From assembly GCA_951406725.2 (NCBI GenBank), contig OX597815.1, positions 197,532,001 through 197,596,000 on the forward strand: a stretch of DNA of 64,000 nucleotides, in the 5' to 3' direction. The DNA is from Octopus vulgaris. Lineage: Eukaryota. A program made the position numbers and the translations under genes. Numbering within the stretch: position 1 is the first letter of the stretch; each line of letters starts with the position of its first letter. Positions 1 to 64,000 of the stretch are shown here, in pieces. The notes below the pieces were generated by a model. It did no database searches. It was not told the DNA's origin and saw nothing but the letters and a program-made list of their open reading frames with translations.

Positions 1-157
1 CTTTTTTCAGTTTCCATCTACCAAATCCACTGACAAGGCTTTGGTCGGTCCGAGGCTATAGTAGAATACACTCGCTCAAGGTGCCACGCAGTGGGACTGA
101 ACCCGGAACCATGTGGTTGGCAAGATATCTACTTAGCACACAGCCACTCCTGCGCCT
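1..157 (-). mobile_element. tRNA-derived SINE family A, 5' half (runs off the window edge)
   Basis: The reverse complement reads GGCGCAGGAGTGGCTGTGTG...GGTTCCGGGTTCAGTCCCACTGCGTGGCACC with A/B-box-like motifs, and matches the copies at 16800, 20026 and 25872. Confidence 0.9.
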
Positions 158-714
158 ATATATACGCCTACGCATACACCAATACGAAGCTCTGTGTATC
201 TACAAACACGCACACACATGTATATATATATATACACGGTTCACATTTATAAACTGAATAGAAAACCTCTATGAAGTAATAATTCGTAACAGAATTATTG
301 TAGGGCAAATTTGCCCTTGAATGAGAATGAAAGTTACGGTACATTTTGCCATAATTGCGGCTTCATATGAGCTGAAGTACACTATACACCATAAGCATTC
401 GGCGAAGAATATACAAGCAATATCGAGTAAGGCTTCAGTGATTGATTTATTAAGGTAATGATGTGCGTAGGCACGGGGATTAGTGGCAAGGGTGTTGCAC
501 ACGATCGGAACATTATTCTTTCGATTCCTATACGGGCGAGGAGTTATTGTTTTTTGAAAAGCACTTCCATTTCACACTGCTTCAAACCATTCTGCGATGG
601 ACTTTAAGCGGAATATTTGCTGTGCGGAATCTGGGAAGAATCTTTAAACACTCTCTTGTGTATTTATGATGGTATGGATGTATGTATGCATATATGTATG
701 TATTTATGTGTGCG

Positions 715-1002
<288 letters not shown>

Positions 1003-1006
<4 letters not shown>

Positions 1007-1205
1007 CCATGATAGATCATTAGCTCCTACACGCATTTTTTTCTCTCCTTGTTTTTTTCTGTGTCCCTTTCTGTCGAAGAGCGTAGGCTCGAAACGTAAA
1101 AGACTTTTTCTATTTCTATTCCTTAGCGCTATACTAATACATTTGTTTGTTTGTACTCCACTAGCCTTCGTCTTTTGTTTATTTTCGTAAACTTTTCCTT
1201 TATGT
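1003..1205 (+). mobile_element. Penelope-like terminal repeat fragment with a hammerhead-like motif
   Basis: CTTT-CTGTCGAA-GAGC-GTAG-GCTC-GAAACGTA-AAAG at 1067-1102. Homologous to 55795-55935 (-) and related to 24163-24300 (-). Embedded in TA repeats. Confidence 0.6.
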
Positions 1206-1297
1206 TTATATATATTTATACATATAGGTGTGTGTGTGCACGTGTGTGTATGTATATCTATTCCATCGTTTGTGGCGGGAGGGACTAAGATATATAC

Positions 1298-1830
1298 ATA
1301 CAAATCTTGTATTCTAAATACACTTTTCTACGGGGAAGAAGCATGGTCTCCAAACTAGAGATTTATAAAGAAATTCAAAATCTTTCACATGCACTGTTTA
1401 CGCAATATCTGCAACATATAATAGCAGCATAAGATATCAAAAGCCAAGATTTTAGCAAAATGTGATATCTTCAGTATCGAAGGCATTCTGCTGAGTATTC
1501 AGTGCAGATGGGTCGGACACGCTTGACTGCAAGATAATCGCTTTCCCAAATAACTGTTTTGTACAACCAACAATAAGAAGTGTACAGCAGTAATAGAAAG
1601 TTCATACTGAGGTATAAGGAAATTTTCAAAAAAATCACTAAAATCTGGATGGCGTAAAATATGTCATGATGCATCTGAACCATTTAAATGAAAGAAAAAG
1701 AAAAACGAAAGAATCATATCCTGCTATCGACAGGCACAGTTGTCCAATACTAAGGAAAATCATTTTCGTCCCTATTGTGACGTAATGGCAAAATCTATAC
1801 CTAGACTCAAATTAAATTCACTCATCCATT
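1298..1830 (+). pseudogene. Decayed RTE (BovB-like) LINE ORF C-terminal region
   Basis: Hand translation gives YKSCILNTLFYGEEAW...FHMHCLRNICNI..QHKISKAKIL...SIEGILLSIQCRWVGH..DNRFPK*LF, matching the RTE post-RT motifs LLYG.E.W, FH..CLR.I and RW.GH...RLPK. Many stops. Confidence 0.8.
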
Positions 1831-1948
1831 GCATATAGATGTGTTAATATTTCGTGTTAATATTTTTTGTAACTCTTTCTTGTTAATACTTTCCTGAAAA
1901 TACTCATACGGCGAGATCGATGGAAGTGGTCCTCATAGATATATATAT

Positions 1949-2016
<68 letters not shown>

Positions 2017-3096
2017 TATGCGGTTGAGTAAATTGTATTCTGGTCGGGTTCGGCTGAAGAGCTACAGATATGTTATGTGAGTAAAATTACATAATTTATT
2101 AATAGCGAAACAATTGCCCTGAACTAATCTGCATTTTTGTTATTTTTATATGCCCTGTTCGTTTGCGCTAGTAGTCGTGCTAACTTTCATCGGAAACAAT
2201 TCTTTGTGGCTGAAACCTAGCGGATCTATTTTTAGTGCTAGAGTCGACCACATAGTGGTTACTCCTTTACATTTATATATTTACTATATTTCCAAGCAAA
2301 GAAAATTATTCCTCACATATTCTGTATGTTTACTTTTATTGATGAGAAATATCATACTATTATGCAAAGTAAATATAACCAAGCAACAATAGATAGTGTG
2401 ACATTATATAATTGAGAATACAATGTAAAGTTGTTTAAAAGAATTCAAGTTATAGATCTTTAGATGAATTCAAAAAGTTATAGATTAAATTTATTGTAGT
2501 TACCGTAATAAGCGTAACCGTAATAAGTCATGTTTATCGTTATCGAATGACGTAGCTTCAGCACTTACAGTAGAAACTGTAGCTAACCGAAATAAACTTA
2601 CATTTAAAAGGTGTGTAAATCATGAATTAATACATGGTACTTGCAATAAATATACACTCAGGAAAATAGCGTTACCTCACAGTTTTATTATTGGGAAAAT
2701 CTATGTAAGTGAACTTTCGTATAAAATATATATCAAAGTGGATTAAGTGTTTTCAAATACAAATCCGTTATTTCTAAATAATTATGGTTATTTCTAAATA
2801 ATAATAATAATAATAATAAATAATATATTGGCGATATATGTTTCATTGTACCCGATTTTGCTCGTTAATGACACAATATAAAGCAACATATCAATAAAGA
2901 ATATTATTTCCTTATTTAGACTCGAGAATAAAATTTATAAGCAACCATATCGTTATGTTTTACCCTGTCACTATATACATTACGCATTTTGTAGAAGAGA
3001 AATAAATATTTTCGGATATTACTTTGTATGAGGAGAAACATAAAGTGTAAGAATTTGGATACAAAGTACTTATTTAGTTCTTTCTTTCAAAGATTA

Positions 3097-4603
3097 CCAG
3101 GAGAGGTTGTATTGTAAGTAGCATGCCTACTTCCGGTTACCCAGAATGCAACAGTAGTTGGTCTGGAGTGTTACAGTGAGAAAGACGCGTGTTTTGGCTC
3201 CGTGAATTGAAAAAACAGAACAAAAAGCAAAATGGTCAATTAAGGCTCGATCTAGCGAGCAAAAATATTGTGTTCTCGTCACCATAACGGTGAATTGAGA
3301 ATTTTTGTTGGAAACTTCTTGGTGTGGCGATTTTTCGCCAAATAATTTGTAAATTCTAGTGGGCGTATCTCGCTAGAAAAAATTGGAATTGACCTAATTG
3401 GAGTACTTCAAGACTAACCCCGACTATTGGATTACCTGTTGGAGTATTATACAAAGGAATCCCTCTGTTCTATTTGTGAGGTTTTCTTTTAATTTTTCCC
3501 TTCTTCCATTTTTTCGTCTTTTCTAAATTTTGGTTCATTCTTTTCATTATTTTAATTTCAGTTTCCTTTTCTTCTCTTTTATTTTGTTTAACTTTTACTC
3601 GGTTTTAATAGTTTGGCGGACTGGTTTTTTTTTTGACATGGCAGAGAAGGAACTTAAAAAGAAAGGAAATTAACCCGCCTAAGCAGTGGTTAAAAGATAT
3701 GGAGGAGAGGACATTGGTGGTTAGAACCGAAAAGGGATTATAAAGGAAGAAGGCGGGCAACAATAGTTGCCCGCCGAAGGACCCTAAGGCTTCGGGAGGT
3801 GGGGAAGAGACTCCGGACAAAGCGGAAGAGCTCCGCTCTCCCGACTTCAGGGAGAAAAGAAAGAAAAGAAAGAAGAACGGGTCATTGCAGGTGGGAGATG
3901 ATGTGCCGTCTGCATGTCCCGAAGTTGTGCCACCCACGGTGGAAGAAATGACCTCCACCGTTAAACATGATGAATTAATTCTCTTTTTCTACTGGGGTGG
4001 GGAGGTGGAAAATAGTAGAACATAAAGAGACAGTAGATATGGACTTCACACGGGATCCCGAATGGCCTCCGCTGATAGTTGTGGAGGTCATAAGGTTTCC
4101 CTTGCGGGAAAGGCTTAAAGGATTTGGGGAGGAGTGTCGCATATGGCCAGGCGGCCTTTACATGACTTGCATGTCCTACATGAGTGAGTAATGGCAAATG
4201 GCGGGATACAGGAACTCAAGCGGCATTGAAGATAATGATGGATATATTGATGGCTATACCGATGAGTAGGAGGTGAAAAAGACTGATTAGAAGGTTTGAA
4301 ACCTCGTCTTATTGCATTATTTGTAGTGGTTTATAACCTCAAATGTGTCATTTAAAGAAAAACATCTTAAGTAAGAGGTTTTAATGCCTCCTTCAGGTTT
4401 GAAACCTCATATTGATTTTTTTTTAAAAAGAAAATATGTATTCGAGAAAAATCCAATCGGTGGGTGTTGGGTTTCGTCTCTCATTTATTCATTTAATTTC
4501 ATTTTCATTCATTAATCTGTTTGTCCAACCCGCAAATCTACACATTCTATTCATGACAAATTTAAGGAAATAAAGTAGCCTGCTTATCAACCACATGGTT
4601 CCG

Positions 4604-4667
<64 letters not shown>

Positions 4668-4860
4668 TTTGTTTGTCCCCCAACATCGCTTGACAACCGA
4701 CGCTGGTGTGTTTACGTCTCCGTAACTTTTGCCGGTTCGGCAAAAAGACCGATAGAATAAGTACTAGGGTTACAAAGAATAAGTCCTGGGGTCGATTTGC
4801 TCGACTAAACGCGGTGCTCCAGCATGGCCGCAGTGAACTGACTGGAACAAGTAAAAGAGT
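3097..4860 (+). mobile_element. SINE family A, split by a 1.44-kb insertion, with its middle part deleted
   Basis: Degenerate head CAGGAGAGGTTGTATTGTAAGTAGCATGCCTAC (3098-3130) resumes at 4573 (AAGTAGCCTGCTTATCAACCACATGGTTCCGGG). The 3' half CAACATCGCTTGACAACCG...GGAACAAGTAAAAGAG runs to about 4860. Confidence 0.85.
3131..4572 (+). mobile_element. ORF1-only L1/Tx1-like non-autonomous retroelement, copy 1
   Basis: Begins (AC)TTCCGGTTACCCAGAATGCAAC, has a T-rich 5' UTR, a broken ORF from ATG at 3638 (MAEKELKKK...) to about 4269 (...YIDGYTDE*), and ends in AATAAA overlapping the TSD. The imperfect 15-bp TSD is at 3116-3130 and 4573-4587. Colinear with 16837-18579. Confidence 0.8.
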
Positions 4861-5019
4861 TTCAAACGAATTTTATATTTCAACAAAATGACATGAAGAG
4901 TTATTTCCGCTGCTTATCGTTTAAGCATATGTAAACAAAGAGATAAAAAAAAAAAACATTTTGATGAGCGACTACAATACCTTGCTTTCTGTTACCTGCA
5001 CATGTTAATTAGTAACAAC

Positions 5020-5200
5020 AATAGAACTACTTTCTATTCTGGCTATAAGGCTAAAAATCTTGTGGGAGGGGGATTAATCGATGGCATGGACACTATTGCT
5101 CATCTGGTAATTATTTCATTGACCCCTAAAGAAAGAGGAATTTAATCTCGGCAGAATTTGAACTCGATCCCTGAAACCGGAAGAAATACAGCTAATCACT
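5020..5200 (-). mobile_element. Degenerate SINE family B
   Basis: Diverged reverse-complement match to 12629-12858 (CTCGGCAGAATTTGAACTC, TTGACCCC..AAAG). Confidence 0.6.
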
Positions 5201-5240
5201 TTCCTCGTTGCTCAATTTCAGCTCGATATTATCTCAATAA

Positions 5241-5639
5241 TCTTTATATATAAAAGTGAAGTTGTGTGTCTGTCTCCTACGATTTAGATTCCTAACTACT
5301 CCCACATTTTGCGGTGCAGTTTAACCAAAACCAGGTATCTTATTGTCGTGATTCATATCGAGTCCTTCTGGGTATTAGCGCGCGTCTACGATGTGTCTAC
5401 GATTTTAAAAAAAATTACCATTTTTTTTTCCATTTTAATGCATTTTTTTCGCTATTATATAAGGGAAGTAACTCTCTAAAAATGTCAACGATGAGTCAAC
5501 GATTAAAAAAAAAATTACCATCAGTTCTTTTCCATTTTTCATGCTTTTTTGTTTTGCTATTTTTTGGCTATAACTCTCTAAAAATGCTTACATAGTTATT
5601 TCCCTTACAAACCCGAGCAACGCCGGGCGATACTGCTAG
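5241..5639 (+). mobile_element. Non-autonomous Helitron
   Basis: 5' TC (TCTTTATATATAAAAG), subterminal GC-rich hairpin CCCG...CGGG (5612-5627), 3' CTAG, inserted between A and T with no TSD. Both ends are shared with 41311-41703. Confidence 0.8.
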
Positions 5640-6905
5640 TATATCATAAAGAAGTCATAATGTTAATTACTGAGTTTAAACAAACTTGCCGCGATGATGC
5701 ATTTGAAATTCTAAAAATTAGAATTGACACCCTACGAGTTGGTGATACACCTTCGAATAACTCGCTTAAATTCCGCACGAAAATGCGTCTATTTTTTCCG
5801 GAAATAATGAATCCTTCTTCTAATTGTTTTTCCAAATGAGAACTCATTATAAACAATTGCTTTTATCAATTCCTACGTTCGTTTCGCCATTGTGATTCTT
5901 TGCAATCTTTGTATTGGATGTTTCAAGTGCAACTGGTTGCTTAGCTGGAACGGAATACTTTATTGCATAATGTTACATACATCAGATGTTACAGAAATCA
6001 AATGTCCTACATTCCCTGTGTCTATTATAAGTAGTAGAACTACTACGTGTGTATGTATTTGTGTGTATGTGTGTGTGTGGTGTGCCTACGTACAGCTAAA
6101 CATTTTCGCAGATGTATGTATAAATACATATGTTGGCACACACACATACACACACTCACATTTATATATATATATCCGTCTATGATATGTGTTGTGTGAG
6201 AGACGTATCTAATGGTATATGCGTTTGTGTAAGAGAATATTAACAAGAAATTCATCGATCGCAATTATTCAAATGGTAAATTTAAACTCACCCAAAGGTG
6301 ATAGGTAAAATATTTTGAGTTTAATTATTACATAAGTATAAAAGGATTAATGGCTCAGTAAGAACATTAACTGCAACTTATATGAATAGATTGATTATAA
6401 TGGAATGTAATGGAATATTGCTTTAAGCAACTGTTAAATATACATGTTTACGAATAGATATTATTCCTTCACATTTGTATATGTAACATAAGCACATAGA
6501 AAATTACAATAATATATTTAGCAGTTCAGAACTTCTAACATTAATATATACGGATTATTTATGTAATACACATGATAAAGTAGGAATGAGAAAAGTACAA
6601 AATTTTGAAGAATACATATAAAATAAAACAAAAAGCGAGAGAGATGTAGTTTTGGTGAGGAAATAATTATTCATCCACATCGAATGCAATACGTAACTTT
6701 TGATAGTTATGTAATGCCCAAAGCATTAAAACTCTAATAATAAATAGTTATACAGAATTTGAAAATGATATAATTATTTTCATTTTTGAAGAGTGTAGGA
6801 GAGAACATTGAAAATTTGTTCGTTATATTGCTACTTCAGCATATAGGGCGCTACATAATAATGGATGACAAACTGGGCTTTACATATATTTTCCTACATA
6901 AGTAA

Positions 6906-7997
6906 TCATCATCATCATCATTGTTCAACCGTGGTCGAGACAATGGAATTTACCATGCTATGCCAGACTTCACGGTCCATCATGGCATTACGGAGGTCCT
7001 GTTGCTGGATGCCTGTATCCCAGGAGATTACATCAAGGTAGGAGAGTGTGCGCCCTTTGGTATTGCGAGTAGATGGCTTCCAGAGGAGAAGAGTAGAAAT
7101 TGCCTCGCTTTCAGCTCTACAACAATGTCCATCAAACTGGACTCTCCTACCTTTCACGAGAGATGACACAGGTGGTAGTTTCTCATATATTTGCATTTTG
7201 GTTGGATGACGCTTCCACGAGAGATTTTGAGCTCTCATAAGGAGGCGAATGTAGGTTCCATCCAACCGCCTCTCAAGCTTCTTTGATAACGTCAAGGTTT
7301 CTGAGCCATATAGTAGAATTGGTTCGACTGTGGCTTTGAAGATTTCAAGTTTGAAGTCTCTACTTAGATTTGACGACCAGATCTTATGCATGTCATTATA
7401 GCCTGACCAGGCCATACCCTTTCTAGTTAGAAAATCTTTTCCAGATGATGATATGTATGACCCAAGATATTTGTAATCAGAAATCATATTTAGGAGCGCA
7501 TTGTTGAGAGTATGGATGATGCAATCACTGTTGGACAGGCACTTGTTTATATATTCAGTCTTGGCCACATTGAGGTAAAGACCTACACAATTTGAGGCTT
7601 GTTCGAGAGATTGTAAAAGGGACTGGGTATTGGAGAGAGAATCACTAATAAGAGCGATGTCGTCAGCAAAGTCAGTGTCTGTCAAGTATTCAGCTGGGTG
7701 TCTGGAACTCCTTGGTTTTATTTCAAAGCCCTTGCCAGAGATGGTATCAACTGACATACGTAGCACATAGTCAACGACAATGATGAAAATAAATGGGGCG
7801 AGTGTGTACCCGTGGAGTATTCCGGCTTTGATTGAGAAAGATGATGTTTCACCGTCAGGGGTTAAGATGGCTGAAGACGTATCTGTGTAGAGGACCTTAA
7901 TGGCAGAAATGATTTTGTCTGGTATCCCATAGAGCTTAAGGATTTCAAACATCTTGTACCTATCTACAGAGTCGAACGCTTTAGAAAAGTCTAAATG
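6906..7997 (-). mobile_element. 5'-truncated RTE-clade (RTE-X-like) LINE with an open RT C-terminal frame and (TGA)n tail
   Basis: ORF 6918-8117 contains LDFSKAFDSV, GILHGYTLAPFIF, DFADDIAL, YKYLGS and LLYGSE. The (TCA)n at 6906-6920 is the 3' tail. The ORF portion upstream of about 7997 is flanking DNA. Confidence 0.95.
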
Positions 7998-8469
7998 TGT
8001 ATATTCCCTTCTTAACCTTAGCAACGATATATATTGAGTTGCCCGTAGATGTATAGCTATGAATATTGTGCATTTATTGACATTCTTGAAATGTAATTGA
8101 AAATGATGAGTGAACACTGATAAAAACTTCTAACAAGTTAATTTCAAATTAGACGTAATAGTTTAAGCAAGGAAATTATTGAGAAAGATTGTTTGTGTTT
8201 TGTCAGAATTGCTTTTATAGTTAGATGTATTTGGAAGAAATACTACAGCTCAAATTATAATTCAGAAATTGCAATCAAAACCGTGTGATGTGCTCATCTT
8301 ATAGTGGCTCTCAATCTGATAAAACCCAGAAATATATTATTCACATTTTAGTAACATTAAAATTTGTAGGCTTCATGTAAATTCCTACAGGTTTAACTTC
8401 GTTTTGACGTATCTGTTTAGAAATAATTTAATTACTATCATGACTCCTTCTCGAATCATATAGATACTT

Positions 8470-8688
8470 AAGGCTGCTTTCCCGGATTTTCTGGCGCATA
8501 ATCTCCTCCGAACTGGCGGAGTCAGTCGTAGGAATATTCTCACGGTTCCTAGTCAGCTGAGTGGACTGAATCAACCTGAAATGAAATGTTTTACTGAAGG
8601 ACAACGCGCGACCCGTTCCAGGAATCGAAACAACAATCTTATGTTCATGAATTCAAAACACTAACCAAAAACCAATGCGCCTCCACAT
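8470..8688 (-). mobile_element. SINE family C, diverged
   Basis: Reverse-complement similarity to 51287-51430 (CAGCTGAGTGGACTG, GGAATCGAA, CTAACCA). Confidence 0.7.
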
Positions 8689-9231
8689 TCATAAGTGTGT
8701 ATTTTGAATAATTTTTTTAGAGGAGTCTTGGAGGGCAATGCACTTTGAATTAATATGTGTGTTATGTAATCATTTATTGCTCCTCTAATGACTAGAAAAT
8801 GTAACATATCCGACCATGATTTAAACTGGCTGCGCTTGTTTGTATACCAATCAGTTTATCTCAGAAACGGCTGAATATCTTATAAGATAAATATAGGAAG
8901 TCTGTTTGACATTCACTTGCGTGTTAACAGTAAATCATATATTAAGCGACCTTTACTACAGAAATATTACTATAAGTCAAATTATAAATTTGCAATAAGT
9001 GATCAAAACAGTACCATGCGATGGGATTTTCAATATCCTGGCTGCACACCTATGGCGTTTATTAAAAAATACATATTAATAAATTTGATTTCTTTTTGCT
9101 CAGTAATAATGTATCATATTTATTGAGGAATGGTGTGGAGATAGTATGACATTAATATATTTCCAATTACCGGAGAAAGTAATGCAATTTTGCTCTTCCT
9201 GAGAACTAAGATTCAGTAAATGATTTCCTAG

Positions 9232-9300
<69 letters not shown>

Positions 9301-10393
9301 TATATGTTAATAATAATTCAATTTCTCCAGAGACTTTCGTTTAAAATTTAGACATAATTCTGAGAAAATTATCTGAAGATTTAATCCATATTTAGTAACA
9401 AAACTTTCGTGTCTTGTTAATGATTCAATATACGAACTTTTAACAAGGGTCGAAATGGACCGAGCTGTTGTATAATTAAATGCATTCGTCCCTTGCATTC
9501 AAAATTGTTTCTCAAAGACTAATTATGTGAAATATAATATTTCCTGTTAGGTAAGATATATTACAATATAAAAGAAATGTGTATGTATAACAGAGTGGTT
9601 GTTGTCAAAGTGAATCATGCCTCAGGGTAAAGTGAAGCAGACAAGGCTCTTAATGTATATATTAAAAAGTCTAAATTAAATTAGTCTGACGTATAATAGG
9701 TTAAAGCCAGTCTGAAAAAAATTCAATACAATTTGATATTACCAGACGAGTGAATTATAAGATATAGTCACTAATATCTCAGAAAATATACAATCAAAAT
9801 CTGAGTATTATTTTAAATTCATCACGATGTTGATATTCTATCATGGCGAGTTTGTCAACCATATTCAGATAAAGTATGTGTGATATAAGTAAAATCCATT
9901 AATAATTTTGAACAAAATATATAATCTATATACACATAACTACTCAATGATCGAGTAAAAATAAATAAATTTGAAGGGAATTCTAGTTGTTGCACCTACA
10001 ATTGCTCTGTTTCTCGCTTATTATTCATTATGTTCTACATTTGTTTCTTCTACACCATTCTCATTTTCACATTCGTCTTCTTAACACAACTATTAGCATA
10101 ATTGCTTGTTGTTTATATACGTCTCTCTCCTTTATCACTGACTACAAGCATTACCGCATGAACAGCACTAACAAAGTTAACAAGAATAAAAGCTATAAGC
10201 TATAATAAACGCGCCTATAAAGGTGTCATGTTCGTATGTTACAGATTCTCTCACTTGGAAGAACAGTATATTTTATACATTTTCTTCAACTCTGTTACTA
10301 TTATTAACGTTCAAGTATTTTATCCTATGGTGATTATTGCTTCTACACTTATTCGATATTATGTATGAATGTATGAACGTATGTATTTAACTA

Positions 10394-10423
10394 TGTATGT
10401 ATGTATGTATGTATGTATCTATA

Positions 10424-10488
<65 letters not shown>

Positions 10489-10533
10489 CTCTCTCTATAT
10501 ATATATGTATGAATGTATGTATGTATGTATGTA

Positions 10534-10578
<45 letters not shown>
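10394..10578. repeat. Compound microsatellite (TATG)n(TATC)n(TA)n
   Basis: Directly visible. Confidence 0.95.
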
Positions 10579-10580
<2 letters not shown>

Positions 10581-10847
10581 AGGTAGGGAAATAATAATAT
10601 AGATATTTATATATATGAATATATGTGTATATTTGTATATATATTTGAGTGTGGGTATGTGTGCGTGTTTGCGTGTTCGCTTGTCTATGTTTATGTGTAT
10701 GTGTGTGTTTAGATATATATAGATATATATTTACATACGTACACACACATACATATATTCAATTATATATATTCATTTTGGCGGCTATTTCATTTCTTTC
10801 GCAAGCTGGCCATTCTCTTCAATATATTATGATGATTAGTGTTGCTT

Positions 10848-10881
<34 letters not shown>

Positions 10882-12520
10882 AGATAATAATGGTAATAAT
10901 AATAATAATAATATTTTCACATCACTTTATAGAAAACGCATATCGTTTAATTTTTTATCACGCTTTATTATATTAAGATTATCACTCCAGAGAGACGGAG
11001 AGAAATGATGAGAGGATAAGAATCTATGAGTGTGTGAATGTGTGCTCTTGTGTCTGTGTGTGTGTGTGTGTGTGATTGTTCTTGTGCCTGTGCGTAGCAT
11101 GGGAATCTCAATGTGTCTAAGATTCATCTTCTTAATGCACGTCTTAAGGAAATTCAATGTATAACTGATCGATCAAGAATAATCGATTCATATAGATACT
11201 TTATAAAGACAAGCATTTAACAATAAATAAAGGAATATTATAGTTTTCTATAACTATTTATTTCTATTGCTTCGTATTGTGTATATGAATTGAAGCCATA
11301 ATTCGAATCGAAATGCGTACGTAAATGCAGATATGAAATATCATACTTTTGATCTCTTCACTAAAATAACGATGCCAATTGTGCTCTATGCATATTATGA
11401 AACCCACAGTAATGATGAATAAAGGCTTTAAGTTTCATATCTTCTTAAACATAAATATTTCATATTCACGAAAAAAGGAAAGAAAATAGGAAAATAGGAA
11501 AATCCATGGGAAATAGTTACATATTTGATATTCGATAGAAGCTATCATTCAAATATGTATAATGAATGTATGTATTCATATATGTCTGCATATGCATGTG
11601 TGTATATATATGTAAATGTATATATACATGCATATATATATATGGATGTATATATGTATGTATATATATGTATATTTACTTATATGTATATATATTTATA
11701 TGTGTAGATGGATGTATATATGCACATATATTTGTGTGTTCGTTTGTATACACTTAGTATGTAGTTAAATATGCTATGAATGAAATAGCGTGCGTTTTAC
11801 GAATGCCAATGCATAAAGCAAATATACGATTCACATGCTTATAACATCTTAGACATATTCATAGATATTTATACTGGAATAGCTATTTCTACACAAGAAA
11901 TGAAAAAAATAGCGTTAATGAAAAAAAGTAAACATAAAAAAAATAAAAGGCTGTAGCGTATCATTTTCAAAGGAACATTTGAAATCCATATATTTATATT
12001 AGTTATTCTATAAATAATACATTACGTAGTGTATTGAAATTATAATGTGAATATCGGAATGAAAATATTTCCTCTCGGAAATTCGGCTTTACTAACAAGA
12101 ACGTTGTTTGTACATATATATGTGGCAAAAAAAATAGCGCATGAAAATGATGACCGCCACCGGGACACGATTGAATATTGAGCAAACAAATCATAGATGC
12201 ATATAGGCATACTGTATATTCATATATGATTCGTTTATATGTATTTCTGCATAGGATTTTGCTGTATCTTTTAAAAGCGTGGCGAATTCGTACCTTGTAA
12301 ATATGTATGATTTTAATGCAGATATTGAAATATTGTAATGTATATATTCTGTGCATTTATCAAGAGGAATTTGTGAAAATATTCAAGAAAAGAGGAAGCA
12401 TCAACTTCGTTAATGCAATATCAAAGAAATATACATTTTCCCCTTATATGCGAGCACCAATTCTCACATGTACACCAGCAGGCACATAGCCATATGGACA
12501 ATCGTTCATATGTGTGTACG

Positions 12521-12929
<409 letters not shown>

Positions 12930-13931
12930 GAGGTATTGATGTATGCAAATATATATTAATTGCAAATGTTCGCACCAGTAAAACACGATAATTCACTACT
13001 TGTCTTTGAATGAAATATTTACGAATTTATAGTCGTTGCCGTTAATTTTTCTTTTATTAGTTGGCCATGCATTTATGCACACATACATTATCCGTGCAAT
13101 ATCCAAGCATACGGCAAAGAGCTATACTCTATTAGTCATCATATGGAAAACAGCAATGCTTCATTTCGTATTACACTATCAACATTCCTTCACGTAAGAG
13201 TACAGGAATACTGTGTAAGCCGGCGCAAACGTAAAAGTAACATAGTGGTCAATTATTGTTTGTAAATTTATCGAAATCTCTCTGATAATATCTCGAGCAA
13301 TTGTTGAAATATTAAATGAAATATATGTTTGCATCTGTTTGTGTGCGGATACGTTGTTTACGCTGTACATCTATTACATCTACACTCACCTTGATGGCAG
13401 ATGAACGCACTAAGCGCGCAACATGAATAAACAACTTATAAAAGAAGCTTGGAAAGGTCTACTGGTATCAAATGTAATACACGTGTTTTTCGACACGTGA
13501 CAGGCATAAATCACTCTTTCTTCTATGTCTCCTAAAACTACCACTTTTGCAATATTCTCTTTGAAGCTGACTTGCATATTTTCCACTTCGTTCACGGTTT
13601 TCCAAATAATTCATCTTTAAATTTTTCTGCGTTTGTATTTTTATACTCATTACCCGTTGTCATAGTCTTCTCGGATAGTTGAGCGTTCGTAATTGATCAC
13701 CAACAATTTCCGCCACCGTCGATGAGGAACAATTTAAAGAGAACACGAACGACGCAAATCTCACCATTATTGCAAGGTGCTTAAGAGTAACAGTATATCG
13801 CCTCCTCCATAATATTGTAATTTTGAGAATAAGCCGCATTTTTTATCTTATGTAGTTTACTTGAATTATGTTACATATCTAAGTTGATCAACCCTTGAAA
13901 AATTTCAGATGCAGTAATATTTATTTACCTA

Positions 13932-15214
13932 CGAGGGACGTTCAATAAGTAATGCCCCTGACCCACTTGCAATTGTTTGATCTAGCTGACATTTTGCATG
14001 TGCAATTATTTATATCTCTACAGATTAAGTGGCAAATTACAGCTCTGAACTAATTATGGTCTCTGATTTACAGGTGTTTGAACTGAGTCAGGTGTGAAAT
14101 GGAGCCTGTTGAGTGTCGAGCAGTGATCCGGTTTTTGTATTTGAAAGGACGCACACCACGGGAGACTTTTGATGAAATAAAAGTAACTTATGGTGATTAT
14201 GTCCCATCATAAAACTTTATAAAACGCTGGCATTGTGAATTCAAACATGGTCGGAAACAACACCCAGATCTGGTCGTCCCACCTCTGCCATTGATGAGGC
14301 ATCTGTCCGTCAAGTTGAGGCTGCCATTTTGGAAGATCGACGCATAACTATTCGCAAAATAGCTCATGAGGTCAAGATTAGTACCGGGTCTGTGGAAACT
14401 ATCTTTTCATAACCATTTGCATATGCAAAAGGTGTCTGCCAGATGGATTCCCAGGTTGCTCACGCCTTTCCAGAAGCAAGAATGCGTCGAGTTCTCGAGG
14501 ATGAATTTGGAGATGTGCCAAGAAGATGAGTCAAAATTTTTCAAAAGACTGATTACACAGGATGAAACCTGGGTCCATCACTATGATCCAGAGAGCAAAG
14601 CCCAGTCAAGGCAGTGGAAGCACCGTGATTCACCTCCTCCAAAGAAGACAAGGGTGCAGCCCTCCGCTGGCAAGGTCATGCTCACAGTCTTCTGAGACCA
14701 GGACGGAGTAGTGATGACAGATTTCCTGGCAAAGGGTACCACAATTACAGGAGCCTATTATGCTTCACTTTTGAGGAAATTAAGAGAAGCTATCAAAATC
14801 AAGAGGCGGGGCAAGATCAGCAAAGGCATCCTCTACCTGCAGGACAACGCTCCGGTTCACAACTCGCGTGTCGCCAGATCAGAAGCACAGGCGTGCGGCT
14901 ATGAACTCCTCCGCCATCCCCCTACTCTCCTGACCTTGCACCCTCTGATTTTCACCTCTTCCCAGCCATGAAGTTGTTTTTGAAAGGAAAGCGTTTCCCA
15001 GATGATGCAGCCCTGATTTCTGAAGTCACGTCTTGGTTGGAGGACCAAGCTGTGGTCTTCTACAAAAACGGTCTCCAGAGCTGCATCAAACGATGGGAGA
15101 AATGCGTAACTCTGGGTGGTTCCTATGTAGAAAACGATTAATAACTGTGCCAAGTTTCTTTGCTCTACTGCAATGGGAAGTGGGTCAGGGGCATTGCATA
15201 TTGAACGCCCCTCG
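13932..15214 (+). mobile_element. Full-length mariner (Tc1/mariner, DD34D) transposon
   Basis: TIRs CGAGGGACGTTCAATAAGTAATGCCCCTGACCCACTT and AAGTGGGTCAGGGGCATTGCATATTGAACGCCCCTCG, with a TA TSD at 13930-31 and 15215-16. Length 1283 bp. Confidence 0.95.
14099..15141 (+). pseudogene. Mariner transposase pseudogene
   Basis: MEPVECRAVIRFL..., WIPRLL, ITQDETWVHHYDPE, QDNAPVH, HPP.SPDLAPSDFHLF, RWEKCVTLGGSYVE. Interrupted by stops and frameshifts. Confidence 0.92.
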
Positions 15215-16267
15215 TATAATAGATTTGAGAGTTGGCAGTTACTAAATATCTTTCTACCGACACAAATAAATTAATGGTTAAAATCAAAAATAATTTTGTA
15301 CTTATTCAATGATATTTATGTTCAGGAGTGAAATACGTGTGAACAAATTTCAAAATATTCTAGCAATGGTATAACGGAATTTAGTTTATTGTATTGTAAC
15401 ATGGAATTTTTTCTTTGATATTTTCATTATTTATCGAAGCTATTAATCATAGTGTGTTATACATTGGGTATTTATAACCAGTTTTTTTTAAATATCTCAT
15501 TGTTATAGTTCGTAGCAAAATTGAAACTGTGGTAATAATCTGTATAAATTTCATGGGAATGTAACGTTCATAAATATACTGCGATTTCTTTTTAGATATT
15601 CTGTATTTAATAGTATCTCGGTTTATGCTAATAACCAGGCAGATGAAAGCGCTTATGCTAGCACTGTAGTGTTTTAGATTTAACTCTTTGACGATATATG
15701 ACGGACTGTGATTGAGCGATTGTCATTACAAATACATGTAAATCTAAAATATCTAAACAAAACGCAGACAATTTTACCGTCATTATATCATGCCATTATA
15801 TCATCCATACAAATATCAAACAGTTCTCCAAACGTTTCAACTCATAACAGTTTATTTAAAAACAGCAGGCATGTCTTTTCAAGCCCATTATTGTAACATC
15901 ACTGAAAGCAAAATCTTTTGTAAGTATAAATTTTGATAAAATAGGTTAAATTGTATAGCTTCAATTGCAAATGGTGATTATTATTCTTAACAGCTAATAA
16001 ACGCACGGAATGTAGCCTACTTTTCAATTTTAAAATTGTATAATATAACATATATTCATTACGCATAACTACTACCATGTAGGTCAGATTTATCAATATT
16101 AATTGTATTATCTAAACTTTTAAAATGTGATACGCATAAACGAATTAAACTAAAATAGTATTAAATAAACTTTTATAGATATGATACGCATAAAAAAGTA
16201 ATATTTAGAGCAATATAAATATCAATCCCTCAGCAAGAATTATTTTGATGTTGCTAGACCCTTTTGA

Positions 16268-16540
16268 GTGGAGGCACATGACCTAGAGGTTAGAGCACCG
16301 GATTCGCGGTCGAAGGATCGCGGGTTCGAATTTAAGACCGGGCGATGTGTGTGTCTATGAGCGACACACCTAAGCTCCGCGCGGCTCCGGCAGAAGGTAA
16401 AGGCGAACTTCTGCTGACTCTTTCGCCACAACTTTCTTTCACTTTTCTTCAGCTCACCTGCGACGGACCGGTGTCCCGTCCAGATGGGGAACCTATACGC
16501 CTAGGAAACCGGCCCTATGCTCTACAAGGCGTAAAATGGA
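16268..16540 (+). mobile_element. tRNA-derived SINE family D
   Basis: tRNA-like head GGAGGCACATGACCTAGAGGTTAGAGC...GGGTTCGAAT followed by a non-tRNA body (GTGTCCCGTCCAG, GGAAACCGGCCCTATG). Confidence 0.75.
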
Positions 16541-16836
16541 TTAAGTAGAAGACCTTTTTTAACTTCTTGGATGAGAGTATAAAATACATTGTTATTAGTC
16601 CAAGTGGAATTGAAAATATATCCATATTTTGGCAAAAATTTTAGTTTGGCCGCACTACTTTCTGCGCCCGCGAGCAAAAAGTTGATACTTTTGGGGCTAC
16701 TTAACCAAAATTTCACCTTGAACGCTCCACTTTTCTTTCTAGTGTTGTGCTTGAAGAAATACATCAAAATGCAAGGCGATTATGTAGAAAAATTGATTAG
16801 GCGCAGGAGTGGCTGTGTGGTAAGTAGCTTGCTTAC

Positions 16837-18579
16837 TTCCGGTTACCCAGAATGCAACACTAGTTAGTCTGGAATGTTACAGTGAGAAGATGTGAGTTTC
16901 GGCTCCGTGAATAGAAAAAAAGAACAAAAAGAAAAATTGTCAATTATGGCTCACTATAGCGAGCAAAATACTGGGTTCCCATCACCGTAACGGTGAATTG
17001 AGAATTTTTGCTTGGAAATTCTTTTTGTAAATTCTAGTGGGCGTATCTCGCCAGAAAAAGTACAATTTTTCCGAATAAGCCATTTGGATTACCTTTTTGG
17101 AGTATTATACAAAGGATACCCTGTCTGTGCTATTTGTGAGGTTTTTCTTTTACTTTTCCCTTCTTCTATGTTTTCTTTCATTCTAAATTTTGGTTCATTC
17201 TTTTCATTACTTTAATTTCAGTTTCCTCCACTCCTCTTTTATTTTCATCTGGTTTAATTTTTTGGCAGACTGTCTTTTGAACTACTTTTGAACTGTTTTT
17301 TGACATGGCAGAGAAGGAACTTAAAAAGAAAAACTCTGTCTTAGAGTGGGAAATTAACCCTCCTAAGCAGTGGTTAAAAGATATGGAGGAGAAGACGATG
17401 GTACTTAGAACTTATTCTAATGTTCTTAATTCTATCACCGTCTTCCCAAAACAAGTAATAAAAAATGAACTTAAAGAATATTTGTCCTCTTTAAAATATA
17501 TATCCCGTGGTGTCAAAAATGCAACCGTATGTTTGCTGTTTGACAACGGGGAAAAGGCTCGCCTGTTTGCGAGTCATCTTTTAGCAGGCAAGGAAATTCT
17601 GTTCTTTCCGTCATATTGTGGAAGAAAATTAATACGAGCCTGGGTATGTAGATTAACACAAGGCACCGAAGCTGATTGAATTGAAGATACCATCAAACGG
17701 GGACTGGGGGATGGCGGTCCCAGGCTCTTAAATGTAAGGGTATTGCCGGCGGTCGATTGGGAAGGGTCAAAAGCGATGTTGACCTTGTGGACCCCATCGG
17801 CCGCAAGAGATCTGGTTTTTCCAGAGCTCCACTCTCCCGAAGTCAAGGATAAAAGAAAAAAGAAGGAAGAAGAACGGGTCATCTCAGCCGGGAGATGATG
17901 TGCCGACTGCATGTCCCGAAGTTGTGCCACCCACGGGGGAAGAAACCACCCCCACCCTTAAAGATTAATTAATTATCTTTTTCTATAAGGGCGGGGAGGT
18001 GGAAAAATAGTAGAACATAAAGAGACAGTAGATATGCCCTTCACACGGGATCCCGAATGGCCTCCGCAGATAGCTGTGGAGGTCATAAGGCTTCTCTTCT
18101 GGGAAAGGCTTAAAGGATTTGGGGTGGAGAGTCGCATATGGCCGGGTGGTCCTTACACGACTTACATGTCCTACATGAGTGAGGCATGGGAAATGGCGGG
18201 ATACAGGAACTCAAACGGCATTGAAGATAATGATGAATATATCGATGGATATATCGAAGATTAGGAGGTGAAAGACCCTCGTTATAGGGTTTGAAACCTC
18301 ATCTTATTGTATTATTTGCAGTGGTTTATAACCTCAATTGTGTATTTAAAAAAAACATGTTAAGCAAGAGGTTTTATTGCCTCCTTCTTGTAACAGGTTT
18401 GAAACCTCATATTGATTTTTAAAAAAAGAAATTATGCTTTCGAGAAAAATCCAATCGGCAGGTGTTGGGTTTCCTCTCGCCTTTATTCATTCTATTTCAT
18501 TTTCATTCATAAATGTGTTTGTCCAGCCCGCAAGGCTACACACTCTTTGTACTATCTATATGACAAATTTTATGAAATA
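16837..18579 (+). mobile_element. ORF1-only L1/Tx1-like non-autonomous retroelement, copy 2
   Basis: Perfect 15-bp TSD AAGTAGCTTGCTTAC (16822-16836 and 18580-18594), the same termini as copy 1, and no RT or EN motifs. Confidence 0.85.
17305..18264 (+). pseudogene. Putative ORF1 (gag-like) protein of the SINE-inserted element, disrupted
   Basis: ORF 17305-17679 (MAEKELKKK...FPSYCGRK) continues past a stop and frameshifts through a basic, low-complexity linker (KRKK..DDVPTACPEVVPP) into ORF 18034-18264 (RDPEWPP...RIWPGG...YIDGYIED*). The blocks are conserved in copy 1. The ORF1 assignment is inferred from position and composition. Confidence 0.6.
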
Positions 18580-20025
18580 AAGTAGCTTGCTTACGAACTA
18601 TATGCTTCCGGGTTCAGTCCCACTTCGTCGCACCTTGGGCAAGTGTCTTCTACAATAGCCTCAGGCCAACTAAAGCCTTGTGAGTGGATTTGGTAGACGG
18701 AAACTGAAAGAAGCCCGTCGTATATGCGTATATATATGTATATGCATGTGTGTATATATGTTTGTCTGTATTTGTTCCCCCAACATCGCTTGACAACCGA
18801 TGCTGGTGTGTTTTCGCCCCAGTAACTTAGCGGTTCGACAAAAGAAATCGATAGAATAAATACTAGATTTACAAAGAATAAGTCCTGGGGTTGATGTGCT
18901 CGACTAAAGGCGTTGCTCCAGCATGGCCACTGTCAAATGACTGAAACAAGTAAAAGAGTAAAGAATTAATCAACCCCTCGTTTTATTTTAACAATTTTTA
19001 AGAAGGGCGCGTATGCTTTTTGACTTACCCTCGTATTTTCTTAGGTGTTGTCATGTATGCAACAATGTTGAGTATATAATTCTATTTGCTGTTTTGATTT
19101 ATTTCCTTGAATCCTCAACTGTTGTGAATTAAAGTATATAAAAATTCTAAATCAAACTTCCTTGGTTGTCAATTCATGCAGACATGTAGACAATTTACTT
19201 CTAGTAAATCATCTAAATGTCTGCTTATAAATTACATTAAATTCTTACTGAAAATTAAATTTCATAGGATTTTGCTATTTAACTTTGCACTCTTCAAAAC
19301 CGTAATTCGCGTCATATATACACACATATATAAACACACATACGCGCGCACATACAAGCACACACACACTCACAGACACACACACACATGACCGAGCGAC
19401 CCATTTCTTCTCCATAAGAATTGATACACAATGGTTTAGATAGAAGCTAAATGTGTCTCATAACTCATTCATTAACACTGGATAATGCGACTAAATCAAT
19501 AATTATGACAAAATACTGTTCGTTTAATTTACAGCATTTTTTGTGACTAATGAATCTTCTTTGTTTCAATGCGTATAAGAATTACATTTTAATTGTTTAA
19601 CGTTTTTGAGGCTGAGGCTTATTGTTTCAAAATCACCAACAGCGTACCTTGATTTAGAAGTACTCAAATAATTGCCAGTGTATAAAATTTACATTGATAT
19701 ACCAGATCATTTTGTATATTCAATGTAGTACTTCATAAAGCCATTAACCGGTAATACTATTGAAAATATCATACTCACTCCCATTTATATGTTTCAATTT
19801 TGACGTGCGATATTTATTTCCTAATGTACACTCATAACAGTGTTTTCTTTAGGTCATGTATAACTACTCTTCAACATCTAAAAACACTGATGTAGAAATT
19901 CACAAGATCTCTTTTGTAACATTATCATCTTAGAATCGTCCAATCGCTCGACCAGTGTTGCAATTGCAGATGTTGGATACGCGTTCTGTTATATTTGCCT
20001 ACGTCTGCCGTATGACATATACTCT

Positions 20026-20423
20026 CTCTTTTACTCTTTTACTTGTTTCAGTCATTTGACTGCGGCCATGCTGGAGCACCGCCTTTAATCGAGCAACTCG
20101 ACCCCGGGACTTATTCTTTTGCAAGCCCAGTACTTATTCAATCGGTCTCTTTTGCCGAACCGCTATGTAACGGGGACATAAACACACCAGCATCGGTTGT
20201 CAAGCAATGCTAGGGGGACAAACACAGACACGCAAACACACATATATATATATACATATATACGACGGGCTTCTTTCAGTTTCCGTCTACCAAATCCACT
20301 CACAAGGCTTTGGTCGGCCCGAGGCTATAGTAGAAGACACTTGCCCAAGGTGCAACGCAGTGGGACTGAACCCGGTACCATGTGGTTGGTAAACAAGCTA
20401 CTTACCACACAGCCACTGCTGTG
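20026..20423 (-). mobile_element. SINE family A, near complete and uninterrupted
   Basis: Reverse complement of the family A head, internal microsatellite and tail. The target site is empty. Confidence 0.92.
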
Positions 20424-21660
20424 AACATTAAAAAGTAAATAGATAATAAAACATCTTAAATTTCATGGAATTTATAATTTGACACAGAGGGTATTGTTGT
20501 TTAGTATATATAGCAATATTCAGAGAGAGCATAAAACGATTGTAATAGTTGAAATGTTTATCGTCCGACGTTAGAGGCTGGAATCTAAGTGTATTGAGTG
20601 ATAATTCTGACATACAGTATGCAGCTAGTGCCATACTCATTGTCAAGGACATTTAATAGGTTTAAAGTAGATAAGTACTGGCTGGCTAAGAAACCTCTAC
20701 TTTTCCGCAGTGTACTGATTACACTCCAAGTATCGTACAAAGAATAATAAGGGATCAAGTTCTATATTAAATCATTCAGTTGCAGAGTGAACATACATAA
20801 TCTAATTATCGAGTTACCCCAAATTCAGCGGAACTTCTAGTGGTGATATAGTTCGATGCAGTGAAAATAACGAAAACTAATTAATTACAGCTTAATCAAT
20901 TATGATATAAAAGTATAGTTATATTAACATGTGAAATAATAAACCTAACTTATATATGCAACATAATGTATTACCCATACATATGCTGTTAACATTTCTA
21001 ATGCCAATATGTATTGTTTCGAAATTAGCTAAATATTTAATATGATATTACTACAAGCGAAAACGCTATAATTAAGAACACTACGATATGAAATAAACAC
21101 AGAAAGCAAAAATGTGTCAATTTAATACTTTTCTAATTAATGTTTTTTGTTATTGATTATAATTATTGCTTGATTTTCCAATGATTCCTAAGTACTTCTG
21201 AAAATAAATAATTCACCTTCAATTAGTCAAGGTAATTTAATAAAACAACAGCATCATCAATAATAAGAATAAAAATAAGAAAGAAATAAAGGAAAGGAAA
21301 AAGAAATATTTAACAACGGCTAATTAACGTTCCTGATGGGAATGTTATTTAATTTGAATTACATTTCACCTTCCCATACCATGAAGTAAAAATTACGACT
21401 TTCTTTCAAAGTACTTCATTTGTACGAATTGTTCGAACGACTTTTATAAATTTATTGAATGAAGAATTTTCCCAAAAGTGTATTTTGGAAGTAAAGACTT
21501 TTATGAAATTTTGGGAGAATTCAAAACGTAAACATTTCAAAAGAGTATTTCTCAGAGAATTGAATTAAATATATATTTTATTGTATTAAGCTGAGACAAT
21601 TATTATCTGTCTGTTTTTCTGTCAACCGATGAATATCTCTGTCCCGCTCTCTTCCTCTCC

Positions 21661-21726
<66 letters not shown>

Positions 21727-21728
<2 letters not shown>

Positions 21729-21764
21729 ATACGTGAGTATTTGTGTTTATGCGTATCTGTTTGC

Positions 21765-21801
<37 letters not shown>

Positions 21802-21840
21802 CGTGAGTATTTGTGTTTATTCGTATCTGTTTGCTTATGT
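21727..21840. repeat. ~70-bp tandem duplication embedded in (TG)n
   Basis: GTATACGTGAGTATTTGTGTTTAT.CGTATCTGTTTGCTT occurs twice. Confidence 0.85.
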
Positions 21841-22066
21841 GTGTGCGTGTGTGTGTCCGTGCGTATGTGTACGTGTGCGTACGTGGATGCCTATGTGCGT
21901 CTGTATGTGCGTGCGTGTGTGTAAGTCCGAAGATATGATAGTTTGTTATTTCCATTTGATTCTCATTTCTTTCATAATTTCCTCTTTGCAGTGTCATTAA
22001 TTCCACTATAAGATATGACATTTATGAGGGAAACCGGCTATTTTCTTTATCAGACAGCATTGATAT

Positions 22067-22207
22067 TTACTATAATATAATATATAAACATTATATAATA
22101 TATAATGTAATATATAAACATTACCAATGGCAGTGGTAAATAATTAAGTTACTCGTCTCCTACATTTGAATATTTAAAACTTATTTACAAGATAATACAG
22201 CCAGCTG
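22067..22207 (+). repeat. Local duplication donor (second copy at 23391-23682)
   Basis: TTACTATAATATAATATATAAACATT...GTTACTCGTCTCCTACATTTG...ACAAGATAATACAGCCAGCTG recurs about 1.3 kb downstream. Confidence 0.9.
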
Positions 22208-23458
22208 GTGACTGATAAAATTATATAATTATTAAGCATTGTTATGAAACCATATTAATAGGTAGACAAATTTACAAAACAACATATCAAACGAGAAGAA
22301 TGAATTAAAACTAAAAGGTTTATTTATTTAAATCAGGAAAATAAATTAGAACAATCATCAAAATAGATACTTATAAGAACAGAGAGACATTATCAGATTA
22401 ATAAATAAAAGACTATATTAGAGTGAAGCACTATAAATTTGTCAAAGAGATATTCTAACGCATTCCCGAAATTGAATATTTATATTTAGTATTGCATTTC
22501 CAGTCATAAAATATTGCTGCCATTTAAGAAATTAGTTGTTAATTGAAGAGAGGTACAAAGAAGTCCTAGAAATTCAATCAGTGCTTGCCAAAGGAATTAA
22601 TTTCTGTCTGATTTCGAAATTGTATACATGTTGCGAAATTCACAGAAAGGTTGAAATAACTAGAGTTATATTTGAAAGTAGCAACCAAGTGACAAAGTAT
22701 GTTTTAGAATATGCTAATATATATTTTATTAATATAATAAATAAACAATAGACAAATTAAATTTAACTCTATAAAACACACTAAATATATAAAATATAAC
22801 CTTAAATGTAATTACTGTATTAGATATTGTATCATTGAAAAGCAAATTATCTATATTTAGAAGGAAAGAAAAGAATCGTTTAAAATGGATGTGAAAAAAG
22901 AACACAAAACAGAACAGAAAAAGTAAATTTAGAGATTACCATGGCTAATGCTTTGTAAGTCCCCGCACAAAATGCCATGGACTAGTATGAACTTTGAAAT
23001 TCGATCAGAACGACTAGAAAAAAAGTGAGAAAGCGAAAATCTGGATTCTGATGGAAATAATTTATTGTAGTTCAAAACGTCTTTAGATATAAAAGAGAGA
23101 AACGAGGCAAGATTGATTATGTAATACATTAATAGAAAGCAGTGTCACTATCATCCATGAAAATATTGCTCAAAATAGTACACAATATATTCAGAATATG
23201 ATAGGTTATGCACACACATATCCACAGGGCTATATGTCGACAAGAATATTGGTATTTTCTGAAAACATTAAACATGACCGCCATATAGCAACGACATAAC
23301 AATCAACCGAGTTAGTGAAAGCCCGTTTAAATTCGTGAAAAATTTCAAACAGCTACTTACAGTAATTAAAAATAATTACTGTAAGTATTATTACTATAAT
23401 ATAATATATAAACATTATATAATATATAATGTAATATGTAATGTAATATAATGTAATA

Positions 23459-23577
23459 TGGCCTGCTCGCTTAGCCAGCGGGGTGGCGTCATTTGGGGGC
23501 TAAAACAATGCGAAGCGCATTGTGACCAGCGATGTTTAGCAACATCTGATAGCCTGGTCAGTCACGTAATCACGTGA
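23459..23577 (+). mobile_element. 5'-truncated SINE/LINE 3'-end fragment inserted in the duplicated segment
   Basis: GC-richer 119-bp block ending in TCACGTAATCACGTGA, absent from the donor copy and flanked by TAATGTAATA direct repeats. Confidence 0.65.
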
Positions 23578-24069
23578 TAATGTAATATATAAACATTACC
23601 AATGGCACTGGTAAATAATAAAGTTACTCGTCTCCTACATTTGGATATTTTAAACTTAATTACAAGATAATACAGCCAGCTGTATTATCTTGTAAATAAA
23701 AACCAAAATACTATGTAACTGCACACTTAATGATAAAAGATAGCTCATAAATAAATTGTAAACTTCCTGTACCATCTTGAAATGAAAATAAATATGATGA
23801 GGTTTACAGAGTCTAATCAACACTTCCTAGTTTCAGCGGGGGAGGTTGAAATTTGATATTGTTGTGATGAGTGGTCAGTCTACATCCTTCCATCACTACA
23901 GGTTTATAGCTTTAAGTTTATAGTGTGTGTGCGTGCATATACACACATACATACATACATACATACACACACACACATGCGTACGTATGTACACACATAC
24001 ATACATGCATGCATACATACATACGTGCATACATACATACCCACATACATACGTACATATATATATATA

Positions 24070-24300
24070 TCCCTTCTTTCCTGAGCGTCCAATAATACTA
24101 TATTTGTTCCACGTCCTCGCGTTGTTGTGTTTTTTGTGCTTTCATGTTTGGATTAACTTTATATATAGTATTATTGGACGCTCAGGAAAGGAGGGTTTAA
24201 CGTTTCGAGTGGATCTCTTCGTCGGAAACATAGAAGGAAAGATCCAGGGAAGGGAAGACAGAGGGAAAAAATCGCCAACGGTACACACGAGGTCACATTT
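24070..24300. mobile_element. Penelope-like terminal repeats in inverted arrangement
   Basis: TTCCTGAGCGTCCAATAATACTATA (~24079-24103) and its reverse complement (~24163-24187), plus a hammerhead-like motif on the minus strand at 24195-24229. Flanked by TA repeats. Confidence 0.6.
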
Positions 24301-24301
24301 A

Positions 24302-24335
<34 letters not shown>

Positions 24336-24408
24336 TAAAAGTTAATATAAACAGCTAGGCGGAATGTAATACCACAAAGAAGAAATTAAACATCATAATA
24401 TATATGTA

Positions 24409-24752
24409 GACTGTGTGGTAAGTAGCTTGCTTACCTATTACCTGCTTCCGGGTTTAACCCACTGCGTGACACATTGGGAAAGTGTCTTTTACTATAGCCT
24501 CGGGCCGACCAAAGCCTTGTGAGAGGAGAGAAACTGAAAGCCTCCCGTCGTATATAGATATATTTGTGTGTTTGTGTTTGTCTCCCTAGCGGCGCTTGAC
24601 AACCGATTTTGGCGTGTTTATATCCCCGTAACTTAACGGGAGGGCAAAATAGACCGATAGTCTAGGCCTTTAAGGAATGAGTCCTGGGGTTGATATGCTC
24701 TATTAAAGGCGGTGGTCCAGCATGGCCGCAGTCAAATGACCGAAACAAATGA
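24409..24752 (+). mobile_element. SINE family A, diverged and uninterrupted
   Basis: CTGTGTGGTAAGTAGCTTGCTTAC...CCAAAGCCTTGTGAG...CAGCATGGCCGCAGTCAAATGAC. Confidence 0.85.
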
Positions 24753-24762
24753 ATATATATAT

Positions 24763-24987
24763 ATTATTCTTTTTATTATTGCCCACAGGGGGCTAAACAG
24801 AGGGGACAAACAAACACAGAAGAAGGGATTAAGTCGATTACATCGACTCCAGTGCGTAACGTACTTATTTATTCGACCCCGAAAGGATGAAAGGCAAATT
24901 CGACCTCGGCAGAAAATGAACTCAGAACATAACGTAAGGTGAATTACCTCTAAGCATTTAGCTCGGCGTGCTAACGATTCTGCCGCG
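24763..24987 (-). mobile_element. SINE family B
   Basis: Reverse complement of 12629-12858 (TCGACCCCGAAAGGATGAAAGGCAAA, GTGCTAACGATTCTGCC). Confidence 0.85.
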
Positions 24988-25001
24988 ACACACACGCACA
25001 C

Positions 25002-25069
<68 letters not shown>

Positions 25070-25602
25070 GGATAGAGAAGGAGAAATAGGGAAAAAAGAA
25101 GGCCATATACGCGCAGCTAACAACAACCATTTAGACTGCACTAACAAATTATTTTCTTCCTTGTATACACAACAAATACGTGCATACAGAAACATACAAT
25201 ATATACACACGCAAAACATATACAGACTGAGACACATACACACAACACACACACGTACATGTATACAAGCATTATTTACATAAAGGCAAGCTTCACACCT
25301 TATATTCAAAATATATACTTACTCATTGTAAACTTGTTGTATGCTTAAAACTTATAAGCCCTAATTGATATAGGCAGTAATTCAATAAATTTCAATCATA
25401 TTCACGAGTTTGAGGTAAAATAATTAGTTACTAGAGTATCTGAATGTATTTTTCTCAGCACATAATTTATTTACATCTTCAAAAACCAATCATGCTCTAC
25501 GGTTGTATATATCTGCAGGTGCATTTCACACACACGCATAGACACGTGCGCGAACAAACATGCATTATCATATATTTTTGTTTTGAAATTATATTATTTT
25601 AT

Positions 25603-25829
25603 TCTTTTTTTTTGTTTCAGTCATTTGACTGCAGTCATGATGGGAAACCGCCTTAGAGGAGTTTAGTCGAAGTAATCGACTTTGGCACTTATATTTTCTA
25701 AGCCTAGTACTTATTCTTTCAGTATCTTTTACCGAACCGTTGAGTCGCGGGCTGGAACGTAAACAGTAACGTAGGTTGTCAATCGATGATGGAGGAGGGG
25801 AGGCAAAGACGCGAATACACACACATACA

Positions 25830-25835
<6 letters not shown>
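25603..25835 (-). mobile_element. SINE family A, 3' half, diverged
   Basis: TGTTTCAGTCATTTGACTGC...AGTACTTATTCT...GGTTGTCAA. Confidence 0.7.
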
Positions 25836-25871
<36 letters not shown>

Positions 25872-25874
<3 letters not shown>

Positions 25875-26278
25875 TCTTTACTCTTTTAATTGTTTCAGTC
25901 ATTTGACTGCGGCCATGCTGGAGCACCGCCTTTAGTCGAGCAACTCGACCCCGGGATTTATTCTTTGTAAGCCCAGTACTTATTCTATCGGCCTCTTTTT
26001 GCCGAACCGCTAAATGACGGGGACATAAACACACCAGCATCGGTTGTCAAGCAATGCTAGGGGAACAAACACAGACACACAAACATACACACATACATAT
26101 ATATATACATATATACGACGGTCTTCTTTCAGTTTCCGTCTACCAAATCCACTGACAAGGCTTTGGTCGGCCCAAGGCTATAGTAGAAGACACTTGCCCA
26201 AGGTGCCACGGAGTGGGACTGAACCCGGAACCATGTGGTTGGTAAACAAGCTACTTACCAGACAGCCACTCCTGCGCC
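25872..26278 (-). mobile_element. SINE family A, full length and uninterrupted
   Basis: Complete reverse-complement copy ending ...CAGCCACTCCTGCGCC. Confidence 0.92.
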
Positions 26279-26339
26279 ATTGTAAATATTTATAATATAC
26301 ATCAAAATACTTTCCAATGTAGCACTTTCGCTACCTTAT

Positions 26340-28310
26340 CGTGGTTTAAGACAAATCTAGGGCATTCGTTCATGATATAGGCAATAGTTTCATCTACTCT
26401 ATTACAGTTGAGGCACAGCGCATTTGACCCTCTAACTCGTGGCCAAAGCTTGGTCTTCCGCTACCAGTACAGTGCTCTCAGACTCTTTTATCACTGTTTC
26501 TTTCTTCAGTCAACCCCAACTATGTTTTCCAGCAACTTCTATTATGTCTACATGGAATTGATTGCGTTGTCCCTTGTTGCGTAAATCTTCTTCATGTTCT
26601 TAATGTACGTCTTCCTTTGTTTTTCCCTTTTTATTTTTCTCTGCTTTCAACATTCTCTCATTTCTAACTGACTCTAGCAAGGTTTCCTTACTTTGGGAAA
26701 GATATCTCATTAAGCACTCGGGTTCTATATGTCTTCCACACTTATCAGTCCCCTACCTCCATTTGCTCTCTTCATGTATAGGCGATCAGTGTCTGCACGA
26801 GGTTGATGGGCTCCATTCATCGTTAGGCGCGTTCTTGTCTTTCTGTCCAACTCCTTTAGCTCCTCCTCTAACCACTTCAGTATTCCAGCACCATACCAAA
26901 CTACCGGACGCAAGATATTACCGAAATTACGTTTCTGGTATTCTCATTCGAAGCCAATATTTTCTTCAGTCACCGCAGGTAGTCTTTCTTTATCGTTCCC
27001 TTCATATTGTTGCGGATTTCTCATTCCATCTGCCCCAAGTATTCCTTGGTATTTGTATCTGGATCCAGGTTCAATTGCCTTCATCACTTCACGACTTGGC
27101 ATACATATGCTTTCTGTTCTGACAAGCTTTACTAGTCTCATCAATATTGTAGCACATTTTGAAAGTCCAAACTCTATCTTAATATCATTCGAGAAAATCT
27201 ACACAGATAGGACCAGGCTGTCTAATTCTGTCTTCACGTTCTGTGAAGAACTTCAAATCATTTATGAATAGCAAGTGGTGGAGTTCTCCCTTACCTCTTC
27301 CCGGATAATACAATAACTTTCTCTTCTGTAGTATTTCACTCAGCGGGTTTTTTTCTAGCACAAAGATCAGACCGGACACGCAGTGCACCTGGAAGATTCT
27401 ACTCTATATTTTCACCTCTCCTGATACCTGATTCCCTGCTGTGAATTCAATTTACACTGTTCCATATAAAATTTCTCATGTTTTCTGTTACGTCGTCCAT
27501 TTCCATTGTTCTTATTATCCAGGTGTGTGGTATCATATCGTTTGCTTTACGATACTCAATCCATGCCATCTTCATTTTTGTGTGTCTGCTCTTGCATTTT
27601 GCTGATAATTAATTATTAAGTAACAGCGGATTTCTCATTACCTGACTTCTCTTTCGTCTCCCTTTCAATAGGTAGCATCCCCCGTTTTTCTAACTGTCTA
27701 TACAGTTTACCGGCCAAAGTTCCTGACAATAGTTTCCCAGATTATCTGTAGACATTTTACTGGCTCAAAGTTGGATGCAACATTACCCTTTGGAGAAGTC
27801 TTGGCACACATCAATGACCTTCCCATTCTCATCCTGCTGGGTGCTGCGCCTTCCTGCAGGCACTCATCTAGCTTTTGCACTATAGTTTCATTGAGCCCTT
27901 CCAGCTTCTTCAACAAATAACCTTGGACCCCATCCGATCTTGGGCTCATCCAGTTTAGAAATTTCCTTTACTACTGTTGTATCATTTCTGTAGTTATTTT
28001 TATTTTGTCTGTCCTATATTTTGTCTGTCCTATCTTGGATTTCATGCAATCACTCCGCTTCATCGTTATGCTTTACAGGTTGGTCCCAGATCCCACCCCA
28101 GGATTCCTAGCTTTCCTCTGCATCTGGTGTCATTGTTACATGTAATTGCCCATATATATCCTGAAACAGTTTTTTTATGATTTCAAACAATCCGTTTTAC
28201 CTGAATTGTTTTGTTCTATAGTCATATCTTTCCAGTTTTGCTTTGATTAGTACTACATTTAATTTCAATTCTTCCAATATCCTATCATACCCTTCATCTC
28301 TTATCATATA
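26340..28310 (-). pseudogene. Decayed R4/Dong-clade non-LTR retrotransposon, RT region
   Basis: Fragments PRSDGVQGYLLKKL (~PGPDG..GFWLK), NFEPVKCL (~NYRPITCL), HHLLFINDLK (~HLLYMDDLK), YKYQGI, ELDRKTR and RLYMKRANGGRGLISVED. Confidence 0.85.
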
Positions 28311-29879
28311 TGTTTTAACATGAACTCGATTTAAATGCATATTACATAAGTAGATGTCGTCGTATTATTTCTGTCAATAATTTATACTCATATATCAATC
28401 CTTGTTCTGTTATGATACAACTCTTAACTAACTTGAAAAGCGAACTCATTTTCTATGCAAAAACGCCCAAAACGCAAGGCTAGCACGTCGCTCATTTCGG
28501 TGGAATATGAATGGAATATTTAGGTGGAAAACATCACTTATTGTGCCAGCATTGCTTTTTCGAATTTCTGTTTAATTATCATAATAGAACGTTCATAACG
28601 TAAAATATTTCCGATTAATTTTACTACAATGCATATATTTTATTCGAGAAAAAAATCTCATACTACTTTCAATAAAGTTCCATTAGGAATTAGCACTTTG
28701 CATTTGGTGCTGGTTTGAATACGTAAACCAGAAAATAATGCCGCGAAATTTTGTATATATAATTAAGCTTGATAAGAAACGAAATTACCTGAAAAACTTT
28801 AAAATCGATGTAGACAACTCATAAACGGTAATATCCGAGTCAATTTAGTTGTTAACCTCTAACTCTATTACAGTGCTAATGTTTCGATGGCTAGTGTATT
28901 GTGAACTAAATTTCAGCCAACCAATTTCATAATAACAGTGATTTTATCCGTTTCTTTCAAATGAAATGTAATTTACTCTTATGAAATCTTTAAACCACGA
29001 ATAAATGTATTAAATCAGTCACATTACCATTATTTTAATATTAAAGGTATTACATGAAACATGCGAATTATAACTGTGCTCTCCATTTATTTATTTAACA
29101 TAATTCCAGTTTAATCTAAATATACATGATTACGTGTATACGCTTCCTAATTTTCAGTATATTCTCAATACAAGTCTAGATATGTTTCATACTTCATGGT
29201 TTTCATACTCCACTATCTAAATTCTAAATATAATTCTAAATGTTATATAATATATGAAATGTCTTTGAGACACTTAAACCTCATGTATAGTATTAGCGTC
29301 GGGAAAATATAAAAACAAAATTGTCGTCAATAAAATATGTCAAAACGTTGAGATATATTTCGACAAATATGAAAATAACACAGAGTATTAAATGTTAGAT
29401 TAAAGCATCTACATTACGTAGAATCTTTCGAATTTTATGGTAACATCAAATTTTATGATGCTAGATAAAATATTTGTAGTATCAGTCGCTAATAGCACAA
29501 AAAATATTTTATATGATGGTCAAAGCCGTAATTCTAACTCAACAGAAAATACATTTCCCAGCAAAAGATGGTTAATCGCAATAACTAACGTGCAAAAGTA
29601 TTATATTTCACACATCGTTGGAAAGCATAAGATATTGATTTTGAAACTTATTTGAACTTAAAAGAATGATCCTGTCAATGATTGGTATTTCTATTCTAAG
29701 GAAAATGATATGTGGATCTTATGAATATTTTGAGAAGTCTCAGAAAATGATACATAAATTGAGACGTCCTGCATTCCAAAATTTTGATGATATTTGTTGA
29801 GTTCCGTTGTCTCACTTTAACTTGGTTTGATAATATATGGACCAGTGTATGACTAGCGCGATTCTACAGTCTTTACGTT

Positions 29880-30575
29880 TGAAAACGGCAGAAGACGAGT
29901 TACATATTTTTCATTTGGTGCTAAATTATATCTGCGAAGGAAGTTGTAAGAACAGCAAAACTAATACATTCAGCTTATGGAGACGGTGCCATACTTGAGA
30001 AGACTATTCTTAAATGGTTTGTTAGGCTTAGGTGTGAAAATTCTGACCTGGAACATCATAAAAGTTCAGGTTAGGCTACAGTCGTTGACGATGACTAAAT
30101 CAAAATAATAATAAAAAAAAATCCAGGTCACAAGACACGAGACAACACAGAGATTATCTACATATCTTTTGTGGAAAGACATTGTGTATGGCGAGCTCAT
30201 TCTGCAAAATTAGACGTCGATTTCAGAGCATTATAGTCCCTAATTAGACTGATTAAAGGAAGTAATGGATGACAAACATCCAGCATTATGAAACGTTATA
30301 TCGTATGTTTCCGTGCATAAATGTTTTTGGCTTGGCTAGGTTGTCCTATCATACCAGTCATAAATACCTGACCTTGCGCCTCCAGATGACTATTTCGATC
30401 CCTACAAAATTATCTGAATGGAAAAAGAAAACTCGTATTCGTTTGAAAACTGTAAACACCAGTTAAACCAGTTAATGACCCAGAAAGATGTAAGGTCATG
30501 GAATGTTTGTATCATGGAGCTACTTCAAAGATTGCAGCAAGTAGTGACAAAAAATGGAATATATATGGTTGAATA
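29880..30575 (+). pseudogene. Highly decayed mariner transposase relic
   Basis: Hand translation across frameshifts: YGDGAILEKTI..WFVRLRCENSDLE (HTH region), PDLAPPDD..RSLQNYLNGK, MELLQRLQQVVTKNGIYMVE*. Confidence 0.7.
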
Positions 30576-30699
30576 AAGTTATGTACAAATAACTCGATAT
30601 TGTTTTTAAATTTTGCTTACAAATGTTATATGAAGAAAGAAAAGGTAGAAAATGCGATAAATATTTTTTATTATTATATTTGTTATTATTCTGTCTTTC

Positions 30700-31560
30700 A
30701 GGAAATATCTTTCTTTATAGTTTCTATGAAGTATCGTTGAAGAATTCTTACAGTGAAGGAATTCTGGTGCTGCATAATTTGGTAAGATATGTTCCCGACA
30801 ATTTTTGTACGTTGTCCGAACAAAATTATGCTTGTATATAGTTTAGTTCCCTGATGTGTTGAGGATATAGCCACTGCTTTAACTTTAGTTGGTTAGTCTA
30901 CTGACTGTATGATCCGCACTTAATGCATGCGGGTAAACAGTAGTCAGTATCTTTATTTTAGGAAAGTCTCTTGTCTCTTTTTTTATTATTGTTAGATGTT
31001 TTATCAAACTTAATTTTAATGTTTAGGTCTTGTAATTGCTAAGTGTATACAAATGCTTGAGTATATTTCGGCGTTCTTTGCGTTAAAATTTCAAATATAT
31101 CGAAACATCTCCGTTTTAGCTGTGTTTTATATCACAGATCTCTCCGATATTATCTTGCTTTTTGTATTCTATCCTTGATCACATATATAGGTTATTTTAT
31201 TTTGACAAGTTATTTTTTCCTCTTTCATGCTTTCGACCTCCTGTTGAAGGTATGAACATTGTGCAGATTCGTTTGGCTAATTCGAATGTAATTTTAGTTC
31301 GAGTGTTTTCTGTCACATCATGCAAAGCGCATTTCGTGAGTCGGTGTTTATATGATGTCCCTTTCTACAGCTGTGTTCTTGCTTGTTATTATGTATATCT
31401 ACAAAGGAGAATTTATTGTTACGGAAGTCAATATTCAGTTATATGTGAAGGGTTGTGTTATTGATGAGATTTTGACATGGGTTTAATTCGTCAAGTTTTT
31501 TTTTTACTCCAGACAATGAAACAATCCTCTTGTTCTCTTTCGTCTCCAAATAATTGCGAA
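30700..31560 (-). pseudogene. Decayed Penelope-like RT relic
   Basis: The minus strand gives EDCFIVWS (~DDCFIIW), then LINN..LHI.LNIDFRNNKFSFVDI (~LN...IKFT.E..NN.LPFLDV), followed by TPTH (~KPTH). Confidence 0.5.
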
Positions 31561-32811
31561 AGATTTTCATTGATTTTCAGTGTATGTTTTGTCTTGGCGC
31601 AATCATAAATACGAGTCAATACCCATTGTTATATTAAAAGTAAAGAAATTTTGAATGTAACGTTTACGTTAACGAAATGATAAAGTTGTTTAGAAAATGT
31701 GTCAGTGTATAACAATATATAGTGACATTCAGCCTTAAGATATCTGGAAATATATTTCAAATAAATTTTCTATGTCGAGAAAAAAACCCTTGAGCATACT
31801 AGCACATAGGTGATGTTAAAAGCTACTACGATTATTGGGTTATAGAAAAGTTTTAGCAGCTTATTGAAAGTTGACAAATTTCGAAGAACATTTTTACATT
31901 TTTGTCTAGTCGGCAAAAACAAAAATTCAACCGAATTGAATGAATTCAAGAGGAAGTCATATGAAAGTTATTTTTATAGAAAAAGAACAGGTGTAGAAAA
32001 TATCTAACGGATATCTAATGGTGATATAATTATTACTATTAATTTAGATGCTAAGAATATAGTGAGTCAGCGAAAATTCATAAAAATCTTAATGCGCAAG
32101 GAAAATTATATTTATAGCAACTATGATATCTATAATTCGTTAGTAGTTTATAAGTCTGCCAGTGTAGGTTGCATATAGAGTGTAATCGTAAATTCCATAT
32201 TGCAGTTATAGAAAGGGAACAAGAAGTTGATTAATGCTTATCAAACGATGATATTTCTCTGGTTAAATAGTTGAATACTGTTAGTAATATATTTGTTTTT
32301 TTTTCTGCAAACAATTTGCAAATACATATACTACAAACCTGTTGAAAGCCCCACGTATCGTACACTAAGAAGCTTATGGTGTTGTCAGAAGAGAATGCAC
32401 GCCGAAAATGTAATATAATTCATTCATTTTGTCACTTTCTTCTATATGTGGAAGTGGTCCAAGGCTTTCATCGACAATTCATATAGCTCTGAGCGTAATG
32501 CATAAGCTAGATAAAGCCATAACATATTCAAATTTGTTTTGTATTGTTTGGCATCCTGGATCGTCTTCCGAAATGAGAAGAATTGCTCATCACATCCAGA
32601 AATACCGGTGATCTTAACATTTGTAGGTACGTTACTGCTCTTTTTGCGAGAATACCAATATAAACATTGTCATTCATATTCAATAAGGATATTGAACTAA
32701 ACTGATTTATATTCTCTGCATAGGCCTCCTTTGGTTAGTATACGCCTTCTGCTTTACACCAATCTTCTTCTAGAGCCTCTTCACGCCAAGGCTTCTTGAG
32801 CAGATCTTTTC

Positions 32812-32871
32812 GCAGACGATCTCAATAAGCACGTACCTAATATTAGGTACATACTTATTGCGATCGTCTGC
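32812..32871. repeat. 60-bp loopless palindrome
   Basis: GCAGACGATCTCAATAAGCACGTACCTAAT and ATTAGGTACATACTTATTGCGATCGTCTGC pair at 27 of 30 positions. Confidence 0.85.
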
Positions 32872-33777
32872 AACACCATCAAGAAAGCGGTTAGCTTCGG
32901 ATAACGGACAGTTTAATAAAATCATTGCAATATGAAAACTATATCACGAGAGAAATTATATTTGAATCATTGGATCTAAAATATAAATAATCACACACGC
33001 AAGACTATCATAGTATTTCTTCTGTAATACATTGCGCTTAAAAATGTTACTTATTTCACGGGATAATTGGTGACACAGATACTGCAGAAATTCGTTTCCA
33101 CATTAACCTATACAGTTACATTTCCTATTCATATATATGAAAACAAAATGAGTTTCATAATATAACGTGTTTATGAATAAAATTTAAATGCCTATAGTTT
33201 ATATGGTTTCAAGTTATATTCAATTTCAGTTACATTTACTCTTAATGATCACTATTAATTCACATTTACCATTGTTTGTATCTGAGATACCAATTTAAGT
33301 TTAGAAAGCAACATATCATATACCTTGAGTAAAAAGCGGAATGAAATGTCATACAGTATAAAGAGAGAACCAAACTATCAGTAGGGTAGTATATCCTTTG
33401 GTATGTATTCTTTCAAAAGCATGGCAACGATTTACAACGAAGAGAGACTCTTATACTGGTTTTTGGTGCAAAATTAATTCTTTCTTGAATCGACGCAGGA
33501 AGGACGAAATCACGTGTTCTGGTGATTTTGGTGGTCTCGTTGCTGGATATGAACAAAAGTTTCTCTCGTGATATCTCCGTAGTAAAGTTTGTTCTAGCAG
33601 AACATCTACATTAATGTGAGGATATATATTATCACTCGGTATTAATACGTCTTCTGTCAATAATATATATATATATATAATTAATAATATCAGTGTAATA
33701 AAGATTTTAGAAATGTTTACTACCAGTGGACTAGCGTATAGAAAAATTAGTCAATAGAATATATATTATTCATATAG

Positions 33778-33900
33778 AATACAATGTACATTTAAACACA
33801 TTAAGAGGTTTCCATCATAGAAATCAGTTACGGTGTTCTTTCTAGCGTAAAGGATTCCTATGATGGAAACCTCTTAATGGGTTTAAATGTACACTGTATT
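33778..33900. repeat. Inverted repeat with 48-bp arms and a 27-nt spacer
   Basis: Arms 33778-33825 and 33853-33900 pair at 45 of 48 positions. Confidence 0.9.
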
Positions 33901-34632
33901 AGATACACGAGCTCACTGGTTAATCGTGACACCAGCGCTTGTTCATGCACTGTTTTTAATATATATCGCCGGAGAAGTGGGGAGATGATTCGCTGCTATC
34001 TCTAGCAGACACGTCCCATTATGAAAAGACCAAGAAAGGTCGAAATCACTTGATTTGGTTCTCTAGGCGCTGGAGGTAGCGGGGATTACGTTATTTTTAA
34101 GAGGAAAACTTTAAAGTATCTGTTGTATATAAAAGATTTCCACTAGAACTTCAGTGTTAATAACCACATTTATTTTATTTCCCCTTTATTGTATTTGTTT
34201 AATGGCATATATCATCCGATAGATAATTTATGACTTTTGAAATCGAAAATCGACTAGTTACTCTGATATTACAGATAGGGGTTAAATGTAAAGACACAAA
34301 ATTACAGATGGGGTGTGTTAGATGTAACGATTCAAAATTATGAAATGACTTTGAAAATATTAAAATACATCAAAATACATTTTTCTGTTAATGATAAATG
34401 ACATCTGTGTAATTCAGAGATATAGAATAGGATGCAACATAATATATATTCTTTAAATACACGTTCAGATCTAATGCATGTTTACGAAAATTTTTTTTTT
34501 GGGGGGGGGCATCTAATATTCAAGGATATTTTGAGATTTGTCGATACTACTATTCACTAAATATGCCTTCTTATCGTGAATCCATTTAAAAATAAAATCT
34601 AAGATTCCAGAAAAATAGGGTATATTTATATA

Positions 34633-34729
34633 AACCTGGATTCTTTTTGCTGTATCTCGTCGCTATTACTCAGATTCTTAAGCCTGGATACTTTTTGCTG
34701 TATCTCGTCGCTATTACTCAGATTCTTAC
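34633..34729. repeat. ~48-bp tandem duplication
   Basis: CCTGGAT.CTTTTTGCTGTATCTCGTCGCTATTACTCAGATTCTTA occurs twice. Confidence 0.9.
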
Positions 34730-35135
34730 TTATAACAAGGTATGTAAGCAAACTAGAATTTTTATAACATCATGCATGCATTTTAATCGTGACTAACGAC
34801 GCAGAAGTGACATAAAAATCGTACTTTCAAAGATACCAAGATATTTATAATTATATAATTTGCATTGTACAAGTTCTTCCAGATGTTTCCATTATATTGC
34901 ATAGGTAGTGGTATCAAAAGTTTCCAGACCAGTTTGTAACGTGCCAATAGATGACAGCACACTGTTGCGTGTGCAGTGAGAGATAACAGTGGCTTTCATG
35001 AGGCAGTGTGTCGAGTGACATCGCTGTGTTTACTTTGCAAGTTGTGAAATTTGTGTTGTTGTTATCACGTGTATGATCTAATCTAGTACTAATATATACA
35101 GACAAGTATTTCTTCACTAGACACAAACCTTCCAA

Positions 35136-35265
35136 GGCGGAGAGCTGGCAGAAACGTTAGCGGTATTTCGTCATTCTGAGTTCAAATTCCGCCGAGGTCG
35201 ACTGTACTTTTAATCCTTTTGGGGTCGATAAATTAAGTACCAGTTGCGCTAAAATAAGTACCAGC
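35136..35265 (+). mobile_element. SINE family B, internally deleted and 3'-truncated
   Basis: GGCGGAGAGCTGGCAGAAACGTTAGC..GAGTTCAAATTCCGCCGAGGTCGAC..GGGGTCGATAAATTAAGTACCAG. Confidence 0.85.
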
Positions 35266-37537
35266 TGGATTTAGCCTTTTGACTCTCACCATGATGGGGT
35301 ATCACCTTCAAAAATTCAGTTAATCATACTGACCTCAGTACATATATCAATCCAACATTTATTTTATAGATCTTTGCTTGATGAACCGGTAACTTTGAGA
35401 CGTAGTGGGGCGCAATACTCGATTTAGCAATAAACGAAAATATACACACACACATATATTATGTTCAAGAAGGACTGTGTCGTTGAGAAGATTGCTTTCT
35501 GACCATATGGTCCTGCGTTTCGTTCATCTTGGTACCTTGGGAAGGTGTTTTCTACTAACTCATATTCCGACACTGACAAAATAGAAACAAATACACAAGA
35601 GAAGATTTATGAGTAATATTTTCAGAAAATATATCATAGTGAAGGTTGAAATATATCAGGGAAATGTTCTGCTTGATCAAGGATTAGCCGTAGTATCGAC
35701 TTCAAAATATATTTATTCTGCTTTCAACCAAAGAAGTATTGAAATACAGTGACAATTTCCCTAAAATCTCCTTTAAGTTAATTCATCAAATTACCCTCAA
35801 ATTTTTGAAAGATTGGCTCATTGTTATTAAGTAGTTTTATTCGTAGCTTTGTCTCCATATCAAATAGTGATTTCGTAGTTTTGTCTCTTTATAAAATAGT
35901 GAATAAATCCCTCACACACAGAAAGAAGGAATGAGCACGACGGGATAGCATTAGACGATATATCCAAAAGATTGCAGAAGATATGGTTCTAAATAAGTCA
36001 TGAACAACACTATATATTTTTTCATTAATAATTTAGTATTTACAATGTATATAGACGAAGCAATATTATTCATTGCCTCTTGGGAGCTGTTTGTATTTAG
36101 ATAAATAACGCAAAAATAAATTCGCAATTATGTTTAACCATTGGCAATTGTTGGGAGATGACATAAAATTACACTTGCGCGCATATACGTTTAGTTTTCC
36201 CAAAACAATTTACTTGTAGAAGGAACATTATTCTCGTTTTACAATGTAAAATTATTCATGCTTTTTTTCTTATTTCCTATTGAGATATGGACAATACATT
36301 TCATTATAATTAGGTGTATGAATTTTCTCAGAGGATTTAGTTACGCAGTACAATAATTTGGAGATATTTGTATTGACTTACCAGACATTGAATATTCAGT
36401 ACAGCAGTCTATCCATTAGACATTTGCATTTGATTTCTCAGAAGACACAAGAAATTGTTTACCATATAGTAATTTCCCGTTTTTTAATGAATACCAAGAA
36501 ACTTTTGTTCACCTTCACGTATTTTTTTTCTGATTCTTTTCTATTTTCTTTCTCTAATAAATTTTGAACGAAGCTAAATTTTCATTGATATGAAATAAGT
36601 TTTGTAAAGAAACAATTAGTCTCTTTGTAAAGTAATGAATATATATTGAAAATATACTAGAGACGCATTTATCTCTGAGTGCTTACAACCCGATGCGTTT
36701 TTAAATTTAATGCTGTACTTAAAAATCCCATAGGACTATAAATTGTCAAGTATCAATCTGATCTTGATAGAAAAACATGGTATTATATACTGATCCACAT
36801 ATGCACTCACGGAGACGTATATATGTGCGTAAATTATTTTCATACACACACAAACACATATACGCATACATATTACCAATTTTCAAAAAGAAGTATTTAT
36901 ATACACTATAATTCTTAGAATAATAATGCTATCACTAATGGAAACAATAATATACATTCAGATAAATGTACAGTTATATATTTTCTATTGAGGTAAAAGT
37001 GTATTGCAGTGCATATGTAGAAAGATGTGCCCCAATTCTCATGTGTGAGCGTGTGTATATCTGCTATGATATATCATCAGATCTATAAGGCTGTATAATG
37101 ATGATTGAAAAGTAATAAATAGATATTGAAAATAACAATATTTTGTAATCTCTAGATATTAATAACCGGGTGTTAGACAGATACGGAATAATTCATTTAA
37201 GACAGGTTTAATCCCACACCCAAATATCTAATGGTTGTGAACACGTAGACATGCAAACGTTTGTCTATTTTGAGATGCTTACAAAGCGGTGCGCAGATAT
37301 ATATGTATGCATGTATGTATGTATATATGTCTGCATGTATGTATGCATCTGTAAATTTATCGATTTATCTCTGTATGTGTATATAGGAGATACGTGAGAT
37401 GGTGAGTCGCTGAAGTGATCACAGGATGTGTGACGTGAGATTTAGGCAAAGAACACTAAATAAGAAAAAATTCAAAGTTGAACTGAAAATTAAGTATATA
37501 AAGCGTGTAGTCAATTAGCAAAGAACATGACCCCCCC

Positions 37538-37599
<62 letters not shown>

Positions 37600-37609
<10 letters not shown>

Positions 37610-38955
37610 TTTGAAAAGTGTAATGCAAAGCGCGAAACTTTAAAAGTAATTCTACACCCTCTTCCAATAGCGAACGTGATTTGACAATAGCCATCAGTTC
37701 TTCGGAGAGGTTTCTGTGCAGAAGTTTTGACAATTCTGGTTCATTTGGAAGGCTTAATTAGTTGTATCTCTTAATGAATCCAGTCATCATGCAATTGAAA
37801 GTATCTTCGATATAATGTAGAGTCGTGAATGAGACGTTTAGTAGAGATTAGATTAGGTTTATTAAGGATAATACCCTTAAGATAGGAAAATAGTTATAAC
37901 GGGAAACGTTGCCAGAATCTTTTGCGCAACACTATATCATATACCAGGTTACGTATCTAGGATACTTGGTGAACACCGAGGAGAGAATTGCGATCTCGCA
38001 TCCCGCCGGAGTTATAATGAGACTGCACATTTGTGCAGGCATCCACAGGACTTTGCGGAAACTTGTTGGGCGCCAAATATTTACCGGGGGAGGAAAATCC
38101 AATTCTCAGACAAAATTTCTGCCAGGCCAAGATTCCGAAGCTGATCAGCCAAGAAGGAAACCGATCACCGATAACGGAACTTGTGAGAGATACATGCGCC
38201 CCAATGTTGAGACAAGGTGGGGAAGGCATTATATAATATGCTAAGGCCCACACTTTTATTGTCATATGAATCCGTATATATATATACTTTGAAAAGTGTA
38301 ATGCAAAGCGCGAAACTTTAAAAGTAATTCTACACCCTCTTCCAATAGCGAACGTGATTTGACAATAGCCATCAGTTCTTCGGAGAGGTTTCTGTGCAGA
38401 AGTTTTGACAATTCTGGTTCATTTGGAAGGCTTAATTAGTTGTATCTCTTAATGAATCCAGTCATCATGCAATTGAAAGTATCTTCGATATAATGTAGAG
38501 TCGTGAATGAGACGTTTAGTAGAGATTAGATTAGGTTTATTAAGGATAATACCCTTAAGATAGGAAAATAGTTATAACGGGAAACGTTGCCAGAATCTTT
38601 TGCGCAACACTATATCATATACCAGGTTACGTATCTAGGATACTTGGTGAACACCGAGGAGAGAATTGCGATCTCGCATCCCGCCGGAGTTATAATGAGA
38701 CTGCACATTTGTGCAGGCATCCACAGGACTTTGCGGAAACTTGTTGGGCGCCAAATATTTACCGGGGGAGGAAAATCCAATTCTCAGACAAAATTTCTGC
38801 CAGGCCAGGATTCCGAAGCTGATCAGCCAAGAAGGAAACCGATCACCGATAACGGAACTTGTGAGAGATACATGCGCCCCAATGTTGAGACAAGGTGGGG
38901 AAGGCATTATATAATATGCTAAGGCCCACACTTTTATTGTCATATGAATCCGTAT
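37600..38955. repeat. Near-perfect 678-bp tandem duplication
   Basis: Units 37600-38277 and 38278-38955. Matching ORFs are offset by 678 bp, and I found one difference (A38130 vs G38808). Confidence 0.95.
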
Positions 38956-38971
38956 CTTGTTACTTCGAGCT

Positions 38972-39083
38972 AGACTATAGGGTTTTCAACCTGCAACACA
39001 GACTATAGGGTTTTCAACCTGCAACACAGACTATAGGGTTTTCAACCTGCAACATAGACTATAGGGTTTTCAACATGCAATAT
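38972..39083. repeat. 28-bp minisatellite, 4 copies
   Basis: AGACTATAGGGTTTTCAACCTGCAACAC head-to-tail, with the last two copies slightly diverged. Confidence 0.95.
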
Positions 39084-40152
39084 ATGAATTTTTAACTAAA
39101 CGGAAAACTCTTATACAGCAGATAATAGCGGCTACTGAACGGGAAAGTATCCTTTAGTCGCCATGAACTCACTACCGTCGAGGTCGGCTTCGGTCAAACC
39201 CCATAAACGGACACATTCAATAAACATCCACTAGGTGATGCCCGGATCAATGAAGCCCGCGACAGTTGGAAGAGGCACAAGTGGCTCATTGGGAACACCA
39301 TAGCTAAATGGGGAAAGGTTCTCATAAAGCACGAGTTTACCAAAAAAGCTGGATTCCAAAAGAAATCGAAATGGGATTTTCTAACATCTAAGTAGTGCTC
39401 TACCATTGAAATAAAAATGAAAAATTCATTGAAAATTCTATAGTACAGAGAAAAATAGCTCCAGCGCTGGAGATTCTATGTTCACACAGCGTTGCAAACG
39501 ACGGAGATCAATATACAGTTGATCAGTGACACTATAACAGTGATTGATGACACTTTCTATTTCTAAATGGGGTCTAACAACATTTTAGAGACAAAGCTAC
39601 GAATAAAATTACTTGTTTTGATGCTTCAATGTTATTACAGTAGAAACAAAAAATATTGCATGGATCTAAGTATCTAAGAAGTTGAGCGTACAACTTCCTG
39701 TAGGTCAGACTGCTTCATGGACCAGCAGCAAAAGAAAAAAAAGTGGAAAATTTGCCTTTCCATTTTGAAGATATATTCTCATGAGGTATGATATACAGGT
39801 GGCTATTTTAATCTATTACTGCCTATATGTCTATAACATATATATATATATGAATGTGTGCGTGTGTACCTGTATGTTATGTGAGTGCGCGTATGCTTCC
39901 GTGTGTGTGACTGTGTATTTATATACACTCATGCGCAAACACTCACACACTCACACACATAGCATACATATAAGCAGACCACACATACATACACTTAGAA
40001 ATAAATATAGGAATAATTGCAACGTTGTTGTATGTTAATAAACAAGCAAAATATAAGCAGAAAGTGCCAGGAAATAGAAATTTAAGTGAAGTAACTTGGA
40101 TATGCCTCAGGAAATATTTGAACAGATGCATAGATTGCATATATATGTATAT

Positions 40153-40211
<59 letters not shown>

Positions 40212-40226
40212 AACACTCACACATAC

Positions 40227-40277
<51 letters not shown>

Positions 40278-41310
40278 CGTACATACATCCACATACACAT
40301 ACACACAGAGGCGGAAGAGAGATCAAGATATGTGAATATGGGATTGATTATTTACACGCAGCTTTTATATATTTGTATAGAGGTATTTGTTTGCTTTAGC
40401 GCGAATATATTTTGCACGCACCACAAAAGAACTTTTTGTAAAATATGGTCTTATATATATATATTGTTATTGTATGAAATACACGTCAGCAAAATTAGTT
40501 TAACAATCTCTCCCAATCTCACAAAACAGTAATATTTCAAACTTTGAGTTTTAAAAGCATTGCAACAATACTTCATTTTCTATGTATTGTACAACACATT
40601 CTAAAAGTCCTATATAAGAAATGAACGAAATCTAATTCAATTTTCTGTTTCTGATTTTTATCAAATTATATGTAATTTTTTTGTCATTTCAAAAAATAAT
40701 ACTAGTTTTATTCAATTTTCCAGCTTTCCCTTCTCAGCCTTTAAAGCGATAATATTTTGATTATAGTATTATTGTTAATCTTTTCATATATTTTCCTCCG
40801 TCTACTTTTTTTATTTTTATTTTTTCATAAAAAATACATCTGTTTGTGATTGATTCTTTTTTGTGTATATAAACGCCATCGCTGCAACATATAATCGCTA
40901 TAATATTTGCAGCTAAGTTGGAAGTATAAAACCCAATTTCGGTTAGTGAAATATAAAGCAAAAAAAAAAAGGCGAGTGAACTAGTTGAGAAAACAAAATG
41001 GGCTCACTGTATCAGCAACTATTGTCATAAAACTAAGTTGCTATGATATACTGGAAGTTTGTTCGACTTCCACTAAGTATGAGTATATTAGTTTAAAACA
41101 GATGTACTTAGCATTGTAGTCGCTGAAGAAAGAACAAACACTAAAAAGTGCTGCCGTCATTGGAAGGTAATTTTGTAAATGAATTTATACGTATTCTGAA
41201 TGCGCGTGGACTACCTCTTAGAATGCTGCACTCACATACGAACACACAGGCACGCACGCACATACACTCACACACTCACACAGACGAGCACACATATGTA
41301 AGAGATGTAG

Positions 41311-41703
41311 TCTCTCTATATATAAAGCTGAAGTTGTCTGTGGGTGGCAGGTTTTATAGCCTTTGACTAACAATATCTCCTCCGAGTCCCTGCAGCGCAA
41401 GTTGACCAAAATTGAGAGTATGATAGAAGAAGGCTTGCTCTTTCTTGCGTAGAAGAAAAAAAATTCAAATCGGACCATGTTAACACCAGAATCTATTTAC
41501 ATCCAAGTGCTTTTTTTCTATGAAAATCCCTATTTTGTACGATTGTTTGACTGCTGTGTCGCCATTTTTCGGTGTATTTCAACAAGAAAAATGTTCACCT
41601 AAAGAGAATAACAAGCTACATAATGCAAAAGTTTTACTTTTCAAAAATTCCAATTCTAAAGGGTCGAAACAAACCAGAGCAACGCCGGGGGCGATACTGC
41701 TAG
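41311..41703 (+). mobile_element. Non-autonomous Helitron related to 5241-5639
   Basis: 5' TCTCTATATATAAAGCTGAAGTTGT and 3' CAAACCAGAGCAACGCCGGGGGCGATACTGCTAG|T. The internal sequence differs from the first copy. Confidence 0.75.
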
Positions 41704-44700
41704 TATATGTTAAAATGTATATTTTTACCCGATGCAAAATATCTGTGATGTTATTTCCTTGGTATTGATGTACAATACCATTTACAGTTTAAAGAGCGAG
41801 TACTCAAGTACATGACTACTACTACTGTAGTTACAGCTTTACATAGATTTTCATAATTGGCTGCTGTCTATACATACGTCGTCTAACTTCCATACTGCGT
41901 AGGGTTAAGATGCTAGTTATGAGACACAGCAAACGTAGGAAGAATTATGAATTATACTTCTTTTGAGCCCTACGAGAGATGTTACAAATGTATATAGGCG
42001 CTCAACTACAACAGAAACTCAGGATACAATAAAGTGTTCCCTGAGGTTCCGTTATGATTTATCATCTGTGTTCTTTTGGAAAACCGGACGCAGGGCTCGA
42101 AACAAGCGTATTTGTGAAACACGTGTAGGAATCTTAATATAAACTTAATATAAATTGATAGTCTCCTAACCATAAATTTGACAGCCTTATCGTGAGCATT
42201 ATCAGATCAGGATGAAACAAGCTCATACACGCGCACGCACACACGCACACACGCACGCATGCACATGCACATATACACATATATAAATATATGTATGTGT
42301 ACATATATGTATGTGTACATATATTTATATATATATATATATGTATGTATACATAGATATATGTGTGTGGGGGTGCGTGTGAAAGAGAGACACATGATAT
42401 AGAAAATACGAGCATATTCATTGATCAGTACAATTGTTTCGACCCATCAAGCTTCTATCCCTCACGAGTAGGATACTGCACAACTGGTTTAGGCTTATCC
42501 GTCGGTGTAAATGTATCTTTTCAGGTGATTACTTGATGTATCCCGTGAAAATGACGTCTGTTCCGCAACTTTTCTGCGCAAATTAAGGGATACAGCTTCA
42601 TTATTATAGAAGATCGATAACAATCAGATTCAAAAAGAAACAAATACACAATAGACGAAATCTAACCATTAGCAGATATGGATTTATAGACGCCCTCGCT
42701 TAGTTTGTATTGCGTACGTAACCTTGCTTATAAAATTTTACACAAAGATATAAGCATACACACACACGCGCGTTATTTGATGCACATACGCTCACGCGGG
42801 GAATCAAATTGCTGCTTTGAGTTTACAAGAATGGGGAGGTTACAGTTAACTCATCCATGCAATAAGGTGAATTATGGTTATGAATTTGGTTGACATTTAT
42901 TCAACTTCCTTTTCACTGCATTGTGGGAATGTGCATTTATAAGCACATTAGCATCTTGACAGTCTTTCAGAAATAGACAGGGATTCCTCGAAGGAGAATC
43001 TGTAAATCTTGGAAAAGATATTATACTATTGTGCGTGCCTTACTATGGACCACGTTATATCATATTACATTTTATCCCCCTTACATCGCCACACAAAATC
43101 AGCCAAATTTGTGAAATGACTCTTGATGTTCTTGAAAATAGAGACATTGTTGCGATAACGATACTTGAATGAATCAGCTGTTGCCGCAACGTAAACTTAC
43201 GATCCTCCCATTGTGAGTACTGTGCGTTTATATACAAGATTGGTACTCATGCAAATCTTCATCATTGAGCATTTATTAGATTTATTTGTATATGTGGCAG
43301 TGCTGACTTCATTTTCCGACCTTGTTACTCTGTTGGCTATACCACTATTATTGCTACTACCACGACGTGGCCGCAGCGGCTACTGTTCGTTTTGGTTCGT
43401 ATTTCCTGTCATAGCATTGTTATATTTATATTTGCTGTCTTTTCTATGAAATAGTTCTTTGAAGTAGTTCGCCCGTTATAAGATGTAGTTCCAGCAGGCG
43501 GGTTATTTAACAGCTAGTGCATTTTATTGTTATTAATATGGTACATATGCTGTACTAAATTAATACATTTAGCGTGTGCTAACTTCACTATTTCTCTATT
43601 AAAAATAGCATGTTATCCATTTGATTTTGAGAAACAGTAGTCTATACCGGCAAAAAATTCCTTAGCGATATTCGTTGAGACATGTGAACCGTGGATAGGG
43701 TTGTGCCAGAGGACATCATGATTCTCATTATTTTTTTGGCTACCTTATTCGTTCTCATGTGTTGTACAGGGTTGGGACAATTTATTGTTTTATGAGCAGT
43801 AGAATGTCTGTGTTGTGTCTGTCAATGAGTGTGTCTATGAGCTCGTAGCTCGTAGTTTATTGCCTTGAAAAATTTGTTTTTACCTGTACTTTCGATCTGA
43901 GTCTGTTCGCTTATTATAAAGTTCATTTGGTGTGTAATGTGTATCATCAGTGGAGGAAATGGCTGAGTTGCGTATATGTGTCTCATGTATGTATTGAATT
44001 TTCTCTTGGTAATCAGTATTCTAGTACGGTGCATGTGAATGAAAGCATTTTTATTTTTTATCGATAACCGAGATATAATTATTAAAATATTCTGGACTAA
44101 TCCCCGTATTATTGAGAGTAGATTAAAGCAAATTTAAACATGAATGCCATTTAGAAATGTAAGTTTTTCTATACAATGCGCATTAAAACCGAACTGGTAG
44201 GATGTTAAATATTCGGATACCATGTCTTGATTCACGTGTCTTTTCTCATTGTGTTCGGAACTGAAATCACGCAGATTTAAAATTATAAATTTATTGCGCT
44301 GTAGATAAATATAAGAGGAACGAATTGCAGATCATAATTGGTTATTCCATTCTTTTATATTTCTTCCTCTTGCTCGTATTTTATCTCTCCTGCTCTCTAT
44401 TTCTCTCTTATATTACACTCTGGCAAATTTCAAAGTTTCAACTCTCACTGAGCCTATTTCTCATAAACAATGATAAAAGGATCAAATTTCTCCTATGGAG
44501 AAAATAAATCACATCCTAAGGTACACACCAAATGGAGTCCTGATTTGTAGTACAGCACGGAACGGCAATTCAATTTATGATACATGAACAGACTACAGCT
44601 TATAAGTTTTAATAAACACAAGACTCTACCAATATTCCTGCAACATATGTGGTACAAAGATAAACTTGATCTAGAATAAAGCGTTAATTACCATCATATT

Positions 44701-44854
44701 TGCGAATTGAAGATACACAACATTTTGATGTCAATAAGCTGTGAAATAAAGAAATAAAAGCAATATTTATTATTCTTTTACAAGAATGTTGTTGACAGTT
44801 ATTTAGAATTTTTGGCCAGCTGAGCCATCGTCGGATTTTATAGGAAGAAAAGTG

Positions 44855-44922
<68 letters not shown>

Positions 44923-45129
44923 CGAATATAGACATTCATACCTATAAATTCTATAGGTATGAATGTTTAAAAATCACTTACTGTGAAAACATTAAACAAA
45001 GTGAGCGTAACATCATATACATATGATAAAAGAAATCAAAAACAGAATTTTTGAAATCCCTTGTAATTTCTATCAACAAAATTGTAATATGCGTTGAATC
45101 GTAGGAAGTTCTGAACTTTCTTCTGTAGC

Positions 45130-45745
45130 ATCTACTCGTATGTAAAAATAAAATTTCCTTGATTCACACTGAAGAATGGCATAACAGTCATCTACTCCTA
45201 TAACAAGTACCTTCATAACACTAAGCTATATTATGAAATGAGATTACGCTTTTCTCTTTAAAAATTTTCTGATACGTTATTCGCAACATTCAGAAGATAC
45301 GATTATCTTTGGAAGACTACTGTTTGGATGATGCGACTACCAGTCATTGTTTTTAGCAGCATATTTTGCTAGTAGATTATAGCAATGAATCAAAGGAGCA
45401 AATTTGAGGACAGCTGGTTTTCAGCTTAGAACAAAAAATGGCAGGAAGTGAATTCAGAAATGCATTTTGTTTGACAGTCTGCCGGTTCTTGCTTACCATT
45501 TAAAATTCAACTCTCCTCTCAATAAACTACTTCTACTTAATTTTTGACGGAAAGTTTCTATTATTAGGGTTTTATACACAGAGAGCATAAATATTTATAT
45601 CTACTCGTATGTAAAACGTTCCCTGATGGCATAACTGTCGTCTACTACTAGAACAAGTACCTTCAAAACACTCAGCTATATTTTGAAATGAAATTACACT
45701 TCTCTCTTTATACGTTGTCTGATACGATATTCGCAACATTTAGAT
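45130..45745 (+). repeat. Diverged ~150-bp direct repeats (about 45130-45295 and 45599-45745)
   Basis: ATCTACTCGTATGTAAAA...AACAAGTACCTTCA.AACACT.AGCTATATT.TGAAATGA...TATTCGCAACATT occurs twice, about 470 bp apart. Confidence 0.85.
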
Positions 45746-48659
45746 CTACTTTAAAATTTGTGTATTACATTAGTATTTGGCAGAAGCGCAATTTCAAATA
45801 AAATCAGTATAAGTGCTTCTACATCATATAATTACAACTTCTGTTCAAATAATATGTGCATTTGATAGAAATACAAATACTGATAAACCGATATTTGTAA
45901 TTATATTTTTATGATCATTAGATATATTTTGTAAAAAGAGTATTAAATATTGGCGTATTAAATATTGATATAATTGTGATCAATGTCGCCTTATCTGACC
46001 ACTAGAGAAATCAAAACATTACATAAATGATGGTTGTAACTGTAATTAATTAATACTACGTATGTGGAGCGAAATACGATGCCATGTCTCTGTATTCAGT
46101 CCATTTCTTTTTAATTCATCGTCCCAAAATAATAGAAAACTATTATGGAAGAAGCTATCACTATTTAGATTATCTATATGATCAATTCCATCTTATATTA
46201 TATAATGCATCGATTGTTCTAGGCAAAAGTTTTATTCCTCTGCCCGTGTGAAATTTCTATCTTTGGGTATTTGTGGAAGCACTCTTTCCGTTTTTCAGAA
46301 GCACAACGTGAATTGACCGGTTACTACTCTAAATTGTGTAGGAAATTAGATTTTATTTCCATTACATAATAAAGATATCAGATTTGTTGTTTACCGAATA
46401 AAAAATAATGACATCTGTGAAACTTAACCTGGGAAATCTGGTAACGTATTAAATAAACTCACAAATAACCTTTATATGGTACTTGTCGAATCTGGTTTTA
46501 ATTTCTCTTGACAAACAACAAAACATATTTCATGGATATTTTTCATTGGTATTTTAATTGGTCACTGAATTTAAGTAAAAAATTAACTAAAAATGTATCA
46601 TTAAGCGGAGTTCCAAATGGACTGCTGAGGTCTAAATCTACTCTTCCAAGGATTGCTTTCTGCTGTACTACCCATCAAAGTTTAGGAAGATTGACACTTA
46701 ACTTTTGACCAAGGTTGGTCACTTAGTCTTTGACCAACATTTTCAAATCCTCTGTTGCAATGGAAGTATTTCAAAAGCTTGTTGTCACTTTCATGTCTTC
46801 ACATTGAACGCTTAATACAAATGGTATAAACTGCGAAACTAGCAATAAAATATTTAAAAGTAAGGAAAATTTAACTTATTTGCGCACATCGGAAACATAT
46901 AGAAAAATACGACACATTATATGTTTGTATGTGTGGGTGTGTGTGTATTTGTGTGTGTACTTGTTTGCTGCATATCTACGTATCCTCAGATAAGAAGTAC
47001 AAGGAACATTCGAGTAAATAACGAATTCTTATTATAAAGTTCAGTTATACATTTCGAGTCTGCACATATCTTTGTTACCAAAGTTAGACAATATTTTGAT
47101 TTCAAATACTTCAGATTCACATCAACATACCTAATTAAAATCGAATTATAGGAACATTCACACATAATGATGCCTGTTGCAATAAACACTATGGAGAATT
47201 AAATACAATACGAATATTAAAAATATCTCAGAAAAATAGTGTATAGCAAAACCCCAAAGATTAATAATCTCAATAAAGTGCCTGTGTGGTAATATATGAA
47301 ACATTAGTTATATTCATCAGCTGCGGCAATTTATTTGAGTGAATTGCAGCTGGAAAATAAATTGGTGTAGCGAAATGAAATACATTTTATATATCATAAA
47401 TTGCTTTGTATGAAATTATAATTCTAGATCTAATGTCTTATGTTTCAATACAAAATGCCGCTGGTTTTACATTGGTTTTATTTCATTCACCTACGAGGTA
47501 AATAAATGGCAGGTGTTTAATTCTGGCTTGCTTTTAGTAGATCGATTATTATATGAGGCGAGGATTTTCTAAATATACGAGTATATATTAGCAAACGATT
47601 GTATGTGATTTATTTGTATCTATGTATATATACTATGTATAACGTGTTTCATTTTGCTTAGCTGTTTGAGGCTGGATTTTTTGGATGTCAATTTTCTTTA
47701 GGATATTTTGCATGAGAAATTCGATGTTTGCTTTTCATTTTTATTGGGGATCTGTTCACTAGACAAATATAAATATCTTTCAGTCTGCAGTCTGAGAGGA
47801 TTGCAGTTGCATTCGTTAATGCCTGCCTGTAATGTGCAATTTTGTAGTATTTCGATATAGCTCAGGGGAACGTTTTCCAAGCTATTTATATATGAGGGTG
47901 TAGAAAACAAAATAAACTGTAGAGTATCTAGTTCTAGAAATATAATGACAATAATAAGCAAGCCACAAAATTTCCCTAATAACATATCATACAATAGCAG
48001 CAATAAAGCAGATGCAAAAGGCAAGTGCATGGTCTAACACAAGCGTGATCACTTTCATGCAAATAAACATTGTACCAAGTTGGTGTAGCCTGTTCTGGAC
48101 TAATTATCTTGTTGGTCTGAACATGAAGTCGGAAGTCAAACTTTCAAATTCAGTGACTCATACATTCTAAAACAATTATAGAACACAACACTCACATTCT
48201 CGACAAATGAAATATATATATATGTGTGTGTGTGTGTGTGTCTGTGTGTGTGTGTCTGTGTGTGTGTGAGTGTTCTTTTATTTAAATGCATGCATTTATT
48301 GTTTGTAAAGTGGGGTATTGTCTGTACCACTACAAATTCTAAAACAGTAAGTAATACAAATGTTACAGCCTGATGGGGATGGAACATTTGATTTTCGTTT
48401 TCCAACCTCATTTTCCTCATTCCTATCCGTATTGGTCAGAAACATAATATATAACTTGAAACTTAAAAAAAAAATAGCAAAATTATTATGTGCTGCTTCT
48501 TCGTGAATCTTGTGTATATAAATTGAAAAAGGAATATTGGCAATATATATGTGTGTAAAACTATGTGTATGTATGGAGTTGGCATGTATGTGGGCATGTG
48601 TGTGTATGCACGAGTATTTATTTGTGTACGTATACGGTGCATGTATACGCATATAGTAT

Positions 48660-48691
48660 ATATGCATATATATGTATATGAGTGTGTGTGT

Positions 48692-48745
<54 letters not shown>

Positions 48746-48771
48746 ATATATATATATATATATATATGCAT

Positions 48772-48825
<54 letters not shown>

Positions 48826-48827
48826 TT

Positions 48828-48860
<33 letters not shown>

Positions 48861-48935
48861 GCATGCATTGTATGTATATATATATATATATATATGTACA
48901 TATATATATGCATGCATTGTATGTATGTGTATATA
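48660..48935. repeat. Compound (TA)n tract with recurring ATGCATGCATTG interruptions
   Basis: Directly visible higher-order repeat. Confidence 0.9.
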
Positions 48936-49718
48936 TAAGTTATTTGAGAGGGTTTCTCTAAAATTCCTCCTTTGATTTATTCTATGCACTGTGTATCTGT
49001 ACATAAGTTCATATGGTCATTATACTCATATATGTAATTGCTCAATAAATATTATCTTAATATCCGTAATGCAGTTAACTCTAAACCTCGATATAAATTT
49101 CAAAAATATATTATGTTCGGTAGTTAAATTTTGATAATTATCTAATATTTCCTGCTAGTATGAGCATAAAAATTTCATTATCTCACATTATACGACTTAG
49201 AAACATATACTTATTCTGAACATCTCTTGAGTATCTAAAATTCAATAATTTATAATATATCTCCAAATTTTTATATTGTATGCCATAATCTAAACTTTAT
49301 TGGGAATTTAATATTCTATTGATACCTAATTGTGGCCTGTTCAAATTTCTAAAATATAACCAAATAATAAATAATTTTATAAAGGACATATCTAAATATA
49401 ATGTCATTAGGAATTATAAGCTATCACAAACAGTATTCAAGTTCATTCTCTTCTCAGTCAAAGCGTTATTATACAGGAAACATAATCTATATTTTCATGG
49501 CAAAATAGAGGCAATAGGAAGTGTCACATTAGCATCGCGTTGTAATATGTGCATGCGAAAGTGTAATGATCATTATGTAAAATGTCTTTGCTCCGATTTC
49601 GATTTAAAATATCGTAACTAAACTCTCTGTGGAATTCAATTGAAAAAGAAAATAATATGCTAATATCCAAAAATAGGTATGTATTTACTGATGTATACCC
49701 ATACGTATACATATATGT

Positions 49719-49772
<54 letters not shown>

Positions 49773-49843
49773 GTGTATATATGTATATATATATGTATAT
49801 ATATATATATATGTGTATATATGTATATATATATGTATGTATA

Positions 49844-49908
<65 letters not shown>

Positions 49909-51286
49909 TATGTATGTATGTATGTATATGGAAAAACCAAGATAGAAAATGCTAAAAACATTTTATAAAAAACATTTCAGTTCCGGTTTCAGACATTAAT
50001 ACTTTTTCAACTGTAAGTATGGAAATCAATTAAATTTTGGAAAAGTTAGAAGAAAAGTTTTTTAAAAGAATATTTGCATAGTGTTCAAATACAAGTGGCA
50101 TTTTCCTTGTTTCTACTTGTTTATGTCTCTCTTGTTTACTCTTGTGGGTTCGAACTCGAACCCACGAGCAGAGAGTAACGCTTCTATAAAGCTAAGAAAC
50201 AATCAGATTATACGATACACACTGACCAAATTTATGCAATTTTGCCTAGTTCATGGTGTTTTATGGTTGAATTGTGACTTGAATTAAACTATTTTCCTAA
50301 TTTGTCTGCAGAGTTTTCTTTTGGATTTTTCCGTAAGTATGGTTGTCAGAAGCTAATCATTGACAATACGTGTGCATCCAGATCAAGAAAGATTAAAACA
50401 ATATTGATACGAATTTAACCACAATGATATAAAGAAATGTGTAAAAGACTGTCAAAACTAATGTATATTATACCGTTTGCATTAGAAAAACACCCGCAAA
50501 TATATATTGTAATAAATACCGAAAGGCTTTCTTCTCACCTAATATGTATGCATTAAATTAAACAAGTTTTAAAAACATAAAACAATTAGCCTTTTTACTT
50601 TTCTAAAAGTCTTACCTATACCTTGGCTTCGGAATTTCCTAAACTATTGCAAGTCGAGCGGCAAATATCTCATAAACTTTTTCCTGGAAAATTGTGTAGC
50701 TTACATAGAATTCTAGTAAAATAAAACTTAATTATATTTGAGCAATTACGTTAATTATCAGTCTCTTCTTCAAACACATGAAGAATGACACAAAGAGAAC
50801 TTATAGAATATAAATTTTGTGAAAGCTTTCCTCCAGCTCTTCACATATAATTTTTTTTTGTTCGAGTTGACAATGACATTCTCTTTTATGATAAAAATAA
50901 CTTTTCTGAGATAATCAACTTATATAAAATAACACTCCTATTTCCAATTTTTGATCGATTTAATGCTGATATATAACAAAATCATCATAAGAAAACTAAC
51001 GCAGAATGCATTCAGTAATTAGTTCTTCTTCTGTTATTGTGATCATTATACGTTTCAAAAGGGTGCTCAGTACTTTGTTTGATATCTAAGCTGTGGCATC
51101 TATTACATGTCCCTTAAAATTTATTTACATTATTGATACCAGCACAAAATACCTTGATATAGATAACATTTGAATTAAAAACACAATGCAAAACTGCAAC
51201 ATACACATGGAATGATGAATGCCTAGCTTACAAACTCTCGCAGAATAAACTAATTGTTTATACGCTATCTATATCTAATTTAGACT

Positions 51287-51607
51287 GTGAGGGCGCGTGG
51301 CTTAGTGGTTAGGGCATTTGGCTCATGATCGTAAGGTTGTGAGTTCGATTCCCGGCGACGCGTTGTGTCCTTGAGCAAGACACTTTATTTCACGTTGCTC
51401 CAGTCCACTCAGCTGGCAACAATGAGTTGTACTTGTATTTCAAAGGGTCAGCCTTGTCACTCTCTGTGTCACGCTGATTATCCCCGAGAACTACGTTAAG
51501 GGTACACGTGTCTGTCGAATGCTCAGCCATTTGCACGTTAATTTCACGAGCAAGCTGTTCCGTTGATCGTATCAGCTGGGACCCTCGTCGTCGTAACCGG
51601 CGGAGTC
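51287..51607 (+). mobile_element. tRNA-derived SINE family C, near complete
   Basis: A box TGGCTTAGTGG and B box GAGTTCGATTCC, followed by GTGTCCTTGAGCAAGACACTT...CTCCAGTCCACTCAGCTG, a V/Deu-type SINE body motif. Confidence 0.88.
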
Positions 51608-52044
51608 AAAGAATTTAGACTACGTATTTCCATTTCCTCTCAAATTTCTCTCAAGTGGATGGCATTCAGAAGCTGCTTATATAGCGAAATGCATATCGTT
51701 TAATCTCGTGATCAGTTCGGGGGCAATTTCGTTTAGCTTAATTTTGATGTATTTTTAACATCATAATAATTACGTGGAGATTACTGGAAAAAAGACCGCA
51801 GCTTCTTGCTTTTAAATATCACATGCACGTTAAGTATGAAATCTATCTATCTATCTACCTACCGATAGCTAGCTATTGTTTTTTTACTTGCTTCACTCAT
51901 TAAACTACGGCCATACAAACTGCACCTGGTATTTATTCCTGCAGTATTACTTCAGGAACCGGTTGGTTACGGGAACGGGAAAACCCTGACAGCAGTTTCA
52001 AGTGTGGTGGGAACACACACACACACATAACACACAATACATAA

Positions 52045-52173
<129 letters not shown>

Positions 52174-52182
52174 TATATATAT

Positions 52183-52213
<31 letters not shown>

Positions 52214-53322
52214 ATGGTGTCATTGAGACCCAAAGATGTCAGGTAATGCTGAGTAAGTGCTATGGACAGACCATAGTTAAGTTCCAGATTTGCTAATATT
52301 GCGAATAAAGTGTTCAACCTTGGTTATATGCCAGCGTGTGTATATAAGAATTGTTTTTTGCGTAATTAGATAAAAGACCAAGGCAGTATAGATATTAGAG
52401 CATTTATAGATAGAAGGTCTGATATATATACAGCCTTGGCTTTTGTTTATTTTATTACGCAAAAAATTCTTATATATATATATATATATATATCGAGACG
52501 GATAGAAATATAGGAAAAATAGAAGTTGAAAATGCACTGCGAATAGATAAAATATTTTTTTATTAATATATTTAAAATTTTAACCGGTTTCACTGTTTAC
52601 GCTGATTTTCAAAACGTTCAAATAGAAAGACGTGTCCTATGTCACAGCTGTCCCTCTTCTGACTAGTGTTTCAAGCTTACCCTATTTTTATAGGGAGTTC
52701 ATGGCTCAATTTGGTAGAGGATAGTCACATAACTGGTCCTAGAAATTTTTGTAGCTTCACCACTACGTCCGTATGTTAGCATCAATTGACAAAGTTCGTT
52801 GTCGTAATTTAAGGCTGACACCGTTGACTAAACATGTCCCAACAATCAATGCTCTGAAAGTTTTCTGTCGAGTGTTTCTAGAGAACAAACACATGATGAA
52901 ATTTATAACTTTTTGTACGTTTCCTGCTACGTTCGTTCGTTAACGTCACGTGACAGTATATTTTGTGCCTAAAAATAAAACCGACACGGTCGAGTGCACA
53001 CGTTTAGCTAAAATCAAGGCACTCTAAATTTAATCTATCGTGTGGGAGAGTGGGCAAGAGCGGTTTGCATGTAGATCAGTAGCTGAGGTTGAGGCTGTTA
53101 TTTGTGCAGCATCCTCAAGATAATTGACAGAATGAATTTCGTGTGTGAATATTTATTTCTGTATGTACCCTGTTAATCTTTGTTAAGTCTTGGTTTGTAG
53201 TTTTGTACGAAAGTATTTTCTTTGTTTATGAAGTGCCTTGATTATCACTAAACATGTTAAATTCAAATTTTCTTCTAAATTATTCTAATATTCCTACTTT
53301 TAATGGGAATCTAAATACATGT

Positions 53323-53713
53323 TATTAATAGTTATCGACAAGCTAATACGGCAGTTCAGAAATATAGGACGAATGCTGCCGTTAATTAGCTCCAAGAGGC
53401 CATCACTTCTAGCTAGCTATGTGGCAGACGAACCTGTGTCCATAGGTAAATAATCCTTCAAACAGACGGTGAGTAGCGACGCCTGCTGAGTTCGGCTGCT
53501 CTAGATTGTTAAAGGGCAAATACTCTGAAACTAGTCTGCTGATGCCTGACCAGCAAGGGGAAGCGGCTGACCTCCTCTGTTCGAAGGGTATAATGGACAT
53601 AGGTTCGTGTGTCACATTGCTAGCTAGAGGCGATGGCTTCTTGGAGCTAATCAACGGCAGCATTCGTCCTATATTTCTGGACTGCCATATTAGCTTGGCG
53701 ATAACTATTAATA
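53323..53713. mobile_element. Fold-back / MITE-like element with long inverted arms
   Basis: TATTAATAGTTATCG.CAAGCTAATA.GGCAGT.CAGAAATATAGGACGAATGCTGCCGTT.ATTAGCTCCAAGA... mirrors its reverse complement ending at 53713. The arms stay recognisable for more than 130 bp. Confidence 0.85.
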
Positions 53714-54240
53714 TCCAGTACCGCTGCTGTAGCCTCCTCTAGAGATACTTATAAATATTAATATTTCTAAAATACATGTTATTTTGTTATAATTAAATAC
53801 TATTTATCATAGTCATGACAAACACTCATTTATCTAACTTACTTGACACTTCCCCTTTCAACATTTCCTATTTTAACTATAATGCCGCTTCTCTTCAGCT
53901 GTTATATAATATTCAAACAAACTGTGCCATCCATCATTGCAGATTACTGGGGATATATTTTATAAGAGATTCGATTCGTATAGTTACGTTGAAAAAATAT
54001 TAAGTCAGTTCATATGACAGTATATGCATTTGTTTAATTTCAAATAACTAAACAATTAAATGAAATATAATAATATTTAAGAAGATCTTTGGTGAATGTC
54101 TATTCTGAAATTGCTTCCATCAGGTAGCAAATGTTATATTTCTTTTTGTAATAACGGCGAATATGTCTGTTTAAATTGAAACGTATTTATTTAAAATGTT
54201 AACGTTACTGTAAGTGTATTTGCAGTGAATATCTTTTGCG

Positions 54241-54243
<3 letters not shown>

Positions 54244-54295
<52 letters not shown>

Positions 54296-54497
54296 GTGTA
54301 TATGTGTGTGTGTGTGTGTATATGTGTGTGTGTATATGTATATGTGTGTGTGTATGTATATGTATATGTGTGTGTATGTATGTATATGTGTGTGTATGTA
54401 TATGTATATGTATGTATATGTATGTGTGTGTGTATGTATATGTATGTGTGTGTGTGTATGTATATATGTGTGTGTGTATGTATATGTGTGTGTATGC

Positions 54498-54553
<56 letters not shown>

Positions 54554-54572
54554 ATGTATGTATGTATATATC
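54244..54572. repeat. Compound (CA)n/(TG)n/(TA)n microsatellite
   Basis: Directly visible. Confidence 0.95.
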
Positions 54573-55443
54573 TAGAAGAGTATCTTCCTCAGATAGTTTG
54601 AACATATTTTATACGTTTCATATTGGCTATTAAATTAATTATTCCGCAGGTATCTGAAAAGGATTTGCTAAAAATATATGTAATATGTACCCAAAAGGAT
54701 GGGCTTATAATCTTATAAATGGATAAGCACATGTAAGAATGCACTCCTTGGTAAACCAAAGAGCTGTTCTACATGCTAATCTAACAGCGACTAACAGTAA
54801 CATCATCGTCAACAACTCGTTATTCTCGAGATTTACTTGGCAATATATGTAACTACTTTATTTACCTAAGTTAGTGGCGTTTGTGGAAACAGAACGTTGT
54901 ATGAATTTTCCTTCTCTAATTACGTTGTGCGAAAGAGAAATTGTTAAAAAAAAATCCATGTGCATCTAGCACGAAGATAAAGATAACAATGGGAAAAGCA
55001 TTAGTATTTACGGAATAAATTCGTAAATTGAAGCTCATTAGGGAACATAGATTTCGATAAATTTATTTTAGAATTCCGTGCAAACAGATTCTTAATGATG
55101 CATTAGAAGAAAATTAATTGATTGCTTTAATATTTCGATATCTCGAAATCGATGCTTTCAGTGAAATCTAAACAAGAGTGTTCGTATTTCAAAAAATGAG
55201 GCGGAGAATTAAGCGTACGCATAGAAGAGTACGCATACATTTTCTGCGTTCCTCTTTATAATACTAAAAGAAATGCACGCACATGCACACACGCACACAC
55301 ACTCACACACACACGCACGCATGCACACACACATAGACACTTTCACAAAGAAAGACATAGGTGGATAATTATGTACATATATACGTACATATATGCACGT
55401 ACATATACATACACAAATCCATATATATATAACCCCATATGGG

Positions 55444-55526
<83 letters not shown>

Positions 55527-55794
55527 ATTTGTGAGTGCGTGTGTGTGTGTGTGTCTGTCTGTGAGTGCGTGTGTGTGTGTCTGTCTGTCTGTGAGTGTAT
55601 GTATAAGCATATATTAGCTGTTGCAAGATGCAATCATTCTGAGAATTTGCGGGAAAGTACTGAAATATAGACACAATGTTTGTGAGTGTTGGAATGTAGG
55701 GGAATTCTTTATAGTTCTAGACTATATTTCTGTGTGCGTCTGTGCGTTAGTGTATGCGTGTCTGTGTGTGTCTGTGCATAGTTATAGAAAAAGC

Positions 55795-55935
55795 AAAAGA
55801 CGAAGACAGGTGCATGAACATCAAGAAAGTGTGTTAGTTTGACGCTCGGGAAAATAAAACAATCTTTTACGTTTCGAGCCCACGCCCTTGAACGGAAAAG
55901 GATTAAGAGAAAATAAACAGGGAGAGAATGAAAAG
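55795..55935 (-). mobile_element. Penelope-like terminal repeat fragment
   Basis: Reverse complement of the 1003-1205 family: TTTT-CCGTTCAA-GGGC-GTGG-GCTC-GAAACGTA-AAAG and CGAGCGTCAAACTAA. Confidence 0.6.
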
Positions 55936-56059
55936 AAACTTGTAGATTTCAGCTGTCCAGTACTCTTTGTACTTTTAGCAGCTCTCCTCATCCACATACC
56001 AGCACTACTCGGATTACTACTGAGGCATATCTTCCACATATTGCAGATATTCTGTTGCA

Positions 56060-56895
56060 GAAAATAGCCATTTCATAATTTACCATAGGTCGATTCCTGT
56101 GAGTTCTTTGGTGGGCAACCAGGCCAGCACGACTGAAGCACTTCCTTCCACAAATCACACACACAAAAAGCAACACTCGTTCATTCTCCCCAGGTTCTTT
56201 CCTTCTAAGCCTTCTCCTAATCTTCTCGTGTTTAATTCTCTCTCCCTCAAAGCTTGAACAACCACCGTGTACTCTCTTCTTCCATCCATCTCAGTCTTGT
56301 ACCTCCCTCTCCCAATCGACAACTGAAATCTTGTCAGAGTAATTCTGAGGCGGTCCTTGAATCTCACCTTGGGTTTATGTTCTGGTCTTCTACCATCTTC
56401 CAGCTCATCATACAGAAGTTGCTTGGGAAGTCTTTCATTATTAATTCTTACCAGATATCCACACCACTTTAACAGCATTGCAGATTCATGGTTTCTACAC
56501 TTCTACTACCGCTTCTCTCAGTAAATCTATATCACTAATGGCCATTTTCCAATTTATCCCAAGATTTTTTCATAAACAATACTGATGATATCGTTCCAAA
56601 TGCCTTCAATGCCTACATTAAGCAACCCAGGTCTGACATTCATTTGGCAAAGATGCCCGGATGCATGTGTTATAAACTCGAAGTTTAATTTGGAAAGATA
56701 TACTACAGTGTGACCATAGGTCCATGTCAAGCTTACCAAAGACAATACTAGCCTTGCTGATTCTATTTGAAATTTCATCAAGAACAGCAGTGCTCAAAGT
56801 ACTTGCTAAATAAATGAATATGACCATTCAGTTATAGAGGATTCGATGTAAAGCTTAGAAGGGACAGGCTGGTATATTGAAACAATTTCTTCAAG
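56060..56895 (-). pseudogene. RTE (BovB-like) LINE 3' fragment
   Basis: FIYLASTLS..LDEISNRISKASIVFGKL, KLRVYNTCI, LKWCGYLVRINNERLPKQLLYDELEDGRR..KPKVRFKD, and a terminal C2H2 finger CVICGRKCFSRAGLVAHQRTH. Confidence 0.9.
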
Positions 56896-56993
56896 TTGAT
56901 TGTAAGGCCCATATATGTATGTATATATATATGTGTGTGTTTGGGTACGCATACACACACAGACATATATATATATATACATACATACATACC

Positions 56994-57043
<50 letters not shown>

Positions 57044-57859
57044 TATATATGTGTACATACAGACATACATAAATATATCCAATGCATGTTCATACACGAG
57101 ACACTACTGAACAAGTAGAAGGGCGTGTACATTTTTATCTTGCATATATTTGATAATTTTTTCTCTATGGTATTACAGATTTACATGCAAATGTTTATTT
57201 GAAACCGTTGCCAGTTGATAACACATTCGTTTATATGTAAAGAAGTTATAAACAATTTGAAATATTTTTCACATCTCTATATTTTCTAATAAAATTATAT
57301 TGTTTCCTTTATACTTTGAAAACTATAATATATAAAATTTAAATTAGAAATTTCATATAAATTATCATTATGGAAAAAAAAATATTCAACTGTTTACATT
57401 GATTTTTTTTTTTTCAAAATACAGAAATTATCGCAAATGATTTTAGATAAATCTCTTTTATTGCAATGCATTAATTTCTATTAAATATTTTAATTGAAAA
57501 TAACAATATCAGAAACAAGAAGTATCAGACAAATATTGCAAATATCCATTCATATTTCATTTAAATGAATTATTTGTTATTTTTTTTCTAAACATGGATA
57601 AAAAGATTAATAAATTGCTTTCTTGATTTTCAGATGTAATGAAATTTTAACTTCAAACTATTTTCTTATTAGCTGTGTGAGATACAAAAACTGAATAAAA
57701 ACGATTAAGAATAATAGCTCTATCAATATTCTGAGGAAAACAATAGTTAAAATAATAATATTTATAAAATATGGCTGCCAGAAATAAATTTATGTGCGAT
57801 TTGATATTCGGAATTAAAATTAATCATCAAGTCCTAAAAATTCAAATTTAATTCATAAT

Positions 57860-58200
57860 TTCTCAAATAATACTTTAAGCAATTCATGGTATGTGAAGCC
57901 TTCATGAGAGTTGGTCACCTCATTGTACTGTTAAACTCTGGATACGCTTTGGAACAGGGACGTCCTGGCAAACAGAACCCAACTGATTGTGTTGATAAAA
58001 GCCACGTAAGACAGCAAAAGATCGGAGTTATGCTCCGAGGAACTCTTTTTGACACCCATCACTACGTAGTGCATGTAAACGACATCTCAGATATATTAAA
58101 ACACAGTAATAAAAATCGCTTTTGACTCAATCCTTTATCAACATATGCAAACGCAAATCCAAGCAGAACTCCAACGTAATCCAAGTTATAAATCAATAGG
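57860..58200 (+). pseudogene. Decayed CR1/L2-group LINE RT fragment
   Basis: WNRDVLANRTQLIVL (~WI.SFLSNRTQ.V) followed by GVMLRGTLFDTHHYVVHVNDISDILKHS (~GVPQGSVLGP.LF..YIND). Confidence 0.55.
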
Positions 58201-58256
58201 CGAGTAGAAACATGTTTCTAAATGAAGAAAACAAATGTACTTCCGAAAAGGAAATA

Positions 58257-59475
58257 TCAGGTCATCCCATAAGTTCTTTCCAAATTTTGAATAAAGAAAA
58301 CAAGTGATCAAATTTTATATTTAATTGAAATTTAATCATCAATGTACGTTCCCAGATTATCTATGATTTCTTCAAACCAATTTAATGCCATCAATGTAAA
58401 ACTCTTTTGATTTCAAAGCGAAGAATTCTGAAACGTCAGTTTTGATTACCTCCTGGCTTGCGAAAATTATGTCCCCCAAATGATTCTGTAAACTACGAAA
58501 CAAATGGTAGTCTGAAGGTCGGGAGTTAAGGTGGATGAGGAATTTTTTACCAACCAAGCTCTTCGATCTTCTCTGATGTGATATTTGCAGTGTGGGGTCG
58601 CGTATTGTCTTGATGATACATCGTTCCTTTTCGATTCACTAAAGCGGGTCTTTTTTTTTTTTCTTCAAAGCCTGGTTCAAACGCTGTAATTGCTGACAGT
58701 TGACTTGAGCATTGATTGTTGCATTAGGTGGTAACAATTCAAAATGAATTACTACTTTGGAATCCCACCAAATAGAGAGAAGAACCTTTTTCACATGAAG
58801 TTCCCTTATCAGGGAACTGTTTACGACGTTTAACATTTCGATAGAAGATCCATTTTTCGTCACCAGTCACAAGTCTATGCAAAAAGTGTGAAATGTGTTC
58901 GCGCGAATGGAGAGAAGAGCAGATGTCAACTTGGGATTTGCGGTTGCTTTTTGACAATTCATGAGGCATCCATTTTCCGAGTTGTTGAAGATGACGATGA
59001 ACAGTTGTATGGCTTTAACTAAGCTTTATTGCAAATTCTTCAACTGATAATGCAAGATTCTCTTTAAGTAATGCCTAAAGGCGCTTATCACCAAACACAA
59101 CTGGACGTCCTGTTCGATCATCATCTTCAAGGCTGAAATCTCCACTTCTGAATTTTGTAAAACATCTTCTGCAAATCCTTTCATTCAAGCATTCTTTCCA
59201 GTAAACTGTGTGCATTTTCCGAGTCGCATCGGCTGCAGAGTTTCCTTTTTGTACTTATAAATGTGACTCAAATGATCTTTGGATACCTCTATGTTAGAAA
59301 GGGTTTTAATCAAATAAAGTTTAATTCTATTATACAGTAAAATAATATTCAATTAGTTTAAATGTACACAAATGCATATAAATAATTTTAAATTCCATTA
59401 GACATTCTAAAATACTATTAAATTTCATTCAATTTAAAAAAGATAAAATCGGACTGAACTTATGGGATAACCCGA
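58257..59475 (-). mobile_element. Mariner transposon with TIRs and a decayed transposase
   Basis: TIRs TCAGGTCATCCCATAAGTTC and GAACTTATGGGATAACCCGA with a TA TSD on both sides. Motifs WMPHELS, LVTGDEKWIFY, KKVLLSIWWD, HQDNTRPH and SDYHLFRSLQNHL. Confidence 0.93.
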
Positions 59476-59549
59476 TATACTGAACATACGAAAGAATCAC
59501 TTGAGTTATCAAAAAATAACAAAAATTAACAGATGTTGAGAAAATACCA

Positions 59550-60258
59550 TTTGGAGCACCTATGTACTTCTCAAGATTTTTACTCACTGTTCCCCAGTGT
59601 TCCAACAATTATTACTAGTATTACCATGTTTTTCAGTGACAATAGCTTTACTTCCCAAGCTAACCTGTCAGATCTATCGACTTCCTTTCTTCCTTATCGC
59701 ATACCTTGTTATCAGCTGGGCATGCTATATCTATGATCTAGCATCGTTTGCGTTCTTTCTCAGTTAACACTACATCTGGTTTCCCATTGTCTGTCTCATG
59801 GTCTCACTGAATCATAAACCCCCTTACGATCTTTGCATTACCACTTTCGATGATGCCTTCTGGTTTGTATTTGTACAACATTTTTGCTCTGTCAAGTCCA
59901 TACTTGTTGCAAAGTGTCCAATGGACAATCCTTGATATGAGTCATGACTTCACTTATATTCTATCTGGGCTAGCAGAGTATATTGGCTGGTAATATGCCA
60001 TACGGTTTCACCATTTTATCCACAAATTCTGCACTTATCACTTTCTGATATGTTGTCTATTCTGTATTTGATGTAATTAGTTATGAATGCTTGCCCTTGG
60101 GCAGCACAGATTAGAGCCTGCGTTTCCGGTTTTAAATATTTTTCCTCTGCCTATCTTATCTTCGACATCCCTATAAAATTGTCCATGTAGTCTTTTCTTT
60201 ATCTGTGTATTTTCAGTTTATTCATTCACAAGTGCTTGTACAGTGCTTTCTCTTTGCA
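59550..60258 (-). pseudogene. R4/Dong-clade LINE C-terminal fragment (CCHC plus restriction-like endonuclease)
   Basis: The minus strand shows ETQALICAAQ, CRICG..GETVWHI, KPDV and IDIACPAD. Homologous to the adjacent copy. Confidence 0.8.
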
Positions 60259-60259
60259 A

Positions 60260-60632
60260 TTATTGTTATTATTGCCTTTGCACAACTTCTAAAGCTGGAG
60301 ATGTACTACGGTGTCAGCTCTTCACTACCAGTGAACTAGGTTAACACCGCTTAGTTTTCGAGCACCTTCTGGGGTATTCGAGTGGTTCCAAGTAGTGTTA
60401 TTTTCTGCAAGTGCTCCACCCTTATTGCAGCCCCTATTTACTGCATATACTTCTCGAGATTTTTACTCACTGTTCCCAGGGCTCCGGCAATTAAAAGTAC
60501 TAGTTCCACCTTTTTCGTTGACCACAACTGCTTTACCTCCCAAGCTAACTTGTCACACCTATCGACTTTTCTTTCTTCCTTATTGCATACTTTGTTGTCA
60601 GCTGGGCATGCTATATCTATGATCCAGCATAG
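60260..60632 (-). mobile_element. Second R4/Dong-clade 3' end (5'-truncated) with a (TAA)-like tail
   Basis: CWIIDIACPADNKVCNKEERKVDRCDKLAWEVKQLW..IAGALGTV..HLQKITLLGTTRIPQKVLEN*, a short 3' UTR, and a TTATTGTTATTATT tail at about 60260-60273. Confidence 0.85.
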
Positions 60633-60976
60633 TATACTAATGGTAATAGGAATAATATAAATGCTCTGATTCAGAAATGGAGTACAATGATACAAGAGTA
60701 ATTATCTCTTTTCACGATATTAATAACATATATAAATCAAAGTTTGCTCAGTTCAGCTTTATCGATTTTTATATATCATTCTAGAAATCCCTAAGATGGA
60801 TAGCCATGGGATTTGCTAAGATTTATTATATCGCAGCCAATTGCAACATACTTATTATTATGCATACTAGCTTAAAATCTGATCTGTGCAAAAATCCCGA
60901 CTACATTGAGAAATCCGATACAAACGGTTCGTTCAGTATGCAAACATACTATATCGCAAGACGTAACCTCACGCGT

Positions 60977-61009
<33 letters not shown>

Positions 61010-61205
61010 TACGGAGATGTACTCGCATAGCAAGTAATTTGATCTGAGATCGTGTGCTGAAACGAAAACAATTGCAGCGTGGAAGATGTTTATAAGCCAT
61101 TTAAGAAACACACAAAAGCCGTTCGATTCACTTCAACATTTAAGTTTAATTTGTCAAAATATTTTCGTCGCTAAAATCCGCGACCTGTTCACTGACAAAG
61201 TGTTG
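61010..61205 (-). mobile_element. Penelope-like terminal repeat fragment between TA tracts
   Basis: The minus strand reads TTGTCA-GTGAACAG-GTCGC..GCGAC-GAAAATATTT-TGACAA, a hammerhead-like topology with a degenerate core. Confidence 0.45.
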
Positions 61206-61208
61206 TTG

Positions 61209-61297
<89 letters not shown>

Positions 61298-61630
61298 AAG
61301 TGTACATTTAAACACATAAGAGGTGGCCATAACAGGCTTCGCCAATTGTAAATTGTTTTATTTACAAAAGATTGCTTGAAACTATGCGTAGTTCAGGAAA
61401 AATAGGGTAAATGTTTTTATTTTTCATTCCCTTTCAGAATTACAACTGTTAGTAGTTTGTAGCTTAACTACTCTTTCTAGCGAGCCAGATGTCCTGTTAT
61501 GGCCATCTCTTATGTGTTTAAAAGTAGACTGTACTTTTATATGAATAATATATAGTCTATTGACTAACTTGTTCTCGCTAGACCACTGGTAGCAAATAAT
61601 TTTTCTAATTTTTTTGCTACCCTAAGATTT

Positions 61631-61665
<35 letters not shown>

Positions 61666-61669
<4 letters not shown>

Positions 61670-61835
61670 CTTAGGGTGACCCGCTCTACGCGCGGGTAAG
61701 AGTGTGGTTGTTACTTTCTGTTGCTTCCTTTCTGTTTTTTATCACCGCATTCTCCCTCTTTATTTCTCTCCCCTTTCTCTCTTACTCTTCATTTCTCTCG
61801 GACTCTCCCTCGCTTTCTCTTACTCTCTATCTTTC

Positions 61836-61866
<31 letters not shown>

Positions 61867-63195
61867 CCCATTTATAAACAACAAAAGATCTTGAGTAAAT
61901 TGAGAAAGAAAATATTTTGAAAGATCAATCATGAATATCTGGCAGTGGCAACAGAAAGGTCTGTTTCAAGGCAGAGAGCAAAACACTCAAATTTAAAACG
62001 ACAGACGAACTTGCAAGGTGAATAAAAAAAAAATATTGGATACCAAAGTTTGAGGGGATAGAATCTGAGGATAGTAGAGTCCCCGAGACTGGCATTTCTT
62101 AATGACGGACAGCAACGTAGTGGCAGTTTAACGGCTGGCGTAAAGTTTTGAACTTGATGTAAAAGAAAGTTTTGAAGGGATTCTTTCTCAGGACAGTAGA
62201 CTCACCATGGCAAGCATTCAAAACTTCTTCATCATGGACAGCAACACATTGACGATTTAAAGGCTGGCGCAAATTTTTTAGCTTGATGTAAACAGAGAAT
62301 TCCTAAACACCCGCTCCTATAAATTTTAATGCCCTTCCAGGCCCATTTAGACCCCTTTTCACATTTTCGTTAATATAACCCGATTTTATTCGGGTCTAGT
62401 CGGGCCACATTTTATAAGATGAGGAATTTTGTCCTGGAGGTCAGGCCTTTCATTTGGGGAAAACAATAGTTGCCATGCAAACTCGCCAGCACTTTTGACA
62501 TAGGTGTGCATATTTTCAGCTCAACCGACCACATAATGCACACATTATATATATATATATATATACGTATTATATATATGTGTGTGTACGCATTATATAT
62601 ACAAATCTATACAAATTATATATATATACATATATATACATATATATATGTATAAATACAGATATATACACTTTGTATATATACATTATATATACATATT
62701 TATATATAGAACACATACACACATATATAAATTAACCCAATAAATATCTGATTCATAATATTTGTTCTCATGATTGTGTGGTGGTGGTGTCGATAATAAA
62801 ACTCTCTATAAATGCAGACAGACGTACAGAGAGAGACAGAGAGAGAGAGAGGGTGCGGTGGAAGAAAGAGTGACAGAGCTGGCGAAGGCGGCGGGGGATA
62901 GATGGAAAGATAGTAGTAGCTGTCAAACGTCGTTAGAGAGAAATTGTAAGGAAGAGAGGAAAGAGAGAGAGAGGAAGGAAGAACGGCAGATAAGAGAATG
63001 AGAGAAGACTTGTCAAATTGTGCGTTTTTTGCCCTAGTAACCATACCTTTTAAGATAGGGATTTCTAACTTAGCCCACTCACATCCTCACTTCATTTTAA
63101 ATGTAAATTTTGGAGTCAATCCGACGGGATCTAGTGGCTTTTATCCCGTTCCGATGCCAAAATGAGACAAACTTTTCGCATTTCAGATTTATAGA
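61666..63195 (-). mobile_element. Non-autonomous Helitron (~1.5 kb) with internal diverged repeats and microsatellites
   Basis: On the minus strand it starts TCTATAAATCTGAAATGCG (63195) and ends with the hairpin ACCCGC..GCGGGT (61679-61697) plus CTAA. Internal ~125-bp direct repeats at about 62050-62165 and 62170-62295. Confidence 0.6.
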
Positions 63196-64000
63196 TATGG
63201 ATATGATATATATATTTATCTTTTGTACGAAATAAGCACGATGTCTGTTTTGAATGTATGCATCATATTCCAGCTGTTAGGATAGCTGTATCAATAAGAC
63301 AGCAGAGAAGACACGTTGCACAGTTTACTGAATCACACTCATAGGCTCATTAAAATGATTCTGAAGTCTGAAATAACACAAGATTTTGGCATACTTACGG
63401 TTAAAATTTAGCTCATATAAACCATTCAGAAACCATACGAGACATCTCATACAAATCGATAAAATTTCATATCATTCATTTATCGTTTCACATATATATA
63501 TAAATTTGGCAGGATATCAATTATGCCCTCAAATAAAGAAATGTTCGACAAGAATTAGTATGAAATGTAGAACTATGTACAATACAACCCCTACTATGAA
63601 TAAGTGCAAATGTACCTTGTAACTCACTGTTCTACTTCACTAAATAACACATATAATGTTACCAACACCATCTAGATATAAACGGTAGCCGTGTTTACAG
63701 TAACAGTAAATACTGAAAACGGATCAAGAGACGGCGATATTTAGATATGATGATGACACAAATATGAATAAATAAGGCATCAAATCCTAACAAGAATCCT
63801 TTTAATCCAATTGCCAATTTGCAACCCACATACAGCATAAAATGAGATATGCATGAGATTGAGACTACCTCTAATAGAAGGATTCCCCGGGAGGAACAAA
63901 TGGTTAACATATAATGGGAGAAATGATGACTAAACTGAGACAAATGATCGTATATGTGTACGTGTGTGTATGTGTGTGTGTGTGTGTGTGTGAGTGCACG

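Follow-up and report, generated by a model that had tools for sequence, protein, structure and literature searches.

A stretch of 64,000 nucleotides from Octopus vulgaris (contig OX597815.1, positions 197,532,001 to 197,596,000; the window) carries the same insert at the same base of two SINEs of one family. Does a retrotransposon select this SINE as its insertion site, or was a single insertion later copied together with its host? The original prediction favored a site-specific, SINE-targeting element. The genome (2.8 Gb, 227 contigs) was searched, and the family A queries excluded the SINE flanks. The insert is very probably a decayed ORF1-only LINE, likely carried in trans by an autonomous Tx1-type APE-RT element to one SINE base, as judged from sequence comparison.

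Inserts and host SINEs in the window

The window contained the following features.

16800–16836, + strand: head of the host SINE with the A box (16810–16820) and the 5' copy of the 15-base target (16822–16836)
16837–18579, + strand: non-autonomous, ORF1-only element of family A, an internally deleted copy of a unit of about 2.05 kb
17305–18264, + strand: broken ORF1-like gene, its N-terminal part predicted to form two RRM folds
18265–18581, + strand: 3' UTR of the insert, no poly(A) at its end
18580–18594, + strand: 3' copy of the 15-base target
18595–18962, + strand: remaining host SINE with the B box (18611–18621), core, microsatellite and tail
3098–3130, + strand: degraded SINE head with the 5' target copy (3116–3130, two mismatches)
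3131–4572, + strand: second family A copy, its internal deletion different from that of the first
4573–4860, + strand: 3' target copy (4573–4587, two mismatches) and remaining degraded host SINE
1–156, − strand: empty SINE copy, target changed, clipped by the start of the window
20026–20421, − strand: empty SINE copy
24409–24748, + strand: empty SINE copy, target exact
25872–26278, − strand: empty SINE copy that served as SINE reference in the scripts

The 1743-bp insert at 16837–18579 was flanked by identical copies of AAGTAGCTTGCTTAC (16822–16836 and 18580–18594) within the SINE at 16800–18962. The insert at 3131–4572 occupied the identical SINE base, and its flanking 15-mers (3116–3130 and 4573–4587) had two mismatches. 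The coordinates and the 15-mers at both loci confirmed the predicted recurrence of one insert at one base of one SINE family. The two inserts were identical in 1194 of 1356 aligned columns (88%). The DNA around the two SINEs had been described as unrelated, and the 500 bp on either side beyond them had only chance matches of 14–20 bp in common. The SINEs at 1, 20026, 24409, and 25872 were empty, as predicted; the target was altered in the copy at 1. Compared with full-length copies, the internal deletions of the two inserts were different and complementary. Since each insert retains sequence missing from the other, both derive from longer elements, and neither was copied from the other.

The host SINE is likely a member of the octopus tRNA-derived class OK/OR1/OR2, and it may be identical with OR1 or OR2. 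The SINE head was not called as a tRNA by ARAGORN or Rfam, and it aligned in register with genomic tRNAs. On this alignment, the 15-mer started at the 3' strand of the D stem and reached halfway into the anticodon, and the 3' end of the element joined directly after the A box. The site had been placed in an anticodon-loop-like region between the A and B boxes; the position between the boxes stood, but only the right end of the 15-mer lay in that loop.

Element families at the target

The structure of family A was compared among copies. Two-ended copies were mostly 2.0–2.1 kb (34 loci, range 1656–5344 bp). Each copy had a single coding span, mostly of 1200–1290 bp within the unit of about 2.05 kb, and this span was interrupted in every copy. 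In the window copy, the ORF1-like gene had a stop at 17677–17679, frame shifts, and a deletion of about 300 bp near 17823–17825, which removed a CCHC knuckle that other copies carry. The knuckle (CX2CX4HX4C) was found in the proteins of family A and in the ORF1 proteins of family E, described below, with a Pfam zf-CCHC value of only 0.35. The model of the family A protein (pLDDT 66.7, 8 sequences) had tandem RRM proteins as its best PDB matches (E 1e-4), and the N-terminal part is predicted to consist of two RRM folds. RRM together with a CCHC knuckle in ORF1 is a feature of the Tx1 clade. The closest named relative of the protein of the insert was from Octopus sinensis (59%). Pfam gave no significant match on the ORF pieces of the window.

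No match to the ORF2 of family E was found in the 34 two-ended family A loci (E 0.01). A 91-aa C-terminal frame was considered as an ORF2 remnant and rejected; it extends the ORF1 frame of L039 and has no ORF2 match. The window insert is a HAL1-like, ORF1-only element and one of several families at the site.

The flanks of family A were tabulated across the genome. The target preceded the 5' end in 40/40 of the best 5' matches (self included); upstream were 35 SINE heads and, in 5 cases, the 3' end of another element with one target copy. The target followed the 3' end in all of the best 30 of 40 listed matches, with the SINE beyond it in 28 and another element in 2. Among exact family A 3' 20-mers, which are not rank-biased, 81/110 continued into the exact next 7 target bases, approximately the remainder expected after a few percent decay per base. 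On the 5' side, L208 had SINE body instead of head, and L222 likewise had no SINE head. The 5' side broke off in unrelated DNA at five 3'-match loci (L032, L036, L038, L047, and L056), and these breaks are read as later deletions or insertions. The flanks of these best matches were thus the SINE site at both ends, as predicted.

Further ORF1-only families (B, C, D, and relatives) were found at the same base in tandem loci. Related ORFs were recognizable across families A, B, C, and D, and families C and D had 65–75% DNA identity with family A in the ORF. At least three further ORF1-only families beside A, and at least five distinct families in all, use the same base. The 3' ends of family B were at the target in 26/30 cases and without it in 4/30.

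The autonomous family E (L129) was reached by walking down stacks of elements. It is 5.44–5.48 kb long and has ORF1 and ORF2. The ORF2 contained Exo_endo_phos (PF03372), RVT_1 (PF00078), and zf-RVT (PF13966) in Pfam, and its nearest solved protein was L1 ORF2p (4e-67, versus 1e-19 for R2). The L1/Tx1-type domain set of APE endonuclease, RT, and C-terminal zinc finger is therefore present. By its domains, ORF1 features, and target preference, family E is of Tx1 type and a candidate member of the Tx1 clade. The ORF2 frame of 1140–1150 codons was open in 5/20 copies. The 3' end adjoined the target in 30/30 of the best matches (28 with at most two mismatches, 2 with one extra base); 8 of the 441 bases of the query were target bases, and the junctions were re-read without them. 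Family A ORF and family E ORF1 had 24% identity (E 1e-16). At the DNA level, the visible likeness of A and E was limited to the last approximately 20 bases, and a similar 3' tip of about 20 bases was found in families A, B, C, and E. Family E thus has the same target and 3' tip, as had been anticipated for an APE- and RT-bearing partner with common termini.

The partner had also been sought by a zf-RVT search, and this candidate set was rejected. The top 30 copies belonged to other families; as a control, only 1/30 of these zf-RVT LINE copies adjoined the target, that one within a stack. A junction pattern postulated for a partner with the type of 3' end of the other families gave 0 matches.

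Sequencing runs recorded as RNA were checked for family E, and none was found to contain it. Contigs from runs guessed to be RNA cover family E. One such contig starts 29 bases inside the SINE head, below the 31-base bridging bar, and was not counted.

The divergence between copies was approximately 7% in family A and 1.4% in the sampled family E copies, which were 98.6% alike. Since family A predates the sampled E copies, its carrier would have to be the ancestor of E and not these copies. The age gap, like the ORF1 identity of only 24% and the short common tip, weighs against the link between A and E.

The divergence of inserts was compared with that of their host SINEs. In family A (30/35 loci kept; 5 left out for short SINE or insert cover), the insert distance was 0.063 and the host SINE body distance 0.127, approximately twofold higher, and host divergence exceeded insert divergence in 431/435 pairs. 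The Mantel r was −0.12 (p 0.76), and the residual was 0.02 (p 0.30). In family E (19/21 loci kept, 9 of the loci being chosen for a TAAC flank), the distances were 0.013 and 0.076 (approximately sixfold), and hosts were more diverged in 170/171 pairs; the Mantel test, which has little power on such star-like data in either family, was not significant. Outside the search queries, insert distances were 0.070 (A) and 0.014 (E). The hosts of near-identical family E copies fell into two or more diagnosable SINE subfamilies. Counted by exact pattern across three target variants, 3' junctions were empty in 68,883 cases and filled in 651 (0.94%). 5'-truncated copies lay directly behind the SINE head at L042, L045, L048, L223, and L230; such copies were used by Kojima (2015) as a test against hitchhiking (PMC4494074). 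Since the hosts are older than the inserts and the distances are uncorrelated, the insertions were independent, which agreed with the original prediction. More than 20% of flanks, the measure of target preference for Tx1 in the same study, adjoined the target in families A, B, and E. Together, the genome-wide flanks, the independence from hosts, and the autonomous partner with the same target bear out a SINE-targeting, site-specific insert.

Junctions, stacks and a proposed insertion mechanism

The 5' junctions were investigated in families A and E. CTAAC preceded the element in 17/17 full-length family E copies, of which 7 had a TTAC-type 3' copy. Genome-wide, exact 5' junctions of family E had TAAC in 58/62 cases; its 3' target copies had TAAC in 13/28 (two tandem junctions left out). 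Some full-length E copies had a single additional base at the boundary between target and donor. In L217, an additional complete SINE head was attached through an overlap of 3 bases; this was the sole clear duplicated head, and L215 had an ambiguous one that may be slippage. The excess of TAAC and the structure of L217 suggest that the RNA likely begins in the SINE head of the donor. In family A, four extra target-type bases stood ahead of the first base at L112/L140, and seven copies started at base 7 via a 4-base overlap. 5'-truncated copies had duplications of about 7–17 bp.

The flanking repeat of the window insert had been described as a perfect 15-bp TSD. The 15-mers are identical, but the 5' copy need not be wholly a target duplication: the 15-bp 'TSD' of full-length copies is likely partly donor-made, and by analogy the 5' 'TSD' of family A may contain a donor-made part. 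Where either varied, the 5' and 3' 15-mers of family A were mostly discordant, with two concordant variants (L171 and L188); this is explained by decay and is no positive proof for family A. The insertion had also been said to break the Pol III promoter of the SINE. Transcription of the element likely includes the SINE head, which would then not be merely broken, and the SINE may act as a safe harbor for the insert.

At the 3' junction, AATAAA (18576–18581) spanned the element and the target, the first two target bases completing it. No added A-run was seen by eye at the printed 3' junctions of families A, B, and E; L091, a family B copy, had repeated AAAAT there. Hallmarks of TPRT were present, namely target-site duplication, variable 5' truncation, and a fixed 3' end.

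Insertions into filled sites were also investigated. Another element was touched by 5/40 family A 5' ends, 4/30 family E 3' ends, and 9/26 on-target family B 3' ends (2 more ambiguous). Against an occupancy of about 0.9% among exact sites, mixed stacks are strongly over-represented. At C7:13.45–13.49 Mb, a run of about 30 kb consisted of elements from several families linked by 12 target copies. A rare target variant occurred 7 times in that stack and twice elsewhere among 260 loci, and its repetition in one stack favors serial duplication of the local site. Candidates for the preference for filled sites are a better nick context, local expression, and later tandem duplication (same-family runs, for example L166–L168).

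In the proposed mechanism, the bottom-strand nick by ORF2p would fall at the left end of the 15-mer (CTT/A), immediately after the A box. The RNA would start upstream of the element in the SINE head of the donor, would be polyadenylated downstream of the junction-straddling AATAAA, and would end with some read-through target bases. Pairing of these bases with the nicked primer would give tail-less, base-precise 3' junctions. Full-length cDNA would join the top strand by homology, and some of the head may be overwritten or duplicated in the process. ORF1-only families would be recognized via the common 3' tip. Each insertion would leave two target copies, and their re-use would build stacks.

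An ancestral insertion whose SINE-element composite was later copied as a unit is extremely improbable. The likely co-transcription of the SINE head and the segmental-duplicate look of L043/L044, L099/L100, and L103/L104/L106 are in its favor, but the hosts are more diverged than the inserts without correlation, near-identical E copies sit in different SINE subfamilies, filled sites include three target variants, 5'-truncated copies occupy the site too, and the base is common to five or more distinct families. Targeting of tRNA genes, with SINE insertions as collateral, is hardly more credible. Dada transposons are known to target tRNA genes, and the tRNA-derived SINE head aligns in register with tRNAs; however, no tRNA-gene flank was among the family A, B, and E junctions read, and at most 8/15 target bases matched by eye in the aligned tRNAs (20 of 30 fetched loci, 7 isoacceptor types). 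Tethering of the protein to Pol III factors on the SINE, instead of to DNA sequence, is also very unlikely. The nick immediately after the A box would suit it, and precedents such as TRE5-A and Ty near tRNA genes are described (PMC3706591, PMC13269885). Insertion by tethered elements falls some way off the target (PMC3706591), whereas here it is base-precise, and most sites of the 12-target stack are far from an intact pair of A and B boxes.

The specificity might instead come mainly from RNA-DNA pairing, with a loose L1-like nickase cutting at many CTT/A sites and only pairing flanks being extended. Pairing of the RNA 3' end with the target was argued for R1Bm/SART1Bm (PMC7265360). The L1-like nick context, the tail-less 3' junctions, and the target bases likely present at both RNA ends are consistent with this. 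However, TAAC-type E donors enter TTAC and GTTTAC hosts, and a locally mutated target was re-used 7 times in one stack, which indicates that mismatches are tolerated. In addition, the published endonuclease of Xenopus Tx1L is reportedly target-specific. Pairing as the main source of specificity is rather unlikely, though it deserves some weight.

The preferred reading remains transport in trans by the Tx1-type partner. A wider reading, somewhat less than an even prospect, is a SINE-addicted LINE guild, in which the head would be landing site, transcription start, and homology guide, the junction would complete the poly(A) signal, and filled sites would attract insertions far above chance. If so, full function would be limited to correctly placed copies, a 400-bp SINE would give rise to multi-family stacks of tens of kb, and the parasite system would have three tiers, with a retroposon as target and a retroposon as targeter.

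Comparison with known systems

Octopus tRNA-derived SINEs OK/OR1/OR2 were reported by Ohshima and Okada (1994) and are mentioned with a CORE-SINE remark in PMC4758252; as far as those passages go, they have the tRNA head and high abundance in common with the host SINE. An octopus repeat paper listed 13 recently active L1-Tx1 families (PMC13282606), and the words 'target' and 'nested' are absent from its main text. The available parts of PMC13269885, PMC12247875, and PMC4758252 added no SINE-targeting LINE. No LINE with a SINE target was found in the literature covered; Repbase/Dfam and subscription papers were outside its scope, and a catalogue entry may exist. Tx1 elements aimed at other transposons and ORF1-only LINEs are already known, while the SINE as target was not found in print within this literature.

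Sequence-specific LINEs include Keno (U2), Mutsu (5S), Dewa (tRNA-Leu spacer), and Kibi/Koshi (microsatellites) (PMC4494074, PMC3706591), and small-RNA-gene targets of transposable elements have been described (PMC3706591, PMC4640811, PMC8869645). From the passages available, these LINEs resemble the octopus system in being APE-type and base-precise on a multicopy small-RNA-type sequence. They insert into host genes, spacers, or simple repeats, whereas the octopus target is a retroposon with evolving subfamilies. Co-transcription with the flanking target was described for R2 (PMC4494074). In R1 and R2, flanking target in the RNA is needed for accurate insertion or transcription, and a like role in octopus is suggested by the junctions alone; R1 and R2 belong to different clades and target host rDNA, unlike the octopus families.

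The SINE would represent a new target class for sequence-specific LINEs. The young open-frame copies, together with tens of thousands of dated targets whose subfamilies differ inside the recognition site, provide a resource. The system allows the shares of APE domain and RNA-DNA pairing in specificity to be tested, and bears on 5' end joining, on the persistence of ORF1-only elements, and on whether changes in a target are caused by the LINE aimed at it or only tracked by it. For annotation, composites and stacks are prone to mis-building as a long SINE or chimeric consensus in cephalopod repeat libraries.

Tx1-Mar, Tx1-9_AMi, and Tx1-8_Crp of crocodilians and Tx1L of Xenopus are APE elements of the Tx1 clade with a preference for other transposons as insertion sites; such targets in the clade are Mariner-N4, Harbinger, LTR elements, and piggyBac Tx1D (Kojima 2015, PMC4494074). 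The same paper described tandem Tx1 insertions around one TSD and proposed transcription from flanking target for Tx1 elements. In the sections available, these systems have non-autonomous passengers at the same target (theirs being SINEU) and tandem insertions in common with octopus. Octopus elements use a single base and orientation in a tRNA-derived SINE head, whereas Tx1-Mar uses two regions. The octopus passengers are ORF1-coding elements of 1.5–2 kb, and the crocodilian ones are snRNA-headed SINEs. Unlike the targets of the Tx1-Mar group, the octopus target offers about 69,000 exact empty sites. HAL1 (half-L1) derives from a LINE, is non-autonomous, and has ORF1p as its sole encoded protein (PMC5753468, citing Bao and Jurka 2010). 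HAL1 is mammalian and L1-derived, with no target specificity mentioned in the available text, whereas family A is found in octopus with family E as partner, and several octopus ORF1-only families have the strict common target and 3' tip of their Tx1-type partner. By analogy, the octopus system appears to work like Tx1-Mar plus HAL1.

5' ends of families A and B

The first ~15 bases were common to families A and B, the ORF1-only elements inserted at the SINE target (L018:14-45, and L132 around oriented position 8531 on the minus strand). The 5' end of family B resembled a captured piece of the TTCC-type variant of this target (L018:14-45; L132). Since the two families start alike and the start of family B is target-like, the sequences suggested that these 5' ends were made from old target flanks and swapped between families. 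A 3' fragment of family A (215 bp), preceded by a target copy of 10 bases, separated a family D element from a full A copy (L007:1265-1500; L138).

Window repeats and a cluster of tRNA calls

The window contained a tandem duplication at 37597-38955 with a 681-bp unit and 99.85% identity, which was either a very recent event or an artefact of assembly. An additional, degraded SINE tail (25597-25870) adjoined the SINE copy at 25872. Elsewhere in the genome, seven tRNA calls, six Cys and one Ser, were clustered within 3 kb (L236).

Other LINE copies and their flanks

Four LINE copies of ~5.4 kb each were arrayed head-to-tail without the SINE target at L135 (G000:C2:73.04-73.06 Mb), and ORF2 was open in some of them. 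One stack included, at L133-L134 (G000:C7:13.478-13.484 Mb), a copy of an autonomous family that is elsewhere non-targeting; the identical target variant and subsequent bases flanked it on both sides. At the 3' ends of other zf-RVT LINE families (L070, L075, L077, and L089; L084 and L090; and L068), copies had downstream flanks in common, which hinted at more target preferences, for other repeats or the 3' ends of other elements.
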